Shown one piece after another: positions 1-64,000 of a stretch of 64,000 nucleotides of DNA. The stretch comes from an uncultured Gammaproteobacteria bacterium (lineage in GTDB: Bacteria > Patescibacteriota > Patescibacteriia > Magasanikbacterales > UBA922). The position numbers were made by a program, and so were the translations under genes. The notes under the pieces are model-generated. The model ran no database searches, had not been told where the DNA came from, and worked only from the letters and a program-made list of their open reading frames with translations. The stretch is from the NCBI GenBank assembly GCA_964519725.1, contig CAZFKS010000001.1, forward strand, positions 119,270 to 183,269, written 5' to 3'. How positions within the stretch are numbered: position 1 is the stretch's first letter; every line of letters begins with the position of its first letter.

Positions 1-485
1 TACATATCTTTCATGACAAATTCCCGACCGCGCATAATGCCACTTTTGGCCCGAAGTTCATTGCGTAATTTGGTTTGGAATTGATACACACTGGCTGGTA
101 AGTCGCGGTAACTATTTACAAACTGCTGCATCATTTCCAAAATCGCTTCTTCATGACTCCAGCCAAAACCCACTTCAGTTTCGTCTTTTAACTTTGATTT
201 AAACCACACATCCACCACTTCATCGTCCCAGCGACCAGTCCCCTCCCACGTATCTTTGCGCTGTAAACTACTCATGATAATTTCTTGCCCTTGAATGGCA
301 TTCATTTCTTCGCGCACAATCCGTTTAATATTTTCCAGCACCCGGAGACCAAGCGTGGTGTACGCATAAACACCAGCCATAACTTTATACACAAAACCAG
401 CCTGAATCAGGAGCTGAGCATTTTTGGCGGCTTCGTCAGCTGGAACGGTTTTGCGAGTTTTAGTAAATAATTCAGATTGACGCAT
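1..485 (-). CDS. proS: prolyl-tRNA synthetase, N-terminal part (runs off window start)
   Basis: Minus-strand translation from ATG at 483-485 gives MRQSELFTKTRKTVPADEAAKNAQLLIQAGFV...FQTKLRNELRAKSGIMRGREFVMKD. This matches the ProRS N-terminus and class II motif 1. No stop before position 1. Confidence 0.7.
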   Translation of the reverse strand, partial: MRQSELFTKTRKTVPADEAAKNAQLLIQAGFVYKVMAGVYAYTTLGLRVLENIKRIVREEMNAIQGQEIIMSSLQRKDTWEGTGRWDDEVVDVWFKSKLKDETEVGFGWSHEEAILEMMQQFVNSYRDLPASVYQFQTKLRNELRAKSGIMRGREFVMKDM

Positions 486-488
486 ACG

Positions 489-896
489 TTACAGAAAATT
501 AGAATGATTGACCTTGCTCTTTGGCGACAGTGACCAGAACAAAGAAATAACTAGGATAAATAAAGTGAGTAAGAGTGAACCAGTCCAAACTGTCAGCCAC
601 TGTTGGCCAAGGAGAAATAAAGTCAGAGTCAAAAATCCAGCCACAATAAACGCTTCGCGGAAACTTTTGGAAACATAAGCAAAGAGCGGCAGGTCATTAT
701 TCCAGCGGCGCTGATAAATATAAAATAGTAATAATGAACCAGTACCACCAAGGGCCAAAAATAAACTAAAGTAAAAAAACGCAAACCCCCAGGCCCGGCC
801 AGTAGTTGGGTCAATATTAATAAGAGTCAAGCCCCAAGAGAGCCAACAAAGCATGGCCGAAAGAGCCATGGTAATAAGGTATTGCTTAATGGTCAT
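489..896 (-). CDS. hypothetical integral membrane protein (about 4 TM helices)
   Basis: 135-aa ORF with four long hydrophobic stretches. No recognisable motif. Confidence 0.4.
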   Translation of the reverse strand: MTIKQYLITMALSAMLCWLSWGLTLINIDPTTGRAWGFAFFYFSLFLALGGTGSLLLFYIYQRRWNNDLPLFAYVSKSFREAFIVAGFLTLTLFLLGQQWLTVWTGSLLLTLFILVISLFWSLSPKSKVNHSNFL

Positions 897-941
897 ACCT
901 GAGTATTGTACTCGCCTGAGGGGCGGTTGGCAAGAGGGTTT

Positions 942-1238
942 TTAGGCTAAATAGCGGATCCGATCCACTTCATTTTTGCCTAATTTTTCATTAATTTTAG
1001 CCACAATTGTGGTTTGATTGACCCGAATTTCCTGCGCCATGGCCGAACTAGCACAACTAACAGTCAAGGTCCGATTTTTCAAAAATAAAGGTTTGGCCTG
1101 AATACTAAGATCGCCAAACAATTCTTTAAACACCTGTTCAGACACTTCCACTACCCCAGCTGATTGCACTTGTTGGCTAAGCGGAGAATTTTTGCCCATT
1201 TTTTCTTTTAACGCGTCTCCGAGTGGAGTAAAAGTCAT
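942..1238 (-). CDS. DUF721/DciA-like protein
   Basis: 98 aa. PLGDAL...LKNRTLTVSCASSAMAQEIRVNQTTIVAKINEKLG...IRYL fits the DUF721 (DciA) family pattern. Confidence 0.55.
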   Translation of the reverse strand: MTFTPLGDALKEKMGKNSPLSQQVQSAGVVEVSEQVFKELFGDLSIQAKPLFLKNRTLTVSCASSAMAQEIRVNQTTIVAKINEKLGKNEVDRIRYLA

Positions 1239-1303
1239 AAAAGTTCATTACTTACAAAGTAGCACTTTTAAAAAAAGAGTGCAACTAAAATATACCAAGT
1301 TAG

Positions 1304-4264
1304 CTAAATTCTAAACTCACAAATAGAGCGGAAGTCACAGTGACTGCAGGCAAATTGATTTGGGGTGGCCGCAAAATCGCGCGCATAAATACGGTCAATC
1401 GTGTCCGAAATTTTTCCGCGTAGTTTATCAAGATCAGCCGGATCACCAATAAAACTGGCCTCAGAACCATTGCCTAGGTAGTAAAAAGTCAGCTTGCCAG
1501 TTGGACCAACGTGTCTAAATTCTGGCAAAGCTTCGGCTGCAATTTGGTAGATGAGGAGCTGCTCTTTATCTTCACTGGTTAGCTTTTCTTTTGGTTGTCC
1601 GGTTTTGTAGTCAATAATGTGGAGCGAGCCATCAGGGAGCTGATCCACCCGGTCCATCCGGCCGCGCACAGTGTAATTACCAATCTTAATTTTAAATGGC
1701 ATTTCGAGGCCGACTGGCTGGGTCCAGCGCCCGTCTTGGGCAGCGTAAAATTTTTTCAAAATGTCTTTCCCCTGCTCAAAAAATTTCGTTTGCTGTTGCT
1801 TGCTTTCATACCAATCAGGAATCCAGTGGTTTTGGTACATTTGCAAAAGTTCATCGAGAGTTGGAACTTTTAATTCACTGGTTGGATTTTCGGTTGGGGC
1901 TGGCACATCAAATAATGAGACTTGCGCCGCGCTATTTAATTCTTTCACACGCTGGTAAAAATCCTGCAAAGTCAGGTGAATACTTTGCCCAAAACTAAGA
2001 CTGGCTGAACTTTTGGTTGGCAATTTTAAAATGTGCGCCAGTTTATATTGATAAGGGCAAGTTTCGTACGATTTGATTTGCGAAAAGGAAAATATTGGCG
2101 GAACCTCATACACTGGCGGCGCTGTGTCTCTACCCTCGTTAGATTTAGGGGCATTCTTCCCCACTCCATCAATTATGGCGCGGACAGTGTTATTTTCTGG
2201 AGCCACCAGGCCAGCCTCAACAATAAAACGCGACACTTTTTTACTCCGCACCCCACCATAATTTTGCGCACTCAAAATAAACAAACGTTCTTTGGCGCGT
2301 GTGGCCGCCACGTAAAACAAGCGCCGTTCTTCTTGGTAATGCACATCACCAGTTGGCACAGATTCGTGAATTAATTCTGGCGGCACTTCAATTCCCTCAC
2401 CACGCCGACGCGTTGGAAAGCGCTCTTCAACTACATTTACCAAAAACACATATTTAAATTCCAAACCTTTAGAACTATGCACTGTCAAAATATTGACGCT
2501 GTCTGGCGTGTCTTCCACTGGATTCACTGCCCCGTCATCACCCGCTTCTTGCACGGCCCGAATATATTCAATGAGGTGGGCCACGTGCGCATCAGTGGTG
2601 TTGTCTTCAAAAGCCGCAATTTGATCAAAAAATTGTTTTAAATGGTGAATTTGACGAATAATGGTGCGGTCGCCAGCCAATTCACCTTTGGTTAAATATT
2701 CCAAATACCCACTGCTTTCTAAAAACGAATACAGGAGCGCGGTTGGTTTGGCGGTTTTGCTTTCATTGCAAGCCGCCTCAATTAAACTATGAAGTTTGGC
2801 TAGATGTCCGCGTCCGGTTTCAGTAATATTTTGGCACTCTGGGGCGCGGTGCAAAGCTTCAAAATAACTCCAAGATTTTTTGCGCGCTTCACTTATGAGC
2901 GCCTGAATATCTGTGGCGAGTAAATTAAAAATTGGTAAATGCAACAATCGGAAAATTGATAAATCATCGCGCGTTTGGTGCGCCGCGGTTAAGAGGGCCA
3001 GTGCATCCAGCACAATTGGTTGACGATACAAACCAGCCGCGGATAAAAATTCATACGGAATGCGCGCTGATTCTAGGGCCCGAATAAATGGCTCAGCGTG
3101 ATTATTCGCTCGGACCAAAATTGCAAAATCATCCCACGACGCGGTTTGATCACTTTGTTTTTGGGTGGTTAATAATTCTAGTAATCGGTGGACTTCGTCA
3201 TCGCCAGTGGCGACTTGTTCGTAACACACCGGAATTTGACCAGCTGGCATTTTTTCCCACTCGCGCGCCGCGATTAATTTTTTATTAATTTGCAAAACTG
3301 ACTCCAAGCGTTCTGGATTATTATTTTGAATCACAGTGTAGGCGGTGTCTAAAATTTCTTGGCGTGAGCGAAAATTTTCCGTGAGTACAATGTTGGTAAC
3401 ATTTTTAAAATCATCTTTGAAGCGCAAAATGTTCGAGACTGATGCACCGCGGAAAGCGTAAATCGATTGGTCATCATCCCCCACTACGGTCAGCTGTCCG
3501 CCGGCGGAAATTAATTGCACCAAAACATATTGGGCCCAATTTACGTCCTGAAACTCATCGACCAAAACAAATTTGTAGCGCTTGTTTAGGCGCTCTTTGA
3601 TGCGCGGCCGGTCTTGCAAAAGTTTGACACTGTAATACATCAAGTCACCAAAATCCAGACCACCAGCATCCAGCACTAATTTATTGTAGGCATAGTAGGC
3701 ATTGGCTAGTTCGGTGAGCCGCGATTTTTCGTCTACATTATCGTCGCCACTATCATGCGCGGTATTTTCGGCCAATTCCAAATATTTTTCTGGGGCAATT
3801 AATTCGTCTTTGCACTTGGAGAAATGTGCAAGCAAATCATGAATATATTTGCCTGGGTTCCCAAGTGGGCGGTAATAATCAAGCCCAAGGTCAAAAATAT
3901 TTTTGCGGACTAGTAACCAACTTTCAGTTTCAGTTAAAATTTTAAAATTGCGCGACAAACCAATTTCTGTGCCACACTCGCGCAGTAGTCGCTCAGCAAA
4001 GGCGTGAAAAGTAGAAACCGCCAAATCTAAATAACCAGAATTTAAACGCTCGTCCACGCGCGCAACCAGTTCGTCGGCCGCTTTGTCAGTAAAAGTTAAG
4101 GCCAAAATTTCTTCTGGTTTGGCCAGACCTTGTTCAATTAGGTAAGCAATTTTCTCGGTCAAGACCGTAGTCTTCCCTGTCCCAGCCCCAGCTACAATCA
4201 AAAGCGGACCAGTTACATGTTCCACGGCCGCGCGCTGGGTTTTGGTTAGATTAGCCATAGTCAC
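1304..4264 (-). CDS. UvrD/PcrA-family helicase fused to a C-terminal PD-(D/E)XK (Cas4/AddB-like, Cys-cluster) nuclease; AddA-like helicase-nuclease
   Basis: Walker A AGAGTGKT near the N-terminus, UvrD helicase motifs (VDEFQD, TVHSSKGLEF). C-terminal part has CPYQYK...CSHCDFRSIC cysteines typical of Fe-S RecB-family nucleases. Confidence 0.85.
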   Translation of the reverse strand: MTMANLTKTQRAAVEHVTGPLLIVAGAGTGKTTVLTEKIAYLIEQGLAKPEEILALTFTDKAADELVARVDERLNSGYLDLAVSTFHAFAERLLRECGTEIGLSRNFKILTETESWLLVRKNIFDLGLDYYRPLGNPGKYIHDLLAHFSKCKDELIAPEKYLELAENTAHDSGDDNVDEKSRLTELANAYYAYNKLVLDAGGLDFGDLMYYSVKLLQDRPRIKERLNKRYKFVLVDEFQDVNWAQYVLVQLISAGGQLTVVGDDDQSIYAFRGASVSNILRFKDDFKNVTNIVLTENFRSRQEILDTAYTVIQNNNPERLESVLQINKKLIAAREWEKMPAGQIPVCYEQVATGDDEVHRLLELLTTQKQSDQTASWDDFAILVRANNHAEPFIRALESARIPYEFLSAAGLYRQPIVLDALALLTAAHQTRDDLSIFRLLHLPIFNLLATDIQALISEARKKSWSYFEALHRAPECQNITETGRGHLAKLHSLIEAACNESKTAKPTALLYSFLESSGYLEYLTKGELAGDRTIIRQIHHLKQFFDQIAAFEDNTTDAHVAHLIEYIRAVQEAGDDGAVNPVEDTPDSVNILTVHSSKGLEFKYVFLVNVVEERFPTRRRGEGIEVPPELIHESVPTGDVHYQEERRLFYVAATRAKERLFILSAQNYGGVRSKKVSRFIVEAGLVAPENNTVRAIIDGVGKNAPKSNEGRDTAPPVYEVPPIFSFSQIKSYETCPYQYKLAHILKLPTKSSASLSFGQSIHLTLQDFYQRVKELNSAAQVSLFDVPAPTENPTSELKVPTLDELLQMYQNHWIPDWYESKQQQTKFFEQGKDILKKFYAAQDGRWTQPVGLEMPFKIKIGNYTVRGRMDRVDQLPDGSLHIIDYKTGQPKEKLTSEDKEQLLIYQIAAEALPEFRHVGPTGKLTFYYLGNGSEASFIGDPADLDKLRGKISDTIDRIYARDFAATPNQFACSHCDFRSICEFRI

Positions 4265-4287
4265 CTTAGAATACCAATAAATTTTAA

Positions 4288-4318
4288 ATAAAAAAAGACC
4301 CGCTCTTGCGAGCGAGTC
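4288..4318 (-). terminator. Rho-independent terminator downstream of the RRM gene
   Basis: 9-bp stem with one mismatch (gacccgctc/gagcgagtc), loop ttgc. On the minus strand it is followed by a 7-T run. Confidence 0.5.
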
Positions 4319-4339
4319 CTTTGAATTCCAAACTAGAAA

Positions 4340-4618
4340 CTAGTTGCGGAAATCACGGCGAGGTGGGCGGTCTTCCTTTGGGCGAGCCATGCTCACGCGA
4401 AGTGGGCGACCGTCGAGGTCCTTACCGTCGAGCATATCAATGGCTTTCTGAGCTTCTTCTTCAGTAGACATGTCTACGAAAGCGAAACCACGAGAACGAC
4501 CAGTGAATTTGTCCATAACAATCTTAGCTGAAACTACAGTACCGGCAGCAGCAAAAGCAGCTGAAAGACTTTCGTCAGTTGATTGGTATGAGACGTTGCC
4601 GACATATAAAGTCTGCAT
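4340..4618 (-). CDS. RRM-type RNA-binding protein
   Basis: RNP2 LYVGNV and RNP1 RGFAFVDM motifs. 92 aa with a Gly/Arg/Pro-rich tail. Confidence 0.85.
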   Translation of the reverse strand: MQTLYVGNVSYQSTDESLSAAFAAAGTVVSAKIVMDKFTGRSRGFAFVDMSTEEEAQKAIDMLDGKDLDGRPLRVSMARPKEDRPPRRDFRN

Positions 4619-4702
4619 AACGTGTACCTTATAACAAATAACTTATACCCGCCCCGACCTGTGAAAATTTACCGTGTAACCGGGAAATGGACGATTAGAC
4701 AG

Positions 4703-4731
4703 AGTATAACACAGCTGACGGGTTTTGTCAA
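4703..4731 (-). promoter_or_regulatory. sigma70-like promoter (TTGACA-17-TATACT) for the RRM gene, leaving an about 90-nt 5' UTR
   Basis: Minus strand reads ttgaca aaacccgtcagctgtgt tatact. Exact -35 hexamer, 17-nt spacer. Confidence 0.4.
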
Positions 4732-4762
4732 CCGCGCATGGATTCGGAAGAAATGGCTAAAA

Positions 4763-5236
4763 TTAGCCCATTTTACTGATTGTGTGAGTCAGAATTTTAC
4801 CCTCATCACCCAAAGTAAACTCGGCGTCAATTTTTTCCCCAGCTAAAACGCGCGGCAGCCAGATTGCATCATCGCGCCACATATTTTCGTAAGGGATTTC
4901 AGTGACCTTATACCAGACAGGCTGCATTTCACTGGTTTCAACCGGTGTACCTGTCCATTCTTCAGCAAAATAAGTAAACACCTGCTGATTCCAGTCTGGG
5001 TCAGGCGTGTAATTAATAGTTATCACCCCAACTTTGGTCAGGGTTAACACTTTAACCCCAATTTCCTCTTCTGCCTCACGAATGGCCGCCGCCTCTGGGG
5101 TCTCGCCAGGCTCGATTTTACCACCAACACCATTCCATTTCCCCATTCCAAAACTACGTTTCTTCATTCCCAAACATAATTCAGTGACACGGCCGTTGTC
5201 TTTTTTTACTAGAAATAACAGGGTGACTTGTTTCAT
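4763..5236 (-). CDS. NUDIX hydrolase (MutT-like)
   Basis: Nudix box GGKIEPGETPEAAAIREAEEEIGV. Confidence 0.85.
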   Translation of the reverse strand: MKQVTLLFLVKKDNGRVTELCLGMKKRSFGMGKWNGVGGKIEPGETPEAAAIREAEEEIGVKVLTLTKVGVITINYTPDPDWNQQVFTYFAEEWTGTPVETSEMQPVWYKVTEIPYENMWRDDAIWLPRVLAGEKIDAEFTLGDEGKILTHTISKMG

Positions 5237-5481
5237 ACAGTACCTTGAATTAAAGCTAATTTTTCAACTCGTGACAATTTTTTAATTTTTGCTTCAGCTT
5301 TTTGCGCCGTAGAACGCGTCCGATATTTTTTAAAATATTTTAATTCTACTGGCCGCCGCGAGCGGGTGTATTTGGCGCCACGATTACTCGAATTATGTTC
5401 CGCAATTCGGCGCTCAACATTAGTTGCAATCCCAGTGTAAAGAGTATTGTCTGCACACCGAGTGATGTACACAAAGTACAT
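5233..5481 (-). CDS. GIY-YIG nuclease-domain protein (UPF0213-like)
   Basis: MYFVYITRCADNTLYTGIATNVERRIAEHN is a classic GIY-YIG N-terminus. 82 aa. 4-bp overlap with the NUDIX gene. Confidence 0.8.
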   Translation of the reverse strand: MYFVYITRCADNTLYTGIATNVERRIAEHNSSNRGAKYTRSRRPVELKYFKKYRTRSTAQKAEAKIKKLSRVEKLALIQGTV

Positions 5482-5484
5482 ATT

Positions 5485-5973
5485 TTAGTTTAAACGAACA
5501 ATGCTAAAGTTAAGGTAGGTTGCGAAACAAACCCACAATAAATATGGGACAAGTAGATACGCCGCTTTACGCGATACACCCCAAAATAAAACAATATTCA
5601 AGGCAATCGCGAGCATTAGCATAATAATTTCGAGTAGTGCTAGCTCTGGACTGCGTAGGCCAAAGAAAATAACTGACCACAAACTATTTAAAACTAATTG
5701 GGCAGCGAACGCAATTAGAGCAAGACGCTTAGTCCGGCGTGACCAGGGCAAAATTGTCCACTGTTTCCAGACCAAATATAAACTAACCCCCATGAGCAGA
5801 TACAAAATTGTCCAGGTCGGTCCAAATAATCCTTCTGGCGGGACCAGAATTCCGGTATTCAAAGTGCGGTACCAGGTTGATAGTGAATCAGTTACAAAAA
5901 CTGCACCGAGCAGGCCAGCCAGTTGCGGGAGGGCAAGAGAAATCAAAAGTTTGGCAGGGTTCGTGAGTTTCAT
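5485..5973 (-). CDS. tspO: TspO/MBR family membrane protein
   Basis: 162 aa, 5 TM helices, Trp-rich (WYRTL, PPEGLFGPTWTILYLLMG, LWVCF) as in TspO. Confidence 0.7.
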   Translation of the reverse strand: MKLTNPAKLLISLALPQLAGLLGAVFVTDSLSTWYRTLNTGILVPPEGLFGPTWTILYLLMGVSLYLVWKQWTILPWSRRTKRLALIAFAAQLVLNSLWSVIFFGLRSPELALLEIIMLMLAIALNIVLFWGVSRKAAYLLVPYLLWVCFATYLNFSIVRLN

Positions 5974-6025
5974 AAGTATAGATTTAGGTGTAGTATATCA
6001 CTTACCTGACCAATTAACACTTACA

Positions 6026-6319
6026 ATGATACTCAATATGACTGACCCAAATTTAGCCGAAGCCTTAACCCAAAACCCCCTTTTGATTGATGTGCGTACC
6101 ACTGAAGAATTTGCCGAGGGTTCTGTGCCGGGCGCGATTAATATTCCATCACATTTAATTCCCTTGCGTTTGGCCGAAATTCCCAAAGACCGGCCAGTGG
6201 TAGTATTTTGCCAAAGCGGCAGTCGCAGCGGCCTGACCAAACAATTTTTACTCCGAGAAGGCCACACCAATTGCGTGAATGGCGGGGCAATGGCCAATGT
6301 TTTAAACGAACTCCAATAA
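6026..6319 (+). CDS. single-domain rhodanese (sulfurtransferase)
   Basis: LIDVRTTEEFAEGSVPGAINIP...VVVFCQSGSRS active-site loop. Start taken at internal ATG 6026 (MILNMTDPN); the upstream part of the table ORF overlaps tspO antisense. Confidence 0.85.
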   Translation: MILNMTDPNLAEALTQNPLLIDVRTTEEFAEGSVPGAINIPSHLIPLRLAEIPKDRPVVVFCQSGSRSGLTKQFLLREGHTNCVNGGAMANVLNELQ

Positions 6320-6586
6320 AACTTTGATTGTTTCGCCCTCAAAAATATCTTCGGCTTTACGCACGCCGGCTTTAACAGGTAACAAATATGCCCCTTCTTT
6401 GCTTGGGAAAATTGAGGTTTCCCAGGTGGTTTTGCCAATCGTGGCTTTGACGCGCACCGATCCCCAACCTTTTTTGGGGCGCGGCATGGCTTTAATTTTG
6501 GTCGTGGTTTTCTCATCAATGGTTACAAAATACCAAGCTCCGCTTTCGGCGGGGTATTTCCACAGTTTAGTGTTTAAAGTAAACAT
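6302..6586 (-). CDS. DUF1905 domain protein
   Basis: GSVRVKATIGKTTWETSIFPSKEGAYLLPVKAGVRKAEDIFEGETIKVLLE matches the DUF1905 pattern. 2-nt gap to the upstream DUF2075 gene. Confidence 0.55.
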   Translation of the reverse strand: MFTLNTKLWKYPAESGAWYFVTIDEKTTTKIKAMPRPKKGWGSVRVKATIGKTTWETSIFPSKEGAYLLPVKAGVRKAEDIFEGETIKVLLEFV

Positions 6587-6588
6587 AC

Positions 6589-8430
6589 TTAACCCACATG
6601 GTCTTTAAAATATTTTTCCGCTTCTTTATCCATAAAGTATACATAACAGCCTTTCATTCCGCGGGTCATGAGGGTGCGATAGGTATTTTTAATAATGGCA
6701 TTGGCTTTTTTAGTAGCTGCATCAGGGTCGATCTTGTGCAAAGTTTTAAAACCTTTAAGTGAGGTGTCAGTTTTGGCGCGGCCCTCTGGTACGCCAATTA
6801 CTTGGCCATTTCTCACAATTAAATCAGGACCAACAATTACGCCAATGTAATCAATTTCCAGGCCTTGGGCTGAATGAATGCAACCAACATCCTCCACTGA
6901 GGTTGGTGAAATAATCCAGGTATTGCGTTCACTATTTAAATTCCAGCGCATAGTAAAATTATGTTCTCGAATTTTAATATCCAGCAAATCTGGATTTTTC
7001 TCACTAATCCAATCCCAACACCGACCCGCTACAATCCGCGCTTTATTTCGTTCTTTATTTTTCTCGCGAATCAACTCTTGTAATTCTTGTGGTGAGTCAA
7101 CCACGCGAAAATCAAAGTCACCCGTTAATTGTGTGCCAGTATTTTTAATTTGCAAAGTATTGTCGAGCCAATCCAAAAAATTATCTGAGCCACCACACCG
7201 AAATTGAGAATTTAATTCTAAATAATGAATCCGCGCGCCGGCATTGGCCGCGCAGTGTTCAATTTCCACTTGACTACCAAAGTCATTCCAGGTCACTTTT
7301 TGGTCTTCATCTAAGAAAAATATAGAGCATTTGGCAGCCTGAATAATTTCGCGTACCTGATTACCGCCTTTTTTGCCATACATGCCAGTGCGTTCGTTCA
7401 GGCGGTGGGCTTCGTCTACAATCAAGGCTTCAAAAGTATTTGGCGCGATATTTTGGTAAGCACCAGAACCAGAAAAGAGTGCGCAAAATTCTTTAAAAGT
7501 CATTTTGTCCTTGAGCATGTGCTCATATACGGCGCGCGGCGCCGCGTTTTTGGTTACATATTGCGCGGCTTTCTGGGTACGGATTAGATTGATAAGTAAA
7601 TTAATCGCGACCACTGACTTCCCTGTCCCAGGCCCACCTTTAACAATTACCACCTGTTTATCTTTTGGTTTATTTACTAATTCCAAAATCGTTTCAAAAA
7701 CCACTTTTTGGTCATCAATCATGGTAAATTCTTCTTCGTTGTAAAGCGCGGCGGGCATTTGTTCGGCCACGCTGTGTGAGGGCTTAATCGCGCTTTGTTC
7801 AATTTTTTCTAAAATATCAGCAGCGCCAAATTGTAAGCGCTCGGCAATAAATTTTCTAAAAATATTTTCTTCACCTTTAAAAAATAAAGGTGCTTGATCC
7901 ACATATTCTTTATAAAAAATATTATCAATCACGCCATCCCGTTCATAATTGTGCAAATACACGCACGGCGTGACCACAATATTTTCCTGATGAATAACTT
8001 CAGTAAATCCGCGCAGTAAATTAGCATATACCAAAGCCTGATATGACGGATGAGCCACTTCCCTCTCAGTCGCACCCACAAAAGCTTTAATAACTCCGTC
8101 TTTTATAGTCATTTCAGCCGAGGTCCATTGCTTAAGCTCAATAATAACCACTTGATCTTTTTTCTCTTTATTTAGACCATACAAAATCACATCAATGCGT
8201 TTTCCTGTTGGCCGAACTTGATACTCAATCCCAATTTCCATATCACCCGGAATTTCTGGGGTATTCAAAACCTTACCCAGTGCTCCGAGCGATTGCTTCC
8301 ACGACTCCACTTCCCGTGCTCCACCGCCTCGGCCGAAATTCGCTTTCACCTTAGCCAAAACAATCGCCTCAATACGATTATTTTGTAGGTTCTCTAGAAA
8401 TTTAGTTTTGGTAGTGAGGTGGGAGATCAT
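6589..8430 (-). CDS. DUF2075-family (Schlafen-like) ATPase with an N-terminal nuclease-like domain
   Basis: Walker A VKGGPGTGKSV, Walker B LIVDEAHRL. N-terminal IDVILYG...VVIIELKQW resembles a restriction-endonuclease-like core. Last large gene of the hsd operon. Confidence 0.65.
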   Translation of the reverse strand: MISHLTTKTKFLENLQNNRIEAIVLAKVKANFGRGGGAREVESWKQSLGALGKVLNTPEIPGDMEIGIEYQVRPTGKRIDVILYGLNKEKKDQVVIIELKQWTSAEMTIKDGVIKAFVGATEREVAHPSYQALVYANLLRGFTEVIHQENIVVTPCVYLHNYERDGVIDNIFYKEYVDQAPLFFKGEENIFRKFIAERLQFGAADILEKIEQSAIKPSHSVAEQMPAALYNEEEFTMIDDQKVVFETILELVNKPKDKQVVIVKGGPGTGKSVVAINLLINLIRTQKAAQYVTKNAAPRAVYEHMLKDKMTFKEFCALFSGSGAYQNIAPNTFEALIVDEAHRLNERTGMYGKKGGNQVREIIQAAKCSIFFLDEDQKVTWNDFGSQVEIEHCAANAGARIHYLELNSQFRCGGSDNFLDWLDNTLQIKNTGTQLTGDFDFRVVDSPQELQELIREKNKERNKARIVAGRCWDWISEKNPDLLDIKIREHNFTMRWNLNSERNTWIISPTSVEDVGCIHSAQGLEIDYIGVIVGPDLIVRNGQVIGVPEGRAKTDTSLKGFKTLHKIDPDAATKKANAIIKNTYRTLMTRGMKGCYVYFMDKEAEKYFKDHVG

Positions 8431-8438
8431 TTTAAAAT

Positions 8439-8990
8439 TTACCTTGAAATAGTATCAAAATTTTGCAATTCTTTTCTTATATCAGCATACTTAGGCATGG
8501 CTCTAGCAACCAATTCCCAAAATTTCTTAGAATGATTTAATTCTTTTAAATGACATAGCTCATGCACGACAATATAATCCACCAAATAATCTGGCAAAAA
8601 CAAAATTTTATAATTAAAATTAAGATTCTTTTGTCCGGAACAACTCCCCCATTTAGTACTCTGTTGCTTAATACTAATGCGGTTATAAGAAAAATTATAC
8701 AATTCATTATAATGTACAACTCTTTCCTTAATTAATTTCCTAGCACGTTTAGCACAGGCATGATAATTTGTTTGTGGAAAATCCCTAGAGATTTCCTTCT
8801 TTTCTTTTTTTTGGAAAAACAAAATTTTAGACTTGATCCATTCGGCTTTTTCAGTGATGTATTTTTCCACCCCAGACAAATCAAATCCTTTTGGTACAAC
8901 CACTGAAACTCGAGCATCACAATTCACAACGATTCTTAGTCGCCGTGCTCGTTCACTTTCTTTAACCGAGTAAGCAATGCCGTGAGACAT
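8439..8990 (-). CDS. DUF45/YgjP (COG1451, WLM/M48-like) zinc metallohydrolase
   Basis: HExxH motif VVHELCHLKELNH. This family is a well-known neighbour of type I hsdR genes. Confidence 0.75.
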   Translation of the reverse strand: MSHGIAYSVKESERARRLRIVVNCDARVSVVVPKGFDLSGVEKYITEKAEWIKSKILFFQKKEKKEISRDFPQTNYHACAKRARKLIKERVVHYNELYNFSYNRISIKQQSTKWGSCSGQKNLNFNYKILFLPDYLVDYIVVHELCHLKELNHSKKFWELVARAMPKYADIRKELQNFDTISR

Positions 8991-8991
8991 G

Positions 8992-11931
8992 TTAAAACTT
9001 TTTAATGATTACATCGACTAAGCGATTGAGTAATTGATTTCGTTCAATGTCTTTGGTTAGGTTACCAAAATCTTTCCAAATTAATTCCTGCAAGGTTTGC
9101 TTGGTATTTTTAACAAACACATCTCGTTTTGATGACTCTTGCCAACCAGCATCAAGATCAGCTTCAACTCGAATCCGAACTTCTTTTACAAATTTTTGAA
9201 TCTCCTCGCCCTTTGTATCTTTTACAAACTCCTGTGAGATAACATACAGAGCATATTCTTTTAGATCAAGGCCTAATTCCTTAGCCTCTTCAGCTTTGGT
9301 TTTAATATCACTCATCAATTCCTCATAGCGACGAATTCTTTCGGCCAAATCAATCTGGTTTTGTTCAAATTGACGACGAATTGAAGTGAGACGCTCACTA
9401 AATTTAACAAACACGGGATTTTCATCCAAATTGATTGAAATTTCTTGTTTAAGCATCTTCTCCAAATTGAGCGCTTTTTCTTCTTCATCCATTCCCTTAA
9501 GTCGTTCAAGTGTATACAAATCATTCACACGCAACTCACGGAAATTTTTAGTAATTCCCTCGTAATCAATGATATTACTTTTTTGAATCAGAGCGCGAAC
9601 TTTTTCGCCATACTCTTCAAGAAGATACTTATCATCTTCACTCCGAAATTCCTTCAAAAAGGCCAAATAAAAACCGGTCACCCATTCAAATGGTCTAATT
9701 GATGGTTTCAAAAATGGATCCGGAGACAGAAACTCAAACAAACTCTTTAATTTTAAGTATTTCTCCACAAAGTATTTTTGCTTGTCCTGATTGTCAATAA
9801 AAATTTTCAAACAACGGCGTAAATTATCCATTGATGGGTCCTCAATATTTACACCAGTAAATATTTTCATGACATCATTCAACACATCGGTAAACAGATC
9901 TTTGATTCTGGCAATATCAATCATGGCTGAATCAATTATCTCTTCGTCAAAATCGAGCGCATCGTACAAATTTCGGGTAATTCCGTAATAATCAATAATC
10001 TTCCCGGCTTCTTTGTTTTTATATACCCGGTTAGTACGGGCAATGGCTTGCAAAAGATTATGGTCACGTAAAGGTTTATCCAAATACATGACTTGTTCAA
10101 TTGGTGCATCAAAACCAGTGAGCAACATGTCGCAAACCAATAAGAATTTAAGCGGTGACTTTGGGTCTTTGAATTGCTCAATAATCTGTTCACGTTCCCG
10201 TTTACTGGTGTTATAGACTTTCAAATCATCGGCATCACTATTTGGATCTCCAGGTGAATACACCACTGCCGACCATTCAGCTGGAACTAATTTATCCAGC
10301 AGTGTTTTATAAGCAGCCACGGCTTCACGATCATAGGCCACAATCTGAGCCTTAAAGCCGTTTGGTTCCACATACAGCTTGTAATGTTCCACAATATCTC
10401 GCGCCACTGCTTCCATCCGCTTGGGTAATTTTACCAAAGCTGCTTTTTTACCATATTTCTTTACCAATTCAGTTTTTTGTTTATCCGATAAATCACCAGC
10501 AATCTCTTCAAACTGTTCATCCAACTTAGTTTCATCAATCGAAAATTTAGACAGCCGCGCTTCATAGGTCATGGGAATAGTCGCGCCATCTTCAATTGCC
10601 TGTTGAATTGAATAGTAGTCTAAATAACGTTGACCTTCCCCTTCATAATTGCGGAAGGTATTGGTGTGCGCTTTATCCACAGGCGTACCAGTAAAGCCAA
10701 AGAAAAAGGCTTTCTTGAACGCATTACGCATGTTAATCCCCGATACCCCCTCGTCGCCTCGGTGTGCCTCATCGGACAGAACAATCACATTTTCATCTAA
10801 ATTTTCTACTTTGTCACCCAATTCAGAAAACTTTTGAATAGTGGTAATAAAAATCCCTTTTTCTGGTGACTGAATTTTTTCTTCTAAATCCTTGCGAGAA
10901 GTCACGCGGATAATATTCTTTCCACCGGCATTGATGAAGGTTTCAAAAATTTGGTCATCCAAATCTACCCGGTCAACCAAAATAAATACCTTAGGATTGG
11001 CTAATTCTTTATTAAAGCGCAATTTCCAGGCCGTAAAGTACATGGTCAAGGTCTTTCCTGACCCTTGGGTATGCCAAATTAAACCTTGGTGTTTTTCTTT
11101 TTTAACTACCCGGTCAACGATCTTATTAGTGGCCCGCATTTGCTGGTAACGGGCAATTTTCTTTACCACTCGCTCTTTTTCTTTTTCAAACAGAATAAAG
11201 TTTTGAATAATATCCAAGAAGTTATTCTTTGAAAGTAAAGAAATAAGGGTAACATCTAAACTAGCATCGTCTACATAATGACCTTTCCCTATCATAGACT
11301 TGGCTAGGTCATCATCACGCCACTGTAAAAAGTACTGCTTTGGTGCACCAGTCGCTCCGTAGACAGTTTTAAGGCCATCAGTGGCAATATTAAAGCAGTT
11401 AGGGATAAATAATTTACGAGCCACTTTTTCGTAACGCTTAATCTGATCAATCCCATTCTCAAAACTAACACCTTCCGAAGCAGTCGGACTTTTAGCTTCA
11501 ATATCTACTAATGGAATACCATTTAAAAAAATCAAAATATCCGGCCGAATATTTTCCGTATCACCTTCAAAATAAAATTGGTTAGTAACCACAAACTGAT
11601 TATTTTCAGGATTATCAAAATCAACTAATTTGTAATCTTGAAAATCACCAGTACTTGGATTTCGCAAATTAATCCCTTCACGCAAAGCTTTTAAAAATTC
11701 CTCATTAGAGTCAATCTTTTTAACCTCGCGAATAACATTACTAACCTCACTCACAGTTACCCCTGGATTAAGCCCCGCAATCGCCCGCTCCAAAAACGGA
11801 ACAATAATATACTCAACCTCAAGGTCGCGTAACTTAGCAAATTCCTCTGGCTTAATATACTCAAAACCAAGCTTATCCTTAATAAACTTAATAATGTAAT
11901 TTTCAATTGTGACTTGTTCGTTGAATTTCAT
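8992..11931 (-). CDS. hsdR: type I restriction enzyme R subunit
   Basis: 979 aa. N-terminal nuclease core (RPDILIF...DIEAKSP), helicase motif I HTQGSGKTLTM, DEAH box SDEAHR, motif VI QAIARTNR. Confidence 0.9.
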   Translation of the reverse strand: MKFNEQVTIENYIIKFIKDKLGFEYIKPEEFAKLRDLEVEYIIVPFLERAIAGLNPGVTVSEVSNVIREVKKIDSNEEFLKALREGINLRNPSTGDFQDYKLVDFDNPENNQFVVTNQFYFEGDTENIRPDILIFLNGIPLVDIEAKSPTASEGVSFENGIDQIKRYEKVARKLFIPNCFNIATDGLKTVYGATGAPKQYFLQWRDDDLAKSMIGKGHYVDDASLDVTLISLLSKNNFLDIIQNFILFEKEKERVVKKIARYQQMRATNKIVDRVVKKEKHQGLIWHTQGSGKTLTMYFTAWKLRFNKELANPKVFILVDRVDLDDQIFETFINAGGKNIIRVTSRKDLEEKIQSPEKGIFITTIQKFSELGDKVENLDENVIVLSDEAHRGDEGVSGINMRNAFKKAFFFGFTGTPVDKAHTNTFRNYEGEGQRYLDYYSIQQAIEDGATIPMTYEARLSKFSIDETKLDEQFEEIAGDLSDKQKTELVKKYGKKAALVKLPKRMEAVARDIVEHYKLYVEPNGFKAQIVAYDREAVAAYKTLLDKLVPAEWSAVVYSPGDPNSDADDLKVYNTSKREREQIIEQFKDPKSPLKFLLVCDMLLTGFDAPIEQVMYLDKPLRDHNLLQAIARTNRVYKNKEAGKIIDYYGITRNLYDALDFDEEIIDSAMIDIARIKDLFTDVLNDVMKIFTGVNIEDPSMDNLRRCLKIFIDNQDKQKYFVEKYLKLKSLFEFLSPDPFLKPSIRPFEWVTGFYLAFLKEFRSEDDKYLLEEYGEKVRALIQKSNIIDYEGITKNFRELRVNDLYTLERLKGMDEEEKALNLEKMLKQEISINLDENPVFVKFSERLTSIRRQFEQNQIDLAERIRRYEELMSDIKTKAEEAKELGLDLKEYALYVISQEFVKDTKGEEIQKFVKEVRIRVEADLDAGWQESSKRDVFVKNTKQTLQELIWKDFGNLTKDIERNQLLNRLVDVIIKKF

Positions 11932-11938
11932 ATATTTA

Positions 11939-12991
11939 TTAAAATGAAATTTCGCTTAGATTAATTTCTTCAATGGGCTTAATTTTTTCCTCGAGATTCT
12001 TAATTTCTAATTCGACATCAGTCTCCTCCCCTTCTTTTTGAATCGTTGCTCTGATAATTGCCCAAGTTTCAGGGTCAAAAAGTTCAGGTTTTGGTAATAA
12101 ATGCTCTCTATAAAAAGAGTTTGTATCTTGATCGTTAATTACCCAACGTACTTGGCTGTTTTCTAACAATGCATTTGCAAGTCCTTTAATTTGGGAGTCA
12201 TTAAAACTACTATACTTTGAAAGCTTACTCACTAAATCATGCGTAGTTAAAAAATTTGGACTATTGATCAATCCTTGCACTAAACTATCTTTTTCTTGCT
12301 CAACTCTCAGCTGAATTTTAATATCATGCTCAGAAAAAAATCTAGTGAGACTTTTATAAAAAAATATTTCATTCTCTGGATGAACTTTTTTCCACTCTTC
12401 CACTAAATAATCCTTAGCAAGATTTTCATCAATGGGATGCGAGTAATCTCCGTCCTTACTCAAAAGGATAAATTCTCCTTCTCCTTCGACTTCAGCCAAC
12501 AGTGCTTCCCAATTAATCTCATCACCGTAACTCCTATCCTTTTTACCTGGTGGTCGCCCCAGCCGATGTCTTTTTATAGATTGAGGTAAATATGCATCTG
12601 ATTCAATAATTTTACTCTCAGAAATAAGATCTTGAATTACCTTATCTGCCTTTAAAGTATGTTTTTGGATATCATTCCACAACTTTTTACTCAATTGTGC
12701 TTTTAGCTTGTCTAGAATATTTTGAGCACGCTTTATGTCAGTATATTCGTCATAGTGTTTACAGAATGGAGGCATTGTTAAAGTTGGTTTTGATTTAGCA
12801 AATTCCCCATAAGCCACTTTAAGTCTTACTTCACGATTTCGTTTAACCTCATCACAGACTTGGGAGGTAAGGAAAAGCTTAATTTCTCCAGACTTAATAA
12901 AATCAACTAATTTTGCAAGTTGAGTCAAATCTTCATCGTGAAAATCGTAAAAGTTGAGAAAAATATTTGAATCTATAAATAGTAATTTCAT
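11939..12991 (-). CDS. hypothetical protein with N-terminal PIN-like predicted nuclease fold, embedded between hsdS and hsdR
   Basis: LLFIDSNIF (acidic residue on beta-1), QVCDEV helix, LLSKDGD are spaced as the conserved PIN acidic positions. C-terminal about 170 aa unassigned. 4-bp overlap with hsdS. Confidence 0.35.
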   Translation of the reverse strand: MKLLFIDSNIFLNFYDFHDEDLTQLAKLVDFIKSGEIKLFLTSQVCDEVKRNREVRLKVAYGEFAKSKPTLTMPPFCKHYDEYTDIKRAQNILDKLKAQLSKKLWNDIQKHTLKADKVIQDLISESKIIESDAYLPQSIKRHRLGRPPGKKDRSYGDEINWEALLAEVEGEGEFILLSKDGDYSHPIDENLAKDYLVEEWKKVHPENEIFFYKSLTRFFSEHDIKIQLRVEQEKDSLVQGLINSPNFLTTHDLVSKLSKYSSFNDSQIKGLANALLENSQVRWVINDQDTNSFYREHLLPKPELFDPETWAIIRATIQKEGEETDVELEIKNLEEKIKPIEEINLSEISF

Positions 12992-14226
12992 ACTTGTTTT
13001 TTTCCACTCAGCAAATCTTGCATCAAGCCATTTTTGAGTAAAGTAAGTTTTGTTTTTAATTTTTTATTTACCGAAATTTTTTCATCAACAGCGGAAATAA
13101 TTTCTGCAATTTTTTCCTGCTCTTTCTTTTGTGGCAGGACAATTAAAAGTGGATTAAGTTTTTCCAAATTAATATTTTTTTGAGCGGATTGGGTAGAAAT
13201 ACTGTTAAGATACTCTTTTTGAGTTCTTAAATAATATTCCAAAAAAATCGGATTAATTTTTTCTTTACAAGAAATGCCCACCAAGCTATCAGGAAAGCAC
13301 GAATCAAACTCTAATATTCCAGTATCGCCAATGTTCGCGGCAATTGTAATAACGATAGTGCCTTTTTTAAACAATTTACTCACAGATAGACCTTTTTCGT
13401 TAAGTGTTTGGGTGTACTTTTTTATTCTTCCGTCTGAGCTGATAACATCACCAGTCTGTATAAATGGAATTTCCCCTCCATAAAATTCTGGTGCATTTCT
13501 CGGTCTATGAGAAAACTTACCCCGCTCCACAAGTGCAACGTCAGAAAGTCTTACGATATTCCACTCTTCCGGAATTTGTCCGATTTCTGTTTCCTTAAAT
13601 TTAGTATGCCCAATCCCATTTGTAAAAAGCTGCATCATTAGCCCGTGCTTGAGTTTTTCCGCAGATTTAATCACTTCATGCGTTTTAGTAATATCTTCAT
13701 CCACCGTCCTCAAAATCCCAGCAATCTTTTGTTGTTCTTTGATTGGGGGTAGTAAAACTTCTATACTTTCAACTTGGCTGGAGCTTATATTTTTTTGAGC
13801 CGCACCAATAAAATACTTCTCAAGTTTTGATATAAAATCTTTGTACAAAAATACTTGAAATGTAAAATCAGGATCTAAATCCTTATCTTTAAAGACAACA
13901 CGTCCTACGCGTTGATTTAAAATTGCTGGAAGATATTTCTTGTCAATTCGCGCTACTTTACCAAGTTCGCCAGTCATGCCCATCAAGATATCATTTTCTC
14001 TTAAGTGTACAGATTCATTGTTAGCATACCCATCTTCAGATATATACACAAAATCATTAGCCACAAAGTCTCCTTTGCCAACATTACCAATACGCACAAG
14101 CGGAATACCATCATTTACATAATTTGACGCGTTAAACGCATTGCCTCCTTGAAGCTTTATATGCCTTCCAATCGGAAGTAATTCCCACCCCTTAGGGATA
14201 TTTTGCTGTATCATGTTGGTTTTCAT
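12988..14226 (-). CDS. hsdS: type I restriction-modification specificity subunit (two target-recognition domains)
   Basis: 412 aa. Repeated TRD plus conserved spacer helices (LLPPIKEQQKIAGIL... and VLPQKKEQEKIAEII...) typical of HsdS. Confidence 0.85.
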   Translation of the reverse strand: MKTNMIQQNIPKGWELLPIGRHIKLQGGNAFNASNYVNDGIPLVRIGNVGKGDFVANDFVYISEDGYANNESVHLRENDILMGMTGELGKVARIDKKYLPAILNQRVGRVVFKDKDLDPDFTFQVFLYKDFISKLEKYFIGAAQKNISSSQVESIEVLLPPIKEQQKIAGILRTVDEDITKTHEVIKSAEKLKHGLMMQLFTNGIGHTKFKETEIGQIPEEWNIVRLSDVALVERGKFSHRPRNAPEFYGGEIPFIQTGDVISSDGRIKKYTQTLNEKGLSVSKLFKKGTIVITIAANIGDTGILEFDSCFPDSLVGISCKEKINPIFLEYYLRTQKEYLNSISTQSAQKNINLEKLNPLLIVLPQKKEQEKIAEIISAVDEKISVNKKLKTKLTLLKNGLMQDLLSGKKQV

Positions 14227-15128
14227 ACTATGTTATTTGAAACCCATTTAATTGAACCAGCAATAGAAGCGTTCAAAACTTGTAGACAAATTTTTGCAGT
14301 ATGAATATCTGGTGAAAATTTTGAAATACTTTGTTCGTAAGGATGGATATAATTGCGAAAATCTCGCAGAGCGTGTCCAAATTTCTTTACATCCAATCCA
14401 ATCACGCCGAGTTCGTGAGCCACGTCAATAAGACCAGCAAGCTTCCAATCAGGTAACGGTAAAACTTTTCCAGTTTTGTCTTTCGGACTTGCATTAGCTG
14501 ATTGAAATTTTTGAGGATGTTTTACTGCGATACCAAATAAAATTCCTTCCAGCGTACTGCCAGCCATAATAACAGAAGATAAAGGCGACTTGTATTGTAG
14601 ACATTGGCGAGATTCTAGAATACGCTCTTTTAATATACTCTCTATTGCCGCATCAAGACCGAGCTTGGAAATGTCATTTTCATCAAAATCTTTTTTTAAA
14701 AACTCTTCTTCAGAATCAATTGATGTATTTTTTGTATCTATTATTGGGCCGACAGACTCCTTTAAATACTTTAGAATAGGGTCACGGCCTTGAAAAGCAA
14801 CACTCATGTTCTCCATAGACAAAATATCGTTCATCGCTTTTGCAGCCATCTCCAATTTAGCTCTATCTGCCTTGTACTCCCTTATATCAACAAGCCTCAA
14901 AATCACTTTTTCAAGGTCATTCAATGTTAATTGTTTGAGCAGTTCAAGTACCCACCATTTTCGAGTACTACCATCATGGGTCACATTTATATTTATATTT
15001 TGAAAAAAACGAGTTAAATAACCTGAAGATCTATATTCCGGGTACTTTTGCGCCACATCTCCACAAATAAAATCAGCAAGGGCATCAAGTGTCGCGGGAT
15101 CTAATTTATTTTTTAAAAATACCGCCAT
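14223..15128 (-). CDS. hypothetical protein, HEPN-like (Rx6H motif) Abi/DUF4145-type candidate embedded between hsdM and hsdS
   Basis: C-terminal HALRDFRNYIHPYEQ contains an R-x6-H motif in a helical context. The position equals that of known HEPN/Abi insertions in type I R-M operons. Otherwise no strong motif. Confidence 0.3.
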   Translation of the reverse strand: MAVFLKNKLDPATLDALADFICGDVAQKYPEYRSSGYLTRFFQNININVTHDGSTRKWWVLELLKQLTLNDLEKVILRLVDIREYKADRAKLEMAAKAMNDILSMENMSVAFQGRDPILKYLKESVGPIIDTKNTSIDSEEEFLKKDFDENDISKLGLDAAIESILKERILESRQCLQYKSPLSSVIMAGSTLEGILFGIAVKHPQKFQSANASPKDKTGKVLPLPDWKLAGLIDVAHELGVIGLDVKKFGHALRDFRNYIHPYEQSISKFSPDIHTAKICLQVLNASIAGSIKWVSNNIV

Positions 15129-15129
15129 A

Positions 15130-16821
15130 CTAATATTTCAATTCCTTGAGATATTCGTCCACCTTTTTATCAATAATATCCCGCTCTTTTTCAATTTCCT
15201 TTACCTGAGCCCACACGGTTTTTACATCAATGTTTTCTTCTTCATCAGCATTTTCCACATAGCGACGAACATTGAGGTTGTATTCGTTTTCTGCTAATTC
15301 TTTGGTGTCAATAACGCGGGCGTATTTTTCGATATCACGGTAATTTTCAAAGGCGGAGACAATTTTTTCAATATCAACCTTACGCAAACGGTTTTGATTT
15401 TTTCCTTCTTCGTAATCTTGTTCGGCGTCAACAATGAGGATTTTATTTTTGTGATCGACTGGCTTATTTTTGTTAAAAATTACAATTGCAGCCGGAATAC
15501 CTGTTCCGTAAAAAAGTTTAGCTGGGAGTGCGATGATGGCTTCAATTAAGTCATTTTTAATGAGTTGTTCACGAATACGGCCTTCGGCCCCGCCACGAAA
15601 AAGCACGCCATGAGGAAGTACAATGCCAGCGCGACCATTTTCATTCATTGATTTAACTAAATGCATGACAAAGGCATAGTCCGCATTTTTGGCTGGCGGC
15701 ATTTCATATCCAGCGGCTCGTTTATAACTATCTGATTTAAATTTTTCGTAAGCGTAGTCCTTAATCGAGTACGGTGGATTACTAATGCAGATGTCGAATG
15801 TTTTGAGTGTACCATCTGGGTTGAGGAACTTCGGGTCAGCCAGTGTGTCCCCGCGTTGAATGTCCGCACTATCCAGTCCATGCAAGAACATGTTGATTTT
15901 GGCAATGGCGTAGGTGCCAATATTAATTTCTTGTCCGTAGAGGTAAAGTGAACGGGCCTTTTTTTCACCAGCTTCATTCTTTAAATGGTGATATGCTTCC
16001 AACAAAAAACCACCTGAACCAGCGGCCATGTCGTAAATATGGTCTTTCTCATGTGGCTTTAAAATATTAATAATTACACGTTCAACTTCGCGCGGTGTGT
16101 AGAAACTACCACCTTTTTTACCACCATCAGCAGCAAATTGTTGGATGAGGTATTCATAAGCATCACCTAAAAGGTCGGTACTAATGTAGTTGTCGCCAAA
16201 ATTATGCTTGGAAAAATGATTGATTAGTTTTTGCAAAATTTCATTGGGAAATTTGTCTTTATTGGCAAAATCCAGATCGTCAAAAATACGGTCCAGTTTT
16301 GGACTATTGGCAGTAGTGAGGTCATCAAAAATAGTATTGAGTTTTTGGCCAATACCTTCGGCTTGCTGTTGAATGACTTCCCAACGACAATGACTCGGGA
16401 CTTGAAAACGATGGTTATAATCAGCCCGAGCCACTTCTTCATCATGATATTCTTCTAGGACTTTTTTATATTCTTCGTCCCACACATCACTAATGCGCTT
16501 GTAAAAAAGAAGACCGAAAATATATTTTTTGTAATCAGCACTATCAATGCGGTCGCGCAAAATATCCGCACTGCTCCACAAAAATTGCTTGAGTTGAGTG
16601 AGGTTCATTTTTCCCTCGTCGTTGGTCAGCGAGCTGCCCAAGTCTTTGACAATACTTTTGTCATTGGCGATTCGTTCAATATCCTCGGGCTTATATTTAC
16701 GGTCTTTGCGAGGACCAACCCGTAAAGGGGTTATGAGCCCTTTTTTCTCCCAGTTGCGGAGAGTGTCTTGATGAATGCCAAAAATGGTTGAGACTTCGCT
16801 AATACTGAGTAGATTGGCCAT
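15130..16821 (-). CDS. hsdM: type I restriction-modification N6-adenine DNA methyltransferase M subunit with N-terminal MerR-type HTH extension
   Basis: NPPY motif ISNPPYS, SAM motif DMAAGSGGFL, HsdM N-domain (LWSSADILR). First about 50 aa LSISEVSTIFGIHQDTLRNWEKKGLITP is an HTH_17/MerR-like helix-turn-helix. Confidence 0.9.
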   Translation of the reverse strand: MANLLSISEVSTIFGIHQDTLRNWEKKGLITPLRVGPRKDRKYKPEDIERIANDKSIVKDLGSSLTNDEGKMNLTQLKQFLWSSADILRDRIDSADYKKYIFGLLFYKRISDVWDEEYKKVLEEYHDEEVARADYNHRFQVPSHCRWEVIQQQAEGIGQKLNTIFDDLTTANSPKLDRIFDDLDFANKDKFPNEILQKLINHFSKHNFGDNYISTDLLGDAYEYLIQQFAADGGKKGGSFYTPREVERVIINILKPHEKDHIYDMAAGSGGFLLEAYHHLKNEAGEKKARSLYLYGQEINIGTYAIAKINMFLHGLDSADIQRGDTLADPKFLNPDGTLKTFDICISNPPYSIKDYAYEKFKSDSYKRAAGYEMPPAKNADYAFVMHLVKSMNENGRAGIVLPHGVLFRGGAEGRIREQLIKNDLIEAIIALPAKLFYGTGIPAAIVIFNKNKPVDHKNKILIVDAEQDYEEGKNQNRLRKVDIEKIVSAFENYRDIEKYARVIDTKELAENEYNLNVRRYVENADEEENIDVKTVWAQVKEIEKERDIIDKKVDEYLKELKY

Positions 16822-16936
16822 AATTTTGTAGGTTTATGGCCCTAGGATAACACGATATTATAAAAGAATCAAGTTTGTATAAATTTTCATAGGATTTCAT
16901 AGGTTATTGCTACCCCTATCCAAACCATATATAATA

Positions 16937-16966
16937 AAAAACCGTCTTTTAAGCGGTTTTTTGGGA
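16937..16966. terminator. bidirectional-looking hairpin terminator between the DUF1295 gene and the hsd operon promoter region
   Basis: aaaaaaccg-tcttttaag-cggtttttt. 5-bp GC-containing stem flanked by an A-run and a T-run. Confidence 0.4.
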
Positions 16967-17183
16967 TAATTTGCGGTTGTACTCTTTTACCATTTTTCTT
17001 TGGTCCCTGTTGGCCCTACGGGCCGCTTCCTCAAATAATTTAATCTTCTCCAATTCCGAGGCAGTTCTAAAAAACTCCCCAGCCGAGGAATACTGTTGAG
17101 TAGATTTTTTATGATTAAAATTTTGTATATTAGTTGCTTTTATTCACTGTAATAACAACTATTAAGTTGCACTTTTGGGAAAT

Positions 17184-17951
17184 CTATTTCTTTGGCCACC
17201 ACGGCACAAACTTACTCACCCTCTTGGCATACGCCTGGTACGCCGGGTCGGCCGCATATTTCTTTTCGAGCATGGGCACCCCAGAGACAAACAAAATTAA
17301 GCCAGTAATCGTTAGCGGCCCAACTATTCCGTACCAGCCGCCTGGCCCACCAAGACTAATCAGCCAAATCCCCCACCACATGGTCACTTCGCCAAAATAA
17401 TTAGGGTGGCGGGTATAGGCCCACAGCCCTTGATCCATCACTTTGCCTTTATTGGCCGGATTAGCCAAAAAATCTTTCAGTTCTTTGTCGCCGCGCGCTT
17501 CAAAATAAAAACCTAGTAACCACACGAGCAATCCCACGGCATCCAGCCACCCAAGCGCCGGCTGCCCTGCCCTACTTGCCACCACCGTAATGGGCGCAAT
17601 TACCAACAACAATAAAAATCCTTGCAAAATATATACTTGCGCATACGACCGCAGATAAAACCATTTGCCCCACTCATCACGCCACTGTTTGTAGCGAAAA
17701 TCTTCAGTCTTGCCTTTATTGCGACGATAAATATGATAAGACAATCTCGTGCCCCACACCAACACCAGTGCGGCCAGCAATATTTCGCGCGCGTTTGTCC
17801 CCGCCTGCACCACATAATACGCACACAGCGCAATATACCCCAAACCCCAAGCAATATCGGCCACATCATTGCGTTTTTTGACCAGTGAAATAAAAAACCA
17901 GGCTGAGCAGTATATAAAGATAAGCAGACCGCTGGCAATAAATATATTCAT
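17184..17951 (-). CDS. DUF1295 / 3-oxo-5-alpha-steroid 4-dehydrogenase-like (isoprenylcysteine methyltransferase fold) membrane protein
   Basis: 255 aa polytopic. C-terminal signature [17 protein letters not shown]. Confidence 0.8.
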
Positions 17952-18041
17952 AAATTAATCATTTTATTATAATATATCATACCTAGACGCCTTTCCCAAT
18001 CTTTGTTACACTAATTAAACCTTACTTAATAATCTACGTAT

Positions 18042-18569
18042 ATGCGCCTCTCGATTGTTTTGGCCGCTGCCCTCCTCTTGGTTGGAGCTGGTTGCGATGA
18101 TGTATCTAAATTAGACCCAGAAACTGGTGAAACTAAACCAGAAGTGTCAGAAAACACCACCGTGAATACCCCTGAAATTAAAACTGACGACAGTAATAAA
18201 CGCGAAGATGACACACGTAAAGATGACCGTGAAGAAAGTGACGATGGTGATGAAAATACTACTGCGACCCAACCAACCGTCAAACCAACTGAAACCAAAC
18301 CAGTCGTTACTGCACCAACCGAAACCACTGGTCCAAAAACATATACCATGGCCGAAGTCCAAGCGGCCGCCGCGGCTGGCAAATGTTTAACAGTCATTAA
18401 TGGCGGTGTGTACGACCTCACTAATTTTACTAACAAACACCCAGGTGGTGCCGCTGCCATTAAAAGTCTTTGCGGCATCAATGGCACCGCTAAATTCCAA
18501 GCCATGCATGGTGGCGATCCAAAACCAGAAAAAGTATTAGCTGGTTTTTACCAAGGCGCCCTGAAATAA
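18042..18569 (+). CDS. secreted protein (signal peptide with Cys, possible lipoprotein) carrying an acidic low-complexity linker and a C-terminal cytochrome b5-like heme-binding domain
   Basis: N-terminus MRLSIVLAAALLLVGAGC. D/E/T/P-rich linker. C-terminus YTMAEVQ...NKHPGGAAAI...FQAMHGG has the HPGG motif and a second His as in cytochrome b5. Confidence 0.65.
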   Translation: MRLSIVLAAALLLVGAGCDDVSKLDPETGETKPEVSENTTVNTPEIKTDDSNKREDDTRKDDREESDDGDENTTATQPTVKPTETKPVVTAPTETTGPKTYTMAEVQAAAAAGKCLTVINGGVYDLTNFTNKHPGGAAAIKSLCGINGTAKFQAMHGGDPKPEKVLAGFYQGALK

Positions 18570-18574
18570 TAATT

Positions 18575-19909
18575 TCAGACTCTTCCCTGCAACCAATGCG
18601 AAACCCGCGCATCCATTTTAATATGTCCGGGGACTAAACGGCGTTTTAAAGTGAGCCCCGCGAGTGAGGTACAGCGCGATAGCGCCACATATAATTGACC
18701 AGGCGCAAACGTACCACGTCCAATATCCAAAATCACTTTGTCAAAAGTTTTTCCCTGCGCTTTGTGAATGGTCACGGCCCAGGCCAACTTCAGCGGGTAC
18801 TGGGTGAATGAGCCGATCGTTTCGGTATCAATTGCACCGCGACCGGGGTCAAAGCGGAACTCAAACATGTCCCAGGTGTGCGGAAAAATATCCACGGTTT
18901 CGCCAGTTTGTAGTTCTACCCAAATTGGCGCGGGGTGACCAGCCTCAACCACACCAATATCCACTACTGTTCCAACCGTACCATTAACCCAACGACCACC
19001 GCGATCATTGTTCATAAGCATGACTTGGGCCCCGATTTTTAGGGCCAAGAATTCTTCGGTCGGACACGCTTTGGTATCAAACTTACCTTCAGTTTCACCT
19101 TCAAATAAAAATTCTTTTCCTTGTAGTGCCTTTAAATGGGACTCATTTATTTCACTAGCCATGGCATTGGTAGTGACTAAATGAATCGCTTTGGCCGTTG
19201 GGTCACCTAACCAATCCGGGTCATACTGTTTATTAAGCCGCACCCAGTGTTCTGGTTTCGTGGTGTTTTCGCGTACCGCGTTTAAAAGGCCAATAAATTC
19301 CGCATCATTTTGGCGATAAATTTTTTCTAATTCAATTACTTGAAAGCGAAATTGTTCACCTAAATTAAATAATTGCGCGGGCGGTGAAATTACGTGCGCT
19401 GAGAAAAAATATGGCGTCGTGTAATGTTCAGCAAAAATTGCCAAGTCACTACTTGGCACAATTGGCGGCAATTGGTACAGGTCACCAATAAAAATCATTT
19501 GCACCCCACCAAATGGCTGGTATTTATCTGGCCCAAACCGACGCAAAAAAGTGTCCACACAATCAAGTAGGTCAGCCCGCACCATGGAAATTTCATCAAT
19601 CACCAAAGTTTCCAATTTTTTATACAAATCCAAATCTTCTGGTGGTTTAAGTTTGCGCACTTTACTAACCGTAATATCTGGTTTAAAACCAAAAAATGAG
19701 TGGATAGTTTGTCCACCAACATTTACCGCGGCCACGCCAGTGGGGGCTAAAATGGCCTTTTTCTTTTTGGTGTTTTCGCGCCAATGCGTGAGCAAGGTTG
19801 ATTTTCCAGTGCCTGCCCGCCCAGTTAAAAAAACACTTTGGCTCGTGTTTTCAATTAAGTCTAGTGCGGCAGTAAACCCGGGGTTTAAATCAAGATTTAT
19901 TTTGGCCAT
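18575..19909 (-). CDS. Pif1/RecD-family (AAA_30) helicase
   Basis: Walker A TGRAGTGKST, Walker B LVIDEISM, motif VI-like TIHKAQGKTFDKV. 444 aa. Confidence 0.75.
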   Translation of the reverse strand: MAKINLDLNPGFTAALDLIENTSQSVFLTGRAGTGKSTLLTHWRENTKKKKAILAPTGVAAVNVGGQTIHSFFGFKPDITVSKVRKLKPPEDLDLYKKLETLVIDEISMVRADLLDCVDTFLRRFGPDKYQPFGGVQMIFIGDLYQLPPIVPSSDLAIFAEHYTTPYFFSAHVISPPAQLFNLGEQFRFQVIELEKIYRQNDAEFIGLLNAVRENTTKPEHWVRLNKQYDPDWLGDPTAKAIHLVTTNAMASEINESHLKALQGKEFLFEGETEGKFDTKACPTEEFLALKIGAQVMLMNNDRGGRWVNGTVGTVVDIGVVEAGHPAPIWVELQTGETVDIFPHTWDMFEFRFDPGRGAIDTETIGSFTQYPLKLAWAVTIHKAQGKTFDKVILDIGRGTFAPGQLYVALSRCTSLAGLTLKRRLVPGHIKMDARVSHWLQGRV

Positions 19910-19911
19910 AT

Positions 19912-21060
19912 TTATTTTAATTTTTGCAGGGCCGCATCAACAAATCCAAACCCAAGGGTATTAAGCGCCACTTCATTGGTTTCAATCATAATAATATCTT
20001 TGCTGAAAAAATCTCGCTCCCAATCAATCTGTTCACGAGCGTTTGGTTCAATTGGGCCAGGATAATGTCGTTTTGACTCAAAATAATAATACACATTTAA
20101 ATCCTGATACAGTTTCACAGAATTTTGCACTTCAGAAATAGTCCAAACAAAACTATCACCAATGGCGGCCACAGTTGGTCTAAACGCATCTTTGGGGCCA
20201 GTGGTTTTAAGCAGTGGGTGTGGGGTTGCGCCATTAGTCACTGTGTTATCCCACAAATTCATGAGGTCAGCGAGGTCACGATCAGTTCCAATTGGTTCAT
20301 TATCCACGACAGGTGGATCACACACCAAGTGCACCAGTGGTTTTTGTAGTTTTTGTTCCATGGCCTGCATGATTTTTTCTTGCACAATGCACGCAGCGTA
20401 ATAATTCCAGTGCGTGCCACCATGCGCAAACAGTAAATTTGGATTAGTTTTCTTTTCGGTCAGTAAAATTTCCGTACCGTCAATAACCGTAATTCCAGCC
20501 TGTTTTAACAAGGGTTTAATGCGTTCATAATCCGTCGCTGGTGTGCCTGGTTGTTTAACTGCAAACTGCCCAGGCAAATATTCTGGGTACACACTCGCCT
20601 TACTTGGAGCTAGCACAACAATAAGTGGGACACCGCGCGCCGCGAGCTTGGTTTGCAAAGCCACCAGGTCAGTCACTTCATTTTTGAGTAAGGCATAGGG
20701 CGCGGCGTTGCGACCATGATAATGATTAATATACCCTTTTTCATAGAGCATATTATTTTGACCATACACAATTTTAACATTGCCCCCAGCAGAAATTTCG
20801 CGGAACAAATTGAAATTAAGTTGGTTCACGGTTTTAATAAGTGCCCCACGAAAACCTAGGTGCTGATTCCACCACTGTTCTAATTGGGTCTGAAACTCCC
20901 CTGTTTTCCAGGTGTTGAGAGAAAATTTTGGCCGTGAAATTTCCACCACTGTGCCGGCTAATTTTTCTTCTGGCGCAAATTTAAACAATAGTTGTGCGGA
21001 CGGTAGGACGCAAGCCAGGAAGAAAATTAAGAGAAAAATAACATTAAACGCGCGTTTCAT
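19912..21060 (-). CDS. AlgX/AlgJ/DltD-like (SGNH-type) partner of the MBOAT O-acyltransferase
   Basis: N-terminal TM anchor then a 350-aa extracytoplasmic domain. Immediately downstream (2-nt gap) of the MBOAT gene, as in alginate/teichoic-acid O-acylation pairs. Confidence 0.5.
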   Translation of the reverse strand: MKRAFNVIFLLIFFLACVLPSAQLLFKFAPEEKLAGTVVEISRPKFSLNTWKTGEFQTQLEQWWNQHLGFRGALIKTVNQLNFNLFREISAGGNVKIVYGQNNMLYEKGYINHYHGRNAAPYALLKNEVTDLVALQTKLAARGVPLIVVLAPSKASVYPEYLPGQFAVKQPGTPATDYERIKPLLKQAGITVIDGTEILLTEKKTNPNLLFAHGGTHWNYYAACIVQEKIMQAMEQKLQKPLVHLVCDPPVVDNEPIGTDRDLADLMNLWDNTVTNGATPHPLLKTTGPKDAFRPTVAAIGDSFVWTISEVQNSVKLYQDLNVYYYFESKRHYPGPIEPNAREQIDWERDFFSKDIIMIETNEVALNTLGFGFVDAALQKLK

Positions 21061-21061
21061 A

Positions 21062-22498
21062 CTAGAACCGGAAGTAAATAAACGGATTAAACTCAGCGTT
21101 TACTAAATATAAAATCGCGAGCCCCGCAATAATCAGGGCACAGACTGAACTCACAAAAATCGTACCAGTTTTATGGAGTCGCGCTTCGCCCGAACACATC
21201 AGTTCGTCCCAGGCAGAAAAAGCCGGTAAAAAACTGAGCACCAAAGCCACAATTAACGTAATGTATGTACGTGCATTAATCACATCAGCAAAAAAGAGCG
21301 CGCCAGGTACAGGTGTATGCGCGTGCCCAAACATGACACCAATAAATTGCACGGCGCCAGTAATTGTTTCACTCCGGAAAAACACCCAACCAATTTGCAC
21401 CAGTAAAAAGGTCGCTAGGATATTAATAAATTTTGGTACACGCTTGGTAAGTTTAGCCAGGCCCGCTTTATCAAGCACAATAAATAAACCGTGATACAAA
21501 CCCCAGACCAAAAAAGTCCAGTTAGCGCCGTGCCAAATTCCAGACAAGGCAAAAACAATGACCAAATTTAAGTACGCACGCCAGGCGGCCACCCGATTGC
21601 CCCCGAGCGGAATGTACACGTATTCGCGCATAAAGCGCGACAGTGAAATGTGCCAACGCCGCCAAAAATCCGTAAAATTCTGGGCAATATACGGGTGGTC
21701 AAAATTTTCCATCCACTTAAACCCAAGCATCCGGCCAAGGCCAATGGCCATATCAGAATAACCAGAAAAATCAAAAAATAATTGGAGGGTGTAACACAAA
21801 ATTCCCAGCCAGGCAAAACTTGGTTGCAAGGCATAATTTGGTAAGCCAAAAATACTGTCAGCCACCACCCCAAGTGGATTGGCGAGCAAAACTTTTTTAC
21901 CCAGACCAAAACAAAAGCGCCGCAACCCATACCCAATTTCTGTGAGTGATAGCCGCCGGGTGTGGAGCTGATCAGCCACATCATGGTACCGGATAATTGG
22001 CCCGGCAATTAATTGCGGGAAAATTAAAATGTATAGCAAAAATTCACCCAGATTTTTGGCTGGTTTGGCAGTACCGCGGTACACATCAACCGTGTAACTA
22101 ATTTTATGAAAGGTAAAAAAGGAAATTCCAATTGGCAAAACGACTTTGGTCCAGGCTAGCGCCGCAATTCCAAAATACTGCAGACCAGCGTTAAATTGCT
22201 CAACAAAAAAATTCGCGTATTTGAAATACCCGAGCAAAACTAAATTTAAAACCAGAGACGCAATTAAGAGCCCCTTACGCTTTGAATGATTTTTTGCCTG
22301 ATCAATCCCCTGACTTAAGACAAAATCTAAAACACAACTAACCAAAAGTACCGCCGCAAAAGTCGGCGCACCCCAGCAGTAAAACAAAAGGCTCCCAGCC
22401 AAGGCCACCGCATTCCGAAACCGAGCCGGGGTCAGATAATAGATGACAAAAAAAGCCGGGAAAAACCCAAATAAAAACAGAAGTGAACTAAATACCAT
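21062..22498 (-). CDS. MBOAT-family membrane-bound O-acyltransferase (AlgI/DltB-like)
   Basis: 478 aa polytopic. N-terminus FFPAFFVIYY...LLFYCWGAP and a conserved His region (WHISLSRFMREYVYIPLGGNR) typical of MBOAT. Confidence 0.85.
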   Translation of the reverse strand: MVFSSLLFLFGFFPAFFVIYYLTPARFRNAVALAGSLLFYCWGAPTFAAVLLVSCVLDFVLSQGIDQAKNHSKRKGLLIASLVLNLVLLGYFKYANFFVEQFNAGLQYFGIAALAWTKVVLPIGISFFTFHKISYTVDVYRGTAKPAKNLGEFLLYILIFPQLIAGPIIRYHDVADQLHTRRLSLTEIGYGLRRFCFGLGKKVLLANPLGVVADSIFGLPNYALQPSFAWLGILCYTLQLFFDFSGYSDMAIGLGRMLGFKWMENFDHPYIAQNFTDFWRRWHISLSRFMREYVYIPLGGNRVAAWRAYLNLVIVFALSGIWHGANWTFLVWGLYHGLFIVLDKAGLAKLTKRVPKFINILATFLLVQIGWVFFRSETITGAVQFIGVMFGHAHTPVPGALFFADVINARTYITLIVALVLSFLPAFSAWDELMCSGEARLHKTGTIFVSSVCALIIAGLAILYLVNAEFNPFIYFRF

Positions 22499-22521
22499 AG
22501 GTGGTATTTAGTATACCAAAT

Positions 22522-24312
22522 TTAGCCTTTCCGACCAGCGCGCACGCGGTCAGATTCTTTGAGGTATTGTTTACGGAGACGGACGCTTTCTGGAGTAATT
22601 TCCAAGTATTCATCCTCGGCCATAATTTCAAGGCCGCGTTCCAAAGTCAGATCAAGTGGTGGGATCAGGAGAAGAGCGTCATCAGTACCAGAAGCGCGCA
22701 TGTTGGTGAGTTGTTTACCCTTAATTGGGTTAACCACCATGTCTTGGCCTTTACTAACATTACCAATGACCATACCTTCGTACACTTCAGTATTCGCCCC
22801 AATGTACAAAGTACCACGGTCTTGGAGGTTAAAGAGTGAGTAACCAAGCGCTTTACCAGTTTCCATTGAAACCATTGAGCCAACATCACGTTTTTCAATC
22901 TCACCAGCAAATGGACGGAAATCAAGCACGCGTGAGCACAAAATCCCTTCACCGCGAGTGTCCATCACAAATTGGCCGCGGTAACCCAGTAAACCACGAG
23001 TTGGGATTTCAAAAATCATCCGAGTTTGACCATCAGCTTGGCGCATGTCTACCATGCGGCCTTTGCGTTTACCTAATTTTTCAATCACGGTTCCAGCAAA
23101 TTCATCAGGCACATCAACGGTGGCTTCTTCGTATGGTTCAGATTTTACCCCATCAATGTCTTTGATAATTACTTGTGGTTGTGAAACTTGAATTTCAAAA
23201 CCTTCGCGGCGCATGTTTTCGAGTAAAATCGCAACGTGGAGTTCGCCGCGACCAAAAACTTTATAGTGATCAGACTCAGAAAAATCAATTTTTAAACCCA
23301 CGTTAACTTCCAGTTCTTTTTCCAAACGTTCGCGGATCTGACTGTTAGTTACAAACTTACCTTCTTGACCAGCAAATGGTGAAGAGTTCACCAAAAAGTT
23401 CAAAGAAATAGTTGGTTCATCAACCCGGATGGCTGGGAGTGGTTCTTGGTCAGCGTTATTACAAATAGTTTCCCCAATATCAATGTCAGCGACCCCAGCA
23501 ATCATGGCAATATCACCGGCACTGGCCTCGGTATCTTCGATCCGTTCCATGCCTTTGAAAGTAAAAATTTTGGTAATTGAACCAGGACGAGTTTCACCAG
23601 TTGGTTTTTTAACAATTACTTTGTCACCAACTCTAATGGTCCCTTCGTACACCCGACCAACTGCTAAGCGGCCAACATAATTGTCATAACCCAAATTAAA
23701 CGGCTGCATTCGGAATGGTGCTGTCACATTGTTTGGTGCTGGTGGAACCAGTTTCAAAACCGTATCAAGAAGTGGAGTCAGGTCTTTAGCTTCGTCTTCC
23801 ATTTTAAGTTTAGCCACACCTTGACGCCCAATTGCGTACACAGTAGTGAAATCAAGCTGGGCATCATTGGCGCCGAGATCCATGAAGAGTTCTAACACTT
23901 GATCATGAGCGCGAACAACGTCAGCGGCCGGCTTATCGATTTTATTCAAAACCACAATTGGCTTAAGGCCAAGTTCAAGAGATTTTTTCAAAACAAATTT
24001 GGTTTGTGGCATTGGACCTTCCTGGGCATCCACAATCAAAAGCACTGAGTCAATTGACCGAAGCACGCGCTCAACTTCAGAACCAAAATCCGCGTGACCT
24101 GGGGTGTCCACAATGTTAATTTTTGTGTCTTTATAATAGACACTAGCATTTTTCGAGTAAATCGTAATACCACGCTCCCGTTCCAGGGCGTTTGAGTCCA
24201 TTGAGGCTTGAGACTCTTCTGACACCATCCCGGTTTGGCGCATAATCGCGTCAGTCAGGGTGGTTTTACCATGGTCTACGTGGGCAATAATCGCAATATT
24301 TCGGATTTCCAT
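22522..24312 (-). CDS. typA: translational GTPase TypA/BipA
   Basis: [29 protein letters not shown]-motifs. 596 aa with EF-G-like domains. Confidence 0.9.
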
Positions 24313-24377
24313 AGGAAGATAAGAATGCGCGGATTATACGCATTTTTAGCCATTTTGTCAATGGTTTGATCTACCTC

Positions 24378-24680
24378 CTAGGAATGGACCCGCATGTGCT
24401 CCTTAACCAGGCTCATTTCCCGTTGAAATTCCTCTTTGGTGACCATAGTATTGGCCATTTCCCCAACCGCCTCAAAGAGGTCAGAGACATTGGTTTTGAT
24501 CTCGGACATTTCCTGTTTTAACGCCCGGATGTCCCTTCTAAATTCTTTACTCTCTTGCTTTAGGCCGGTAGTTTCCCCTTTCACCCCAGCCATATCTTGC
24601 TTTAAAATTGAGATGTCCTTTTTCATCTCCAAAAAATCACTTTGCATTTGAATTAAAATTTGCAAAATTTGTGCCTCCAT
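24378..24680 (-). CDS. hypothetical coiled-coil protein with internal heptad-like repeats
   Basis: 100 aa. Repeated LKQDM/LKQEM segments. No enzymatic motif. Confidence 0.35.
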   Translation of the reverse strand: MEAQILQILIQMQSDFLEMKKDISILKQDMAGVKGETTGLKQESKEFRRDIRALKQEMSEIKTNVSDLFEAVGEMANTMVTKEEFQREMSLVKEHMRVHS

Positions 24681-24806
24681 ATTTTTTATTTAAAAATAAT
24701 TGCGCCCTATATTTAAATTACAAGAAAATAATTGTTCAGTCAAAGTTGGCTAAACAAAGATGAAAAAACCACTTATCCAGGGGTCGTGTGTAAAAACTGT
24801 GGAAAT

Positions 24807-25463
24807 TTAAACTGTGAATGGTACGTTATTTTCTACTGCAACCAACCGTATTCCATCAGGTGAAAGTAGCGCGTCAGCATTTTTGTAATACGAACCAGGA
24901 AATTTCAACATCCTATCGTGGACTGGAAAATATTGACTTGGTTTTACAGCCTTGGCAAAGTCTACTGTCTCAGCCAATTTTGCCCACGGCGCGCAAATTG
25001 GCAGGGCCAAAATTTCAATTGGTCTGTTGGGCAGCGCAAAAGAATCACCAGGGTAATACAATTTATCCGCAAAAATAAAACCCGTGTTTGGAATATCACT
25101 TTTAGCATAACCCGGATAAATGGGCGCGTGTTTTTCTCCAACGGCTTCCACTGAAATATCTTTAACCTGAATTATTCCACTCGAAAATTCCGTCCAATTA
25201 ATCTTATTTTCAGTCAGCCCTTTCCCCACTCCTGAATTAGTGTAAATTTTCATCGTCGGATTATTTTGCACGAGGCCTTTAATTTTTTCTAGGTCAGTGT
25301 GGTCTTGATGTTCATGCGACAAAAACAGAGCATCAATATTTTTGAGCTCTGAAAGATCTTCTGACCAACTGCCTGGGTCAACTAATAATCTCACACCCTG
25401 CTTTTCTATCAAAAGACAAGAGTGACCTAATTTTGTGATTTGCATATCTATTATATATACCAC
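24807..25463 (-). CDS. MBL-fold metallo-hydrolase
   Basis: HxHxDH motif LFLSHEHQDHTD plus downstream His/Asp residues. Confidence 0.8.
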   Translation of the reverse strand: MVYIIDMQITKLGHSCLLIEKQGVRLLVDPGSWSEDLSELKNIDALFLSHEHQDHTDLEKIKGLVQNNPTMKIYTNSGVGKGLTENKINWTEFSSGIIQVKDISVEAVGEKHAPIYPGYAKSDIPNTGFIFADKLYYPGDSFALPNRPIEILALPICAPWAKLAETVDFAKAVKPSQYFPVHDRMLKFPGSYYKNADALLSPDGIRLVAVENNVPFTV

Positions 25464-25508
25464 TCTTTAAACTAAGTGGCAATGTGTGTATAAACCTCAA
25501 AATAGCCC

Positions 25509-25536
25509 TTGCATTATCAATTTCAAGTCTTATAAT
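25509..25536 (+). promoter_or_regulatory. sigma70-like promoter (TTGCAT-16-TATAAT) for the SET-domain gene
   Basis: ttgcat tatcaatttcaagtct tataat, 14 nt upstream of ATG 25551. Confidence 0.45.
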
Positions 25537-25550
25537 AATGTCGTCTGCGT

Positions 25551-26099
25551 ATGAATTACCACCCGTCAATTCAATTAAAGGAGACTGTTTTTGGAAAAAG
25601 CATTTTCACCAGTTCTGACCTACGTCCTGGGACTTTTTTGATTGAAATGACTGGTCAAACTTTTCGCCTAGAAGATATTCCCCCTCTTAGCGAACGCCAG
25701 ATTATGGATCACTATATTCAGTGTTCAGATGATCTCTTTCTTGGCCCCTCTGGTTTATTTGACGATTATTTTAACCACTCTTGCGACCCAAACGCTGGTC
25801 TTTTTTTTAATAATGGCCGAATTTTGGTTAAAACCATAAAACGTGTGCCAGCTAATACAGAAATTTGTTTTGATTACTCCACCGTCATGACCATTGACCC
25901 TCTTGTCATGCAGTGCTCATGTCGATCAAAACTTTGCCGAGGTGAGGTTTTACATTTTCGCACCTTACCAGAACGAACCCGCAATCGCTATATCGCACTT
26001 GGTATTGTGCCGCAATTTTCCATTGCGTCATGTGCTGTTTCAAATAAAAAAGTCAGCCAAAAAATATCACTTTTTCAGCCGACTTTAGTGACTGCCTAG
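25551..26099 (+). CDS. SET-domain protein (putative protein-lysine methyltransferase) with post-SET Cys cluster
   Basis: NHSCDPN and ICFDY SET signature motifs. Post-SET C-x-C-x4-C (CSCRSKLC). Confidence 0.8.
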   Translation: MNYHPSIQLKETVFGKSIFTSSDLRPGTFLIEMTGQTFRLEDIPPLSERQIMDHYIQCSDDLFLGPSGLFDDYFNHSCDPNAGLFFNNGRILVKTIKRVPANTEICFDYSTVMTIDPLVMQCSCRSKLCRGEVLHFRTLPERTRNRYIALGIVPQFSIASCAVSNKKVSQKISLFQPTLVTA

Positions 26100-26100
26100 T

Positions 26101-27852
26101 TTAGATTTTTTCAGAAATAAAACCACCAACTTGTAATTCCCACAATTTGCGGTACAGGCCGCCGTTTTTGGTAATTAATTCTGCGTGCGAGCCAGTTTCT
26201 TGTACCTCACCATTATCCACGACAATAATGCGATCCATACGCATAATGGTTGACAGGCGGTGGGCAATCACAACAACAGTTTTACCGGCCATTAATTTAT
26301 CCAGGGCATCTTGAATCATGCGTTCAGATTCTGAGTCGAGACTTGAGGTTGCTTCATCGAGTAGTAAAATTGGCGCGTTGCGCAAAATCGCGCGCGCAAT
26401 GGCCACGCGTTGGCGCTCACCACCAGACAATTTTACCCCGCGCTCGCCCACCAAAGTATTGTACTTGTCAGGCAAAGATTCAATAAATTCATGACAATGG
26501 GCACGCTTGGCCGCTTCAACCACCTCGGCTTCAGTGGCCTCTGGTCGCGCGTAGCGAATATTATCGAGGAGTGACCGGTGAAATAAGACTGGATCTTGCG
26601 GCACATAACTCATTGTTTGCCACAAACTTTCTTGCGTAATTGTTTTAATGTCTTGGCCACCAATTTTTACCGCCCCTGACAGCGTGTCATATTGGCGCAT
26701 AATTAATTTGAGGAGGGTCGATTTTCCAGCGCCACTTGGACCAACTAGAGCCACACGCTCCCCGGCTTTAATTTCCAAACTTAGACCATGAATAAGTGGT
26801 TTTACTTTGTCATAACCAAAGCGCACATTTTCCCACTCAATCGTGGCCGGCGCAGTTTGCCAGTCTTTGGCATTTTTCGCATCCTGAATTGCGTGCGGAG
26901 TTTCGAGAATCTCGGTCATTTCATTGGCATAGGCCATGTCCGTGTACGTGTCACGAATCAACCGACCCAGGTCCCAAATGCGGAGGAATAAAGTCAGCAA
27001 ATACGCCTGGATCAACGCAAAGTCACCCAGAGTGATTAAACCTTTTTTCCATAACACCAAAGCCGCACCCATTAATCCAATTTCGAGCGCGTGCATTAAA
27101 ATTGCTTGACCAGCATCAAACCAACCATCTAGATTATAGGCTCGCCATTGGGCCTTACTTACCTCTTCATTACCGTTGGCATAATCAGCCACTTCCCGAC
27201 CATAACCATTGAAAAATTTAAGGGCTGATTGGTTGGTAATAGTGTCAGCTAAACGCGCTGTTTGTTTGGATTCTTTTTCACTACGGTCTAAATCAAGTGG
27301 CATTTTCTTGCGAATCAACCAATAATTTAAAGTACCAAAAATCACAAACCACACTGACATGATCAGTGGTAAATACCAACTGCGAGTAGCTAAGATTACC
27401 AAGATAAAAACAATCGTAATTAAAATTTGCGAAAAATTCCAAATTACACGGTCAGAAATATTAGCAAAAGCACCCACATAACGATTCACCCGCTTAACCA
27501 GTGCCCCCACAAAATTACTATTGAAAAAATTTACTGAGTGTTTATGCAAATACTGAAAACAAAAATTATCAATATCGGCTAATAATTTTGGCTGAAGCTT
27601 AATCCAAATAAAGGCCGCTGTGCGCCACAATACCCAGTCGAGTAAATAAAAGAGGCCAGTCAGGGCTAAAATCTGAAACAAAGCCCGCATCTCGAGACCA
27701 GTATTCAGGCCATCAAATAAACGCTTGTAGTAGAGGGGTGGTACTAAGTTTACAAAATTAGCCACCACCGCGGTTACAATCACAACAAAAACCAGCTTCC
27801 GCTTTTTGGCAAAGCACCAGTAAGTTTTGAGGGTAGTTTTTGTGTAATTCAT
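26101..27852 (-). CDS. ABC transporter, fused permease/ATP-binding (MsbA-like exporter, no peptidase domain)
   Basis: Six N-terminal TM helices. Walker A GPSGAGKST, signature LSGGERQRVAIARA, Walker B LLLDEATS. Confidence 0.9.
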   Translation of the reverse strand: MNYTKTTLKTYWCFAKKRKLVFVVIVTAVVANFVNLVPPLYYKRLFDGLNTGLEMRALFQILALTGLFYLLDWVLWRTAAFIWIKLQPKLLADIDNFCFQYLHKHSVNFFNSNFVGALVKRVNRYVGAFANISDRVIWNFSQILITIVFILVILATRSWYLPLIMSVWFVIFGTLNYWLIRKKMPLDLDRSEKESKQTARLADTITNQSALKFFNGYGREVADYANGNEEVSKAQWRAYNLDGWFDAGQAILMHALEIGLMGAALVLWKKGLITLGDFALIQAYLLTLFLRIWDLGRLIRDTYTDMAYANEMTEILETPHAIQDAKNAKDWQTAPATIEWENVRFGYDKVKPLIHGLSLEIKAGERVALVGPSGAGKSTLLKLIMRQYDTLSGAVKIGGQDIKTITQESLWQTMSYVPQDPVLFHRSLLDNIRYARPEATEAEVVEAAKRAHCHEFIESLPDKYNTLVGERGVKLSGGERQRVAIARAILRNAPILLLDEATSSLDSESERMIQDALDKLMAGKTVVVIAHRLSTIMRMDRIIVVDNGEVQETGSHAELITKNGGLYRKLWELQVGGFISEKI

Positions 27853-27865
27853 ATTTTAGATAAAA

Positions 27866-27888
27866 AAACCGCAGGTTGACTGCGGTTT
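27866..27888 (-). terminator. Rho-independent terminator between the Cys-rich micro-ORF and the ABC transporter gene
   Basis: Perfect 9-bp stem aaaccgcag/ctgcggttt with loop gttga. A 7-T run follows on the minus strand. Confidence 0.5.
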
Positions 27889-27893
27889 AAGGT

Positions 27894-28016
27894 TTATTCA
27901 TCGTCTGAGCCAAAGCCATCGTAGCTCATTTTGCAGCCACAACAGGACTCACAGGTGTTGCAGTCAGGGCACACCATGTCTTCGATCACTGATTTTGTGC
28001 AATTATCGCAGTTCAT
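27894..28016 (-). CDS. 40-aa Cys-rich micro-protein (8 Cys; mini zinc-ribbon/metal-binding-like), not in the ORF table (<60 aa)
   Basis: Minus-strand ATG 28014-28016 to TAA 27894-27896 gives MNCDNCTKSVIEDMVCPDCNTCESCCGCKMSYDGFGSDDE. It has its own consensus promoter and a terminator on each side. Confidence 0.45.
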   Translation of the reverse strand: MNCDNCTKSVIEDMVCPDCNTCESCCGCKMSYDGFGSDDE

Positions 28017-28028
28017 AAGGGTTTATTT

Positions 28029-28057
28029 AGTGCGCGGATTATACCAGCCAAACCCCA
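28029..28057 (-). promoter_or_regulatory. perfect consensus sigma70 promoter TTGACA-17-TATAAT driving the Cys-rich micro-ORF
   Basis: Minus strand reads ttgaca ttttggggtttggctgg tataat, with the ATG 13 nt downstream. Confidence 0.5.
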
Positions 28058-28084
28058 AAATGTCAATAAGCCTTCGGGGCAATA

Positions 28085-28116
28085 ATAAAAAACTCGGTCT
28101 ATAGCCGAGTTTTTTA
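28085..28116 (-). terminator. Rho-independent terminator ending the ATP synthase operon (after atpC)
   Basis: aaaaaactcgg-tctatag-ccgagtttttt. GC stem flanked by A and T runs. Confidence 0.55.
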
Positions 28117-28119
28117 TTA

Positions 28120-28551
28120 TTAATTTTGAATTTTGCCAATATCGCGGTACTTTTTACCAACCCTGAGACGTGCCAATTCTTTTTCCATTTTGGCAATAAT
28201 CAGGGCGTATTCCTCTTCTTCCAAGGTTTGTTTTTGACTCATGAGTTCCACGGCGCGGGCGCGGGCCGCTTCGGCGCGAGCGACATCAATGTGTTCAGCC
28301 CGTTCAGCAGTTTCAGCGAGCACATACACCACACTGTTTGGGCGAATTTCCACTACCCCGCCAGACACAGCCAGGTCAGTTTCTACTCCGCCTTTTTTTA
28401 CCCGAAGTTCACCAGCTTCAACCAGTGAAACCAATGGTACATGGTGTGGCAACACAGTGATTTCACCGGTAGTAGTAGGAATACTAACCGAGTCAGCCGT
28501 ACTATCGTAGGCAACTCCGTCAGGGGTAACAATTTTTACAGTTAATTCCAT
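28120..28551 (-). CDS. atpC: F0F1 ATP synthase subunit epsilon
   Basis: 143 aa. Position after atpD. N-terminal beta-sandwich plus C-terminal helices (LEEEEYALIIAKMEKELARL). Confidence 0.85.
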   Translation of the reverse strand: MELTVKIVTPDGVAYDSTADSVSIPTTTGEITVLPHHVPLVSLVEAGELRVKKGGVETDLAVSGGVVEIRPNSVVYVLAETAERAEHIDVARAEAARARAVELMSQKQTLEEEEYALIIAKMEKELARLRVGKKYRDIGKIQN

Positions 28552-28560
28552 AGAGGAATA

Positions 28561-29955
<1,395 letters not shown>

Positions 29956-29966
29956 TTAATTACAAA

Positions 29967-30878
29967 TTATTCCAGAGCCATCGCACCACCAGCAATTTCC
30001 GCAATTTCTTGCGTGATTGCAGCTTGACGAGCTTTGTTAAATTCTAAGGTTAATATCTTAATCATGTCACCGGCAGCAGAACTGGCATTTTTCATCGCCA
30101 CCATCCGCGCACTATGTTCACTGGCAGCCGATTCCAAAATGGCTTGGAATACTTGCACTTCAACGAGTCGTGGCAAAATACTTTCCGTCACTGCTTCAGG
30201 ACCTGGTTCAAATTCATATTCTGTTCGCAAATCAACCACTGGTGTAGGGCCATCATACACATCCCCAAGTAAAGCCTCCACATCCTCGGTGGTTACTGGG
30301 AGTAATTGACGAATACGTACTTCTTGGCGCAAACTAGAAACAAAGTCAGTGTAAATTACAAACACTTTGTCATATTTTTTTTCCAAAAATCCCGTGCGGG
30401 CCAGACCAGTAATTGGTGAAATATCAGCAAAACTTGGTTGCACTGGTAATTCGTCAAAAGCCGCAATTAAATTGTAACCATGTTTTTTAACAAACGCGGC
30501 ACTCTTGCGACCAACCCCAATCACATCGACATTTGTTTTGGCCACACCAATTTTTTCAGCAAGGAGTTTGTGAGCTTTTTTGAAAACATTAGAGTTAAAA
30601 CTGCCGCAAAGGCCCCGGTTTGAACTAATCAAAACCACCAGAACATTCTCCACCTTGCGCACTTCAGTGAGCGGAGTTTCTACATTTTCCATTTTGCTTA
30701 AGCGAAGCAAAAGATCGCGTGCCAAAGTCGCGTAAAGGCGGGTAGCAAGCGTGGCTTGCACGGCTTTACGCATTTTGGCAGCCGAGACCATTTCCATGGC
30801 CTTGGTCATTTTTTTGGTATTCTTGACCGACTTGATCCGCTGCTTAATTGCTTTGGTATTAATGGCCATATTAGGCAA
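29967..30878 (-). CDS. atpG: F0F1 ATP synthase subunit gamma
   Basis: 303 aa. N-terminal [25 protein letters not shown] and C-terminal [18 protein letters not shown] are gamma-subunit signatures. Confidence 0.9.
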
Positions 30879-32361
30879 AAAATTCGGTGGCGGCTTCTTT
30901 TAACGCATTCTCAGTTTCGCCGCTCCAATCACCACCAGCAATTTTATCCATTAATTGGATTTTACTGTTGTTTAGGAAAGCAACAAAAGCGTTTTGTTTA
31001 GTTTGGATTTCTTCCATAACAACTTTATCAAAGAAACCATTGTTGGCCGCGTAAATAACGGCAACTTGTTCGGCCACACTCATTGGCGCGTACTGTGGTT
31101 GTTTCAAAAGTTCAGTCACACGGCGACCACGTTCAATTTGTTTTTTAGTTTCTGGATCAAGGTCACTTGAGAATTGTGAGAAGGCTTCTAATTCACGGAA
31201 TTGAGCGAGTGCGAGTTTGAGTGAACCAGCCACTTTTTTCATTGGTTTAATTTGGGCTGAACCACCAACCCGTGACACTGACAAACCAACGTTTAAAGCA
31301 GGACGAATACCACGGAAGAATAAATCAGTTTCAAGGAAAATTTGACCGTCAGTAATTGAGATCACATTAGTTGGAATGTAAGCCGAAATATCACCAGCTT
31401 GAGTTTCAATAATTGGCAGCGCAGTAATTGAACCACCACCATTTTCTTTGTTCAAATTGCAAGCGCGTTCGAGTAAACGGGAGTGGAGATAAAACACGTC
31501 CCCTGGGTAAGCTTCACGTCCTGGTGGGCGGCGTAACAAGAGTGACATTTCGCGGTAAGCCCAAGCTTGCTTGGTCAAATCATCGTACACAATCAAAACA
31601 TCTTTGCCTTTGTCAGCAAAATATTCAGCCATGGTTACACCAGAGTATGGGGCCAAGTATGAAAGCGGAGCTGGTTCAGACGCGCCGGCCACAACCACAA
31701 TGGTGTAGTCCATGGCACCAGCTTCTTTTAATTTATTTACAACCCGAGCGACTTTTGATTCTTTTTGACCAACTGCCACATACACACAAACCACATTCTG
31801 GCCTTTTTGGTTAATGATCGCATCAATTGCCACTGCGGTTTTACCCGTTTGGCGGTCACCAATAATAAGCTCACGTTGCCCACGACCAACTGGAATGAGT
31901 GCATCAATCGCTTTAATACCAGTTTGCATTGGCCGGTTAACCGGTTCACGAGTCATTACGCCCGGTGCCACGCGTTCAATTGGGTAAAATTTATCAGCTT
32001 TAATCGCCGCACCACCATCAACCGGTTCACCCAGTGGATTTACCACGCGACCAATCAGTCCATCAGCTACTGGCACAGACATAATGCGGCCAGTACGCTT
32101 AACAGTATCCCCTTCTTTAATTTGTTTAAAATCACCCAGAATAATTGCACCAACAGTTTCTTCTTCAAGGTTAAGGGCTACCCCCATGGTGCCATTACCA
32201 AAATCAAGCATTTCTTGGGCCTGACATTTTGATAAGCCAGTCATGCGGGCAATACCATCACCAACTTCAATAACCGTGCCGATTTCTTGTACTTCAGCGG
32301 TTGGAGCAAATTGATCTAAATTTTTCTTCAGCGAGTTTAGTACAGTATCAGTGTAAGACAT
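30871..32361 (-). CDS. atpA: F0F1 ATP synthase subunit alpha
   Basis: [14 protein letters not shown]-loop, [46 protein letters not shown]. Confidence 0.95.
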
Positions 32362-32362
32362 A

Positions 32363-32776
32363 TTATTTAGCTAAGGATTTTTCTAATTGTTGTAATTGAC
32401 CTTTGAGTGACGCATCGTATTCATGCGAACTGGTTTTAATTTTCAGTCCGCCGAGTAAGTCTGGATTAGTGGTCACTTTGATTTGTGCTCTGCTTCCCAG
32501 AATTTTTTCTACTGCTTGCTGCACAATTTTTTCTGGTAATTCGCGCGCTGTCGTTACTTCAGCGGTTATAATTCCCTCTTGTCGGTTGGCGTATTCTTCA
32601 AATTCTTTCATGATCGCTGGCAATTTTTTGAGCGCGTGCTTGTCTTCTAAAAATCGGAGAAATTCTCTGGTCACCGCGTTCACATCTTTTGCTTCGCGCG
32701 TTAGATTGTATAGTATTTTGGCGTAGTGCCGCGGTAAAAGTTTTGGCATATTATTCCATTGACTTAACCGTATCAC
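32363..32776 (-). CDS. atpH: F0F1 ATP synthase subunit delta (OSCP)
   Basis: 137 aa helical protein between atpF and atpA. Short version of delta. Confidence 0.7.
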
Positions 32777-33335
32777 TAATTAATTTTTGGTCAGATTTAT
32801 CATCCATTTTGGTACGCAAAATTTTCTCAGTCGCACCAGTGACTAGGCCAGCGAGCTCAGCGCGCACTTCAGCCATCATGGTTTCACGTTCAGTAGCCAA
32901 TTGTTTTTTCCCAGCCAAAACTAAACTTTCAATTTCAGCTTTAGTTGTTTCTTTCATTTTATTTTTGTACTCCTCAGCATCAGCTTTGGCTGTGGCTAAA
33001 ACTTCGTTCGCGTCAGCCTTCGCTTTAGCAATCGCTGCATCGTATTCTTCTTTACTTTTGGTTACTTGTGACGCAATGATTTCGGCACGATCAAGTGATT
33101 CATCGATAATCTTTTTGCGTTCATCCATTTTTTTAGTGAGTGGTTTCAAAATTAAAAACCACACAATCGCGGCCACGAGTGCAAAGTTAAATAATTGCCA
33201 GCCAAACATTGAAGCATTTAAACCGAGCGATGCAATTACACTTTCATCAGCTGGCGCAGCTTCGTGACCAGTTGTTTCGTGACCAACATTTTCTTGGGCC
33301 ACTGTTGTTTCCATGATTTCGTGACTTTCAATCAT
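32751..33335 (-). CDS. atpF: F0F1 ATP synthase subunit b
   Basis: N-terminal TM helix then long charged coiled coil (ILKPLTKKMDERKKIIDESLDRAE...). Operon position. Confidence 0.75.
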   Translation of the reverse strand: MIESHEIMETTVAQENVGHETTGHEAAPADESVIASLGLNASMFGWQLFNFALVAAIVWFLILKPLTKKMDERKKIIDESLDRAEIIASQVTKSKEEYDAAIAKAKADANEVLATAKADAEEYKNKMKETTKAEIESLVLAGKKQLATERETMMAEVRAELAGLVTGATEKILRTKMDDKSDQKLISDTVKSME

Positions 33336-33391
33336 ATATTCATTAAATAAATCAATGAATGATCTGAACGATGGTTCAGATCATGATCAAT

Positions 33392-33616
33392 TTACTTGAG
33401 AGTAAATACTACTACGAGTGAGTAGATCGCAATCGCTTCAGCGAAAGCAGCGCCAAGAAGCATTGGCACGAAAACTTTTCCGCCGGCTTCTGGGTTGCGG
33501 CCAATGGCTTCCATGGCCTTTGAAACAATTTTACCAATGGCAAAAGCTGGAGCTACGCCACCAAGGGCCATAGTTGCCGCTTTCATCATGATCACGACTG
33601 ATTCATGTTCCATCAT
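33392..33616 (-). CDS. atpE: F0F1 ATP synthase subunit c
   Basis: 74-aa two-helix hairpin, GRNPEAGG loop, essential carboxylate in helix 2 (FAEAIAIY). Confidence 0.85.
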   Translation of the reverse strand: MMEHESVVIMMKAATMALGGVAPAFAIGKIVSKAMEAIGRNPEAGGKVFVPMLLGAAFAEAIAIYSLVVVFTLK

Positions 33617-33752
33617 ATAGATGTGTTTAGTGTTTGGGTCGAGGGATCTTTTGGGGAAAAGTTTTTAACCTCGCCTTCACACGTGAATTAAAGTCCAGAA
33701 TTATTTTCTGGTTAACCCTGCCTTTTGCAAAGCAAGGATTACCAACCAATAA

Positions 33753-34535
33753 TTAGTGTTCAGCTCCGTGCGGCGCTTCACTGGCCAAAGTTAAATATAC
33801 CAAGGTTAACATTGCAAAAACTGAAGCTTGAATTAATCCAACCAAAAGTTCCAGCATCATAAACGGAGTTGGTACGAGCGCAATTGCCAGCGCGCTAATC
33901 ACTGAAATTAAAACTTCACCCGCAAAAATATTTCCAAACAACCGTAATGAAAGGGACAGCATTTTAGCAAATTCACTAATGATTTCTAGTAAACCAACCG
34001 CAAATTCCACAACGGCGCTAAAGATTCCGATCGGCCCTTTTTTTACACTCATTACCAATTGTTTAAGCTGCACAAATTTTCCGAGGTGTGTAAACACACC
34101 AATTGCTGCAAAGGCATAAAGGTGTGAGGCAAACACCGCGACTATGGCCATGGCCGCAGTTAAATTTAAATCAGTATTAGCTGGACGAAGCAGCATGCTG
34201 TGACCAACTGTAATACTTCCTGTTCCTGGTAAAAGTCCAAGCCAGTTAGACAACAAAATAAAAAAGAAGATAGAACCTACCAGCGGAAAAAAGCGCCGCG
34301 TTTTTGTTCTATCTCCAGTCACTTGGTCAAAATAACCAAATAAAATTTCAATAATGTGCTCAAAGCCGTTTTGGAATTTACCTGGCCGCAGTTTGGCACT
34401 GCGTGAAACCACCATTCCAATAATCAGGAAAATAATAATTGCCAGCCAACTGTTAATCATGGTGTTGGTCACAGTAACTGGACCAAGGTGGAACAGGGCT
34501 TCAGGTGCAAGAGTCGGAATGTGAATTTCAGCCAT
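33753..34535 (-). CDS. atpB: F0F1 ATP synthase subunit a
   Basis: LSLSLRLFGNIFAGEVL with the conserved Arg. 260 aa polytopic. Confidence 0.9.
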   Translation of the reverse strand: MAEIHIPTLAPEALFHLGPVTVTNTMINSWLAIIIFLIIGMVVSRSAKLRPGKFQNGFEHIIEILFGYFDQVTGDRTKTRRFFPLVGSIFFFILLSNWLGLLPGTGSITVGHSMLLRPANTDLNLTAAMAIVAVFASHLYAFAAIGVFTHLGKFVQLKQLVMSVKKGPIGIFSAVVEFAVGLLEIISEFAKMLSLSLRLFGNIFAGEVLISVISALAIALVPTPFMMLELLVGLIQASVFAMLTLVYLTLASEAPHGAEH

Positions 34536-34536
34536 A

Positions 34537-34863
34537 TTAATTGTGATCTTTATTCTTTTCGTTTCTTTTTTCGGTGTCAGCCAAAGTATTTAACTCGGAA
34601 AATTCTTTTCCGTATTGTTTGGCTTTTTTGTAGATCATTTTTCCAGAGACCAGGGCCGCTAGAATGAATGATCCAATCGTGAACTTGTAGCCTGTGCCAT
34701 ATTTTCCGTCGAGCCATTGACCTAGAATGACGAAAGCGACCACCGGAACCGCAATGGCGGCCCCAAAGTCCCCCACGACCCGCATGGCCATCATGGCGTA
34801 CTTCCGGTCAGTTTCTGAGGAAAATAGAGGCATAGCTTTTAAAGTGACGCCGATATGATACAA
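34537..34863 (-). CDS. AtpZ/AtpI-like small membrane protein preceding atpB
   Basis: 108 aa, two TM helices. Position first in the atp operon, 1-nt gap to atpB. Confidence 0.45.
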   Translation of the reverse strand: MYHIGVTLKAMPLFSSETDRKYAMMAMRVVGDFGAAIAVPVVAFVILGQWLDGKYGTGYKFTIGSFILAALVSGKMIYKKAKQYGKEFSELNTLADTEKRNEKNKDHN

Positions 34864-34883
34864 GAAAATAAAGCTTCCGTCAA
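34855..34883 (-). promoter_or_regulatory. sigma70-like promoter (TTGACG-17-TATCAT) of the ATP synthase operon
   Basis: Minus strand reads ttgacg gaagctttattttcttg tatcat, just upstream of the atpZ-like start. Confidence 0.4.
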
Positions 34884-34960
34884 TCTTTTTTTGTATAAGT
34901 CCCCAAAAGCTCAGTAAATCGCTTCAAAAGGCTCTATTGAGCCAAAATACTGAACTTTTG

Positions 34961-35473
34961 CTAAAAACTCAAAAGCACGGCGCCAAAGAAATAACCCACC
35001 AGCAAAGTAGTAATTGCCCAGGTAAACGCACTCAAAATATTCCACCAAAAAAAATCTTTATATTTCATTTTGGTTAGTCCCGCGATAAACGGGACAATGG
35101 AACGTAAGGGGCCAATAAAACGGGCCAGGAAAACACTTTTAGTACCATGTGCTGCAAAAAATTTTTCACCCTTTTGCAAATGACTAGGTTTAAAAAATTT
35201 ATTGGTTGGTTTGAATAAACCAGTTGAACGTGTGCCAAAATAAAAACTCAAATTATCACCAATAATTGCACCAAGAGTTACAAACCAAATCAAATCTACC
35301 AAATCAAAAGTGCGTTCAGCAGCCAAAAATCCCGCTAACAAAACTAAAGGTGTGCCTGGTACGACGAGCCCAAGCAAACTAGCTGACTCAAACGCAAAAA
35401 TACAAACCATAACCCAGTAACCCCAAAAACCAAGGTTCTGCAAATCAGGTAAAATAGTTTGTAAATAATCCAT
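34961..35473 (-). CDS. DedA/SNARE-associated (TVP38/TMEM64) family membrane protein
   Basis: 170 aa. FESASLLGLVVPG and GPLRSIVPFIAG motifs of the DedA family. 1-nt gap after the P-type ATPase gene. Confidence 0.8.
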   Translation of the reverse strand: MDYLQTILPDLQNLGFWGYWVMVCIFAFESASLLGLVVPGTPLVLLAGFLAAERTFDLVDLIWFVTLGAIIGDNLSFYFGTRSTGLFKPTNKFFKPSHLQKGEKFFAAHGTKSVFLARFIGPLRSIVPFIAGLTKMKYKDFFWWNILSAFTWAITTLLVGYFFGAVLLSF

Positions 35474-35474
35474 A

Positions 35475-38048
35475 TTATTTAGTGTGAGTAGCTAATTCGC
35501 TTTTATTACTAAACCAGTAATAACCACGTTTCACAATTTCCGTAATGAAAAAGTATAGGACCGCGATTACCAGAACAGCAATATAATCTTGTTTTGTCGG
35601 TAAAGTAAATTTGAAAATTTCACGCATGGTTGGAATAAGAGGTAAGGCCAAAGTTACGATCATGGCTGTAATAGTTAGCCAAATAATAGTAAGTGATGGA
35701 CGTTTGGCCTGCCAGCTCCAACCGCGCGCGCGAATTGAGAATAAAAATAATAATTCAGTCACAATACTACCCATGAACCAATTGGTTTGTAGACCCATTG
35801 GCCCTTGACCTTTGAAATAGGCAAAGTAAATAAAATCAAACAGTGAACTAACTAAACCAAGGGTGGTGGCAATGAGCGCAATTTCTTTGATGTCATATTG
35901 TTTTGGTTTTTTAATCGCAGCACCATCCACCCGATCAGTCGCAATCGCAATCATTGGAAAATCAGAGAGTAAATTAAGCAACAAAATTTGAAGCGGCAAC
36001 ATTGGTAAAAAATCAATCAAAAGTGAGGCCACTGCAACGGCGTAAAAATTTCCCAGGTTTGAAGCCAGCGTAGATTTAATGTACGTCAGGGTATTTACAA
36101 ACACTACGCGGCCCTCACGAATACCATCAATGATCACATTTAAACTTTTTTGTAAAAGCACCACGTCCGCAGCTTCACGCGCGACGTCCGAAGCTTCAGC
36201 CACAACGAGTCCAACTTGCGCAATTTTGAGTGCTGGCGCATCATTAATCCCCTCACCCAAAAATCCGACTTGGTGTTTAGTTTGGAGCAGTTGGATGATC
36301 CGATATTTTTCACTTGGATTGACACGCGCAAATACAGCAGTGTTTTCAGCGGCGCGGAGTTGATCAGATTCTGGTAATTTGAGTAAATCCGCGGCTGTTA
36401 AAACCTGATTACTTTCAGTCACCAAACCAACTTCACGGCCAATCGCTTCAGCTACTTCGGCGCCATCACCAGTAATAATTTTAACCGCTACGCCTAGGGC
36501 CTTAGCTTCTGCAATTGCCGCTTTACTAGTTGGTTTTAGTGGATCAACAAATGAAATTAAACCAATTCCTTCAACCCCGTCTTCGGCTTTCACTAAATCC
36601 GCACTATCAGTTTTCTTGGCTTTTTTGGCTGCCACCATAATTACGCGCCGGCCTTTTTTCCCTTCCGCTTCTAGCCAAGCGAGCGCGGTTTTGTCCGTAG
36701 TTTTAATGTCTGATAAAGCCGCCACTTCAGCAAAGGCACCGCGCACAATTAATTTAGTTTGTGTACTCGTGGCACACAAAACTACATTGCGACGCCGGGC
36801 TGGATCAAAGGGTAAATCCGCCAGCATGGAACAAGCACTTAATTTTTGTTTGTCAGTTTTAGATAATTCTTTAGCCAGTGCAATATCAAACGAGTTGTTC
36901 GCTTCTTTGCCAGTTTCGTGCAAAAATGGCGCTGCTTCAGCGGCCGTTAAAATTACCTCGGCTTTTTTGTACGCACCAAATGGCAGAACTTCAGCCACGG
37001 TCAATTCATTTTGCGTAATCGTTCCAGTTTTATCTGAACACAAAATTTCAATCCCACCCAAATCTTCAATGGCTGACAAACGTTTCACGACCACTTTTTT
37101 CTTGGCTAAATGCAAAGCTCCGCGGGACAAAGAAAAAGTTGTCACCACTGGCAAAGCTTCGGGAATCACACTAATCGCGAGCGCAATTGAGAAAATAATT
37201 AGTTCAATTAAATCACTGCGGCTAGCCGATTTAATGGTCACATTGGCAATAAAAACTAATAGCAAGGTGCCAAAAATTAAACGCAAAATAAAGGTACTTA
37301 GACTTTTAATGCCTTTTTCAAAACCACTTTCGCGCACCGTGTCAGCGGCTAAGTGCGCAATACTACCCATCACTGAATTAGCACCAGTCGCTACCACTAC
37401 CGCCGTCGCCTTGCCTTCGACAATGGTTGTACCAGAAAAAACCACATTTGTGCCATCGTACACATCAGTTGGTTTTTTGACTGACTCAATTGTTTTGTTC
37501 ACTGGTACTGATTCACCAGTTAACACAGTTTCATTAACGGTTAAACCCGCAGTAGAAATTACGCGCGCGTCTGCTGGAACAATATCACCAGTTTGTAAAA
37601 TTAAAATATCACCCGGTACTAAATCAGTGCTTGGTACCAAGGTTTCTTTGCCTGCCCGAATGGTGCGCGCTTTAGCCACTACCAGTGAACTCAAAGTGGC
37701 GAGCATTTTTTCTGACCGAAATTCTTGAATAAACCCAAGAACAACATTAATTACAATAAACAAAACAATCATGCACGCATCGATCTTTTCCCCAAACATT
37801 AGTGACAGCGGGACTGTAGCGAGCAAAATATAAATAAACGGCGACGCAAATTGCCGCCAAAGCACATGGTACCAGCGTACTTTTTGTTTTCCTAATTCAT
37901 TTAAACCAAATTTGGTTTGACGCGTTTTAATTTCAGTTTCAGACAAACCAGTTTCAGTGACATTTAAATTATGCAAAACTTCTTCCGCACTCACATGACT
38001 ATATTCCAACCACTTCGCCGTGGTGTTTGGCAAAGTATTTTTTTTCAT
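35475..38048 (-). CDS. cation-transporting P-type ATPase (P2-type, Ca2+/Mg2+-like)
   Basis: Phosphorylation site CSDKTGTITQN, PEALP (PEGL-type) motif, hinge GDGINDAPALK, 10 TM helices, N-terminal cation-ATPase domain. Confidence 0.9.
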   Translation of the reverse strand: MKKNTLPNTTAKWLEYSHVSAEEVLHNLNVTETGLSETEIKTRQTKFGLNELGKQKVRWYHVLWRQFASPFIYILLATVPLSLMFGEKIDACMIVLFIVINVVLGFIQEFRSEKMLATLSSLVVAKARTIRAGKETLVPSTDLVPGDILILQTGDIVPADARVISTAGLTVNETVLTGESVPVNKTIESVKKPTDVYDGTNVVFSGTTIVEGKATAVVVATGANSVMGSIAHLAADTVRESGFEKGIKSLSTFILRLIFGTLLLVFIANVTIKSASRSDLIELIIFSIALAISVIPEALPVVTTFSLSRGALHLAKKKVVVKRLSAIEDLGGIEILCSDKTGTITQNELTVAEVLPFGAYKKAEVILTAAEAAPFLHETGKEANNSFDIALAKELSKTDKQKLSACSMLADLPFDPARRRNVVLCATSTQTKLIVRGAFAEVAALSDIKTTDKTALAWLEAEGKKGRRVIMVAAKKAKKTDSADLVKAEDGVEGIGLISFVDPLKPTSKAAIAEAKALGVAVKIITGDGAEVAEAIGREVGLVTESNQVLTAADLLKLPESDQLRAAENTAVFARVNPSEKYRIIQLLQTKHQVGFLGEGINDAPALKIAQVGLVVAEASDVAREAADVVLLQKSLNVIIDGIREGRVVFVNTLTYIKSTLASNLGNFYAVAVASLLIDFLPMLPLQILLLNLLSDFPMIAIATDRVDGAAIKKPKQYDIKEIALIATTLGLVSSLFDFIYFAYFKGQGPMGLQTNWFMGSIVTELLFLFSIRARGWSWQAKRPSLTIIWLTITAMIVTLALPLIPTMREIFKFTLPTKQDYIAVLVIAVLYFFITEIVKRGYYWFSNKSELATHTK

Positions 38049-38049
38049 A

Positions 38050-38799
38050 CTAAACTAATTTGGCCAACAGAAAAATTAACGTTGACCAGGCCAAGAACGC
38101 ACTCAGTGGCACGCGGTCTAATTTTTCTTGACGTTTTACAAGAGCACATAAAATGGAATACAAGGCAGCGCCAACATAAGCCACGGCTGTGCCAAGCACA
38201 ATTGCATTCCAGCCAATTAAAGCGCCACTGAGCGCTCCAACCCACATATCTTCAGAACTCACCCAGCGCCCGCGCGAGAGTACATATTGCCACAAGAAAA
38301 AACCAGCCGCCACCAGTGCACCAGTGCCACTAGCCGAAAAATTTGGCAACCAACTAGTCTGCAGACTTAGTAATCCAACTAAAACCAAACCAGTAGCCCA
38401 AATCAAGGGTACTGGAATTTCTTGCCAAAAAAAATCGTTCATGACAATGGTGACTAGGCACGCACTAACTACAAAAAATCCAAGCAGTGACCACCAATTC
38501 AATTGCGGCTGGTGGTAAAAAACTCCGGCCCAAATTGAGCCAATTAACACTTCAGCCAGCAGCGAATAGTAAGGTGCATCATGGCCACACTTTTGACATT
38601 TACCGCGTACGATAAAAAACCCTAACACTGGAATCAGGGCCACGGCTGACAGTTGTTTACCACAGTGGTCACACACTGAACGTTGACCAAGTGATTTATT
38701 TTTGTTTGCCTTACTCTGACGCCACGCAAAACACAACAACAGGGACGCTGCAATTGCACCAAAAGCAAATAAAGCCGCACTAATTAAACCGAGCGGCAT
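38050..38799 (-). CDS. pilD: type IV prepilin leader peptidase (A24 family) with N-terminal tetra-Cys domain
   Basis: CDHCGKQL...CQKCGH zinc-binding N-domain followed by polytopic membrane domain. Adjacent to the pilin gene. Confidence 0.75.
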   Translation of the reverse strand: MPLGLISAALFAFGAIAASLLLCFAWRQSKANKNKSLGQRSVCDHCGKQLSAVALIPVLGFFIVRGKCQKCGHDAPYYSLLAEVLIGSIWAGVFYHQPQLNWWSLLGFFVVSACLVTIVMNDFFWQEIPVPLIWATGLVLVGLLSLQTSWLPNFSASGTGALVAAGFFLWQYVLSRGRWVSSEDMWVGALSGALIGWNAIVLGTAVAYVGAALYSILCALVKRQEKLDRVPLSAFLAWSTLIFLLAKLV

Positions 38800-38806
38800 A
38801 AAAAAT

Positions 38807-39247
38807 TTATTGACCGTTTTTAATTACAAATGGATCAACGGCAATTGGTCCGGCTGCGAGTGTATCAGTACCAGCTTCTAAAGTTGCTAAAATTTTGAAT
38901 GTTTTTCCGTCGGTTGAAACATACACATAAGTGCCAGAGCCTGGATCATGTGGAATTACAGGCATGAGCGGTTCTGTACAACCCAGCGGGCCAAAACCAG
39001 TCGCGTTCAAACACACCGCATTACCAACTCCCAGCGGAACACCACCGGGCTGCGTGGTTGGGTAGCTATTGCGCTTGTTGAAATAACTTTCGAGTGCAAA
39101 CCGAACCTGAGTCATGTCTGACAAACGAATCGCATCATTAGCTTTTTTACGCGCTGAGCCAAGCGCAATCACCGCCAGGGTGGACAGTAATGCGATCACA
39201 GCAATAACAACGAGTAATTCAATCAGGGTAAAGCCTTTGCGATTCAT
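38807..39247 (-). CDS. type IV pilin / pseudopilin (prepilin-type N-terminal methylation domain)
   Basis: MNRKGFTLIELLVVIAVIALL class III signal peptide with Glu+5. Confidence 0.85.
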   Translation of the reverse strand: MNRKGFTLIELLVVIAVIALLSTLAVIALGSARKKANDAIRLSDMTQVRFALESYFNKRNSYPTTQPGGVPLGVGNAVCLNATGFGPLGCTEPLMPVIPHDPGSGTYVYVSTDGKTFKILATLEAGTDTLAAGPIAVDPFVIKNGQ

Positions 39248-39255
39248 AAAAATAA

Positions 39256-39651
39256 TTAATGTTTCAAAACTTTTTTAACTTCAGCCACAGTAGCTGAAGG
39301 TCGACAGTGGGCTTTAATTAAGTACGAAGCAGCCCCAAGTTCAAGCCCCTTTTCTACATCTTCTTTTTGCCCCAAATTAGTTAGTAAAATCACGGGAATG
39401 TGCGCAGTACTTTTATCTTTTTTTAATTCTTGCAACACTGCAAAACCATCCAGGTGCGGGAGCAAAATATCGAGCAAAATAATATCTGGTTTTTTCTTGC
39501 GCGCAGCCTCGAGACCGTCTTCACCATTTTCAGCCACTGAAACTTTAAAATCTTCTTGTTCAAATTTCGTGCGGTAGATTGACGCTAAAAAAGTGTCGTC
39601 TTCTACTAGCAAAAGGTGGGTGCTACTCGCCATATAGATACAGTATACCAA
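39256..39651 (-). CDS. single-domain response regulator (CheY/PilH-like receiver)
   Basis: LLVEDD, phospho-acceptor Asp in DIILLDILLP, conserved Thr (LLTNL) and Lys. 131 aa. Confidence 0.85.
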   Translation of the reverse strand: MVYCIYMASSTHLLLVEDDTFLASIYRTKFEQEDFKVSVAENGEDGLEAARKKKPDIILLDILLPHLDGFAVLQELKKDKSTAHIPVILLTNLGQKEDVEKGLELGAASYLIKAHCRPSATVAEVKKVLKH

Positions 39652-39672
39652 AGTGGGAAAATTTAGCTACAG

Positions 39673-40791
39673 TTAAAAATTTCTCAGGGCCAGGCCAATG
39701 GAAACCGCCATCCGGGGCGCCAGGTCATGGAGGAGAGGTTTGAGGCCATCCTGGTACAAAACCCGGGCCCACGGGTCACCAACAAACACCCGGACTGGAA
39801 ATTGGGTTTTTAAGTATTCAACCACTGGCGGAAATTGAGCCGCCCCACCAGTTAAAATAATTTTTTCTGGTTTGCGATTTTCATTGCCAGTCTGGCTCAG
39901 GTACAAATCAAAGTGGTACTGAATTTCTTTGGCCAGTGGTTCCAGGAATCTAATAAATGGTTCAGACGTAACTAACGCACTTGAAATATTGGAGACATCG
40001 TGCTTGAGTAATTGGGCCTGTTTCAAATTAACCCCAAGTCTCTCGGCAATCACCGAATCTAAAATTGAACCACCCAATTGCAAACTCCGCTGAGTCATTG
40101 GCAAGCCTTTATCAATGAGGGAAAAATTGGTGCGTTCAGCGCCAATGTCAACCACCATGGTCAAGGCCTCATCTTTACCAACCAGTGACCGGGCCAAAGC
40201 AAAGGCTTCAGTTTCTAATTCTTGTAAACTTAAACCAGCTTGTTGAAAAATACGGGTGTAAAACATGACCATGTTTTTTGGCGCGGCTGTGACCAGTAAA
40301 CGGATATAATGTTTTTTTAATTCTTCACTAAGCGGCACTGGCTGATACACAATTTGCATGTCATCCAAAGATTGAGGCAAAACTTTAGCTACCTCAGCGC
40401 GGACCAACTTATCAATTTCTTTTTCTGGAACTTGAGGCAAATTAATAATGGTGTGAAAAACATGAGACACCGGCAAACTAGAGGCAGCGCGCTGGCCCAC
40501 AACCTTAGCTTTTTTAATTAAATCCTTAAGAAGCAAACCGTAGTGATCAGCCCGTTCCGCACTAAATTCATCGGCTTCGGATAGAACTGATTTTTTGGAC
40601 ATGGTTTTTCCAGTTGGACTGAGGGGCGCGGTTTCAGTTGCTGTCGCGTGAATCGCAATTTTTTCTTCAGCAATGCCATAAGTCCACAGCTGTGGGCGCG
40701 CTTTGGTTCGACGAAGTTCAACTAATTTAATTCCCTCTGCGCCAATATCAACGCCAATGTATGATTCAATTTTATTTCCAAATAGTCCCAT
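39673..40791 (-). CDS. pilM: type IV pilus assembly protein PilM (actin-like ATPase fold)
   Basis: GVDIGAEGIKLVEL N-terminal phosphate-1 motif, internal VVDIGAERTNFSLI. 372 aa. Pilus gene context. Confidence 0.7.
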   Translation of the reverse strand: MGLFGNKIESYIGVDIGAEGIKLVELRRTKARPQLWTYGIAEEKIAIHATATETAPLSPTGKTMSKKSVLSEADEFSAERADHYGLLLKDLIKKAKVVGQRAASSLPVSHVFHTIINLPQVPEKEIDKLVRAEVAKVLPQSLDDMQIVYQPVPLSEELKKHYIRLLVTAAPKNMVMFYTRIFQQAGLSLQELETEAFALARSLVGKDEALTMVVDIGAERTNFSLIDKGLPMTQRSLQLGGSILDSVIAERLGVNLKQAQLLKHDVSNISSALVTSEPFIRFLEPLAKEIQYHFDLYLSQTGNENRKPEKIILTGGAAQFPPVVEYLKTQFPVRVFVGDPWARVLYQDGLKPLLHDLAPRMAVSIGLALRNF

Positions 40792-40821
40792 AACAATGAT
40801 TTGGCTAAGTATACCACAAAC

Positions 40822-42033
40822 TTACTCGCGACGGCGAAATAGTAACCACAAAAAGAGGACAAGTATAATTCCTCCTCCAGCTAAAACTGGAATTTTGTGG
40901 GCCAGGAAAAAATTTTGTGCTTGGAGTGAAAAACTTTCAGCGGGGATCAGCGGGGCTTTATCTTTTCCATCTGGTGTGCCATCTAAGTCAGTGTCTTCGG
41001 CTAGCGGATCAGTCCCCTTCACGGTTTCATCATGGTCAGAAATACCATCGTTGTCTGTGTCTGGAGTGCGTGGACTGGTACCAATTTTTTGTTCTTCAGT
41101 ATCAGGTAAATGATCATTATCATCGTCCAGATCAGCGTTATCCCCAGTTCCATCTTTGTCTGAGTCTTTATTTTCCTTTGGATCAAGCGGTAATTCATCC
41201 GCCCCATCATTCACACCATCGCCATCAGTATCAGCTTTGAGCGGATCAGTACCCTTGGCTTTTTCCGCCTCATCAGTCACACCATCATTATCATCATCAG
41301 GGTCAGTGTTGTCCCCAATTTTATCACCATCAATATCTTTTTGTTCTTTGGGATCAATTGGAAATAAATCATCTTTATCATTTACCCCATCACCGTCAGT
41401 GTCAGTCGCCATTGGGTTGGTTTTATTGTCTAATTCAGTGTTATCTGGAATGCCATCACCATCGGTGTCAGCTTTTTTTGGGTCAGTACCTAATTCTTTT
41501 TCGCGGTCATCAGTTAGACCGTCATTATCATCATCAGGGTCAGTGTTGTCACCAATTTTGTCATGGTCAGAATCAGCTTCAATGGTAAATTTTGATGGAG
41601 TTTGGGAAGATTGAATTTGATTGTCAGGTAGCACTTGTTTGTCGCCATTCGCTTGCAAACCAACCACACTAGTTAACCGCGCTGTCAAAGATAATTCACC
41701 CGCGGGCAAGGTATATTCGGCGGCCACTTGTTTAGCTTGCTCAAATAAAATTTTTTCAAATGGCACCTCAGCAATGACCTGATCATTATTATAAAACACC
41801 ACCTTCCCCGACACTGACGCAAAATCATTATTTACAATTACCGTGTAGAGTTTTACCACTTCTCCTTCCACCGCATTAGTTTTTGACAACCGTACAATTT
41901 GGTTAACAGCAAAATCAAACGCTGCCCAAGTTGTGACTGGGGCAAAAAATAATACTAAAGTACTCAATCCGACCAAATACTTAAGGCGTTTCATACTGGA
42001 GCTGACTAGGCGAAAGTGAAAATAGTATATCAC
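40822..42033 (-). CDS. secreted Ca-binding repeat protein (about 9 thrombospondin type-3-like DxDxDG repeats) with C-terminal hydrophobic anchor and RRRE tail
   Basis: Signal peptide. N-terminal about 150-aa beta-rich domain. Repeats DTDGDGV(N/P)D, DIDGDKIGDNTDPDDDNDG. C-terminus LAGGGIILVLFLWLLFRRRE. Confidence 0.7.
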   Translation of the reverse strand: MIYYFHFRLVSSSMKRLKYLVGLSTLVLFFAPVTTWAAFDFAVNQIVRLSKTNAVEGEVVKLYTVIVNNDFASVSGKVVFYNNDQVIAEVPFEKILFEQAKQVAAEYTLPAGELSLTARLTSVVGLQANGDKQVLPDNQIQSSQTPSKFTIEADSDHDKIGDNTDPDDDNDGLTDDREKELGTDPKKADTDGDGIPDNTELDNKTNPMATDTDGDGVNDKDDLFPIDPKEQKDIDGDKIGDNTDPDDDNDGVTDEAEKAKGTDPLKADTDGDGVNDGADELPLDPKENKDSDKDGTGDNADLDDDNDHLPDTEEQKIGTSPRTPDTDNDGISDHDETVKGTDPLAEDTDLDGTPDGKDKAPLIPAESFSLQAQNFFLAHKIPVLAGGGIILVLFLWLLFRRRE

Positions 42034-42925
42034 CTTGCTGGTCAGTCCGTAAAACCTGACAATTATGGCGTTCGAGGCGTTTTAAAACCCGCGGCGCGGG
42101 GTGACCATAGGCATTATCTTTGCCCACTGAAATTAAACAATATTTAGGCGCGACCGCATTTAAAAATAAATCACTCGACGAGGTTAAACTACCATGATGC
42201 CCAACTTTGAGCAGCTCAGCCTCCAGTCCACCACCCAGTTTACTGACTAAATAATTTTCCAGCGGCGCCTCAGTATCGCCAGTCAGCAAAATATCATTGG
42301 TTCCAGCTGAAAGTTTCACGACCATGGATGTGTCATTGCTTTCCACCACATTGGTTTTAGGAATGCGCGGGTCGCGGGCCACATCATGGTCAGGGTACAA
42401 AATCGTGGTAGTCACGCCTGCAATTACAAAATTTTGGGCAGTGGTAATTTTTTCCACAACCGAACCACTGGCTTCAGCCTCATGCACCTTGTTCATAAAT
42501 GAAGTCCAGAGTGGCCCACTATTTTTTTCATAGCCAGTAAGGAAAATTTTTTTGACTGTGTAACGAGAAAGCACATCAATACACCCAGCGTAGTGATCAG
42601 AGTCAGGGTGAGTGACAATTAAATAGTCGAGAGTGCGGTCATTCCAGTGCCGCACCCGTGACAAAGCTGACAACACCACCGCGTCACGCGCACAATCAAC
42701 GAGTAGCTCTTCGCCATTTGGAAAAACTACCAAGGTCGCATCACCTTGGCCAACATCCAAAAAATACACTTGAGCTGGTTTGTCTTGAGTACTAGTATCC
42801 CCCACCTTAATATCCTCTATTTTAGGCCGGGCAAATGTAACCGTAATTATTTTTTTGGATTCCAAAAACCTGACTATTCCGATTAGCAATAACAAAACTA
42901 GCAAAATACTAAGTAGCTTTTTCAT
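41981..42925 (-). CDS. standalone MBL-fold hydrolase of the ComEC C-terminal (Lactamase_B) type, signal-anchored
   Basis: VYFLDVGQGDATLVVFPNGEELLVDCARD and LIVTHPDSDHYAG, HHGS motifs as in ComEC/Rec2 C-terminal domains. Confidence 0.75.
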   Translation of the reverse strand: MKKLLSILLVLLLLIGIVRFLESKKIITVTFARPKIEDIKVGDTSTQDKPAQVYFLDVGQGDATLVVFPNGEELLVDCARDAVVLSALSRVRHWNDRTLDYLIVTHPDSDHYAGCIDVLSRYTVKKIFLTGYEKNSGPLWTSFMNKVHEAEASGSVVEKITTAQNFVIAGVTTTILYPDHDVARDPRIPKTNVVESNDTSMVVKLSAGTNDILLTGDTEAPLENYLVSKLGGGLEAELLKVGHHGSLTSSSDLFLNAVAPKYCLISVGKDNAYGHPAPRVLKRLERHNCQVLRTDQQGDILFSLSPSQLQYETP

Positions 42926-42931
42926 ACCTCC

Positions 42932-43546
42932 TTATTTAGTGGCGCAAATAATTTGGTTTACCCAAACGCCATTTTCTGAAATTATTTTTTCTTCAACTCC
43001 AAACGCCAGGTCTTCGAGCAGCTCTTTGATTGCTTCTTTCCGGTGATAAAATGACTCAACCACAATTGGTCCAACCTTAGTTTCCACCACTGGCGGGTCA
43101 GTTTGGTTAATATTAGTTACTAAAAATTTTCCCCCATCTTTGAGCACCCGATACACTTCATCAAAAAAGCGGCGCGGATTTTTTAGGTGAACAATCAAAA
43201 ATGCAGCGGTAATAATATCAAAAGAGTTATCGGGAAATGGCAAGGCTTCAGCCTCACCAACCACAGTTTTGATATGTTTATTTTTTCGGTTTAAAACCTT
43301 TAACATTTCCTCTGACACATCCAGGGCCGTTACTTCTGCTCCAACTTGGACTAATAAAATGGATAACCGGCCAGTTCCCGCCCCAACATCAAGCACACTT
43401 TTGCCTTTTAAATCACCCAGAATTGGTAAAACTGCGTTTTTTTCAAAACTATTTAAGTACGGTATTTTTTTATCATAAGCACTACTGGCTAAATCATAAC
43501 CAGTCACTGAGTCAAGCACTTTGACTTTACTTTTTCCCATACACAA
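42932..43546 (-). CDS. class I SAM-dependent methyltransferase
   Basis: Motif I VLDVGAGTGRLS, motif post-I LDVSEEM. 204 aa. Confidence 0.8.
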   Translation of the reverse strand: MCMGKSKVKVLDSVTGYDLASSAYDKKIPYLNSFEKNAVLPILGDLKGKSVLDVGAGTGRLSILLVQVGAEVTALDVSEEMLKVLNRKNKHIKTVVGEAEALPFPDNSFDIITAAFLIVHLKNPRRFFDEVYRVLKDGGKFLVTNINQTDPPVVETKVGPIVVESFYHRKEAIKELLEDLAFGVEEKIISENGVWVNQIICATK

Positions 43547-44120
43547 TCAGTGGGATCACGGCACTAATAACGGCAAAATATAACATTGCCTTGATCGTAG
43601 CCGACAGAGTTGAGAAATTACTACTACTTCCAGTTAGTTCAATATTTTTACCACTCACCGCGGCTGTTAAAATATTTTTCACAATCTCACGGTCAGTTTC
43701 GGTCAGAACAGAAATTACGAGGGGCACTTTTTTACCGGAATTTAAAGTGACCAGAGCCAGTAAACGCGGTACTCTCACTGTCACCCCATTTTGGGCCACA
43801 GTTCGGAGACTATTGGTAATCTCATAACTCTTAATTTCTTTAAGTGGGATTTTAGTCGACCAAACAATTTGATGTTGGACAATTTCAGCATTATTAACAC
43901 TAACCACTCCGTGAGCACGGACTCGACCCACAATTAAACCAGTTACCACCACGAGCAAGAACCACAGGGCCAATTTACTCATTTGAGAACTAGGATTTTT
44001 TAAAAATTCAATCAGCCAACTACCGCCCAGTAAGAATACTGCGAAAGTAAATAGCAAAGCAACGCTAATCACCAAAATATTATGGTACTCACTGCGAGTG
44101 TCAAAGATGAGGCCGGGCAT
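43527..44120 (-). CDS. hypothetical membrane protein (two N-terminal TM helices; possible bacterial PH/DUF304-like domain)
   Basis: 197 aa. 20-nt overlaps with both neighbours. No catalytic motif. Confidence 0.35.
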   Translation of the reverse strand: MPGLIFDTRSEYHNILVISVALLFTFAVFLLGGSWLIEFLKNPSSQMSKLALWFLLVVVTGLIVGRVRAHGVVSVNNAEIVQHQIVWSTKIPLKEIKSYEITNSLRTVAQNGVTVRVPRLLALVTLNSGKKVPLVISVLTETDREIVKNILTAAVSGKNIELTGSSSNFSTLSATIKAMLYFAVISAVIPLIVYGKK

Positions 44121-45603
44121 AGGCTTTTTTAAAAATGAGGTAGAGTAAAATTAAGTAGCTCGTGATTAATAGGGGCAAGGAAAATGAAACTGCGGGCGCG
44201 GCCCAACTAATTCCCCCAAACCATGAAACTACGCTAATAACATACCACATTCCCGCCCACCCAATCCAGGCCAGGGCCTGACCCACGTAAATATGGATTA
44301 AACTGCCAAGGAGGGCAGCAAAACCAGTGGCCATTAAAATTGGGATCACCCACAACACCGCAATGTTCACAAAAATAGTGAGTAGGGCAAGCCGACCAAA
44401 CTGAAATAAAATTAAGGGCAAAGTTGCAATCGTCGCAGCTGTGGTTGAAATAGTATTTTCCCTGAGACCAAATTTTTCTGGAAGCCAATTTAAGTAAGTT
44501 TCCAAAATTGGATTTAAATATACCAAACCCAAAGTGGCCAAAAATGAAAGTTGGAATCCAGCATCATACAGTAGCACCAATGGATTTTGTACTGTCATAA
44601 TCACAGCCGTGAGGAGTAACACCGGTCCAATTCGACTGACGCGCCCAACTTGTTTGGCCAAAAGCACAATAAAGCCCATAATTCCCGCCCGCATCACAGA
44701 AGCAGATGCGCCGGTAAAAATCACAAACACAAAAATATACAAACCAACCACATAAAAAGCGTGCCGCCGATTAATGCGGCAGTAATAACAGATTGATAAG
44801 AGTAAAGTCGCAATCACGGAAATATTAAATCCTGATACGGCCACAATGTGCGCGACTCCGGTTTTACTGAACAAATCATTGAGTGGCCCCAGTCCACCGC
44901 GATATCCGTAAAGTAATCCAGCCATAAAACTGGCATAGGGTTCTGGCCAGAGTGCTTCTAAGCGCAGCGCTAATTGATTTTTAAAAGCTAAAATATAGCT
45001 CATGACTGGGTTAGCTCCTCCACTGCCAATTTTAGTGAGGATTGGTTTTTGGCAGAGTGCAAAAATGTCTTGCCTGGCCAAAGCCAAGTCATACCGAAAC
45101 ACTTTTCCATTCACTTCATCAACAATTGGTTCTGGTTTTTTAATAGTGCAAGTAACCTTAAGAACATCGCCGTAATTAAACCGTGGATACCGATCAAAAA
45201 CCGCTAAAATATTACCCTCAATTTCACCTGGCCCAGCCCGGGCCTCGACGCTACTTGCGTCTAGCACATATCGCACTGAATCCAAGCGCACATCAGGTTC
45301 AGCGTTTACGGTTCCAATCAATTGAATATTTTGGTTATTAAACGCCTCAATTCTTCCAGTCTCACTAACTGGAAAGACTAATCCATAGCGATAAATTCCT
45401 AAACCAAAACTAGTAACGATTAATACTATGAATTTAATTTCTAGTTTTTTAATAAAAAATAAAATTAAAACAGACACCAAAACGGCAGATAAAATCCAAT
45501 TGGTTTTTCGAATGTCACTAATTGAGGCAACTATAGTGCCAATCAAAAAACTAAAAGAATAGATTGCAAAACGCCAGCTTTTTGAGGTTATTTTGTTTAT
45601 CAT
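44101..45603 (-). CDS. comEC: ComEC/Rec2 membrane channel part (DUF4131 + Competence domain), lacking the MBL domain
   Basis: 500 aa polytopic. Competence-domain motif KTGVAHIVAVSGFNISVIA. Confidence 0.8.
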   Translation of the reverse strand: MINKITSKSWRFAIYSFSFLIGTIVASISDIRKTNWILSAVLVSVLILFFIKKLEIKFIVLIVTSFGLGIYRYGLVFPVSETGRIEAFNNQNIQLIGTVNAEPDVRLDSVRYVLDASSVEARAGPGEIEGNILAVFDRYPRFNYGDVLKVTCTIKKPEPIVDEVNGKVFRYDLALARQDIFALCQKPILTKIGSGGANPVMSYILAFKNQLALRLEALWPEPYASFMAGLLYGYRGGLGPLNDLFSKTGVAHIVAVSGFNISVIATLLLSICYYCRINRRHAFYVVGLYIFVFVIFTGASASVMRAGIMGFIVLLAKQVGRVSRIGPVLLLTAVIMTVQNPLVLLYDAGFQLSFLATLGLVYLNPILETYLNWLPEKFGLRENTISTTAATIATLPLILFQFGRLALLTIFVNIAVLWVIPILMATGFAALLGSLIHIYVGQALAWIGWAGMWYVISVVSWFGGISWAAPAVSFSLPLLITSYLILLYLIFKKAYARPHL

Positions 45604-45620
45604 ATCTTGGCTGTAATATA

Positions 45621-45648
45621 TTGACTTTTATCTGGAATCTGCTATACT
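45621..45648 (+). promoter_or_regulatory. sigma70-like promoter with extended -10 (TTGACT-16-TGcTATACT) on the plus strand with no plus-strand gene downstream
   Basis: ttgact tttatctggaatctgc tatact. Predicted TSS about 45654. Confidence 0.4.
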
Positions 45649-45653
45649 GAATA

Positions 45654-45720
45654 ATGAAGTTCATCCTTCTGCCTGTGGCAGTCGAGATTCCTCACCCTCC
45701 GGTGAGGTTATTTTTTTATT
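45654..45720 (+). ncRNA. candidate about 65-nt sRNA (or leaderless 22-codon micro-ORF MKFILLPVAVEIPHPPVRLFFY) ending in an intrinsic terminator, convergent with the MazF-like gene
   Basis: Promoter at 45621-45648. Internal hairpin ctgcc-tgt-ggcag. Terminal hairpin cctcacc-ctcc-ggtgagg followed by ttatttttttatt. Confidence 0.3.
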
Positions 45721-46106
45721 AGAGTACACAGTAATTGCTTTAAATTTTCAGTCGTCTCTCTGCTAACAAATGAGAGTTTTCTTTTTAATCTTTTTCCATC
45801 AAGATACCGCGCTTGTGCTAGACAAGCGTACTGAACTCGCCCTCTGTCATCATGAAACCGTGCGTAATAATCTCCGAACTTCTCAGACGTAGTTAATGGG
45901 ATCACTAAGCAAGCGTCACCGTACACTTTTTGGATAATCAAAATCGGACGAAGAAATTCAGAACCCTTACCATCTAACTCAGTCGCTACATTTAAACCTA
46001 AATGTGCCCACCAAATTTGTCCAATTTTAAATTTTGGACAACCTTCGAAAGAGTTTACGGTTTTCTTTTTTTCATTCCATTCATTGAAATTTTTATAATT
46101 TTCCAT
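45708..46106 (-). CDS. MazF/PemK-like (Kid-fold) putative toxin, no adjacent antitoxin gene
   Basis: From internal ATG (MENYK...). FKIGQIWWAHLGLNVATELDGKGSEFLRPILIIQKVYGDACLVIPLTTS matches the MazF/PemK core (G.I...G.E..g.RP.lii....v.PlTt). The table ORF start upstream is a TTG overlapping leuS. Confidence 0.45.
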   Translation of the reverse strand: MENYKNFNEWNEKKKTVNSFEGCPKFKIGQIWWAHLGLNVATELDGKGSEFLRPILIIQKVYGDACLVIPLTTSEKFGDYYARFHDDRGRVQYACLAQARYLDGKRLKRKLSFVSRETTENLKQLLCTLIKK

Positions 46107-46176
46107 AGCAAAAAACACAGATCTAATCTGTATTTTCTTCCCTCCTTTAGAGAAGAAATATAGTAATTTTATTGTA

Positions 46177-46214
46177 AAACAAAACACTGCTCGATTCAAG
46201 CAGTGTTTTTTATT
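46177..46214. terminator. strong bidirectional hairpin terminator between leuS and the MazF-like gene
   Basis: Perfect 11-bp stem aaaacactgct/agcagtgtttt with 7-nt loop, flanked by an A-run and a T-run. Confidence 0.55.
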
Positions 46215-46248
46215 TTGTGTGTAAAAACTGTGCGCAAGCTGTGAACAA

Positions 46249-49245
46249 TCACACAACAATTGAAATCAAACGGCCTGGAACATAAATAAATTTCTTTGGT
46301 TCTTTACCTTCCAACCATTTTTGCACACCTTCATTTTCTAAAGCTAATTTTTTAATATCAGCTTCGGCAATGTCTGGTGATACTGTTAATTCAGCGCGAA
46401 CTTTACCATTAATTTGAATGGCGATTATCACTTCACTATCTTTGGCGAGTTCAGCATCATAAACCGGCCAAGTCGATTTAGAAACAGAATTTCCATCACC
46501 AAATTGGGCCCATAATTCTTCACCAATGTGCGGGGCAAACACTGACAACAATTTAATTAAAATTTGGTAATCAGTTTTTGCAATTTTTTCCTCAACACTC
46601 ATCGCGTTCGCCAGTTCCATTAATTTCGCCACCGAGGTATTGAAGCTCATGTTCTGAATATCATCAGTGACTTTTTTGATTGTTTGGTGAAGCTGAGTAA
46701 CCACTTTTTTATTGGTCGCCGCACTATCACTCACCTTTTCCTGTAAATTCCAAACCTTATCCAGGAACCGACGCACACCAACTAATCCATTGGTATCCCA
46801 TTCCACAGCTTGGTCAAATGGACCCATAAACATAATATAAGTGCGAAGCGCGTCTGCACCGTACAGTTCAACCATTTCATCTGGGTTCACCACGTTTCCC
46901 TTTGACTTACTCATCTTTTCACCGCCCTTGGCCAAAATCATGCCGTGACTGGTGCGTTTTTTGTATGGTTCGAGAGTTGGGACCACGCCAATGTCATACA
47001 AGAATTGATTCCAAAAACGGGAATACAACAAGTGTAAAACCGTGTGCTCCATTCCCCCATTGTACCAATCCACTTGATTCCAATAGCGTAAATTTGGATT
47101 AATCTTTTCAACCCACTCAGACAAGAAAGCAATTTTTTCTTGATTACTTTGGCCGTCTGACTCGTTTTTCTCAGTGTATTCGTAATGTGCCAAATTATAT
47201 TCTGGTGAAATAGTGCGGAAAGTAAAGCCCCACAAATTTCCCAAACACACTTCTGGTAAATCGCGAGCTTGCATTGGTTGTTTGGCACCTTGGTAAGTCA
47301 AACTATACATTTCGCCGTTCTCTTTCCAAACCGGAACAATTTCTACACGCACTCCATCTTTTTCGTACAGATCATTTTGGTTAAATGATTGAGTTAACCT
47401 ATAGCCTTGCTCCACCAAATAACTCGCAATCGCCGCCTTATCATCATTCCAAGCGACTAAACAAACCGTGCGCAATGGTGTCCACAAATTGCGGTTCAAG
47501 CCGTTCAAAAGTAAACGATTCCCAGTCCAAACTTTAATTCCCTTTTTCTCTAAATCTTGATATACCTGTTTAAAAGTAGCAAAATAAGCTTTATCTTTTT
47601 CGGTCGGTTCAATCGCTGGACGGAATTTAAAACCATCGGTACGGAATAAATCTTTCGCATTCTGCGGATCCATGTAGCGGAGGAAGTACCAACTTGACCC
47701 AGCCCAGTTAGGCATGGTGTCAGTTTCGCGGCGTGCCGGACCACCACACTTTGGACAAGTAGTTTTAACCCACTCAGTCATGGCCGCGATTGGCGACTCG
47801 CCAGTATCAGTTGGTAAATATTTTTCCACTTTTGGTAATTCGAGTGGTAATTCACTTTCTGGAAGTGGAATCCAACCATTACAATTTTCACAAAAAACCA
47901 AAGGAATCGGCTCACCCCAATACCGCTGACGCGAAAAGACCCAGTCACGGAGTTTGTACTGCACTTTGCGGTTACCAATTTTATTTTCTTCTAGCCAAGC
48001 AACCATTTTAGCTTTGGCCTCAACGGTTTCTAAGCCATTCAAAAAATCTGAATTAACAGCGAACCCAGCAGAAGTGAAGGCTTCAGTGGCAATATCACCA
48101 CCGGCAACCACTTCTACTTTTGGCAAATGATATTTACTCGCAAATTCAAAGTCGCGCTCATCATGCGCTGGTACCGCCATAATCGCGCCCGTACCATAAC
48201 CACCCAGGACATAATCAGCCACAAACATTGGAATTTGTTCGCCTGTAACCGGATTAATGGCTTTAACACCACGGAGTTCCACACCGGTCTTTTCTTTATC
48301 AAGCGCACTGCGCTCAATATCAGTTTTTTGTTTAGCAGCGTTAACATAAGCCAACACTTCGGCTTTGTTTTCCAAAACATCATGATTTTGATCAGTCGCC
48401 AAAGTCACCCACAAATGTTCAGGGGCAAGCACCAAATAGGTGGCACCAAACAGCGTGTCTGGACGCGTAGTAAATACAGTCAATTTTGCTTTTTCACCAT
48501 TTGGTCCACGACGATCATTATCAGCCGGATTTTTGGTAAAAAATAATTCAAAATTAATTTCTGCACCCTCACTCCGCCCAATCCAATTTTCCTGTTGAAT
48601 TTTGGCGCGAGAAATATAATCAACTTCATTTAAACCCGCGAGAAGTTTGTCAGCGTATTTGGTGATCGCGAGCATCCATTGTTCTTTATTCCGTTTTTCT
48701 ACTGGATTGCCACAACGCTCACAACAGCCATCAACCACTTCTTCATTAGCTAGACCAATTTTATCTTTTGGACACCAATTAATTGGCTGGTTGGCTTTGT
48801 AGGCCAAACCTTGTTTGTAAAGCTGCAAAAAAATCCACTGTGTCCATTTATAATATTCAGGTTCACTAGTAGTCACCGCGCGCGACCAATCAAAACCAAA
48901 CCCCAGCGCTTTTAATTGACGCGTAAAGTTCGCAATATTTTCAGCCGTAATTTCCGCTGGTGGCCGACCAGTTTTAATGGCAAAATTTTCAGTTGGCAGT
49001 CCAAACGAGTCAAACCCAATTGGATACAAAACATTTTTTCCTTCCATCCGTTTTTGGCGTGTAATTACATCCATGGCAGTGTAAGACCGCGGGTGTCCAA
49101 CGTGTAAACCAGCCCCACTTGGGTAAGGGAACTCAATCAGACCAAAAAATTTTTCTTTGGCCGGATCAGTTTCCACGCGAAAAGTCTGGTTATCTTCCCA
49201 GAATTTTTGCCACTTTGGTTCAATGGATTTTGGGTCGTACTTCAT
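46249..49245 (-). CDS. leuS: leucyl-tRNA synthetase (long form with extra insertion before the catalytic-core return)
   Basis: HIGH motif PYPSGAGLHVGHP, KMSKS motif KMSKSKGN, CP1 editing domain. 998 aa. Confidence 0.95.
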   Translation of the reverse strand: MKYDPKSIEPKWQKFWEDNQTFRVETDPAKEKFFGLIEFPYPSGAGLHVGHPRSYTAMDVITRQKRMEGKNVLYPIGFDSFGLPTENFAIKTGRPPAEITAENIANFTRQLKALGFGFDWSRAVTTSEPEYYKWTQWIFLQLYKQGLAYKANQPINWCPKDKIGLANEEVVDGCCERCGNPVEKRNKEQWMLAITKYADKLLAGLNEVDYISRAKIQQENWIGRSEGAEINFELFFTKNPADNDRRGPNGEKAKLTVFTTRPDTLFGATYLVLAPEHLWVTLATDQNHDVLENKAEVLAYVNAAKQKTDIERSALDKEKTGVELRGVKAINPVTGEQIPMFVADYVLGGYGTGAIMAVPAHDERDFEFASKYHLPKVEVVAGGDIATEAFTSAGFAVNSDFLNGLETVEAKAKMVAWLEENKIGNRKVQYKLRDWVFSRQRYWGEPIPLVFCENCNGWIPLPESELPLELPKVEKYLPTDTGESPIAAMTEWVKTTCPKCGGPARRETDTMPNWAGSSWYFLRYMDPQNAKDLFRTDGFKFRPAIEPTEKDKAYFATFKQVYQDLEKKGIKVWTGNRLLLNGLNRNLWTPLRTVCLVAWNDDKAAIASYLVEQGYRLTQSFNQNDLYEKDGVRVEIVPVWKENGEMYSLTYQGAKQPMQARDLPEVCLGNLWGFTFRTISPEYNLAHYEYTEKNESDGQSNQEKIAFLSEWVEKINPNLRYWNQVDWYNGGMEHTVLHLLYSRFWNQFLYDIGVVPTLEPYKKRTSHGMILAKGGEKMSKSKGNVVNPDEMVELYGADALRTYIMFMGPFDQAVEWDTNGLVGVRRFLDKVWNLQEKVSDSAATNKKVVTQLHQTIKKVTDDIQNMSFNTSVAKLMELANAMSVEEKIAKTDYQILIKLLSVFAPHIGEELWAQFGDGNSVSKSTWPVYDAELAKDSEVIIAIQINGKVRAELTVSPDIAEADIKKLALENEGVQKWLEGKEPKKFIYVPGRLISIVV

Positions 49246-49246
49246 A

Positions 49247-50005
49247 TTAATTTAAAAACGCCATTAATTGCTGATGAATTTTAGGAGTAGCAATCACAAT
49301 ATCTTCCATGCTTCTTTCCCATTCTTGACCAAAACTATTGGTTACCAGGGCGCCAGCTTCACGCGCTAGCAAAACTGGAGCTAAATAATCGTGAACTTTA
49401 CCAACATTGGTTATATAAAATTCCAAATTGCCACTTCCCACCAAAACTGCGGTATACATGCAGGCAAAATTACGAATTCTCGCTTCACTATCATACAATT
49501 TTTTCCAAAGCAATGAAATCTCTTCACCATTTTTAAATTTTGAGCTAGAACTAACTGAACCAACCGAGGCTTTTAGTTCTGCGTGATCAGAAATTTTAAG
49601 CGGAGAACCATTGCAAAATGCGCCTTTACCTTTTTCAGCCCAATAAAATGAATCATCTAGCGGAAAATACATCGCCGCGTAGATTGTTTCGCCATTTTTA
49701 TTAACGGCAATGAGTGAACCCCAAATTGGAATGTGATTAGCAAAATTCCAGGTCCCATCAATTGGATCAATTACCCACTCGTATTCTGCCCCTGGATTAA
49801 TATCATCAACCATTTCTTCACTGTGAATATGGTGGTCAGGAAAATTTTCGTGAATTTTGGCAACTAAAAATTCACTCACAGCTACATCTGCGCTGGTCAA
49901 AAGGTCCAAACGGTCAGTTTTATTCGAAACCGTGAAATTTTGGGTATAAAAATCCAGGGCAATTTTCCCCGCTTCACGACTGATCTGTTCAATAAATTCC
50001 TTCAT
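49247..50005 (-). CDS. inositol monophosphatase family protein
   Basis: WVIDPIDGTWNFANHIPIW and D-rich metal site. 252 aa. 1-nt gap to leuS. Confidence 0.85.
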   Translation of the reverse strand: MKEFIEQISREAGKIALDFYTQNFTVSNKTDRLDLLTSADVAVSEFLVAKIHENFPDHHIHSEEMVDDINPGAEYEWVIDPIDGTWNFANHIPIWGSLIAVNKNGETIYAAMYFPLDDSFYWAEKGKGAFCNGSPLKISDHAELKASVGSVSSSSKFKNGEEISLLWKKLYDSEARIRNFACMYTAVLVGSGNLEFYITNVGKVHDYLAPVLLAREAGALVTNSFGQEWERSMEDIVIATPKIHQQLMAFLN

Positions 50006-50075
50006 ATATAAAGCCCATCTTACGCTCTACCAAGCAAAAAAGCAAGCCTTGGCTTGCTTTTTAATGGCGCTCATT

Positions 50076-51332
50076 TTAGACCAATCCTCGGGCTTTCATG
50101 CCAGCGTCCACTCGGGTCAAAGCCGACACAAACGCGGCAGTCCGCATATCTACGTTATATTTTTCCTTGGCCGCCCAAACTTCGCCAAAGGCGGTGACCA
50201 TAATTTTGTTTAATTTTTGCATCACCTCTTCATCAGTCCAATAATAATTACTGGTGTTTTGCACTTGTTCAAAATAACTTACGGTCACGCCGCCGCTGTT
50301 GGCCAAAATATCTGGCACTACCACTACATTATTTTTGAACAAGATTTCATCCGCTTCTGGCGTGGTTGGACCGTTAGCTAATTCTACAATCATTTTCGCT
50401 TTAACCCGACCAGCATTTTCCGCAGTGATTTGATTTTCTAAAGCGGCTGGGACCAAAATGTCCACTTCCATTTCCAAAAGCTGTTCATTAGTAATTTCGT
50501 AAAAATTTAACGAATCCTCTGATGCATAGGTAAACAAGCTTCCTTTATTTTCCTTATGCTCACTCAAATACTTTGGATTAAGCGAACCGACTGTAGTTCG
50601 TACACCACCTTGTGAATCTGTCGCAGCCACAATTTTGAAGCCTGCGGCGTGTAAGAGTTCAGCCATATGAGCACCAGCATTACCATATCCTTGAATGGCG
50701 ACTGTGGTTTCACTAGGGGTAAGGCCCATTTTTTTAACTGCCTCAAGGAGCACAAACACACCACCTTGCGCAGTCGCTTTATCGCGTCCACGTGAACCAC
50801 CCAGCGCCAGTGGCTTACCAGTAATCATACCCGGCGCTTTTTCGCCCACTAATTTTTCGTATTCATCCAGCATCCAGCTCATAATCTGGCCATTAGTATA
50901 CACGTCTGGCGCTGGAACATCTTGCGTTGGACCAACATATTTGTACAAAGCGCGAATATACCCACGTGACAATCGTTCTAACTCCCCTTCTGACAATTCT
51001 TTTGGATTAACAATAATTCCACCCTTACCACCACCAAGTGGTAAACCAGCCACTGCACATTTCATAGTCATCCAAAATGACAGTGCTTTAACTTCGTCTT
51101 CAGTTACATTCCAGTGATAGCGAATTCCACCTTTAAATGGTCCCAGCGCATCATTATATTGACTGCGGTAACCAGTAAATACTTTAATTTCACCACTGTC
51201 CATTTTAACGGGAATCGATACGGTAAGGAGCCGTTTTGGCGCTGACAAAATGGCTTTGGTTTCAGTATTTAAATTCATGACTCCAGCCGCTTTTTCCAGC
51301 TGTGCCATGGCGTTTTGAAAAGGATTATTCAT
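50076..51332 (-). CDS. gdh: Glu/Leu/Phe/Val-family amino-acid dehydrogenase (glutamate dehydrogenase-like)
   Basis: Catalytic LPLGGGKGG, NAD(P) Rossmann GYGNAGAHMAELL. 418 aa. Confidence 0.9.
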   Translation of the reverse strand: MNNPFQNAMAQLEKAAGVMNLNTETKAILSAPKRLLTVSIPVKMDSGEIKVFTGYRSQYNDALGPFKGGIRYHWNVTEDEVKALSFWMTMKCAVAGLPLGGGKGGIIVNPKELSEGELERLSRGYIRALYKYVGPTQDVPAPDVYTNGQIMSWMLDEYEKLVGEKAPGMITGKPLALGGSRGRDKATAQGGVFVLLEAVKKMGLTPSETTVAIQGYGNAGAHMAELLHAAGFKIVAATDSQGGVRTTVGSLNPKYLSEHKENKGSLFTYASEDSLNFYEITNEQLLEMEVDILVPAALENQITAENAGRVKAKMIVELANGPTTPEADEILFKNNVVVVPDILANSGGVTVSYFEQVQNTSNYYWTDEEVMQKLNKIMVTAFGEVWAAKEKYNVDMRTAAFVSALTRVDAGMKARGLV

Positions 51333-51413
51333 ATGTTTTTAATATACAACAAGTGTACTCTCGCCAAAAAAATAGTCAAGGAAAAGTTTACGTGGTACGA
51401 TAAGCCCACCACT

Positions 51414-51644
51414 ATGATAAAAATCTATCGTTTTAAAGTTATTCCCCGTAGTCAAACCAATGAAATTTTGGGTAAACAAATTGACGGCACCATAAAAGTA
51501 AAACTAAAGGCACCGCCCGTGGACGGCGCAGCTAACGAGGCACTGATTGACTTGCTGTCAGAAGAGTGGGATATTCCTAAAAACAAAATAAAAATTAAAA
51601 GCGGCCATACTGGCCGCTTAAAAATAATTACCATTGAAGATTAG
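51414..51644 (+). CDS. DUF167 (YggU/UPF0235) family protein
   Basis: From internal ATG (MIKIYRF). KVKLKAPPVDGAANEALIDLLSEEWDIPKNKIKIKSGHTGRLKII matches the DUF167 pattern. 4-nt convergent overlap with trxA. Confidence 0.55.
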   Translation: MIKIYRFKVIPRSQTNEILGKQIDGTIKVKLKAPPVDGAANEALIDLLSEEWDIPKNKIKIKSGHTGRLKIITIED

Positions 51645-51964
51645 AGGTGTTTTTCTACACCAGCGCGCAATTTTTCTTTAGGCATGCCACCGACCATAGT
51701 TTCAACGGCTTGGCCATTTTTAAATACAATAAAGGTTGGAATACTCATTACGCGATAATTACCAGGGACAGTAGTATTTTCATCAACGTTCATTTTGACT
51801 ACTTTAATTTTACTCATGTCCCACTCGCCAACCAATTCTTCGAGCAGTGGATTCATCATTTGGCAAGGACCACACCATGGTGCCCAAAAATCTACCAAAA
51901 CTGGCACTGAAGAATTTAAAACTTCTGCTTGAAAATTTGCGTCAGTGACGATTTGTTCAGCCAT
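51641..51964 (-). CDS. trxA: thioredoxin
   Basis: WAPWCGPCQ active site. 107 aa. Confidence 0.9.
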   Translation of the reverse strand: MAEQIVTDANFQAEVLNSSVPVLVDFWAPWCGPCQMMNPLLEELVGEWDMSKIKVVKMNVDENTTVPGNYRVMSIPTFIVFKNGQAVETMVGGMPKEKLRAGVEKHL

Positions 51965-51978
51965 ATGATATAAAATTA

Positions 51979-54009
51979 TTATTTAACAAATTCAATTTTG
52001 CGAACCCGAATTTCTTCGTGGAAAATCTCCAATTTATCGCCCACTTCAATTTTTTCTTTAGTGCCAATTTGCACCCCGCACTCAGTACCCTCAAAAGCAT
52101 CCTTGACTTCTTGTTGACCAATTTTTACGGCCATGACTGTGCCAGTAGCAATGAGGAGTCCATCCCGTTTAATACGTACTGACTCACCTTTCAAAACTTT
52201 TCCGTTGGTAACTACACCACCAATAATGGTTGATTGTTTATCTTTGCGGAACAGCGCCAGCACGTTCATGTTACCCAACTCAGTAATAATATGTTCTTTG
52301 GTGAGCATTTTTTCGAGCTCCACTTTTACCCAATCAATTAAATCGTAAATCACTGAGTAATTAGTGAAGGTAATATTTTTATTGCGGAGCATTTGGTCAG
52401 CCAAAGGGGTTGGACGCACGTTAAAGCCAATTACTGTCGCACCACCAGTTTCTGCCTTACTAACATCATTTTCGGTAATGTTTCCCAGACCCTTACCGAT
52501 TACTTTTACCCCAACTTCTTCATGTTTAATTTTGGCCAGTGAAGCAATGATTGCTTCCAGTGAACCAAGTACGTCAGTTTTAATCACCAAATTCAAAGTC
52601 TTTTTCGCAGTTTCGTCCTCCATGGTTTGACCTTCAATCAGCGTGGTGCGTTCAGCTCCAGTTTGTTCAGAGCGTTTTTGCTTCACGTCAATTTCTGTGG
52701 CCGTATCAGCGCGGCTAACATCTAGAACATCACCGATTTCTGGTGCGACTTTAAAACCAATAATTTGCACTGGCATTGATGGCGAAGCTGCTTCAATTAA
52801 TTCGCCACGGTAATTTTTCATGGCGCGTACTTTACCGTAAATTTCATTATTTACCACGAGCTTGTCATTATTGTGCAAAGTTCCAGACTGCACCAAAACC
52901 GTTGCCACTGGCCCCATGCCTTTATTAACGTGTGATTCAATAATGGTCCCAACGGCTGGTAAATCTGGATCAGCTTTAATTTTATCCTCATTAACATCAG
53001 CGAGTAACAAAAGTACATCGAGTAATTTATCAATATTAACATTATTTTTGGCGGAAATTCCTACCACTGGCACATCGCCGCCCCATTCTTCTGGAATAAT
53101 TCCACGTTGTGACAAATCATTTTTTACGCGGTCTAAATCAGCGGCTTCTTTATCAATTTTGTTGATCGCGACCACAAATGGCAATTTAGCCGCGCGAATA
53201 ATATTAATCGCTTCTTCAGTTTGCGGTTTAACACTGTCATCAGCCGCCACCACCAAAATCGCCATGTCAGCGACTTTAGCACCACGACTGCGCATCATGG
53301 AAAAAGCTTCGTGACCCGGAGTATCAATGAAAGAAATAGCACGCTGCGCTTTAGTTTTTGGATCAGTCCAAACAGTTTGGTACGCGCCAATGTGCTGAGT
53401 AATTCCACCCGCTTCTTTGGCCACAACATTGGCCGAACGAATGGTGTCGAGCAATTTTGTTTTACCATGGTCAACGTGACCCATCACTACCACTACTGGC
53501 GGACGAGTAACACCTTCACCACGTGCCAAAGCTTCTTCCAAATTTTGCACGCGGCTCGCTTCTTTGGCCACATCGGCTTGACTAGCTTCACCACCTTCAC
53601 GAGTCACACCAAAACCAAGTTCTTCAGCAATAATTCCAGCCGTATCAAAGTCAATGTTCTGATTTTGGTTGGCCAAAATTCCATTTTTCATCAGTTCCAT
53701 GATCACCTGTGTGGTCGGCAATTTCATGCGTTCAGCAAAATCGCGCACGGTAATAAGTGCTGGCAAGGTAACAGTTTGACCAGATTCTTTACGGAGAGCA
53801 CGTTCTTTTTTCTTGGCTTCCTCTTGTTCCCGTGCTTTCTTTTCTTCTAAATCACGTCGAATAAAGCGCCACTTGCGGGTAATCTGTTCGGCCACCCGAT
53901 CATCAATTTTTACCGCCTTAGCACCCACGTCAAAACCATAGGCAGGTAAAACTTCCAATAAATCCTTGGTATTGATCCGGAGTTGGCGGGCTAGTTCAGA
54001 GACATTCAT
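51979..54009 (-). CDS. infB: translation initiation factor IF-2
   Basis: GHVDHGKTKLLD, DTPGHEAF, NKIDK G-domain. Conserved C-terminal domains. 676 aa. Confidence 0.95.
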   Translation of the reverse strand: MNVSELARQLRINTKDLLEVLPAYGFDVGAKAVKIDDRVAEQITRKWRFIRRDLEEKKAREQEEAKKKERALRKESGQTVTLPALITVRDFAERMKLPTTQVIMELMKNGILANQNQNIDFDTAGIIAEELGFGVTREGGEASQADVAKEASRVQNLEEALARGEGVTRPPVVVVMGHVDHGKTKLLDTIRSANVVAKEAGGITQHIGAYQTVWTDPKTKAQRAISFIDTPGHEAFSMMRSRGAKVADMAILVVAADDSVKPQTEEAINIIRAAKLPFVVAINKIDKEAADLDRVKNDLSQRGIIPEEWGGDVPVVGISAKNNVNIDKLLDVLLLLADVNEDKIKADPDLPAVGTIIESHVNKGMGPVATVLVQSGTLHNNDKLVVNNEIYGKVRAMKNYRGELIEAASPSMPVQIIGFKVAPEIGDVLDVSRADTATEIDVKQKRSEQTGAERTTLIEGQTMEDETAKKTLNLVIKTDVLGSLEAIIASLAKIKHEEVGVKVIGKGLGNITENDVSKAETGGATVIGFNVRPTPLADQMLRNKNITFTNYSVIYDLIDWVKVELEKMLTKEHIITELGNMNVLALFRKDKQSTIIGGVVTNGKVLKGESVRIKRDGLLIATGTVMAVKIGQQEVKDAFEGTECGVQIGTKEKIEVGDKLEIFHEEIRVRKIEFVK

Positions 54010-54095
54010 AGTGAGCGCACTATACGCGATTTAGAGTAATTAGTCAATTAAATCAGAAAAACCCCAAGCCAGGGGTTTTTCTAGAAAAAAGCTTT

Positions 54096-54626
54096 TTATT
54101 TAGCGAATTTCTCAGCGTAGAGCTGCTGAGAACGAGAAACAGCGGCTTTGGCGTCGGACACGCCTTTAAAACCACCCACAGTTACCACTTTCTCTTGAAT
54201 AACTTTGTAAGTTTCAAAAAAGTGTTTAATCACTTTTAGAGTGTGCGGATTAACGTCATCCAAGTCTTTAACCTCTTTCCAACGTGGGTCAGATACTGGC
54301 ACGGCAATAATTTTGTCATCAGCGTCACCACTATCAATCATATTCATAATGGCCACTGGACGGACATTAACCAAAATACCAACTGGTAGTGGCTCGGTTG
54401 TCAGTACAATCACATCGAGAGCATCACCATCATCCCACAAAGTTTGTGGCACAAATCCATAGTCAAATGGATAAGTTTGACCAGAATGCATGACGCGATC
54501 CAAGGCAATTAAACCAGTTTCTTTGTCAATTTCGTATTTATTTAAAGAATTGCGAGGAATTTCAATAATGGTATTTAATTCATCCGGGACATTTTTGCCC
54601 GCGGAAACATCGTGCCAAAGGTTCAT
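54096..54626 (-). CDS. ppa: inorganic pyrophosphatase (family I)
   Basis: NKYEIDKETG, DGDALDV, conserved Asp cluster. 176 aa. Confidence 0.9.
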   Translation of the reverse strand: MNLWHDVSAGKNVPDELNTIIEIPRNSLNKYEIDKETGLIALDRVMHSGQTYPFDYGFVPQTLWDDGDALDVIVLTTEPLPVGILVNVRPVAIMNMIDSGDADDKIIAVPVSDPRWKEVKDLDDVNPHTLKVIKHFFETYKVIQEKVVTVGGFKGVSDAKAAVSRSQQLYAEKFAK

Positions 54627-54776
54627 AAATAATAGTTATTAATGCCCTTAAACTATCAGGTTTAGTAGGAAAATGCAAGTACTATTCAATTTGACACCAA
54701 CCTCTTAATATGCTATTCTTCTGAATAAGAAAGACCTCGGCCGTGGCTTAAACCCCACACTTAGCGGAGGGCTTTT

Positions 54777-55190
54777 TTATTTTTCAGGAAAAATAGAAAC
54801 TAACCATTTTTCTCGATTTTTTAACTCTTCCTTGATTTGTACAAAGAAAACATCACCCTTCTTACTTTTACCAGTAAACCGATAGAGCGTTTCTGAAGTA
54901 TTGCTAGACTTTACCTGGATAACAGGCTTCACCATACTTTTTTCAATCAAATCAATACCGCAAGCGAAAAATCGCACCCGTCTAATCCGGTCACGCCAGT
55001 TTGGCTTACCAAATAAATGATTCCAAAATAAAGGTAGAAATATTTTTTCCTTATTAAAATATTGCGACCGCACATATGGTCGCCTTTTAGTTCGCTTTCT
55101 AATTATATTGTAGTGAGTTAAAGCCTGTTTGTGCACTTCTTTAAAAGAAGAACCGCCAAAAGGCTTTACCTTGGTGTAGTAAAAAGACAT
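54777..55190 (-). CDS. hypothetical highly basic protein
   Basis: 137 aa, Lys/Arg-rich (RKRTKRRPYVRSQYF). No recognisable motif. Confidence 0.3.
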   Translation of the reverse strand: MSFYYTKVKPFGGSSFKEVHKQALTHYNIIRKRTKRRPYVRSQYFNKEKIFLPLFWNHLFGKPNWRDRIRRVRFFACGIDLIEKSMVKPVIQVKSSNTSETLYRFTGKSKKGDVFFVQIKEELKNREKWLVSIFPEK

Positions 55191-55247
55191 ATCCCTCCCT
55201 GAAGAATTATCTTGATACCCTTATTTTACCGCAAAATCAACACAAAG

Positions 55248-56123
55248 TCAATCTTCTTTCTTTCCCAAAATCACATAACCCTGCGACTCAATCACACGGC
55301 CAAGAGTGTACATTTCCAGCAAACAATAAAATTCTGCTACTGCGAGTGAATATGGTTTGGTTTTCAATTTTAATTGGTATAACCAGCGATTTAAAGTGCG
55401 CAAAATTTTAAACCGCGGCGCAGTTTTTTGTAAAACTGGATAGAGCTCGTCCGGATGCACTAAAAATTTTGCCCAGACCGCCGAATACATTCTTTTCACT
55501 GTAAAACCCGCGCCCTCAAGTAGGGCTCGCAACTCTTTTTTGGAATACAAAGAAATGTGATACTCAGCGTGCGGATCCAAATTCACACCACGGCGCTGCA
55601 AATAATTACGGATAAATGCGTGCTTCCCCAATTTTGACTCACTAAACATGGCCAGTCTACCTCCTGGTTTTAGGACCCGATTTAATTCCTTGAGCCAGGC
55701 CGGAACATTGGCTACATGACCAAGCACATCAGAGGTATGAATCGCATCAAAATAATTATCTGGAAATGGTAAATGAATCCCATCGTAAAGCTCCACGTAC
55801 GCATCCACTCCATACTCTTTGAACCGTTCAGTCGCAATATCAACCTCAAGCTGAACCACGTCTAAACCTACGGCTTCCTGAATTTTTGGGAACAAACTTT
55901 TAAGCTCAATTAGTGCCGACCCAGTCCCAGCCCCAGCATCCAAAACCCTGGCCCCTTTGGGTAGGCTGCTTTTCATATATCGATACAGGGAAAACTTTTT
56001 TGGGTAAAAAAGCAGTTTAACCCAGGATTTTAGGCCGGGCCGGGTCACGGCTGGCCGGGCATCCCAGACCTCTGCCCCCTCACTATCCTTGATCCCCCAC
56101 CCCTTTGTTTGACTCATTTCCAT
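55248..56123 (-). CDS. class I SAM-dependent methyltransferase
   Basis: Motif I VLDAGAGTGSALIEL. 291 aa. Confidence 0.75.
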   Translation of the reverse strand: MEMSQTKGWGIKDSEGAEVWDARPAVTRPGLKSWVKLLFYPKKFSLYRYMKSSLPKGARVLDAGAGTGSALIELKSLFPKIQEAVGLDVVQLEVDIATERFKEYGVDAYVELYDGIHLPFPDNYFDAIHTSDVLGHVANVPAWLKELNRVLKPGGRLAMFSESKLGKHAFIRNYLQRRGVNLDPHAEYHISLYSKKELRALLEGAGFTVKRMYSAVWAKFLVHPDELYPVLQKTAPRFKILRTLNRWLYQLKLKTKPYSLAVAEFYCLLEMYTLGRVIESQGYVILGKKED

Positions 56124-56126
56124 AGA

Positions 56127-56155
56127 TTGACATTTTAAGACATTTCTAGTATACT
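56127..56155 (+). promoter_or_regulatory. sigma70-like promoter TTGACA-17-TATACT about 190 nt upstream of rny (long leader) and divergent from the methyltransferase gene
   Basis: ttgaca ttttaagacatttctag tatact. Confidence 0.4.
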
Positions 56156-56345
56156 CTAACTGTAAATATTTTAAATCATTGGCAGAACTTTCTGGTACTG
56201 ATAGCCAGCGAATTGATTGACTTTGGCTGAATCATGCGATTTTTCTTGACTTTCCGCAAATCGCTTAGAGCGTCTTTCACCTCTACTTAAGACCAAGAGA
56301 GCTTTTTCGCTTGTCTAGTGCCAGGACTGCCGTATTCCTGTTTTT

Positions 56346-57872
56346 ATGTCTATTGTATTAATCCTCAGTCTCCTCATTGGCGGGGCACTGGTGGGCGTCC
56401 TCATCGGTTATTTGGTGAGACAACAAATTGCCCAATCAAAAGCCAATTCAGCCGAAGTGCGGGCGGAAAAAATCTTAGCCGAAGCCAAAAATAAAGAACA
56501 AGAAGTTCTGCTTCAAGCCAAGGAAAAAGCCATCAAAGTCATTGATGATGCCAAAAAAGAAGAAGAAACCCGGCGTCAAGAACTCAAGCAAATTCAACAG
56601 CGTTTAGAACAACGCGAAACTTTGTTTGACCAAAAATTAATGGATTTTGAAGAAAACAAAATTAAACTCGAACAAAAAGTGGAAGAAGTTAAACAAGTTA
56701 AACAAAAAATTGAAGAGATCAAAGCTGAAGCCGTTAAAAAACTGGAAACTATTTCTGGTTATTCAAAAGACCAGGCTGTTGAAGAAATTTTTAAACGCGT
56801 GGAACAAGACAGTAAGGCTGACCTGTTTACCCGGATTGGTAAATTAGAAAAAGACAATGGTGAACAGTTTGAAAATGAAGCCAAACGCATTGTCATTGAC
56901 TCAATGCAGCGCTGTGCCGCTAACCACGCCAATGAAAATACCGGTACGATTGTTAACTTACCAAGTGATGAAATGAAGGGCCGGATTATTGGTAAAGATG
57001 GCCGCAATATTAAAACAATTGAAAAATTAACTGGCTGTGAGGTGTTAATTGATGATACCCCTGACATGCTCGTGGTATCTGGTTTTTCATTAATTCGCCG
57101 CCGCGTCGCGCAACTGGCCATTGAAAAATTAATTAAAGATGGCCGCATTCAACCAGCCAAAATTGAAGAGTATGTAGAAATGGCCAAAAAAGAATTGGCC
57201 GTGGACATTAAAAAAGCTGGTGATGAAGCCGTGTATGAAATGGGTATTACCGGCCTTGATCCAAAATTAATTTCAATTATTGGTCGCCTCAAATACCGCA
57301 CTTCATATGGTCAAAACGTTTTGAACCACTGTACTGAGGTTGGTTATTTGGCTGGCATGATTGCCGAAGAACTTGGCATGGATCGCGCCGCAGCCCGTAA
57401 AGCTGGTTTTTTTCATGACATTGGTAAATCAATTGACCACGAAACTCAGGGTGCCCACACTGAGTTAGGTTACAAAATCCTCAAAAAATTTGGTCTTGAT
57501 GAAGACACAGCCCAAGCCGCACTCACCCACCACGATACTAATCCCCCATTACTTTTGACTAAGATCGTAATGGCGGCTGATGCGATTTCTGCCTCACGCA
57601 TTGGTGCGCGCCGCGACACTCACGAAGAATACATTGCTCGTTTGGAAGAATTAGAAAAAGTAGCGAGTGATTTCCCAGGGATTGATAAAGTGTACGCCAT
57701 TCAAGCTGGCCGCGAAGTTCGTGTTTTTGTTCGCCCAGATGAAATTGATGATTACGGCGCTTATAACTTGGCCAAAGACATTGCTCGCAAAATTGAACAA
57801 GAACTTACTTACCCAGGTGAAATTAAGGTCAACGTGATCCGTGAAAACCGGGTCATTGAATACGCCAAATAA
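56346..57872 (+). CDS. rny: ribonuclease Y
   Basis: N-terminal TM helix, long coiled coil, KH domain GRIIGKDGRNIKTIE, HD domain HHDIGK. 508 aa. Confidence 0.9.
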   Translation: MSIVLILSLLIGGALVGVLIGYLVRQQIAQSKANSAEVRAEKILAEAKNKEQEVLLQAKEKAIKVIDDAKKEEETRRQELKQIQQRLEQRETLFDQKLMDFEENKIKLEQKVEEVKQVKQKIEEIKAEAVKKLETISGYSKDQAVEEIFKRVEQDSKADLFTRIGKLEKDNGEQFENEAKRIVIDSMQRCAANHANENTGTIVNLPSDEMKGRIIGKDGRNIKTIEKLTGCEVLIDDTPDMLVVSGFSLIRRRVAQLAIEKLIKDGRIQPAKIEEYVEMAKKELAVDIKKAGDEAVYEMGITGLDPKLISIIGRLKYRTSYGQNVLNHCTEVGYLAGMIAEELGMDRAAARKAGFFHDIGKSIDHETQGAHTELGYKILKKFGLDEDTAQAALTHHDTNPPLLLTKIVMAADAISASRIGARRDTHEEYIARLEELEKVASDFPGIDKVYAIQAGREVRVFVRPDEIDDYGAYNLAKDIARKIEQELTYPGEIKVNVIRENRVIEYAK

Positions 57873-57880
57873 AGGCTCTA

Positions 57881-57909
57881 TTGACACAAAATTAGCCTTG
57901 AGGTATACT
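57881..57909 (+). promoter_or_regulatory. sigma70-like promoter TTGACA-17-TATACT for the HU gene
   Basis: ttgaca caaaattagccttgagg tatact, 30 nt upstream of ATG 57940. Confidence 0.45.
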
Positions 57910-57939
57910 CCGGGATGTAAATCTTTTTTCTAAACTGTT

Positions 57940-58242
57940 ATGAATAAAGCCATGCTGGCCGAACAAATCGCTCACAAGGTCGGTGTTTCTAAAAAAGAAG
58001 CTGAGGCTATGCTTGAAGCTTTAGTTGACATCACCATCAGTGAACTTAAAGCTAATAATGAAGTGACCATTTCTGGTTTTGGTGCGTTCAGTGCTAAAAC
58101 TCGCGCTGGTCGTGTTGGTGTGAATCCACAGAACCCAACTGAAAAAATTCAAATTCCACCAGTGACTGTACCAAAATTCAAAGCTGGTAAAAGTTTGAAA
58201 GATGCACTCAAAAGTAAAAGTGAAGTAAAACCACAAGCTTAA
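57940..58242 (+). CDS. hup: DNA-binding protein HU
   Basis: Beta-arm RAGRVGVNPQNPTEKIQIPP and N-terminal helices typical of HU/IHF. 100 aa. Confidence 0.9.
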   Translation: MNKAMLAEQIAHKVGVSKKEAEAMLEALVDITISELKANNEVTISGFGAFSAKTRAGRVGVNPQNPTEKIQIPPVTVPKFKAGKSLKDALKSKSEVKPQA

Positions 58243-58256
58243 AAATTTCTTCAATA

Positions 58257-58287
58257 AAAAATCCGGCTTAATGCCGGATTTTTTGTG
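58257..58287. terminator. bidirectional hairpin terminator between hup (+) and the tRNA pair (-)
   Basis: aaaaaatccggc-ttaat-gccggatttttt. Perfect 6-bp GC stem with A-run and T-run flanks. Confidence 0.55.
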
Positions 58288-58360
58288 TCAGAGGGGAGAG
58301 TCGAACTCCCGACCTGAGGGTTATGAATCCTCCGCTCTTACCAGACTGAGCTACTCTGAC
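58286..58360 (-). tRNA. tRNA-Met (anticodon CAT; elongator type, could alternatively be lysidine-modified tRNA-Ile2)
   Basis: Reverse complement folds as cloverleaf: acceptor GTCAGAG/CTCTGAC, D-stem GCTC/GAGC, anticodon loop TTCATAA, T-arm GGGAG-TTCGACT-CTCCC. Lacks the initiator features (3 GC pairs in anticodon stem, 1:72 mismatch). Confidence 0.8.
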
Positions 58361-58375
58361 ATATGAGCAACCTCG

Positions 58376-58447
58376 TAGCGCCAAGGAGAATTGAACTCCT
58401 GTTTGGTGGATGAGAACCACCTGTCCTAGCCACTAGACGATGACGCC
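58376..58447 (-). tRNA. tRNA-Glu (anticodon CTC)
   Basis: Reverse complement: acceptor GGCGTCA/TGGCGCT (two GU pairs), D-stem GTCT/GGAC, anticodon stem GGTGG/CCACC with loop TTCTCAT, T-arm AGGAG-TTCAATT-CTCCT, 4-nt variable loop. Confidence 0.65.
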
Positions 58448-58509
58448 CTAGTAATGGACAAAATTATACGCAAAACCCAAGAAAAAGTCAATCCACCAGG
58501 CAAACAAGC

Positions 58510-60285
58510 TTAGCGCGCTGGTGGCACCTGGAAATATTCCAGGAGAAACTTGGACAAATCCCCAAAGACGGGCGCTGCGGTGCTTTCAGCATAGGCTGGT
58601 TCTGGTTTTTCGTATTTTACGATCATGACGTATTTAGGGTCTTGAGCTGGGGCAAAGCCAATAAATGAGTGGTTGTAAGTTTTAGTATATCCACCTGGCC
58701 CAGCGATTTCCGCTGTTCCTGATTTACCAGCCACTTGGTATCCAGTCACCCGCGCGCGACCGCTGTAACCTTTATCAACGGTGGCTACCAAAATATTTCC
58801 AATTTGACCCGCCGCTTTACGATTTAAAACCGTGCCAATTGGTTTTGGTTTAGTCACTTCAATATGACCGTCAGCAAATTGTTTTTCTTTGATAATGTAT
58901 GGTTTCATCAGAGTACCACCATTAGCAATTACCGAAAAAGCTGTGGCTGCTTGTAGTGGTGTCACTGTTAAACCCTGACCAAATGACGCTGTGGCTGTGT
59001 AACAATCTAATTTATTGCCCTTATTTTGGGTGAGCGAATCAATGGTTCCACTCACTTCAGTATCTAATTCAATTCCAGTTTCTACACCAAAACCAAACCG
59101 TTTAACATATTGTAAAAATTTTTGTTTACCTAAACTTTCCACTACGTGTACCATCCCAGTGTTAATTGAATTTTGAATCACCCCGGTCATGGTCTGATCA
59201 CCAAATGCTTTATTGCCCGCATTTTGAATTGGATGCTGACAAATTCCATCGCGGCGGCCAGTGTCAAAAAATGGTGTGTTTGGCGTGACTGCACCCTCGT
59301 TCAAAGCCGCGGCCATGGTAATTGGTTTAAAAATTGACCCTGGTTCGTACGGTGTAAAAATCGCGGAATTATTAAAAATATTGGCGTCAGTAACTTTGTT
59401 ATATTCATTTGGATTAAAATCTGGCAGTGAACACATGGCTAAAATGGCCCCCGATTTTGGTTCCATAATTACGAGCGACGCACTCGTGGCTTTATAATCA
59501 ATCATCCCCTGCCGCAAACGTTCACAAGCCTTAAATTGAATGGTCCGATCAATGGTCAAAACCAAATCTGCACCATCTTCAGCCGGTTTTAAAAGACCCT
59601 TATTTGACTCAATCCAACTACCACTAGCTGAACGCAGCCCCTCAATAAAACCACCTGATCCAGCCAAATTTTTCTGCCAGTAGCCTTCAATTCCGTATCG
59701 GCCCAGTGCATTACCTTTATCATCTTTTCCCACAAACCCAATCACCGTGGCCGCCAAATTTCCCTCAGGATAATTGCGGTGCGGCTCGCGCACAAAATAA
59801 ATGCCTGGCAAATCTAGGGCTTTAATGGTTTCCATTTTGCGCTGGTCTAAACGCTGTTCAATTGGTTCGTACGGATCAGTCCGTTTATTTAGTTGTTTGG
59901 TAATAGTTTCGCGGCGCTCAGGCGCAAAAGTAAATTGTTTATCGAGCCCATCCAAAACTTGGCGCGCCATTTCTTCAGTTTTAATTTCGCGTGTGTCAGC
60001 GTACAGGGTGTACACATCATCATTAAGAGCAATTGGATAGGGCGTACCAGTGCGTGCATCTGACAAAAAAATTTGACCGCGTTTTGGTAGCAAAGTTGAA
60101 CTTGATTCATGCGTATTAGCCGCCAGTGCCGTGTAAAAACCATGTTCCAAAACCATGAGAAAAAATAACCGCGCAATAATAATTCCAATTCCGCCAAACA
60201 AAAACCAAGTGGCCACTTTAATGCGCTCCACTGAAGCAAAATCAGCACGAGGATTAGATAAACGGTTAGAGTAATTCACAGGCAA
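58510..60285 (-). CDS. penicillin-binding protein 2 / FtsI-type transpeptidase
   Basis: N-terminal TM anchor. SxxK GSIFKP, SxN, KTG motif AGKSGTAE. 591 aa. Confidence 0.85.
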   Translation of the reverse strand: MPVNYSNRLSNPRADFASVERIKVATWFLFGGIGIIIARLFFLMVLEHGFYTALAANTHESSSTLLPKRGQIFLSDARTGTPYPIALNDDVYTLYADTREIKTEEMARQVLDGLDKQFTFAPERRETITKQLNKRTDPYEPIEQRLDQRKMETIKALDLPGIYFVREPHRNYPEGNLAATVIGFVGKDDKGNALGRYGIEGYWQKNLAGSGGFIEGLRSASGSWIESNKGLLKPAEDGADLVLTIDRTIQFKACERLRQGMIDYKATSASLVIMEPKSGAILAMCSLPDFNPNEYNKVTDANIFNNSAIFTPYEPGSIFKPITMAAALNEGAVTPNTPFFDTGRRDGICQHPIQNAGNKAFGDQTMTGVIQNSINTGMVHVVESLGKQKFLQYVKRFGFGVETGIELDTEVSGTIDSLTQNKGNKLDCYTATASFGQGLTVTPLQAATAFSVIANGGTLMKPYIIKEKQFADGHIEVTKPKPIGTVLNRKAAGQIGNILVATVDKGYSGRARVTGYQVAGKSGTAEIAGPGGYTKTYNHSFIGFAPAQDPKYVMIVKYEKPEPAYAESTAAPVFGDLSKFLLEYFQVPPAR

Positions 60286-60310
60286 TAGGAGCTATAGTAT
60301 ACCACAAAAC

Positions 60311-60339
60311 TTGACGTGGATTTTAGCCAAGAGTAATAT
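60311..60339 (+). promoter_or_regulatory. sigma70-like promoter TTGACG-17-TAATAT upstream of a GC-rich structured island
   Basis: ttgacg tggattttagccaagag taatat. Confidence 0.35.
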
Positions 60340-60381
60340 ATATTCCTGTTGTCACACCCCCTAAGGGGGACAGGAGGTCAC

Positions 60382-60480
60382 ATGTGGGGCACGCTTAGCG
60401 TTCGAGAGAAAGTACTCGTAGTCACGGTTTCGCTGTTGGTCTTCGGACCCATGGCGATCGGACTGTCGATCCTCGGATGA
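60382..60480 (+). CDS. 32-aa hydrophobic micro-ORF with a strong Shine-Dalgarno (AGGAGG), inside a GC-rich hairpin-dense island
   Basis: ATG 60382 to TGA 60478-60480 gives MWGTLSVREKVLVVTVSLLVFGPMAIGLSILG. SD aggagg 4 nt upstream, partly inside a stem (cctgt...acagg). Followed by a 41-nt hairpin (60486-60526). Confidence 0.3.
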   Translation: MWGTLSVREKVLVVTVSLLVFGPMAIGLSILG

Positions 60481-60536
60481 ACAACCGTCCGCTGGCCCAG
60501 GGATTTCCCTGCGGCCGTGCGGACGGACCAAACAAA

Positions 60537-60848
60537 CTAGAGCTCTTGCTTAAGTTTTTCCCATTGTTTCACAATCAAGGAAACAATCAGTGAGACCGTG
60601 CTGGTCGCCAGACCAATCTCACGAGCATATTCTTTGGTAAATTGTTCAACTTTTTTCGCAAAATCTGATTTTTTCATTTTTTTCCAAGCCTCAGATTTCA
60701 GTAAATCTTTTTTAACCCGTTCGTAAACTACTGCCGCGTGACCAATCGCTTCGTCACGAACAGCTTTACCTTGTTTAGTTAAATTTAACCAAGCCAATCC
60801 AGCGCCAAGCAGGCCACCAAATAATAGACCACGTTTGAAATTTCCCAT
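60537..60848 (-). CDS. YtxH-like (DUF948) small membrane-anchored protein
   Basis: N-terminal Gly-zipper helix LLFGGLLGAGLAWL followed by charged helical region. 103 aa. Confidence 0.5.
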   Translation of the reverse strand: MGNFKRGLLFGGLLGAGLAWLNLTKQGKAVRDEAIGHAAVVYERVKKDLLKSEAWKKMKKSDFAKKVEQFTKEYAREIGLATSTVSLIVSLIVKQWEKLKQEL

Positions 60849-60858
60849 ATGAGTAGAG

Positions 60859-62055
60859 TTAAGATTTAGTTCCAGCTACTCTATTATATAGCGCCTCGAG
60901 CTTTTGGACAATTAATTCCCAGGCATACTCAGTCTCAGCCACAGCGCGAGCCGTAGTTTTCCAAGCCGCCCGGTCAACGCCTGGGCTAAAATATTCCAGC
61001 AGGGTTTCAGCCAAGTTTTGCGGGTCATTTGACTTGACCACAGTACCAGCCTTGGCCGCCACCATACGCACCCCTGGGAGATCACTCGCAATGACTGGCA
61101 CACCACTGGCATAGGCCTCGAGGAGCACCATACCAAAGGCCTCACCCTGCGTTGTAGACGGTAAAACTAATAAATCAGCACTTTGGTAATAGCGAGGTAA
61201 GTCAGCGTGTTCAACGCGACCCACAAATTTTACCAGACTTTCAATTCCCAAAATTTTTGCGCGTTCTTCATACTTGGCGCGCAGTTCCCCGTCCCCCACC
61301 AAAATCGCTTGCACTGGCTGACCAGCGACTTTAGCAATCGCCAGTGCTTCTAGCAAAACTGGAATGCCTTTGAAAAAATGCGCCGCATCCATTCCGCCCA
61401 CAAACAAAACCGTTGGTAAATCAGCTTGGAGTCCAATTTCAATGGTCAGGGCCAAACTTGGTTCACCTGGTTTAAACCGATTAATATCCACCCCGAACGG
61501 CAGTTCAACCCAGCGCGCTGATTTTTGCAAAAAATGATTCCGAGCATCACTTACTTTTACATAATCAAACGAACTGGCAATAATTAAATCCGCGACATCC
61601 AAAATTTTCGGCAAATAATATTTAGCGTACAATTTAAAAATCAAACCCTGCCAACCAGGCGCGCGCGTATCCATGTGGTACGTGATCACCAGTGGTTTGG
61701 TGGGATTTTTTAATTTCCATTTCCGTACCAATCCGGCCGTACCAAAAAATGGATAGTGTAAGTGGACTAAATCAAACCCATCAAGCTCTTTGGCCAAGCC
61801 TGATAACCGCGCCGCATTACCATATGTTACTGATGGTTCGAGTCGGCGCGCAAAATCAATCTGTTTTTGCAATTGCGGTGCGTGCGTTTCTTCTGGCACT
61901 TCAGACGCTGATTTTAATTCTTTTTCCTCGTAATAATCAGGTGTAAACACCACCACTTCGTGACGTTTAGTCAGCTCAGCCGCAGTTTCAAACACCACCG
62001 TGCCCATACCACTGTAATAAGGCGGATACCGACAAACGATGTGCGCAATTTTCAT
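60859..62055 (-). CDS. glycosyltransferase family 4 (GT-B)
   Basis: C-terminal EAFGMVLLEAYASGVPVIASD (E-x7-E-like GT4 motif). 398 aa. Confidence 0.85.
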   Translation of the reverse strand: MKIAHIVCRYPPYYSGMGTVVFETAAELTKRHEVVVFTPDYYEEKELKSASEVPEETHAPQLQKQIDFARRLEPSVTYGNAARLSGLAKELDGFDLVHLHYPFFGTAGLVRKWKLKNPTKPLVITYHMDTRAPGWQGLIFKLYAKYYLPKILDVADLIIASSFDYVKVSDARNHFLQKSARWVELPFGVDINRFKPGEPSLALTIEIGLQADLPTVLFVGGMDAAHFFKGIPVLLEALAIAKVAGQPVQAILVGDGELRAKYEERAKILGIESLVKFVGRVEHADLPRYYQSADLLVLPSTTQGEAFGMVLLEAYASGVPVIASDLPGVRMVAAKAGTVVKSNDPQNLAETLLEYFSPGVDRAAWKTTARAVAETEYAWELIVQKLEALYNRVAGTKS

Positions 62056-62930
62056 ATCTTTGTAGTTTTAGAAACAATATAATACACGCCAATGAGCAGG
62101 AAAATTATACCAAAAAATTGCTGATTTGAGATAGTTTCTAAACCGAGCGCAGTTAAGGTCAAAATACTAAACAAAGGAAAGGTCAGCCCAATTGGCACAG
62201 CCTGGCTAATGTCGAGACGTTTAATTCCATTAAACCAAAGCAGCTTACTAATCGCGAGACACAGACCACCAGCCGCCAGCAAGGTTGGCCAATAATTACT
62301 GACTGTTTCCGAATAATTTGCGCCTGGTGAAAAAATTAAAGACAAGACAAATAAAATTGGAACACCGAGCATTAACCGGCTCACCAGCACAGTTTCTGGA
62401 CTTAATTCTTTGAGTAATCGTTTCGAAATAATATTGCCAAATGGATATGAGGCCGTACTAAAAATAATTACAATATCGCCCCAAGAAAAATTATTAAAAC
62501 CCTTGAATAAAACTAAAAATGAACCAAGTAAAACCGAGGTAGTGCCAATCACTTTAGCTGAAGTAATTTTTTCTCCATAAAATCTGGCGACTGGAACCGT
62601 AAACAACAATTCAGACAATAACAACACTGAGGCATTTACCCCCGAAGTGAGGCGTGCACCTAAATAAAACAAAGTCATTGGCACCACCACGATCAAAAAC
62701 GCCGCGAGCAGTTGATCTTTATACAAATGCGTTTTTTTAAAACCACTAAAATCACCGCGCCAAGCAAAAACAACGAGTGCCGTGAGCAGAGCCACGCTGT
62801 GAGTCAGGGTGGCAATCACTAATCCAGGCGCGGTTTGCGTTACCCGCTGGATTAAAATCGGATGAAAAGACCACAGCCAAGTACCAAGCAAAATTACACT
62901 AGTACCGATTTTAGTATTTCGGTCGAGCAT
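62052..62930 (-). CDS. EamA/DMT-family transporter (10 TM helices)
   Basis: 292 aa, two repeated 5-TM halves. 4-bp overlap with the GT4 gene. Confidence 0.6.
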   Translation of the reverse strand: MLDRNTKIGTSVILLGTWLWSFHPILIQRVTQTAPGLVIATLTHSVALLTALVVFAWRGDFSGFKKTHLYKDQLLAAFLIVVVPMTLFYLGARLTSGVNASVLLLSELLFTVPVARFYGEKITSAKVIGTTSVLLGSFLVLFKGFNNFSWGDIVIIFSTASYPFGNIISKRLLKELSPETVLVSRLMLGVPILFVLSLIFSPGANYSETVSNYWPTLLAAGGLCLAISKLLWFNGIKRLDISQAVPIGLTFPLFSILTLTALGLETISNQQFFGIIFLLIGVYYIVSKTTKI

Positions 62931-62932
62931 AA

Positions 62933-63274
62933 TTATTTTTTCTCTAGCGCTTTACTGCGCACCACTTTGGTGAGGTCGCGCTGCAGAGCTTCTAGTTTTA
63001 CGGTGAGGCGGAAAATGGTCAGGAGCAAAAAAGCGAGCGCTGAGTAAATAATTAAATCCACCCCGCGTCCAATTCCCAAAATATCAGCGGCAGTTTGGGC
63101 GCTATTTGGGTACCACGCAATTACGACCATACCCAACCAAATAAGTAGCCACCACAATGTGCTGCGAAGACTCAGGAGTTTTTGTTCGCGGCGTTGCCAC
63201 ACTAAAAACGCCCCAGAAAAAGCAATGATGGTAAAAACAATTTTGAAAAACACCATATTATAAAAATTTACCAA
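62933..63274 (-). CDS. DUF2304-like small membrane protein (glycosyltransferase-associated)
   Basis: 113 aa with 3 TM helices and a charged C-terminal helix. Sits directly after the GT2 gene, as DUF2304 proteins typically do. Confidence 0.45.
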   Translation of the reverse strand: MVNFYNMVFFKIVFTIIAFSGAFLVWQRREQKLLSLRSTLWWLLIWLGMVVIAWYPNSAQTAADILGIGRGVDLIIYSALAFLLLTIFRLTVKLEALQRDLTKVVRSKALEKK

Positions 63275-63914
63275 ACAGTAAATCGCGAATAATTTTTACA
63301 CCACCACCCATTCCCTGTCCATACTCATGGTAGGTCACGGTAATTGGTAATTCGCGGTAATTTAATTTATGACGCGCAATTAATTGGGGAATTTCTGTGG
63401 CATGAGCCATACGATCTTGGTTTAATTTTAAAACTGACAGGGCACGCGCATTAAAAATTCGGAAACCATTGTGTGCGTCAGATAACCGGGCGGCGCCAAA
63501 TATTTTTTCAATGAACCGTGCCAGTGGCAAAATAATTTTACGTTTAAACCATGGCACAGTGCCAGTTGTTCCCAAAAAACGCGAGCCTAAAATAATATCC
63601 GCACCAGTTGTTTGCAATAGTTCAATACCTTTCTCCACATCCGCCACACTAAATTGCCCATCAGCATCAAAGTGCACTACTACTTGCGCCCCTTGTTCAC
63701 GCGCGTACTCGTGCCCAGTTTCTAGAGCCGCACCCTGTCCCCGATTTAATTCATGGACCAAAACCGTGGCCCCAGCTGCCTTGGCCACAGCCGCTGTTTC
63801 ATCACTAGACCCGTCGTCAACCACAACTACCTCAGTGACCACTGACAAAAGCCCAGTAATTACTGAGCTGACGCGCGCGGCTTCATTATAGGCTGGGACA
63901 ATGGCCAGAATCAT
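63258..63914 (-). CDS. glycosyltransferase family 2 (DPM1/GtrB-like polyprenyl-phosphate glycosyltransferase)
   Basis: ILAIVPAYNEA, VVVVDDGSSDET, DAD (FDADGQ) motifs. 218 aa. Confidence 0.85.
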   Translation of the reverse strand: MILAIVPAYNEAARVSSVITGLLSVVTEVVVVDDGSSDETAAVAKAAGATVLVHELNRGQGAALETGHEYAREQGAQVVVHFDADGQFSVADVEKGIELLQTTGADIILGSRFLGTTGTVPWFKRKIILPLARFIEKIFGAARLSDAHNGFRIFNARALSVLKLNQDRMAHATEIPQLIARHKLNYRELPITVTYHEYGQGMGGGVKIIRDLLFGKFL

Positions 63915-63926
63915 ATCCCAGAGAGC

Positions 63927-64000
63927 TTACAATAAGGCTTCTTTGTTGGCAACCGTGTAGTCAATGGCCCGCTGCAGCCCATCTTCCAGGCGTACCAGCG
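63927..64000 (-). CDS. 3' end of an unassigned gene (C-terminus ...LVRLEDGLQRAIDYTVANKEALL), runs off window end
   Basis: Open minus-strand frame ending at TAA 63927-63929. Only 24 codons visible, so function not assignable. Confidence 0.3.
   Translation of the reverse strand, partial: LVRLEDGLQRAIDYTVANKEALL

What the first reader, a model, noticed from the sequence alone, without database searches (positions are those of the whole stretch)
6302..16821. Eight-gene, translationally coupled type I R-M operon carrying five extra predicted nuclease/ATPase genes
On the minus strand the order is hsdM, a HEPN-like 301-aa gene, hsdS, a PIN-like 350-aa gene, hsdR, DUF45/YgjP metallohydrolase, DUF2075 Schlafen-like ATPase (613 aa) and DUF1905 (94 aa). 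All junctions are 4-bp overlaps or gaps of 8 nt or less. The whole 10.5-kb block is therefore one co-directional unit. Individual insertions of HEPN/Abi genes and COG1451 next to hsdR are known. This combination (two different predicted RNase-fold genes interleaved with M/S/R, plus a DUF2075 ATPase and DUF1905 tail) looks like a composite restriction-plus-abortive-infection defence module.
Basis: partly seen in the sequence, partly recalled or inferred. Interest (0 to 1): 0.7.

Follow-up and report, generated by a model that had tools for sequence, protein, structure and literature searches.

The report
Restriction operon carrying swappable defence genes
This is an intact type I restriction-modification operon from a candidate-phyla-radiation bacterium with extra predicted RNase and nuclease defence genes sitting between and after its core genes. 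This arrangement is already known in principle, and here the extra genes prove to be interchangeable cargo rather than a fixed eight-gene machine.

Summary
Eight intact, co-directional minus-strand ORFs span 6302-16821, with junctions of -4 to +8 nt.

The family calls are right:
- HsdM, HsdS and HsdR are clear Pfam/NCBIfam matches.
- The 350-aa gene is PIN_12.
- YgjP/DUF45, a DUF2075 helicase and DUF1905 are also confirmed.

Comparison with about 22 related operons shows that only MerR-HsdM, HsdS, HsdR and YgjP are conserved. The M-S gap, the S-R gap and the position after YgjP hold highly diverse cargo (TIR, AbiJ, Abi_alpha, OLD, NYN, DUF3800 and others).
- The HEPN gene recurs in 4 relatives and the PIN gene in 1.
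- DUF2075 and DUF1905 recur in none.
- Both RNase families mostly occur away from type I R-M.
- DUF2075 is a Nhi-like nuclease-helicase that has a MazG-like partner in 5 of 5 other loci. That partner is absent here.
- DUF1905 has host-like composition and is probably a bystander.

Best reading: a horizontally acquired type I R-M operon that acts as a small defence island of autonomous effectors. Embedded toxins and their repeated displacement in R-M operons were described in 2012-2013, so this is a new member of a known kind.

The most useful by-product is a conserved CCTATGAAA operator-like repeat upstream of the HTH-fused hsdM.

The parts
16822..16935 (-). Promoter and operator region of the operon. 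It contains a tandem CCTATGAAA CCTATGAAA pair at 16885-16903, just upstream of a TTGATT -35-like hexamer.
   Evidence: Sequence. These are the only two exact copies of the motif in the 64-kb window. The same sense-strand motif is present upstream of hsdM in 13 of 14 related loci and is about 24-fold enriched there. Its function as an operator for the HsdM HTH domain is inferred.
15130..16821 (-). hsdM. Type I methyltransferase subunit with an N-terminal MerR/HTH_17-type DNA-binding domain (residues 4-65).
   Evidence: Pfam N6_Mtase 1.3e-107, HsdM_N 2.6e-26, MerR_1 1.4e-11. TIGR00497 scores 280.6 bits against a cut-off of 242.75. NPPY and SAM-binding motifs are visible in the translation.
14223..15128 (-). 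Cargo gene in the M-S slot. A 301-aa two-domain protein: an N-terminal domain of unknown fold class (1-126), then a divergent DUF4145-like HEPN RNase domain (about 140-300) with invariant GSxLEG and R255-D-F-R-N-Y-I-H262.
12988..14226 (-). hsdS. Specificity subunit with two target-recognition domains. It overlaps both neighbouring genes by 4 bp.
   Evidence: Methylase_S 3.3e-45 in two stretches. PADLOC Specificity_I 4e-71. Only 30-47% identical to HsdS in related operons, while HsdM and HsdR are 62-88% identical.
11939..12991 (-). Cargo gene in the S-R slot. A 350-aa PIN_12 nuclease with a helical C-terminal domain.
   Evidence: PF16289 scores 77.4 bits against a cut-off of 32. The C-terminal part matches PADLOC candidate PDC-S34 at 1e-13. 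Acidic residues D7, E48, D116, D157, D180 and D182 are invariant in 19 homologues. An 87% identical copy sits in the same slot in L085.
8992..11931 (-). hsdR. Restriction and translocase subunit.
   Evidence: TIGR00348 1e-167. HSDR_N, SWI2_SNF2, T1R_D3-like and T1RH-like_C domains. D...EAK, GSGKT and DEAH motifs are visible in the translation.
8439..8990 (-). YgjP-like (DUF45) zinc metallopeptidase-fold gene. It is the conserved last gene of this operon family.
   Evidence: PF01863 scores 154 bits. The HELCH...H motif is invariant among relatives. A same-family hsdR ends less than 200 nt upstream in 23 of 47 metagenome loci that have enough upstream sequence.
6589..8430 (-). Nhi-like nuclease-helicase. 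An N-terminal RecB-type PD-(D/E)XK domain (E69, D80, E98-x-K100, Q131-xxx-Y135) is followed by a DUF2075/Schlafen-group-3 SF1 helicase. It is a tail gene not found in related operons.
   Evidence: PF09848 1e-96. PADLOC PDC-S41 6e-17, with partial Nhi and AbiO matches. N-terminal invariants come from 24 homologues. Absent from all related R-M loci. A MazG-like gene lies directly upstream in 5 of 5 other loci.
6302..6586 (-). DUF1905 gene of 94 aa. It is co-directional and starts 2 nt after DUF2075, but is probably a host gene and not part of the defence function.
   Evidence: PF08922 1.8e-24. No PADLOC hit. GC3 is 0.47, like the flanking host genes and unlike the island at 0.25-0.38. tblastn finds no homologue in the related R-M, HEPN-family or YgjP loci. 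The called genes beside the five DUF2075 homologues include no DUF1905.

Best explanation
This is a horizontally acquired, functional type I restriction-modification operon. Its family has a conserved backbone: MerR-HTH-HsdM, HsdS, HsdR and a YgjP-like metallopeptidase.

The backbone has three positions that act as slots for unrelated accessory defence genes: between hsdM and hsdS, between hsdS and hsdR, and after ygjP. In this window the slots hold three genes:
- a sensor-domain plus HEPN RNase (301 aa)
- a PIN_12 nuclease (350 aa)
- a Nhi-like PD-(D/E)XK nuclease-helicase (DUF2075)

Proposed mode of action, all inferred:
- HsdMSR methylates host DNA and cuts unmethylated incoming DNA. This is the first line of defence.
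- The accessory genes are autonomous single-gene effectors of the abortive-infection or nucleic-acid-degrading type. Each carries its own sensor or regulatory domain. They act independently when phage escapes restriction.
- They share only transcription from the hsdM promoter and translational coupling with the hsd genes, and they travel together when the island is transferred.
- The promoter is probably autoregulated by the HTH domain of HsdM through CCTATGAAA repeats.
- Cargo is exchanged together with the variable hsdS segment, plausibly by recombination in the conserved hsdM and hsdR flanks.
- DUF1905 is most likely a resident host gene that lies at the end of the transcription unit.

Shown here: gene content, intactness, domain assignments, slot variability, and the independent occurrence of the cargo families elsewhere.
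For: - Core genes are intact and score above curated cut-offs.
- The HEPN fold and an invariant Rx6H are present in the 301-aa protein.
- PIN acidic residues are invariant.
- RecB-type nuclease motifs and the DUF2075 helicase are present in the 613-aa protein. This is the same domain organisation as the validated Nhi and Nhi-like defence proteins (10.1101/776245; 10.1101/2022.05.11.491447).
- In related operons (HsdR 62-87% identical), the M-S gap holds 1-4 ORFs, the S-R gap 0-3 ORFs, and tightly linked ORFs often follow ygjP. Together these are 69 cargo ORFs in 56 blastp clusters.
- Pfam matches among the cargo include ThsB_TIR x5, AbiJ_NTD4 x3, DUF3800, NYN, OLD/AAA_15, AbiEii, Abi_alpha and DUF4268.
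- A 398-aa plus 146-aa gene pair lies after ygjP in L130 but in the S-R gap in L152.
- The HEPN family has at least 585 genome loci across many phyla. In about 65 of the 80 loci examined there is no type I R-M beside it. Neighbours include TIR, integrases, Fic and Abi_C.
- The PIN family also occurs alone (L087) and in another R-M island (L086).
- HsdS is only 30-47% identical between operons whose HsdM and HsdR are 62-88% identical.
- The island has low G+C.
- The CCTATGAAA motif is conserved in 13 of 14 hsdM upstream regions.
- The literature already describes repeated toxin displacement in R-M operons (PMC3506569; PMC3710099).
Against: - Nothing here is experimental. No activity, transcript or phenotype data exist.
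- The 4-bp overlaps of the HEPN and PIN genes with hsdS would also fit stoichiometric co-assembly with the Hsd complex.
- The cargo genes have no antitoxin. How these RNases are kept silent is unexplained unless their own N- or C-terminal domains do it.
- No recombination sites or flanking repeats that would explain slot loading were found.
- DUF2075 composition is intermediate (GC3 0.38). It cannot be said whether it arrived with the island or was there before.
- The 80 genome loci and 80 metagenome loci are the best-scoring subsets of larger hit sets, so the fractions are approximate.
Confidence: 0.6

Rival explanations
1. PrrC-type guard model. The HEPN and/or PIN RNases are latent toxins physically masked by the HsdMSR complex. 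They are released when a phage anti-restriction protein disables the restriction enzyme, so that R-M and RNases form one integrated two-layer system.
For: - The genes sit between hsd genes with 4-bp overlaps, which implies coupled translation.
- No antitoxin gene is present.
- The HEPN gene tracks HsdM in identity in L005 (85% vs 86%) and L003 (66% vs 67%).
- The HEPN domain of this family recurs in the S-R gap of unrelated type I systems, L059 and L080.
- PrrC-EcoprrI is an established precedent (PMC3874165; PMC3506569).
Against: - Most members of the HEPN family (about 65 of 80 loci) and some PIN members have no type I R-M nearby. They must therefore be regulated without Hsd.
- The same slots accept structurally unrelated cargo such as TIR, OLD, AbiJ, NYN and DUF3800. 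That argues against a specific co-evolved interface.
- The 301-aa protein lacks the ABC ATPase domain through which PrrC is regulated.
Confidence: 0.2
2. All eight genes form one obligate composite system in which the DUF2075 ATPase and DUF1905 act together with the R-M and RNase components.
For: - The genes are co-directional with gaps of 8 nt or less.
- No convincing terminator or promoter lies between ygjP and DUF2075 or between DUF2075 and DUF1905.
- DUF2075 proteins are defence-linked (PMC6765204).
Against: - The exact gene order is found nowhere else.
- tblastn finds DUF2075 and DUF1905 in none of the related R-M operons or the 80 HEPN-family loci.
- In 5 of 5 other loci DUF2075 is paired with a MazG-like gene and not with DUF1905.
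- DUF1905 has host-like GC3 and no hit in the defence library.
Confidence: 0.08
3. Addiction model. The embedded nucleases are not anti-phage effectors. They are selfish stabilisers that kill cells which lose the island, or they regulate restriction alleviation. Their presence would then serve maintenance of the R-M element rather than defence.
For: - R-M systems and toxin genes are both known to behave as selfish, mobile elements (general knowledge; context in PMC2853133, listed but not read).
- Transposase genes are among the cargo.
- The island has foreign composition.
Against: - There is no cognate antitoxin or unstable partner next to the HEPN or PIN genes.
- The closest characterised analogues of these architectures are phage-triggered defence proteins: sensor plus DUF4145 HEPN in RAZR (PMC13017515), HEPN tRNase in DARNA, and Nhi.
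- Neighbours of the HEPN family elsewhere are typical defence-island genes.
Confidence: 0.07

Closest known systems
EcoprrI/PrrC locus of E. coli (type Ic R-M with an embedded anticodon nuclease)
   Same: A HEPN-domain RNase gene lies inside an hsdM-hsdS-hsdR operon. The system has a two-layer logic of DNA restriction plus RNA cleavage (PMC3874165; PMC3710099).
   Different: PrrC has an ABC ATPase N-domain and is regulated by binding the Hsd complex. The 301-aa protein has a different small helical N-domain and a DUF4145-like HEPN. Its family is mostly not linked to R-M. This locus also carries a second RNase-fold gene (PIN) and a nuclease-helicase.
Type I/III R-M operons with embedded HEPN, Abi or toxin genes, as catalogued by comparative genomics (Makarova et al. 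2012; Anantharaman et al. 2013). From my own recollection, not checked here: the rlo genes of Campylobacter hsd loci.
   Same: Unrelated toxin-like genes are inserted between hsd genes, with repeated displacement of one toxin by another. DUF4145-type HEPN domains are reported in operons with R-M.
   Different: This Patescibacteria-type operon family has not been described specifically, as far as my literature searches show. It has an HTH-fused HsdM, a terminal YgjP, three slots and its own cargo repertoire. The PIN_12 plus HEPN plus DUF2075 combination is unique among the loci examined.
RAZR (ring-activated zinc-finger RNase) and DARNA/PD-T7-3, single-gene HEPN abortive-infection proteins
   Same: The architecture is one sensor or regulatory domain plus one divergent HEPN RNase domain with an Arg...His catalytic pair. 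RAZR's HEPN is a DUF4145 domain, the family that the 301-aa protein matches below threshold.
   Different: RAZR has a Cys4 zinc-ribbon N-domain and DARNA has its HEPN at the N-terminus. The N-domain here is a six-helix bundle with a beta hairpin and no confident structural relative. No trigger or RNA target is known.
Nhi (S. epidermidis) and Nhi-like (Millman et al. 2022) nuclease-helicase defence proteins
   Same: An N-terminal PD-(D/E)XK nuclease plus a DUF2075 SF1 helicase in one polypeptide.
   Different: Only a partial match to the PADLOC Nhi and AbiO models, covering the helicase N-terminal part (residues 230-411, E about 1e-11). The family is normally paired with a MazG-like gene that is missing here.
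PADLOC phage-defence candidates PDC-S34 and PDC-S41
   Same: The C-terminal domain of the PIN protein matches PDC-S34 (1e-13). The N-terminal half of the DUF2075 protein matches PDC-S41 (6e-17).
   Different: These are unvalidated candidate families, and the matches are partial.

Membership tests
Type I restriction-modification system | HsdM: HsdM_N plus N6-adenine methyltransferase domain with SAM-binding and NPPY motifs | tested here: met
   Pfam N6_Mtase 1.3e-107 and HsdM_N 2.6e-26. TIGR00497 scores 280.6 against a cut-off of 242.75. The motifs are visible in the translation.
Type I restriction-modification system | HsdS with two target-recognition domains | tested here: met
   Methylase_S in two stretches, 3.3e-45. 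Full-length matches to PADLOC Specificity_I models.
Type I restriction-modification system | HsdR with an N-terminal PD-(D/E)XK nuclease and an SF2 translocase | tested here: met
   TIGR00348 scores 559.6 bits against a cut-off of 284.55. HSDR_N, SWI2_SNF2 and T1R_D3-like domains.
Type I restriction-modification system | Sequence-specific methylation and ATP-dependent restriction activity | not testable with these tools
   Needs a methylome or a restriction assay.
HEPN superfamily (301-aa protein) | Four-helix up-and-down HEPN fold | tested here: met
   [not shown]
HEPN superfamily (301-aa protein) | Conserved Rx4-6H catalytic motif | tested here: met
   R255-DFRNYI-H262 (Rx6H, with a polar residue after R) is invariant in 30 diverse homologues.
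Pfam DUF4145 (HEPN clan) | Score above the Pfam gathering threshold | tested here: not met
   15.2 bits against a cut-off of 23.1 for the window protein. 11 of 30 family members match only at E of 5 or less, the best at 3e-4. It is a distant relative, not a member by Pfam's criterion.
PrrC/RloC anticodon nucleases | N-terminal ABC (SbcC/Rad50-like) ATPase fused to a C-terminal HEPN | tested here: not met
   No ATPase domain was detected. The N-domain is a 126-aa helical bundle.
PrrC/RloC anticodon nucleases | Silencing by the linked Hsd complex | not testable with these tools
   Indirect evidence argues against obligate dependence, since about 65 of 80 family loci lack a nearby type I R-M.
PIN domain nucleases (PIN_12) | Pfam match above threshold and a conserved acidic active-site set | tested here: met
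   PF16289 scores 77.4 against a cut-off of 32. D7, E48, D116, D157, D180 and D182 are invariant.
Nhi / Nhi-like nuclease-helicase defence proteins | N-terminal PD-(D/E)XK nuclease plus DUF2075 SF1 helicase in one protein | tested here: met
   PF09848 1e-96 and a Walker A GPGTGKS motif. E69, D80, E98xK100 and Q131xxxY135 are invariant in 24 homologues. The nuclease assignment rests on motifs only. No structure was predicted for this protein.
Nhi / Nhi-like nuclease-helicase defence proteins | Sequence membership in the Nhi model, and anti-phage activity | tested here: inconclusive
   The PADLOC Nhi match (2.5e-11) covers residues 230-411 only. Activity was not tested.
YgjP-like / DUF45 metallopeptidase fold | Pfam match and the HExxH zinc-binding motif | tested here: met
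   PF01863 scores 154 bits. HELCH is invariant in relatives. The substrate is unknown.
DUF1905 as a defence-operon component | Recurrent linkage to R-M or DUF2075 genes | tested here: not met
   tblastn found no DUF1905 homologue in the 84 loci or the 84 sequences. The called genes beside five DUF2075 homologues include none. GC3 is host-like.

The most novel reading that the evidence does not exclude
The conserved backbone (HTH-HsdM, HsdR and the invariably terminal YgjP-like metallopeptidase) could be a generic plug-and-play licensing platform. On this reading, failure or inhibition of the restriction complex is sensed and, for example through YgjP-mediated proteolysis, activates whichever unrelated effector (HEPN, PIN, TIR, OLD, AbiJ and others) occupies a slot. 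That would generalise the PrrC principle from one co-evolved pair to a cargo-agnostic mechanism. It would also give the widespread hsdR-linked DUF45 proteins a function.
Probability: 0.1. Interest if true: 0.75.

Novelty: new member of a known kind. Interest (0 to 1): 0.35.

Why it matters
As it stands, this is a clear, well-bounded example of a known phenomenon in a little-studied lineage (Patescibacteria). It also gives several concrete leads.

1. A large protein family has no annotation: more than 3,700 proteins, and at least 585 loci among the GTDB species genomes. It combines an unknown N-domain with a divergent HEPN RNase and is a good candidate single-gene abortive-infection system.
2. 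A type I R-M operon family has three cargo slots. Its contents could be mined as a guilt-by-association catalogue of new defence genes.
3. A conserved operator-like repeat lies next to an HTH-fused HsdM. This suggests transcriptional autoregulation, which to my knowledge is not established for type I systems.
4. A MazG-like plus DUF2075 nuclease-helicase pair is conserved in 5 of 5 loci sampled. My literature search found no paper that mentions both names.

None of these changes current concepts.

Tried and rejected
- Sequence search of the HEPN-family profile against PDB chains found nothing at E of 10 or less.
- Promoter and terminator scans inside the operon gave no more promoter-like sites than shuffled sequence (35 vs 32.7). 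They found no convincing internal terminator. The promoter-like site at 8458-8429 overlaps the DUF2075 start codon, so I discounted it.
- A search for att-like direct or inverted repeats flanking the island returned only short AT-rich matches that look like chance. No tRNA or Rfam element lies near the locus.
- A search for a displaced MazG-like gene or remnant anywhere in the window found nothing (best E 1.1).
- Literature searches for DUF2075 plus MazG, and for COG1451, gave nothing useful. The statement that COG1451/DUF45 is linked to hsdR in defence islands rests on my own recollection of Makarova et al. 2011 and on the 23 of 47 count obtained here.
- I could not establish whether DUF2075 and DUF1905 were at this site before the R-M cassette arrived. 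No related genome with the same flanks but without the island was retrieved.

Full report
**1. Observation**

Gene-to-gene distances are +1, -4, -4, +7, +1, +8 and +2 nt.

Upstream of hsdM lies a 362-nt AT-rich intergenic region, after a DUF1295 gene. It contains hairpins followed by T-runs (one at 17091-17074). Downstream, a convergent rhodanese-like ORF ends at 6319 and overlaps the 3' end of the DUF1905 ORF. The block is therefore well bounded.

G+C drops from 43-49% in the flanks to 33-40% across ygjP through hsdM.

Shine-Dalgarno-like sequences are weak or absent before the internal genes. This fits translational coupling.

The promoter scan finds no more sites than shuffled sequence, and there is no convincing internal terminator. 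Read-through transcription of all eight genes is the default expectation, but it is not shown.

**2. What the genes are**

The clear cases come from Pfam, PADLOC and NCBIfam:
- HsdM carries an extra N-terminal MerR/HTH_17-type domain.
- HsdS has two target-recognition domains.
- HsdR scores 560 bits on TIGR00348.
- The 183-aa protein is YgjP-like (DUF45) with an intact HExxH.
- The 350-aa protein is PIN_12 (77 bits). Its C-terminal domain matches PADLOC candidate PDC-S34.
- The 613-aa protein has the DUF2075/Schlafen-group-3 helicase domain.
- The 94-aa protein is DUF1905.

An alignment of 19 PIN homologues shows invariant D7, E48, D116, D157, D180 and D182.

An alignment of 24 DUF2075 homologues shows invariant E69, D80, E98-x-K100 and Q131-xxx-Y135 in the N-terminal 230 residues. 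This is a RecB-type PD-(D/E)XK nuclease signature. The QxxxY motif is the one the abstract of PMC2475608 (listed) describes for RecB-family nucleases and HsdR. The protein therefore has the nuclease-plus-DUF2075 organisation of the validated defence proteins Nhi and Nhi-like.

The 301-aa protein hits nothing in the three libraries. It belongs to a family of more than 3,700 proteins, with at least 585 loci among the GTDB species genomes across many phyla.

Its alignment shows two conserved blocks:
- an N-terminal domain with invariant CGD, YRSS and HDGSTRKWW
- a C-terminal domain with GSxLEG and RDFRNYIHP

The catalytic pair is R255-x6-H262.

In L059 and L080 the same HEPN domain (56% identical) is fused to a different N-domain. 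The N-domains therefore behave as exchangeable sensor or regulatory modules. Anantharaman et al. described the same behaviour for the AbiJ-NTD domains and others.

**3. Comparative context**

Close relatives of the operon were obtained in three ways:
- exact-protein look-ups
- a genome scan with the HEPN family
- a metagenome scan with the YgjP alignment

About 22 loci have the same HsdR family (62-87% identity), with ygjP immediately downstream. Where the contig reaches far enough, they also have the MerR-HsdM.

In these loci:
- the M-S gap holds 1-4 ORFs
- the S-R gap holds 0-3 ORFs
- further ORFs often follow ygjP at very short distances

The 69 cargo ORFs fall into 56 blastp clusters. Pfam matches on 61 of them include ThsB_TIR (5), AbiJ_NTD4 (3), AAA_15 and AAA_21 (2 each), one OLD-type TOPRIM, DUF3800 (2), NYN (2), DUF4209, Bro-N, AAA_13, PIF1, DUF4268, Abi_alpha, AbiEii, Trypsin_2, CLP protease, WYL and a few transposases.

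A 398-aa plus 146-aa gene pair lies after ygjP in L130 and in the S-R gap in L152.

The window's HEPN gene is in the M-S gap in L003, L005, L097 and L099. The PIN gene is in the S-R gap in L085 (87% identity). In L085 the M-S gap holds an Abi_alpha gene instead, and an AbiJ_NTD4 gene follows the PIN gene.

No locus repeats the window's gene order. DUF2075 and DUF1905 are absent from all of them.

HsdS is only 30-47% identical between operons whose HsdM and HsdR are 62-88% identical. The whole stretch between hsdM and hsdR is therefore the exchangeable part.

**4. The cargo families elsewhere**

Of the 80 best genome loci for the HEPN family, only about 15 have type I R-M genes nearby. Immediate neighbours are otherwise extremely diverse: 99 singletons among 135 neighbouring ORFs. 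They include methyltransferases, integrases, TIR, Fic, RhuM, Abi_C and AAA_21. One example sits next to a TIR protein and an OLD-family nuclease in an actinomycete chromosome.

The PIN family occurs alone in a Rhodobacterales genome. It also occurs in a different R-M/defence cluster with GmrSD-HNH, RmuC and NYN.

The DUF2075 family is very large. All but 2 of the 8,000 scored candidates passed E of 0.001 or less, and the closest non-self relative is 55% identical. In five of five other loci it is directly preceded by a small MazG-like gene and is never followed by DUF1905. The window has no MazG-like sequence at all.

DUF1905 has GC3 of 0.47, like the host genes (0.39-0.55). The island genes have GC3 of 0.25-0.38.

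**5. Regulation**

Upstream of hsdM in 13 of 14 related loci there are sense-strand copies of CCTATGAAA. Typically one tandem pair lies just upstream of a TTGACA-like -35 element. Often a second pair lies between the -10 region and the start codon. The motif is about 24-fold enriched there.

In the window, the only two exact copies in 64 kb are the tandem pair at 16885-16903. I infer that this is the operator for the MerR/HTH_17-type domain fused to HsdM. That would put the whole operon under autoregulation. This is an inference from position and conservation only.

**6. Mechanism**

The best-supported reading is an R-M backbone that carries autonomous accessory effectors, in effect a defence island compressed into one operon.
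- The R-M part restricts unmethylated DNA.
- The HEPN protein is most like single-gene sensor-HEPN systems such as RAZR (N-terminal sensor plus DUF4145 HEPN) or DARNA. It would cleave RNA when its N-domain senses infection.
- The PIN protein is a second predicted nuclease.
- The DUF2075 protein is a Nhi-like nuclease-helicase that would attack replicating phage DNA.

The PrrC-type guard model remains possible, because of the intimate gene overlaps and the lack of antitoxins. It is disfavoured because both RNase families occur independently of R-M and because the slot contents are so diverse. An obligate eight-gene system is unlikely.

**7. Comparison with what is known, and novelty**

Embedded toxin, HEPN or Abi genes in type I and type III R-M operons are already described. 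So is repeated toxin displacement (PMC3506569). DUF4145-type HEPN in operons with R-M is listed in PMC3710099. PrrC is the experimentally studied case.

The locus is therefore a new member of a known kind. The specific combination is unique among the loci examined. However, given the combinatorial variability, uniqueness of a combination is expected and is not in itself informative.

The by-products are modestly interesting leads: the unannotated HEPN family, the slot architecture in Patescibacteria-type operons, the operator motif, and the MazG-like/DUF2075 pairing.

**8. Source**

An exact copy of the hsdM-HEPN-hsdS segment is on a Logan contig from run SRR11567520. The closest operon relative is in a Candidatus Adlerbacteria MAG. 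The window most likely comes from a Patescibacteria (CPR) genome. This is an inference.

Noticed in passing
window 16885-16903 (minus strand); hsdM upstream regions of L003, L005, L085, L099, L109, L114, L121, L131, L132, L133, L138, L159: A conserved sense-strand repeat, CCTATGAAA, lies next to the -35 and often again before the start codon of the HTH-fused hsdM. It is about 24-fold enriched and present in 13 of 14 related loci. It is probably an operator, which would imply transcriptional autoregulation of a type I R-M operon.
   Followed up: partly
L089 6651-8875, L091 6654-8875, L093 6668-8863, L174 4585-6800, L175 4735-7403: Homologues of the DUF2075 nuclease-helicase (51-55% identical) are directly preceded by a small MazG-like (PF12643) gene in 5 of 5 loci. 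The pair looks like a conserved two-gene module. No paper in the searched library mentions both names. The window copy lacks the partner.
   Followed up: partly
Proteins P0220, P0223, P0236, P0239 and others; L175 5001-7403: A subset of the same DUF2075 family (about 800 aa) carries a Peptidase_S24 (LexA-like) domain. This hints at a link to DNA-damage signalling.
   Followed up: no
[not shown]
   Followed up: partly
L059 2969-3820; L080 9641-10477: The same HEPN domain (56% identical) is fused to a different N-terminal domain. It lies in the S-R gap of unrelated type I R-M operons from a Verrucomicrobiales MAG and a Zixiibacteriota MAG. In L059 it sits between a 376-aa ORF that was not annotated individually and a RhuM-like ORF. 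In L080 it is followed by a 535-aa ORF that is probably DUF6119. These family labels are inferred from the Pfam summary.
   Followed up: partly
L130 2197-3830; L159 10238-11443; L152 3128-4758: A 398-aa plus 146-aa gene pair of unknown family lies after ygjP in L130. The 401-aa homologue alone lies after ygjP in L159. The pair lies between hsdS and hsdR in L152, so cargo moves between slots.
   Followed up: no
L002 8991-10906 (actinomycete chromosome OY970186): A 52% identical homologue of the 301-aa HEPN protein lies 20 nt downstream of a CAP12/Pycsar-type TIR protein. An OLD-family ATPase-TOPRIM gene is nearby. This is a possible TIR-HEPN pairing.
   Followed up: no
window 16949-17053 (minus strand): A 34-aa ORF (MEKIKLFEEAARRANRDQRKMVKEYNRKLSQKTA) is followed by a hairpin and T-run, between the DUF1295 gene and the hsdM promoter. 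Its open frame extends further upstream without a start codon, so it may be a gene remnant.
   Followed up: no
L094, L098, L106, L124 and others: About half of the closest YgjP-like homologues (42-59% identical) in metagenome contigs are not next to a detectable same-family HsdR (24 of 47 with enough upstream sequence). The DUF45-hsdR linkage is therefore frequent but not obligatory.
   Followed up: partly

What the first reader, a model, noticed from the sequence alone, without database searches (positions are those of the whole stretch)
6589..8990. hsdR is followed by DUF45 metallohydrolase, a DUF2075 ATPase with an N-terminal nuclease-like domain, and DUF1905
COG1451/DUF45 (HExxH, here VVHELCHL) is a known hsdR companion. 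Here it is additionally followed by a 613-aa DUF2075 (Schlafen-like) P-loop ATPase. Its first about 110 residues look like a restriction-endonuclease-like domain (IDVILYG...VVIIELKQW). A small DUF1905 protein follows. This three-gene tail is not a standard hsd feature.
Basis: partly seen in the sequence, partly recalled or inferred. Interest (0 to 1): 0.5.

Follow-up and report, generated by a model that had tools for sequence, protein, structure and literature searches.

The report
Defence island, not an hsd tail
The three genes after hsdR are not one unit: one is the usual last gene of the restriction operon, one is a separate nuclease-helicase of a mobile, probably anti-phage family that has lost its usual partner gene, and one is an ordinary backbone gene that marks the edge of a variable defence hotspot.

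Summary
The domain calls are correct. DUF45/YgjP lies at 8439-8990, a 613-aa DUF2075 (SLFN group 3 helicase) protein at 6589-8430, and DUF1905 at 6302-6586, all on the minus strand after hsdR.

The 613-aa protein has an N-terminal PD-(D/E)xK nuclease, shown by invariant E69, D80, E98-x-K100 and a restriction-endonuclease fold. The three genes have three different histories:
- **DUF45** shares the low GC3 of the hsd cassette. It sits beside hsdR in 7 of 8 sampled plasmid loci.
- **The nuclease-helicase** belongs to a large mobile family. In 80 loci from other genomes it is never near hsd or DUF1905. In 69 of 80 it follows a small MazG-like pyrophosphohydrolase, which this window lacks. Its neighbours are typical defence-island genes. 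It has the Nhi/Nhi-like architecture. It matches the DUF2075 protein of Millman et al.'s candidate 'Pyrophosphatase' system (SG192), which was tested and gave no defence.
- **DUF1905** is a conserved backbone gene. In four related contigs it keeps the same downstream synteny, while different defence cargo sits upstream of it.

This is an ordinary composite defence island. The instance is a new, MazG-less member of a known kind.

The parts
15130..16821 (-). hsdM with an N-terminal MerR-type HTH; first gene of the low-GC type I R-M cassette
   Evidence: PF02384 E 1e-107, HsdM_N, and MerR_1 at aa 6-65. PADLOC MTase_I E 1e-137.
14223..15128 (-). 301-aa ORF of unknown function embedded between hsdM and hsdS
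   Evidence: No Pfam, NCBIfam or PADLOC hit. GC3 0.272, like the cassette.
12988..14226 (-). hsdS specificity subunit
   Evidence: PF01420, two stretches, E 3e-45.
11939..12991 (-). PIN_12 domain protein (350 aa) embedded between hsdS and hsdR
   Evidence: PF16289 E 2e-21. The C-terminus matches PADLOC PDC-S34, E 1e-13.
8992..11931 (-). hsdR restriction subunit
   Evidence: TIGR00348 E 1e-167. HSDR_N, SWI2_SNF2 and T1RH-like_C.
8439..8990 (-). DUF45/YgjP-like HExxH metallohydrolase; terminal gene of the hsd cassette
   Evidence: PF01863 E 7e-45. GC3 0.277, like the cassette. Starts 1 nt after the hsdR stop. Homologues lie beside hsdR in 7 of 8 plasmid loci.
6589..8430 (-). 613-aa nuclease-helicase (Nhi-like architecture), a member of the MazG-associated DUF2075 family; here without MazG
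   Evidence: PF09848 E 1e-96. More than 7,900 homologues. 44% identity, E 6e-106, to the DUF2075 protein of Millman SG192. Full-length model has pLDDT 84; its best PDB match is SLFN11, followed by SF1B helicases.
7726..8430 (-). N-terminal PD-(D/E)xK nuclease domain (aa 1-235). Catalytic candidates: E69 (8224-8226), D80 (8191-8193), E98 (8137-8139), K100 (8131-8133).
6628..7659 (-). DUF2075 / SLFN group 3 SF1-type helicase domain (aa 258-601). Walker A GGPGTGKS (7615-7638), DEAH (7405-7416).
   Evidence: for the domain; invariant motifs; Foldseek matches.
6302..6586 (-). DUF1905 protein (94 aa); conserved backbone gene that bounds the variable hotspot, not cargo
   Evidence: PF08922 E 2e-24. 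Homologues at 69-78% identity. Same synteny with rhodanese, TspO and following genes in L088-L091, with different genes upstream. GC3 0.474.
6021..6319 (+). Rhodanese gene, convergent with DUF1905, 3' ends overlapping by 18 nt; backbone flank
   Evidence: PF00581. A 93-aa rhodanese overlaps DUF1905 in the same way in L088-L091.

Best explanation
The region is a composite defence island sitting in a lineage-specific hotspot just upstream of a conserved DUF1905 gene. It holds two independent cargo modules.

**Module 1** is a low-GC type I R-M cassette: hsdM, a 301-aa unknown ORF, hsdS, a PIN_12 gene, hsdR and DUF45. DUF45 is its customary last gene.

**Module 2** is a single-gene nuclease-helicase, made of an N-terminal PD-(D/E)xK nuclease and a DUF2075/Schlafen-type SF1 helicase. 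It belongs to a large, horizontally mobile family that normally forms a two-gene operon with a MazG-like nucleotide pyrophosphohydrolase. That partner is missing here.

DUF1905 is not part of either module. It is the backbone gene at the edge of the hotspot.

Inferred mechanism for the 613-aa protein, by analogy with Nhi and Nhi-like:
1. The helicase motor loads on foreign (phage or plasmid) DNA or on its replication intermediates.
2. The fused nuclease degrades that DNA.

The family's neighbours, and published work on escape from Nhi-like, suggest it may target modified DNA. If so, it would complement the R-M system beside it. Tight spacing and the absence of a terminator make co-transcription with hsd likely. 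That would be shared expression, not a shared mechanism.

Shown here: the domain composition, the catalytic motifs, the fold, the family's gene neighbourhoods, and the synteny of relatives. Inferred: anti-phage function, the target, and co-transcription.
For: **Mosaic origin.** GC3 is 0.25-0.38 for hsdM through DUF45, 0.376 for the 613-aa gene, and 0.474 for DUF1905 (other backbone genes 0.31-0.55) (profile).

**DUF45 belongs with hsdR.** It is beside hsdR in 7 of 8 plasmid loci. In most it closes the hsd cluster; in Salinibacter a methyltransferase gene follows it. It is never followed by DUF2075.

**The nuclease-helicase family.**
- More than 7,900 homologues, full length at 51-55% identity, in several phyla. 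It also occurs on archaeal plasmids and in one phage record.
- In 80 genome loci there is no hsd or DUF1905.
- A MazG-like gene (PF12643) lies immediately upstream in 69 of 80 loci, often with a 4-nt overlap. The two closest homologues, P0004 and P0007, have it too.
- The window has no MazG-like sequence.
- Downstream neighbours are defence-type genes: HNH_2 in 7 loci, PLDc_2/ResIII in 4 (with DUF3427 in 2 of them), plus RhuM, Mrr_cat, AIPR, MrcB_N, GmrSD_N, AbiH and nSTAND3. Shedu lies next to P0007.

**Architecture and fold.** PADLOC gives PDC-S41 at 6e-17 and Nhi and AbiO at about 3e-11.

**Literature.**
- Nhi is a PD-(D/E)XK nuclease plus a DUF2075 helicase (bioRxiv 10.1101/776245).
- Nhi-like has the same architecture and was verified as a defence gene (10.1101/2022.05.11.491447).
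- Phages escape Nhi-like by losing a phage DNA methylase (10.1101/2022.08.27.505566).
- The window protein aligns with verified Nhi-like SG141 across the nuclease motifs and Walker A/B (23% identity, E 2e-7).

**Hotspot.** In L088-L091, DUF1905 and the synteny downstream of it (rhodanese and TspO in all four; further genes in most) match the window. The genes upstream differ:
- a DUF2075 fragment plus a GajA/AriA-like ATPase and an HD protein;
- an HTH-SocA/Panacea pair;
- T5orf172 + Shedu + DUF2779.

All four contigs end inside this variable stretch.
Against: - No member of this exact family has been shown to defend. The one tested relative, SG192 (MazG + DUF2075 from Bacillus firmus), gave no protection, and SG193 could not be cloned (Table S2 of 10.1101/2022.05.11.491447).
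- Similarity to validated Nhi-like is remote. The PADLOC Nhi and AbiO matches cover only the first helicase lobe.
- About 40% of homologues carry a LexA-like S24 peptidase domain, which would also fit a DNA-damage or repair role.
- The 613-aa gene's composition is intermediate, so the data do not show whether it arrived separately from the hsd cassette.
- Co-transcription is inferred only from spacing and from the absence of terminator-like sites.
- The left edge of the hotspot was not confirmed in relatives.
Confidence: 0.78

Rival explanations
1. One reading: DUF45, the DUF2075 nuclease-helicase and DUF1905 are accessory subunits or modulators of this type I R-M system, an extended hsd operon.
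For: All eight genes are on one strand with gaps of 1-8 nt, and no terminator-like site lies between them on the minus strand. DUF45 really is an hsdR companion.
Against: None of 80 homologue loci has hsdR/M/S or DUF1905 within 10 kb. None of the 7 hsdR-DUF45 plasmid loci is followed by DUF2075 or DUF1905. DUF1905 is found in related contigs behind unrelated cargo and without R-M genes. There is a composition step at the DUF45/613-aa junction.
Confidence: 0.04
2. Partner swap: here the DUF45 metallohydrolase functionally replaces the missing MazG-like pyrophosphohydrolase as the upstream partner of the nuclease-helicase. DUF45 would then serve both hsdR and the DUF2075 protein.
For: DUF45 occupies exactly the position MazG holds in 69 of 80 loci: immediately upstream, same strand, 8-nt gap. 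Both are small predicted hydrolases. From my own recollection, not verified here, E. coli YgjP has been annotated as a weak UTP pyrophosphatase.
Against: Only 1 of 80 homologue loci has any DUF45 nearby, and that one is on the other strand. DUF45's position is fully explained by its link to hsdR. Other MazG-less members exist without DUF45. The two proteins have different folds and chemistry.
Confidence: 0.05
3. The DUF2075 nuclease-helicase is a DNA-repair or replication-stress enzyme rather than an immune gene, and its position next to hsd is coincidental.
For: 31 of 80 homologues carry a C-terminal LexA-like S24 domain with conserved AAG, GESM and Lys motifs, which suggests RecA-dependent activation. 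MazG-type enzymes clean the nucleotide pool. The only tested member gave no phage defence. The structure resembles Dna2 and SLFN11, which act at replication forks.
Against: Its neighbourhood is variable and defence-rich. Its distribution is patchy across bacteria, archaea, plasmids and a phage record. In this lineage it sits in a hotspot with Shedu, Gabija-like and TA cargo. DNA-damage sensing also occurs in defence systems, so the S24 fusion does not distinguish the two readings.
Confidence: 0.12

Closest known systems
Candidate 'Pyrophosphatase' system of Millman et al. 2022 (constructs SG192, Bacillus firmus LK28, and SG193, B. thuringiensis): MazG-like pyrophosphatase + DUF2075 protein
   Same: Same protein family. 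The window protein is 44% identical (E 6e-106) to the first 399 residues of the SG192 DUF2075 protein, including the nuclease motifs and Walker A/B. It is 25% identical to SG193 (E 6e-21). The two-gene form is the norm in 69 of 80 loci.
   Different: The window lacks the MazG-like gene altogether. SG192 gave no defence in the published screen and SG193 failed to clone, so the family has no demonstrated function.
Nhi-like (Millman et al. 2022, SG141, Bacillus cereus FSL H8-0482), a verified single-gene anti-phage protein
   Same: Same architecture and length (611 vs 613 aa): an N-terminal PD-(D/E)xK nuclease followed by a DUF2075 SF1 helicase. The E..D..ExK motifs, Walker A and DEAx align. It is a single polypeptide. 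Escape by loss of a phage methylase fits the modification-dependent-restriction neighbours seen around the window's family.
   Different: Only 23% identity over 317 residues (E 2e-7 pairwise). It is a different sub-family, not MazG-associated, and nothing here tests function.
Nhi (SERP2475, Staphylococcus epidermidis; Bari et al.) and AbiO
   Same: Nuclease plus DUF2075 helicase. The PADLOC Nhi and AbiO models match residues 230-411 at E about 3e-11. The described mechanism is nuclease plus bipolar helicase acting on phage DNA.
   Different: The matches cover only the first helicase lobe, and the N-terminal domains are not detectably similar by these models. Nhi is a Firmicute family.
Eukaryotic Schlafen group 3 proteins (SLFN11, SLFN5, SLFN13)
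   Same: The helicase domain belongs to Pfam PF09848 (E 1e-96). The best PDB match of the full model is SLFN11 (Foldseek E 6e-11). Both fuse a nuclease to this helicase and act in virus restriction or replication stress.
   Different: The N-terminal nuclease is a PD-(D/E)xK fold, not the Schlafen core/AlbA tRNA endonuclease. It is a prokaryotic mobile gene.
hsdR-DUF45 (YgjP-like / 'SprT family zinc-dependent metalloprotease') pairing in type I R-M loci
   Same: DUF45 is directly after hsdR or convergent with it in 7 of 8 sampled plasmid loci. Here it starts 1 nt after the hsdR stop and shares the cassette's GC3.
   Different: Nothing notable. The role of DUF45 in type I R-M is still unknown.

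Membership tests
Nhi / Nhi-like nuclease-helicase defence proteins | N-terminal PD-(D/E)xK nuclease domain with intact catalytic residues | tested here: met
Nhi / Nhi-like nuclease-helicase defence proteins | C-terminal DUF2075 (PF09848) SF1-type helicase with Walker A and B | tested here: met
   PF09848 E 1e-96. GGPGTGKS and DEAH are invariant. SF1B helicases are among the top Foldseek hits.
Nhi / Nhi-like nuclease-helicase defence proteins | Sequence membership: significant match to a validated member or its model over the full length | tested here: inconclusive
   SG141 Nhi-like: 23% identity over 317 aa, pairwise E 2e-7. PADLOC Nhi 2.5e-11 and AbiO 2.8e-11 cover residues 230-411 only. The best PADLOC model is the candidate PDC-S41, 5.8e-17.
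Nhi / Nhi-like nuclease-helicase defence proteins | Protects cells against phage | not testable with these tools
   Needs experiment. The nearest tested relative (SG192) showed no defence in the published screen.
MazG-associated DUF2075 two-gene module (Millman candidate 'Pyrophosphatase' system) | DUF2075 nuclease-helicase of this orthologous family | tested here: met
   44% identity, E 6e-106, to SG192. 46-55% identity over the full length to homologues.
MazG-associated DUF2075 two-gene module (Millman candidate 'Pyrophosphatase' system) | MazG-like (PF12643) gene immediately upstream on the same strand | tested here: not met
   Present in 69 of 80 loci. tblastn finds none anywhere in the 64-kb window (best E 3). 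The upstream gene here is DUF45, 8 nt away.
Type I R-M operon components | Recurrent adjacency to hsdR in unrelated genomes | tested here: met
   This row is for DUF45 only: 7 of 8 sampled plasmid loci.
Type I R-M operon components | Recurrent adjacency to hsdR in unrelated genomes (the 613-aa protein and DUF1905) | tested here: not met
   None of 80 loci of the 613-aa family has hsdR/M/S within 10 kb. The DUF1905 loci L088-L091 have no R-M genes.
Schlafen group 3 helicase domain family (Pfam PF09848) | Score above the Pfam gathering threshold over the whole model | tested here: met
   324.8 bits against a cut-off of 24, model positions 1-354 of 354.

The most novel reading that the evidence does not exclude
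The MazG-associated PD-(D/E)xK-DUF2075 family could be a distinct and still unvalidated immune system aimed at modified nucleotides or modified DNA. The MazG partner would hydrolyse unusual dNTPs, and the nuclease-helicase would destroy DNA that carries them. The LexA-like S24 fusions would act as a DNA-damage-triggered switch. In this window the orphan nuclease-helicase would be co-expressed with a type I R-M system as a second line of defence against phages that evade restriction by modifying their DNA, possibly using DUF45 in place of MazG.
Probability: 0.12. Interest if true: 0.55.

Novelty: new member of a known kind. Interest (0 to 1): 0.3.

Why it matters
The finding itself is ordinary. 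It is a type I R-M cassette with its usual DUF45 gene, sitting next to an independent Nhi-like-type nuclease-helicase in a defence hotspot. This removes a suspected new hsd accessory module.

Two by-products may be useful:
- The 613-aa protein belongs to a very large, cross-domain family (bacteria, archaea, plasmids) with a strict MazG partner and frequent LexA-like fusions. Its function is unproven, because the one published test was negative. It is a reasonable candidate for renewed testing with phages that carry modified DNA.
- The junction upstream of DUF1905 and rhodanese is a recognisable integration hotspot in this uncultured lineage. It could be used to harvest further defence cargo.

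Tried and rejected
- Exact-sequence look-ups of the 613-aa protein (window sequence and P0001) found no contig on record, so the source genome's own record could not be used.
- A profile search of the PDB by sequence found nothing. Only fold comparison worked.
- A fold search with the full-length model was dominated by the helicase. A separate N-terminal model was needed.
- Literature searches for MazG+Nhi, MazG+Schlafen, DUF45+type I restriction, COG1451 and YgjP gave nothing usable. The DUF45-hsdR link was therefore tested directly on plasmid records.
- The promoter scan was at chance level (35 sites found against 33 expected). The one promoter-like site near the 613-aa start overlaps its ATG, so I make no claim of a separate promoter.
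- No tRNA or Rfam element lies near the island, so there is no evidence of tRNA-targeted integration.
- I considered that the hsd cassette had been inserted between MazG and the DUF2075 gene. I rejected this because no MazG-like sequence exists upstream of hsdM or anywhere else in the window.
- I considered DUF1905 as a common accessory of variable defence cargo, because it abuts the last cargo gene within 6 nt or less in all relatives. I rejected this as the main reading because of its backbone-like composition, its high conservation, and its fixed overlap with the rhodanese gene.
Full report
**What is there.** All genes of interest are on the minus strand and tightly packed. In transcription order they are:

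| Gene | Coordinates | Evidence |
|---|---|---|
| hsdM, with an N-terminal MerR HTH | 15130-16821 | |
| 301-aa ORF, no detectable family | 14223-15128 | |
| hsdS | 12988-14226 | |
| PIN_12 protein | 11939-12991 | |
| hsdR | 8992-11931 | TIGR00348, E 1e-167 |
| DUF45/YgjP-like HExxH protein | 8439-8990 | PF01863, E 7e-45 |
| 613-aa protein | 6589-8430 | PF09848 DUF2075 / SLFN group 3 helicase, E 1e-96 over residues 258-601 |
| DUF1905 protein | 6302-6586 | PF08922, E 2e-24 |

DUF1905 overlaps a convergent rhodanese gene at its 3' end. Note that DUF1905 lies just outside the coordinates given in the finding.

**The N-terminal domain.** Pfam, NCBIfam and a PDB sequence search give nothing for residues 1-240.
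- In an alignment of 25 full-length homologues at 51-55% identity, these are invariant: E69, D80, E98-L-K100-Q-W, a later HP-YQ motif, Walker A GGPGTGKS and DEAH.
- The full-length model (pLDDT 84) matches SLFN11 best, then SF1B helicases: nsp13, Dna2, RecD2, Dda and Upf1.

The protein is therefore a fused PD-(D/E)xK nuclease and SF1-type helicase, and both active sites look intact.

**Do the three genes travel together? No.** I fetched 80 loci from other genomes that encode full-length homologues at 46-53% identity. They come from Patescibacteria, Bacteroidota, Proteobacteria, Verrucomicrobia, Nitrospira and others. I searched every ORF within 10 kb with the window's HsdR, HsdM, HsdS, PIN, 301-aa, DUF45 and DUF1905 proteins.
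- There were no hits to hsd or DUF1905.
- There was one DUF45 hit, on the opposite strand 2.8 kb away.
- Clustering of neighbours showed one conserved partner: a MazG-like pyrophosphohydrolase of about 115 aa (PF12643). It lies immediately upstream on the same strand in 69 of 80 loci, often overlapping by 4 nt.
- The two closest database homologues also have it.
- The window has no MazG-like sequence anywhere.
- Downstream neighbours of the family are typical defence-island genes: HNH_2 endonucleases in 7 loci, PLD-ResIII in 4 (with DUF3427 in 2 of them), and RhuM, Mrr, AIPR, MrcB_N, GmrSD, AbiH and a STAND NTPase.
- Upstream neighbours include Fic and RadC.
- Shedu flanks one of the closest homologues.
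- The family also occurs on archaeal and bacterial plasmids and in one Microcystis phage record.
- The N-terminal domain profile finds 2,518 cluster representatives. In all 150 listed it begins at or near the protein's N-terminus.

**DUF45.** Its GC3 (0.277) matches the hsd cassette (0.25-0.38), not the 613-aa gene (0.376) or DUF1905 (0.474). It starts 1 nt after the hsdR stop. In eight plasmid loci sampled from the best DUF45 matches, seven have it directly after hsdR or convergent with it. In most it closes the hsd cluster; in Salinibacter a methyltransferase gene follows it. None is followed by a DUF2075 gene. DUF45 is simply the last gene of the R-M cassette.

**DUF1905.** Its best homologues are 69-78% identical, well above the 55% maximum for the 613-aa protein. 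Four contigs carrying such homologues share the window's downstream synteny. All four have the 17-18-nt overlap with rhodanese, then TspO. Most continue with GIY-YIG, exonuclease VII, DUF3298, an RRM protein and a UvrD/PDDEXK helicase. Upstream of DUF1905 each contig carries different cargo:
- L088: a DUF2075 C-terminal fragment (63% identical to the window protein), followed by a GajA/AriA-like OLD-family ATPase and an HD protein.
- L089: an HTH-SocA/Panacea pair.
- L090 and L091: a helicase, T5orf172, Shedu SduA (E 1e-120) and DUF2779.

None of the four has R-M genes, and all four contigs end inside this variable stretch. DUF1905 is thus a backbone gene that bounds a defence hotspot. It is not cargo.

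**Relation to known systems.**
- The architecture is that of Nhi (Bari et al.) and of the verified 'Nhi-like' gene of Millman et al..
- Table S2 of that preprint also lists a candidate two-gene system named 'Pyrophosphatase'. SG192 (Bacillus firmus; 98-aa pyrophosphatase + 643-aa DUF2075) was scored 'x', meaning no defence observed. SG193 was scored 'Cloning failed'.
- The window protein is 44% identical (E 6e-106) to the SG192 DUF2075 protein over the 399 residues available. It is 25% identical to SG193.
- It is 23% identical (E 2e-7) to verified Nhi-like SG141, with the nuclease and helicase motifs aligned.
- PADLOC gives only weak or partial matches: PDC-S41 at 6e-17, Nhi and AbiO at about 3e-11.

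So the gene belongs to a family that has already been noticed as a defence candidate but has not been validated. It is a remote relative of a validated one.

**Mechanism (inferred).** By analogy with Nhi and Nhi-like, the helicase would translocate on foreign DNA or its replication intermediates, and the fused nuclease would cut. Two observations suggest a preference for modified DNA:
- phages escape Nhi-like by losing a DNA methylase;
- the window's family is repeatedly adjacent to enzymes resembling modification-dependent restriction enzymes.

A MazG partner could act on modified dNTPs. None of this is shown. In about 40% of homologues a C-terminal LexA-like S24 domain, with conserved AAG, GESM and Lys motifs, is fused to the protein. 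That points to control by DNA damage or ssDNA-RecA, and it keeps a repair-type role open.

In the window, the 8-nt gap and the lack of terminator-like sites suggest read-through from hsd. The promoter scan is at chance level.

**Verdict.**
- The interpretation as a three-gene hsd tail is not supported. The region is a composite defence island in a lineage-specific hotspot.
- The 613-aa gene is a MazG-less member of a known, unvalidated nuclease-helicase family.
- Interest is modest.

Noticed in passing
window 14223-15128 (-) and 11939-12991 (-); hsdM 15130-16821 (-): The hsd operon carries two embedded extra genes. One is a 301-aa ORF with no Pfam, NCBIfam or PADLOC match. The other is a 350-aa PIN_12 protein whose C-terminus matches the PADLOC candidate PDC-S34 (E 1e-13). 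HsdM has an N-terminal MerR-type HTH fusion (aa 6-65).
   Followed up: partly
L007, L013, L019, L061 and 27 other loci of L001-L080 (e.g. L007:10001-12433): About 40% of homologues of the 613-aa protein are roughly 800 aa long, with a C-terminal Peptidase_S24 (LexA/UmuD-like) domain. It has a conserved AAG (a possible self-cleavage site), a GESM serine motif and a conserved lysine. 7 of the 11 MazG-less loci are of this fused form.
   Followed up: partly
L002:9651-9998 and the equivalent position in 69 of 80 loci: A MazG-like pyrophosphohydrolase of about 115 aa (PF12643) is the near-obligate upstream partner of this nuclease-helicase family, often with a 4-nt overlap. It corresponds to the untested or negative 'Pyrophosphatase' candidate system (SG192/SG193) in Millman et al. 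2022, Table S2.
   Followed up: yes
L006:12014-13018, L011:7935-8939, L012:12033-13037; L020:11868-15011, L003:2302-4455: There are recurrent downstream neighbours of the family: a 334-aa HNH_2 endonuclease (7 loci) and a PLD-ResIII-helicase protein (4 loci; DUF3427 detected in 2, including L020). The latter is the McaZI-type enzyme that Lutz et al. 2019 noted next to DUF2075 genes. This hints at a link to modification-dependent restriction.
   Followed up: partly
L088:1-3161, L089:1-1578, L090:1-6109, L091:1-5082 (upstream of DUF1905): The position upstream of DUF1905 is a variable defence hotspot in related genomes. Its cargo includes a Gabija/PARIS-like OLD ATPase with an HD protein, an HTH-SocA/Panacea pair, and Shedu with T5orf172 and DUF2779. 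All four contigs break inside it. In every case the last cargo gene ends within 6 nt of the DUF1905 start.
   Followed up: partly
L092 (Microcystis phage Mwe-JY31, PP438423.1) 4657-6863; L093 (Methanosphaera plasmid pNP174) 5001-6878: The family occurs at 45-48% identity in a 22-kb record named as a cyanophage, with a small gene immediately upstream. It also occurs on archaeal plasmids (Methanosphaera, Halalkalicoccus).
   Followed up: no
window 6589-8430 (-), residues C412, C471, C517, H519, C595: Several Cys and His residues in the helicase half are invariant across 25 homologues. They may form a metal-binding site. The model has low confidence around residues 413-416 and 501-504.
   Followed up: no
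window 16822-17183: The 362-nt AT-rich spacer upstream of hsdM contains two terminator-like hairpins (about 17074-17091 and about 16935-16960). It marks a sharp GC step from 0.34 to 0.54, which is the probable left edge of the inserted cassette.
   Followed up: no

What the first reader, a model, noticed from the sequence alone, without database searches (positions are those of the whole stretch)
11939..12991. PIN-like predicted nuclease inserted between hsdS and hsdR
The 350-aa protein overlaps hsdS by 4 bp. Its N-terminal about 190 aa has the acidic-residue spacing of a PIN domain (FIDSN, QVCDEV, LLSKDGD) with an insertion. The C-terminal about 160 aa is unassigned. A PIN-fold gene at exactly the S/R junction of an hsd operon suggests a toxin-like RNase backing up restriction.
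Basis: inference. Interest (0 to 1): 0.55.

Follow-up and report, generated by a model that had tools for sequence, protein, structure and literature searches.

The report
PIN-domain nuclease nested in restriction operon
A real 350-residue gene for a predicted PIN-type nuclease sits, translationally coupled, between the specificity and restriction genes of a type I restriction-modification operon; it belongs to an already catalogued but uncharacterised protein family (Pfam PIN_12/DUF4935) and is most likely a self-contained anti-phage nuclease riding inside the operon.

Summary

The C-terminal half is an all-helical domain found only fused to this PIN type. It is shared with the untested PADLOC defence candidate PDC-S34.

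Close relatives (at least 45% identity, mostly candidate-phyla bacteria) sit in type I operons of two kinds, at two different slots (M-S-P-R and M-P-S-R). However, 64 of 92 loci have no type I gene within 10 kb. Another PIN_12-domain protein, Cosus, blocks phage T7 experimentally.

Best reading: an autonomous nuclease defence module nested in the operon. A PrrC-like back-up wired to restriction is possible but unproven.

Two extras. The neighbouring 301-aa gene is a HEPN-fold protein. About 40% of family clusters end in an acidic tail tipped with [D/E]-[I/L/V]-P-F, resembling the SSB C-terminal tip.

The parts
11939..12991 (-). Whole gene: 350-aa PIN_12-family protein (PIN nuclease domain, helical C-terminal domain and acidic tail)
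   Evidence: ORF; Pfam PIN_12 77.4 bits against a cut-off of 32, and PIN_8 33.7 bits; 89 homologues; AF2 pLDDT 88, pTM 0.70
12326..12991 (-). PIN domain, aa 1-222. Five strands (aa 2-6, 37-42, 127-129, 172-177, 207-212). Predicted catalytic acids are D7 (12971-12973), E48 (12848-12850), D157 (12521-12523) and D180 (12452-12454), plus D182 and D116.
12617..12796 (-). Helical insertion within the PIN domain (aa 66-125). It is followed by the family-specific invariant R141 and the G-x-P-P-G-K loop (aa 145-150).
   Evidence: Secondary structure of the model; invariant columns; the same feature is described for DUF4935 in PMC5499597
12032..12316 (-). C-terminal all-helical domain (aa 226-320) with conserved L-x-N-S-x-x-F-x-x-T-H and N-S-Q-V...D-x-D motifs. 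Proposed regulatory or sensor domain.
   Evidence: No Pfam family. PADLOC PDC-S34 E=1e-13 over aa 224-297. 658 cluster representatives, always at about aa 195-320 of ~330-aa proteins that carry PIN_12/PIN_8. Only generic helical-repeat fold hits.
11942..12031 (-). Acidic, low-confidence C-terminal tail (aa 321-350) ending ...EEINLSEISF. This is a degenerate copy of the family's [D/E]-[I/L/V]-P-F tip.
   Evidence: pLDDT 55-70; tails of homologues
12988..12991 (-). ATGA start/stop overlap with hsdS (translational coupling)
   Evidence: Sequence read directly
12988..14226 (-). hsdS (412 aa)
   Evidence: Pfam Methylase_S 3e-45, two stretches
8992..11931 (-). hsdR (979 aa), starting 7 bp after the PIN gene's stop
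   Evidence: Pfam HSDR_N, SWI2_SNF2, ResIII, T1R_D3-like, T1RH-like_C
15130..16821 (-). hsdM (563 aa) with an N-terminal MerR-type HTH
   Evidence: Pfam N6_Mtase 1e-107, HsdM_N, and MerR_1 at aa 6-65
14223..15128 (-). Second embedded gene (301 aa): unknown N-terminal domain plus a C-terminal HEPN-fold domain with invariant R-D-F-R-N-x-I-H-P
8439..8990 (-). YgjP-like metallopeptidase gene, 1 bp after hsdR
   Evidence: Pfam YgjP-like 7e-45. The same gene follows hsdR in L006 and L013.
6589..8430 (-). Last gene of the tightly packed block: DUF2075/Schlafen-group-3-type helicase (613 aa)
   Evidence: Pfam SLFN-g3_helicase 1e-96; PADLOC PDC-S41 6e-17, weak Nhi/AbiO

Best explanation
The gene encodes a self-contained, single-protein nuclease module of the PIN_12 (DUF4935) family. 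The module has been nested into a horizontally acquired type I restriction-modification operon and is expressed with it.

Shown: it is a VapC-like PIN domain with an intact four-acid metal site (D7, E48, D157, D180). This domain is fused to a family-specific helical C-terminal domain and an acidic tail. The gene is translationally coupled to hsdS and hsdR.

Inferred: the PIN domain is a Mg2+/Mn2+-dependent endonuclease, most likely acting on RNA. The C-terminal domain and tail keep it silent until an infection cue arrives. It then acts as an independent second layer of defence (abortive-infection type) alongside restriction, rather than as a subunit of the restriction enzyme. On this view, nesting in the operon serves co-inheritance and co-expression.

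For: Fixed two-domain architecture: the C-domain gives 658 hits, always behind PIN_12/PIN_8.

Autonomy: 64 of 92 loci have no type I gene within 10 kb. Immediate neighbours of 'solo' members fall into 137 different Pfam families. The literature calls the family mostly mono-cistronic (PMC5499597). There is no adjacent antitoxin-like ORF in the window.

Defence association: the gene is nested in type I operons in the window and in L006, L007/8/15/19/21, L009/10, L012, L013, L014 and L061, at two different slots and with two HsdR types. It lies beside GmrSD-HNH/RmuC/NYN, beside a helicase plus methyltransferases, and on P1-like phage-plasmids. The C-domain matches PADLOC candidate PDC-S34, which came from a guilt-by-embedding screen.

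Experimental precedent: Cosus (Brc24) gives more than 1e5-fold protection against T7. Its sequence, stitched from an OCR'd supplement, hits PIN_12 at 113.8 bits.

Island character: GC is 0.33-0.37 against about 0.44 in the flanks. Genes are packed with -4 to +8 bp spacing from 16821 to 6589.
Against: No experiment exists for this subfamily. Cosus shares only the PIN_12 domain; hhalign probability outside it is 0.7% and it has no PDC-S34 hit. The substrate (RNA or DNA) is unknown; the second-best structural match, PcrIIC1, works with a DNA-targeting enzyme. In the close subclade (at least 45% identity), 9 of 10 species-level loci are in or next to RM-type genes, so this subclade could depend on Hsd. 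The regulatory role of the C-domain and tail is inference only. I had no model coordinates, so the clustering of the acidic residues in space was not inspected directly.
Confidence: 0.5

Rival explanations
1. PrrC-like back-up. The PIN protein binds the type I enzyme, is held latent by it, and is unleashed as an RNase when a phage anti-restriction protein disables the enzyme.
For: The gene occupies the same operon position as prrC, between hsdS and hsdR, and PrrC is cited as almost exclusively type-I-embedded. It is translationally coupled on both sides. In the close subclade, 9 of 10 species-level loci are in or next to RM genes. A second RNase-type (HEPN) gene lies in the same operon.
Against: Most of the family is not near any type I gene (64 of 92 loci). 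The slot varies (M-P-S-R in L007/15/19/21, M-S-P-R in the window and L009/13). The partner HsdR belongs to different families (T1RH-like_C or EcoEI_R_C). A 65%-identical relative sits beside GmrSD/RmuC with no type I genes called within 8 kb on either side. The protein has no ABC-ATPase sensor like PrrC's. No interaction data exist.
Confidence: 0.2
2. Pro-restriction accessory, analogous to PcrIIC1. The PIN protein docks on the restriction complex and adds nuclease or DNA-binding activity that enhances destruction of foreign DNA.
Against: This rival faces the same distribution argument as the PrrC-like rival above: most family members lack a nearby type I system. The best fold matches overall are RNA-cleaving VapCs. 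PcrIIC1 is a 134-residue chain, far shorter than this 350-aa protein.
Confidence: 0.1
3. The gene has no immune function. It is an addiction or stabilisation toxin, or an RNA-processing nuclease, that merely hitch-hikes in the island.
For: Many solo members have housekeeping neighbours. VapC-like PINs are classic toxin-antitoxin toxins. No experiment exists for this subfamily.
Against: No cognate antitoxin gene is present. The distribution is patchy and spans many phyla: 342 tblastn-confirmed relatives among 599 pattern matches, a row-capped lower bound, in a collection of 185,579 species genomes. The gene is repeatedly nested exactly at gene junctions of defence operons. It occurs on P1-like phage-plasmids. 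A PIN_12-domain protein has shown anti-phage activity.
Confidence: 0.12
4. The protein is a catalytically dead scaffold or regulator of the hsd operon.
For: None specific. The operon does carry regulatory-looking parts, such as the MerR HTH on HsdM.
Against: All four canonical acidic residues, plus D182 and D116, are present here and invariant or nearly invariant across 46 homologues down to 24% identity.
Confidence: 0.05

Closest known systems
Pfam PIN_12 (PF16289, formerly DUF4935), VapC-like group of the PIN-like superfamily (Matelska et al. 2017, PMC5499597)
   Same: Scores above the family threshold over the full model. About 350 aa. N-terminal ~200-aa PIN domain with a long helical insert after strand 2 and two helices after strand 3. 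Conserved acidic residues. C-terminal part without a known fold.
   Different: Nothing essential; it is a member. The paper describes the family as mostly mono-cistronic with unknown function. Here the gene is nested in, and translationally coupled to, an hsd operon.
Cosus (Brc24), an integron-cassette anti-phage protein (bioRxiv 10.1101/2024.07.02.601719)
   Same: Single-gene protein of about 384 aa whose N-terminal half is a PIN_12 domain (113.8 bits). It gives strong protection against T7, which is weakened by mutations in the PIN domain.
   Different: There is no detectable similarity outside the Pfam domain: hhalign probability 0.7%, no PDC-S34 match, and a different C-terminal half. My Cosus sequence was stitched from an OCR'd table and is approximate.
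PADLOC candidate PDC-S34 (Payne et al. 2024, guilt-by-embedding in BREX/DISARM/type I RM)
   Same: The C-terminal helical domain matches profile positions ~275-380 of 384, at E 1e-11 to 1e-18, in the window protein and in 10 of the 11 relatives tested. The candidate set was derived from genes embedded in defence operons.
   Different: The N-terminal ~270 profile positions do not match, so this is a sister family and not PDC-S34 itself. PDC-S34 is untested. Its details were not retrievable from the stored supplements.
PrrC anticodon nuclease in the EcoprrI hsd operon
   Same: A nuclease gene placed between hsdS and hsdR of a type I operon, and the concept of a second line behind restriction (mechanism details from general knowledge).
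   Different: PrrC is an ABC-ATPase fused to a HEPN-like nuclease, not a PIN protein. PrrC is almost always embedded, whereas this family is mostly solo.
VapC toxins of VapBC toxin-antitoxin systems
   Different: There is no VapB gene. The protein is twice as long, with a ~60-aa helical insert, an extra C-terminal domain and a tail.
PcrIIC1, a PIN accessory of type II-C Cas9
   Different: PcrIIC1 is a 134-aa single domain bound to a Cas9 C-terminal helix. No equivalent partner has been shown here.
C-terminal tip of bacterial SSB (E. coli FDDDIPF; R. sphaeroides LDDEIPF)
   Same: A flexible acidic tail ending [D/E]-[I/L/V]-P-F-COOH occurs in about 40% of family clusters, for example ...DDDDDIPF and ...KEDDEIPF.
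   Different: The tail is not attached to an OB-fold ssDNA binder. The window copy is degenerate (…SEISF). Binding to SSB partners is untested.

Membership tests
Pfam PIN_12 (PF16289 / DUF4935) | Whole-protein score above the curated gathering cut-off, with full model coverage | tested here: met
   77.4 bits against a cut-off of 32; aa 4-183 cover model positions 1-172 of 172. All 89 homologues carry PF16289.
Pfam PIN_12 (PF16289 / DUF4935) | About 350 aa, with a long helical insert after strand 2, two helices after strand 3, and a C-terminal extension without a known fold | tested here: met
   The model has helices at 43-66, 75-79, 81-109 and 114-125 before strand 3, and at 131-144 and 156-167 after it. 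The description is in PMC5499597.
PIN-like superfamily, VapC-like group | Three-layer alpha/beta/alpha fold with five parallel strands | tested here: met
   [not shown]
PIN-like superfamily, VapC-like group | Four conserved acidic residues forming the metal site | tested here: met
   D7, E48, D157 and D180 are invariant in 46 sequences and align with the D/E/D/D motifs of AF1683. Their clustering in 3D was not inspected because no coordinates were available.
PIN-like superfamily, VapC-like group | Metal-dependent nuclease activity | not testable with these tools
   Requires biochemistry.
VapBC type II toxin-antitoxin | An adjacent small antitoxin gene (VapB) forming a two-gene operon | tested here: not met
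   The upstream gene is hsdS (4-bp overlap) and the downstream gene is hsdR. The family is described as mono-cistronic.
PrrC-type restriction-linked anticodon nuclease | Gene located inside a type I hsd operon | tested here: met
   Between hsdS and hsdR.
PrrC-type restriction-linked anticodon nuclease | ABC-ATPase N-domain plus HEPN-like nuclease C-domain | tested here: not met
   Only PIN families were detected, with no ATPase.
PrrC-type restriction-linked anticodon nuclease | Physical masking by the type I enzyme and activation by an anti-restriction factor | not testable with these tools
   No complex prediction or experiment was available.
PADLOC PDC-S34 | Match along the whole 384-position profile | tested here: not met
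   Only profile positions 293-366 match (aa 224-297). The same is true for 10 of the 11 relatives tested.
Cosus (Brc24) defence family | PIN_12 N-terminal domain | tested here: met
   Both proteins pass PF16289.
Cosus (Brc24) defence family | Full-length homology, including the C-terminal half | tested here: not met
   hhalign probability 0.7% and no shared PADLOC model. The Cosus sequence is approximate (OCR).
SSB-Ct-type C-terminal tip | Acidic residues followed by [I/L/V]-P-F at the very C-terminus | tested here: inconclusive
   The window protein ends SEISF, with Ser in place of Pro. The strict tip occurs in 28 of 92 locus copies and 19 of 77 cluster representatives; 32 of 77 end in PF. 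None of 4232 other ORFs has it.
SSB-Ct-type C-terminal tip | Binding to the hydrophobic pocket and basic lip of SSB-interacting proteins | not testable with these tools
   The features are defined in PMC10164576. Testing needs peptide-binding assays.

The most novel reading that the evidence does not exclude
The conserved acidic tail ending [D/E]-[I/L/V]-P-F is a functional mimic of the SSB C-terminal tip. PIN_12/C-domain nucleases would use it in one of two ways. As a decoy or adaptor, it would bind proteins that normally dock on host SSB, for example phage single-strand-annealing recombinases or replication and repair factors; this would give a new trigger or targeting logic for a defence nuclease. 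Alternatively, it would act as an in-cis pseudo-substrate that masks the nuclease until it is displaced. Nesting in type I operons would then pair a DNA-cutting system that generates ssDNA and recombination intermediates with a nuclease aimed at the SSB interactome.
Probability: 0.12. Interest if true: 0.75.

Novelty: new member of a known kind. Interest (0 to 1): 0.36.

Why it matters
If the protein is an active nuclease that protects against phage, it adds a PIN-type effector to the short list of 'restriction-linked' second-line nucleases. PrrC and RloC, the classic examples, are HEPN-type.

This one 10-kb operon would then stack four elements: restriction, a HEPN-fold protein, a PIN nuclease and a helicase-type defence candidate.

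The family is widespread. It has 658 clusters at 50% identity, occurs in many phyla, and is present on E. coli P1-like phage-plasmids, which makes it easy to test.

The SSB-tip-like tail is the one feature for which I found no prior description. If functional, it would point to a new way for a defence nuclease to be targeted or triggered.

Tried and rejected
- A search with the C-domain alone in the word-indexed protein database returned nothing. This was an index limitation; the exhaustive search worked.
- The afdb50 fold library was unavailable.
- A sequence search of PDB gave nothing usable with the single sequence, and only a marginal 1w8i hit with the profile.
- PDC-S34 details were not in the stored, truncated supplements of Payne et al..
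- The source contig of the window protein could not be retrieved, so the organism is inferred only from relatives (Paceibacteria/Patescibacteria).
- DARNA was checked as a possible relative. It is HEPN, not PIN, and is only an architectural analogue.
- The idea that the operon's YgjP-like peptidase activates the nuclease by proteolysis found no support in the one paper checked. It remains untested.
- Cosus was considered as the same family. This was rejected beyond the shared Pfam domain.
- A classic VapBC toxin-antitoxin reading was rejected for lack of an antitoxin gene.
- An internal start that could produce a separate C-domain 'antitoxin' was considered. There is no in-frame Met after M73.
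- The promoter and terminator scan was uninformative.
- No Rfam RNA lies near the locus.
- Three literature searches for SSB-tip mimics in PIN or defence proteins found nothing.

Full report
**Observation.** The ORF exists exactly at 11939..12991, but on the minus strand (350 aa, ATG start). All neighbouring genes run the same way. In order they are:
- hsdM, 15130..16821 (MerR-HTH, HsdM_N and N6_Mtase);
- a 301-aa gene, 14223..15128;
- hsdS, 12988..14226;
- the gene in question;
- hsdR, 8992..11931;
- a YgjP-like metallopeptidase gene, 8439..8990;
- a DUF2075/Schlafen-group-3 helicase gene, 6589..8430.

Spacing between consecutive genes is -4 to +8 bp. The PIN gene's ATG overlaps the hsdS TGA as ATGA, and hsdR starts 7 bp after its TAA. 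The three quoted motifs sit at aa 5-9, 44-49 and 176-182. With local GC near 0.34, a 350-codon open frame has a chance probability of about 1e-11 (my estimate). The gene also has 89 database homologues. The block has lower GC (0.33-0.37) than its flanks (about 0.44). The flanks encode ordinary functions such as TspO, NUDIX, an RRM protein, AddA-like helicase-nuclease, DUF1295 and PIF1. The block therefore looks like an acquired island.

**What the protein is.** Pfam PIN_12 (PF16289) matches aa 4-183 over the whole model at 77.4 bits, against a cut-off of 32. PIN_8 also passes its cut-off. An AlphaFold2 model built on 46 homologues is confident (pLDDT 88, pTM 0.70). It shows five strands interleaved with helices, plus a helical insertion at about aa 66-125.

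In the alignment, D7, E48, D116, D157 and D180 are invariant and D182 nearly so. A profile alignment to the archaeal PIN protein AF1683 puts D7, E48, D157 and D180 on its four canonical acidic positions. I could not inspect coordinates, so spatial clustering is inferred from fold homology.

This is the family that Matelska et al. (2017) added to the PIN-like superfamily as DUF4935. They describe proteins of about 350 aa with an N-terminal PIN domain, a long helical insert after strand 2, a C-terminal part of unknown fold, mostly mono-cistronic genes and unknown function (PMC5499597).

**The C-terminal half.** It has no Pfam family. In the model it is all-helical (aa 229-336), with only generic helical-repeat fold matches. 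An exhaustive HMMER search with aa 195-350 found 658 cluster representatives. The match always lies at about residues 195-320 of ~320-350-aa proteins. All eight of the hits I checked, including the unusually long or short ones, carry PIN_12 or PIN_8 at the N-terminus. This is a fixed two-domain architecture.

The same region matches the PADLOC model PDC-S34, but only over the last ~100 of its 384 positions. That holds for the window protein and for 10 of the 11 relatives tested. [quoted passage not shown] 2024). The window protein is thus a sister of PDC-S34, not a member.

**Genomic context of relatives.** I combined exact-protein look-ups with 80 species-level loci. I then annotated HsdM, HsdS and HsdR with profiles built from the loci themselves.
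- The gene is nested in type I operons as M-X-S-P-R (window, L013), M-Abi_alpha-S-P-AbiJ-like-R (L006), M-S-P-R (L009/L010), S-P-R (L012, L061) and P-R (L014).
- It also occurs as M-P-S-R with an EcoEI-type HsdR (L007/8/15/19/21), again with 4-bp overlaps.
- Other close relatives lie beside GmrSD-HNH, RmuC and NYN genes (L001), or between a DEAD-box helicase and two methyltransferases near a serine recombinase (L002/3/17).
- Of the ten species-level loci with at least 45% identity (mostly Patescibacteria), nine are in or next to RM-type genes.
- Across all 92 loci, however, 64 have no type I gene within 10 kb.
- The two ORFs on each side (within 3.5 kb) of about 40 such 'solo' copies fall into 137 different Pfam families. 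Only a few are defence or mobilome genes: AAA_15/AAA_21 four times, integrases three times, resolvases twice, Mrr twice.
- A 31%-identical member with the same two domains sits on 27 plasmid records, 24 of them Escherichia or Salmonella; the ones inspected are P1-like phage-plasmids (and phage JL22). There it lies between a 2054-aa SNF2-type gene and ref/cre.

**Experimental precedent.** A preprint on integron cassettes reports 'Cosus' (Brc24), a single protein with a 'PIN12' domain. It abolishes T7 plaques, and the T12A, D14A and D96A mutations weaken its effect more than 1e5-fold. I stitched its sequence from the OCR'd supplementary table, corrected with the mutagenesis primers. It hits Pfam PIN_12 at 113.8 bits over aa 11-181. 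It shows no further similarity to the window family: hhalign probability is 0.7% and it has no PDC-S34 hit. A PIN_12 domain can therefore be the effector of a one-gene anti-phage system, but this subfamily itself remains untested.

**Mechanism.** The most economical reading is an autonomous nuclease module. It combines a PIN catalytic domain, a private helical regulatory or sensor domain and an acidic tail. It has been nested at gene junctions of defence operons and is co-expressed with them. This reading explains four things: the majority of solo copies, the absence of an antitoxin gene, the variable slot and partner, and the fixed architecture.
In that model the nuclease is latent on the restriction complex and released by anti-restriction. 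I rate it about 0.2, because nothing ties the protein physically to Hsd and the family as a whole does not need Hsd.
- A PcrIIC1-like 'pro-restriction' accessory is a second rival (about 0.1). It is suggested by the structural match and by PcrIIC1's role with Cas9.
- A non-immune toxin or RNA-processing role (about 0.12) and a dead scaffold (about 0.05) are less likely, given the invariant active site and the contexts.
- RNA as substrate is inferred only from the VapC-like fold.

**Things found on the way.**
2. Many family members end in a variable, acidic, low-confidence linker followed by [D/E]-[I/L/V]-P-F at the very C-terminus, for example ...DDDDDIPF...DDDDDDLPF and ...KEDDEIPF. The strict tip occurs in 28 of 92 locus copies and in 19 of 77 full-length cluster representatives. 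In all, 32 of those 77 representatives end in PF. None of 4232 other ORFs in the same loci has the strict tip. The tip occurs in both solo and embedded members. The window copy is degenerate (...SEISF), while its 87-88% identical relatives end LPF. The E. coli plasmid copy lacks the tip.

   The motif resembles the SSB C-terminal tip: E. coli FDDDIPF and R. sphaeroides LDDEIPF (PMC13490951). Partner proteins bind that tip through a pocket for the terminal Phe and basic residues for the carboxylate and the Asp residues (PMC10164576). Phage RecT/Redβ recombinases also use it. All five alpha-proteobacterial tails with a strict tip end [D/E]EIPF, like the alpha-proteobacterial SSB, and all three from Bacteroidota end [D/E]LPF. 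Shared ancestry could explain this equally well. Three literature searches found no description of such a tail in PIN or defence proteins. I treat SSB-tip mimicry as a low-probability but testable novel reading.

**Verdict.** The finding is a correct call. The gene is a member of a catalogued but functionally uncharacterised family, in a genomic arrangement (a defence gene embedded in a type I operon) that is itself a described phenomenon. Novelty is modest: a new member of a known kind. Interest is moderate to low. The SSB-like tail and the double HEPN/PIN loading of one operon are the parts most worth a follow-up experiment.

Noticed in passing
[not shown]
   Followed up: yes
window 11942..12031 (-); homologues P0061, P0075, L050, L040 and others: About 40% of family clusters end in an acidic linker plus [D/E]-[I/L/V]-P-F-COOH, which resembles the SSB C-terminal tip. 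None of 4232 other ORFs has this ending. The window copy is degenerate (SEISF). Lineage-specific variants (alpha-proteobacteria EIPF, Bacteroidota LPF) parallel known SSB tips.
   Followed up: partly
window 15130..16821 (-), aa 6-65 of HsdM: HsdM carries an N-terminal MerR-type helix-turn-helix (MerR_1, 1e-11). The same fusion is seen in L006. It may autoregulate the operon.
   Followed up: no
window 8439..8990 (-); L006 10227..10775; L013 13984..14553: A YgjP-like metallopeptidase gene directly follows hsdR in three related operons, and lies nearby in L001 and L007. Its role in type I systems is unexplained.
   Followed up: partly
window 6589..8430 (-): A DUF2075/Schlafen-group-3 helicase (613 aa) closes the tightly packed block. 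It hits PADLOC candidate PDC-S41 (6e-17), with weak hits to Nhi and AbiO. It is possibly another defence gene in the same transcription unit.
   Followed up: no
L006 3420..4238 and 6446..7303; L013 7295..8878: The M-S slot of otherwise similar operons holds different cargo: HEPN here, Abi_alpha in L006, and a UvrD-like helicase in L013. L006 has an extra AbiJ_NTD4-like gene between the PIN gene and hsdR. These type I operons behave as cassette carriers.
   Followed up: partly
L092 (NZ_CP069570.1) 6995..7945, plus 26 other plasmid records and phage JL22: P1-like phage-plasmids of E. coli, Salmonella and relatives carry a 316-aa PIN_12/C-domain homologue (WP_023153803.1). It lies between a 2054-aa SNF2-type gene and ref/cre. 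This gives a tractable native E. coli representative.
   Followed up: partly
L002 3267..10574; L003; L017: A 47%-identical homologue sits between an HTH-DEAD/ResIII helicase (685 aa, followed by an 82-aa ORF) and two methyltransferases (334 aa and 916 aa, N6_Mtase/Eco57I-like), next to a serine recombinase. This is an unclassified RM-like or mobile defence unit.
   Followed up: no
window 8000..15500: GC content drops to 0.33-0.37 against about 0.44 in the flanks, which indicates horizontal acquisition of the hsd block. Almost every gene in the 64-kb window is on the minus strand.
   Followed up: partly
Cosus/Brc24 (bioRxiv 10.1101/2024.07.02.601719, Table S3): The stitched Cosus sequence places its conserved PIN aspartate at D14 (ITIDN). 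This may explain why D14A, and not D6A, weakened defence. Its likely catalytic Glu is in the HNE motif at about aa 52, not at the mutated E42 or D47.
   Followed up: partly
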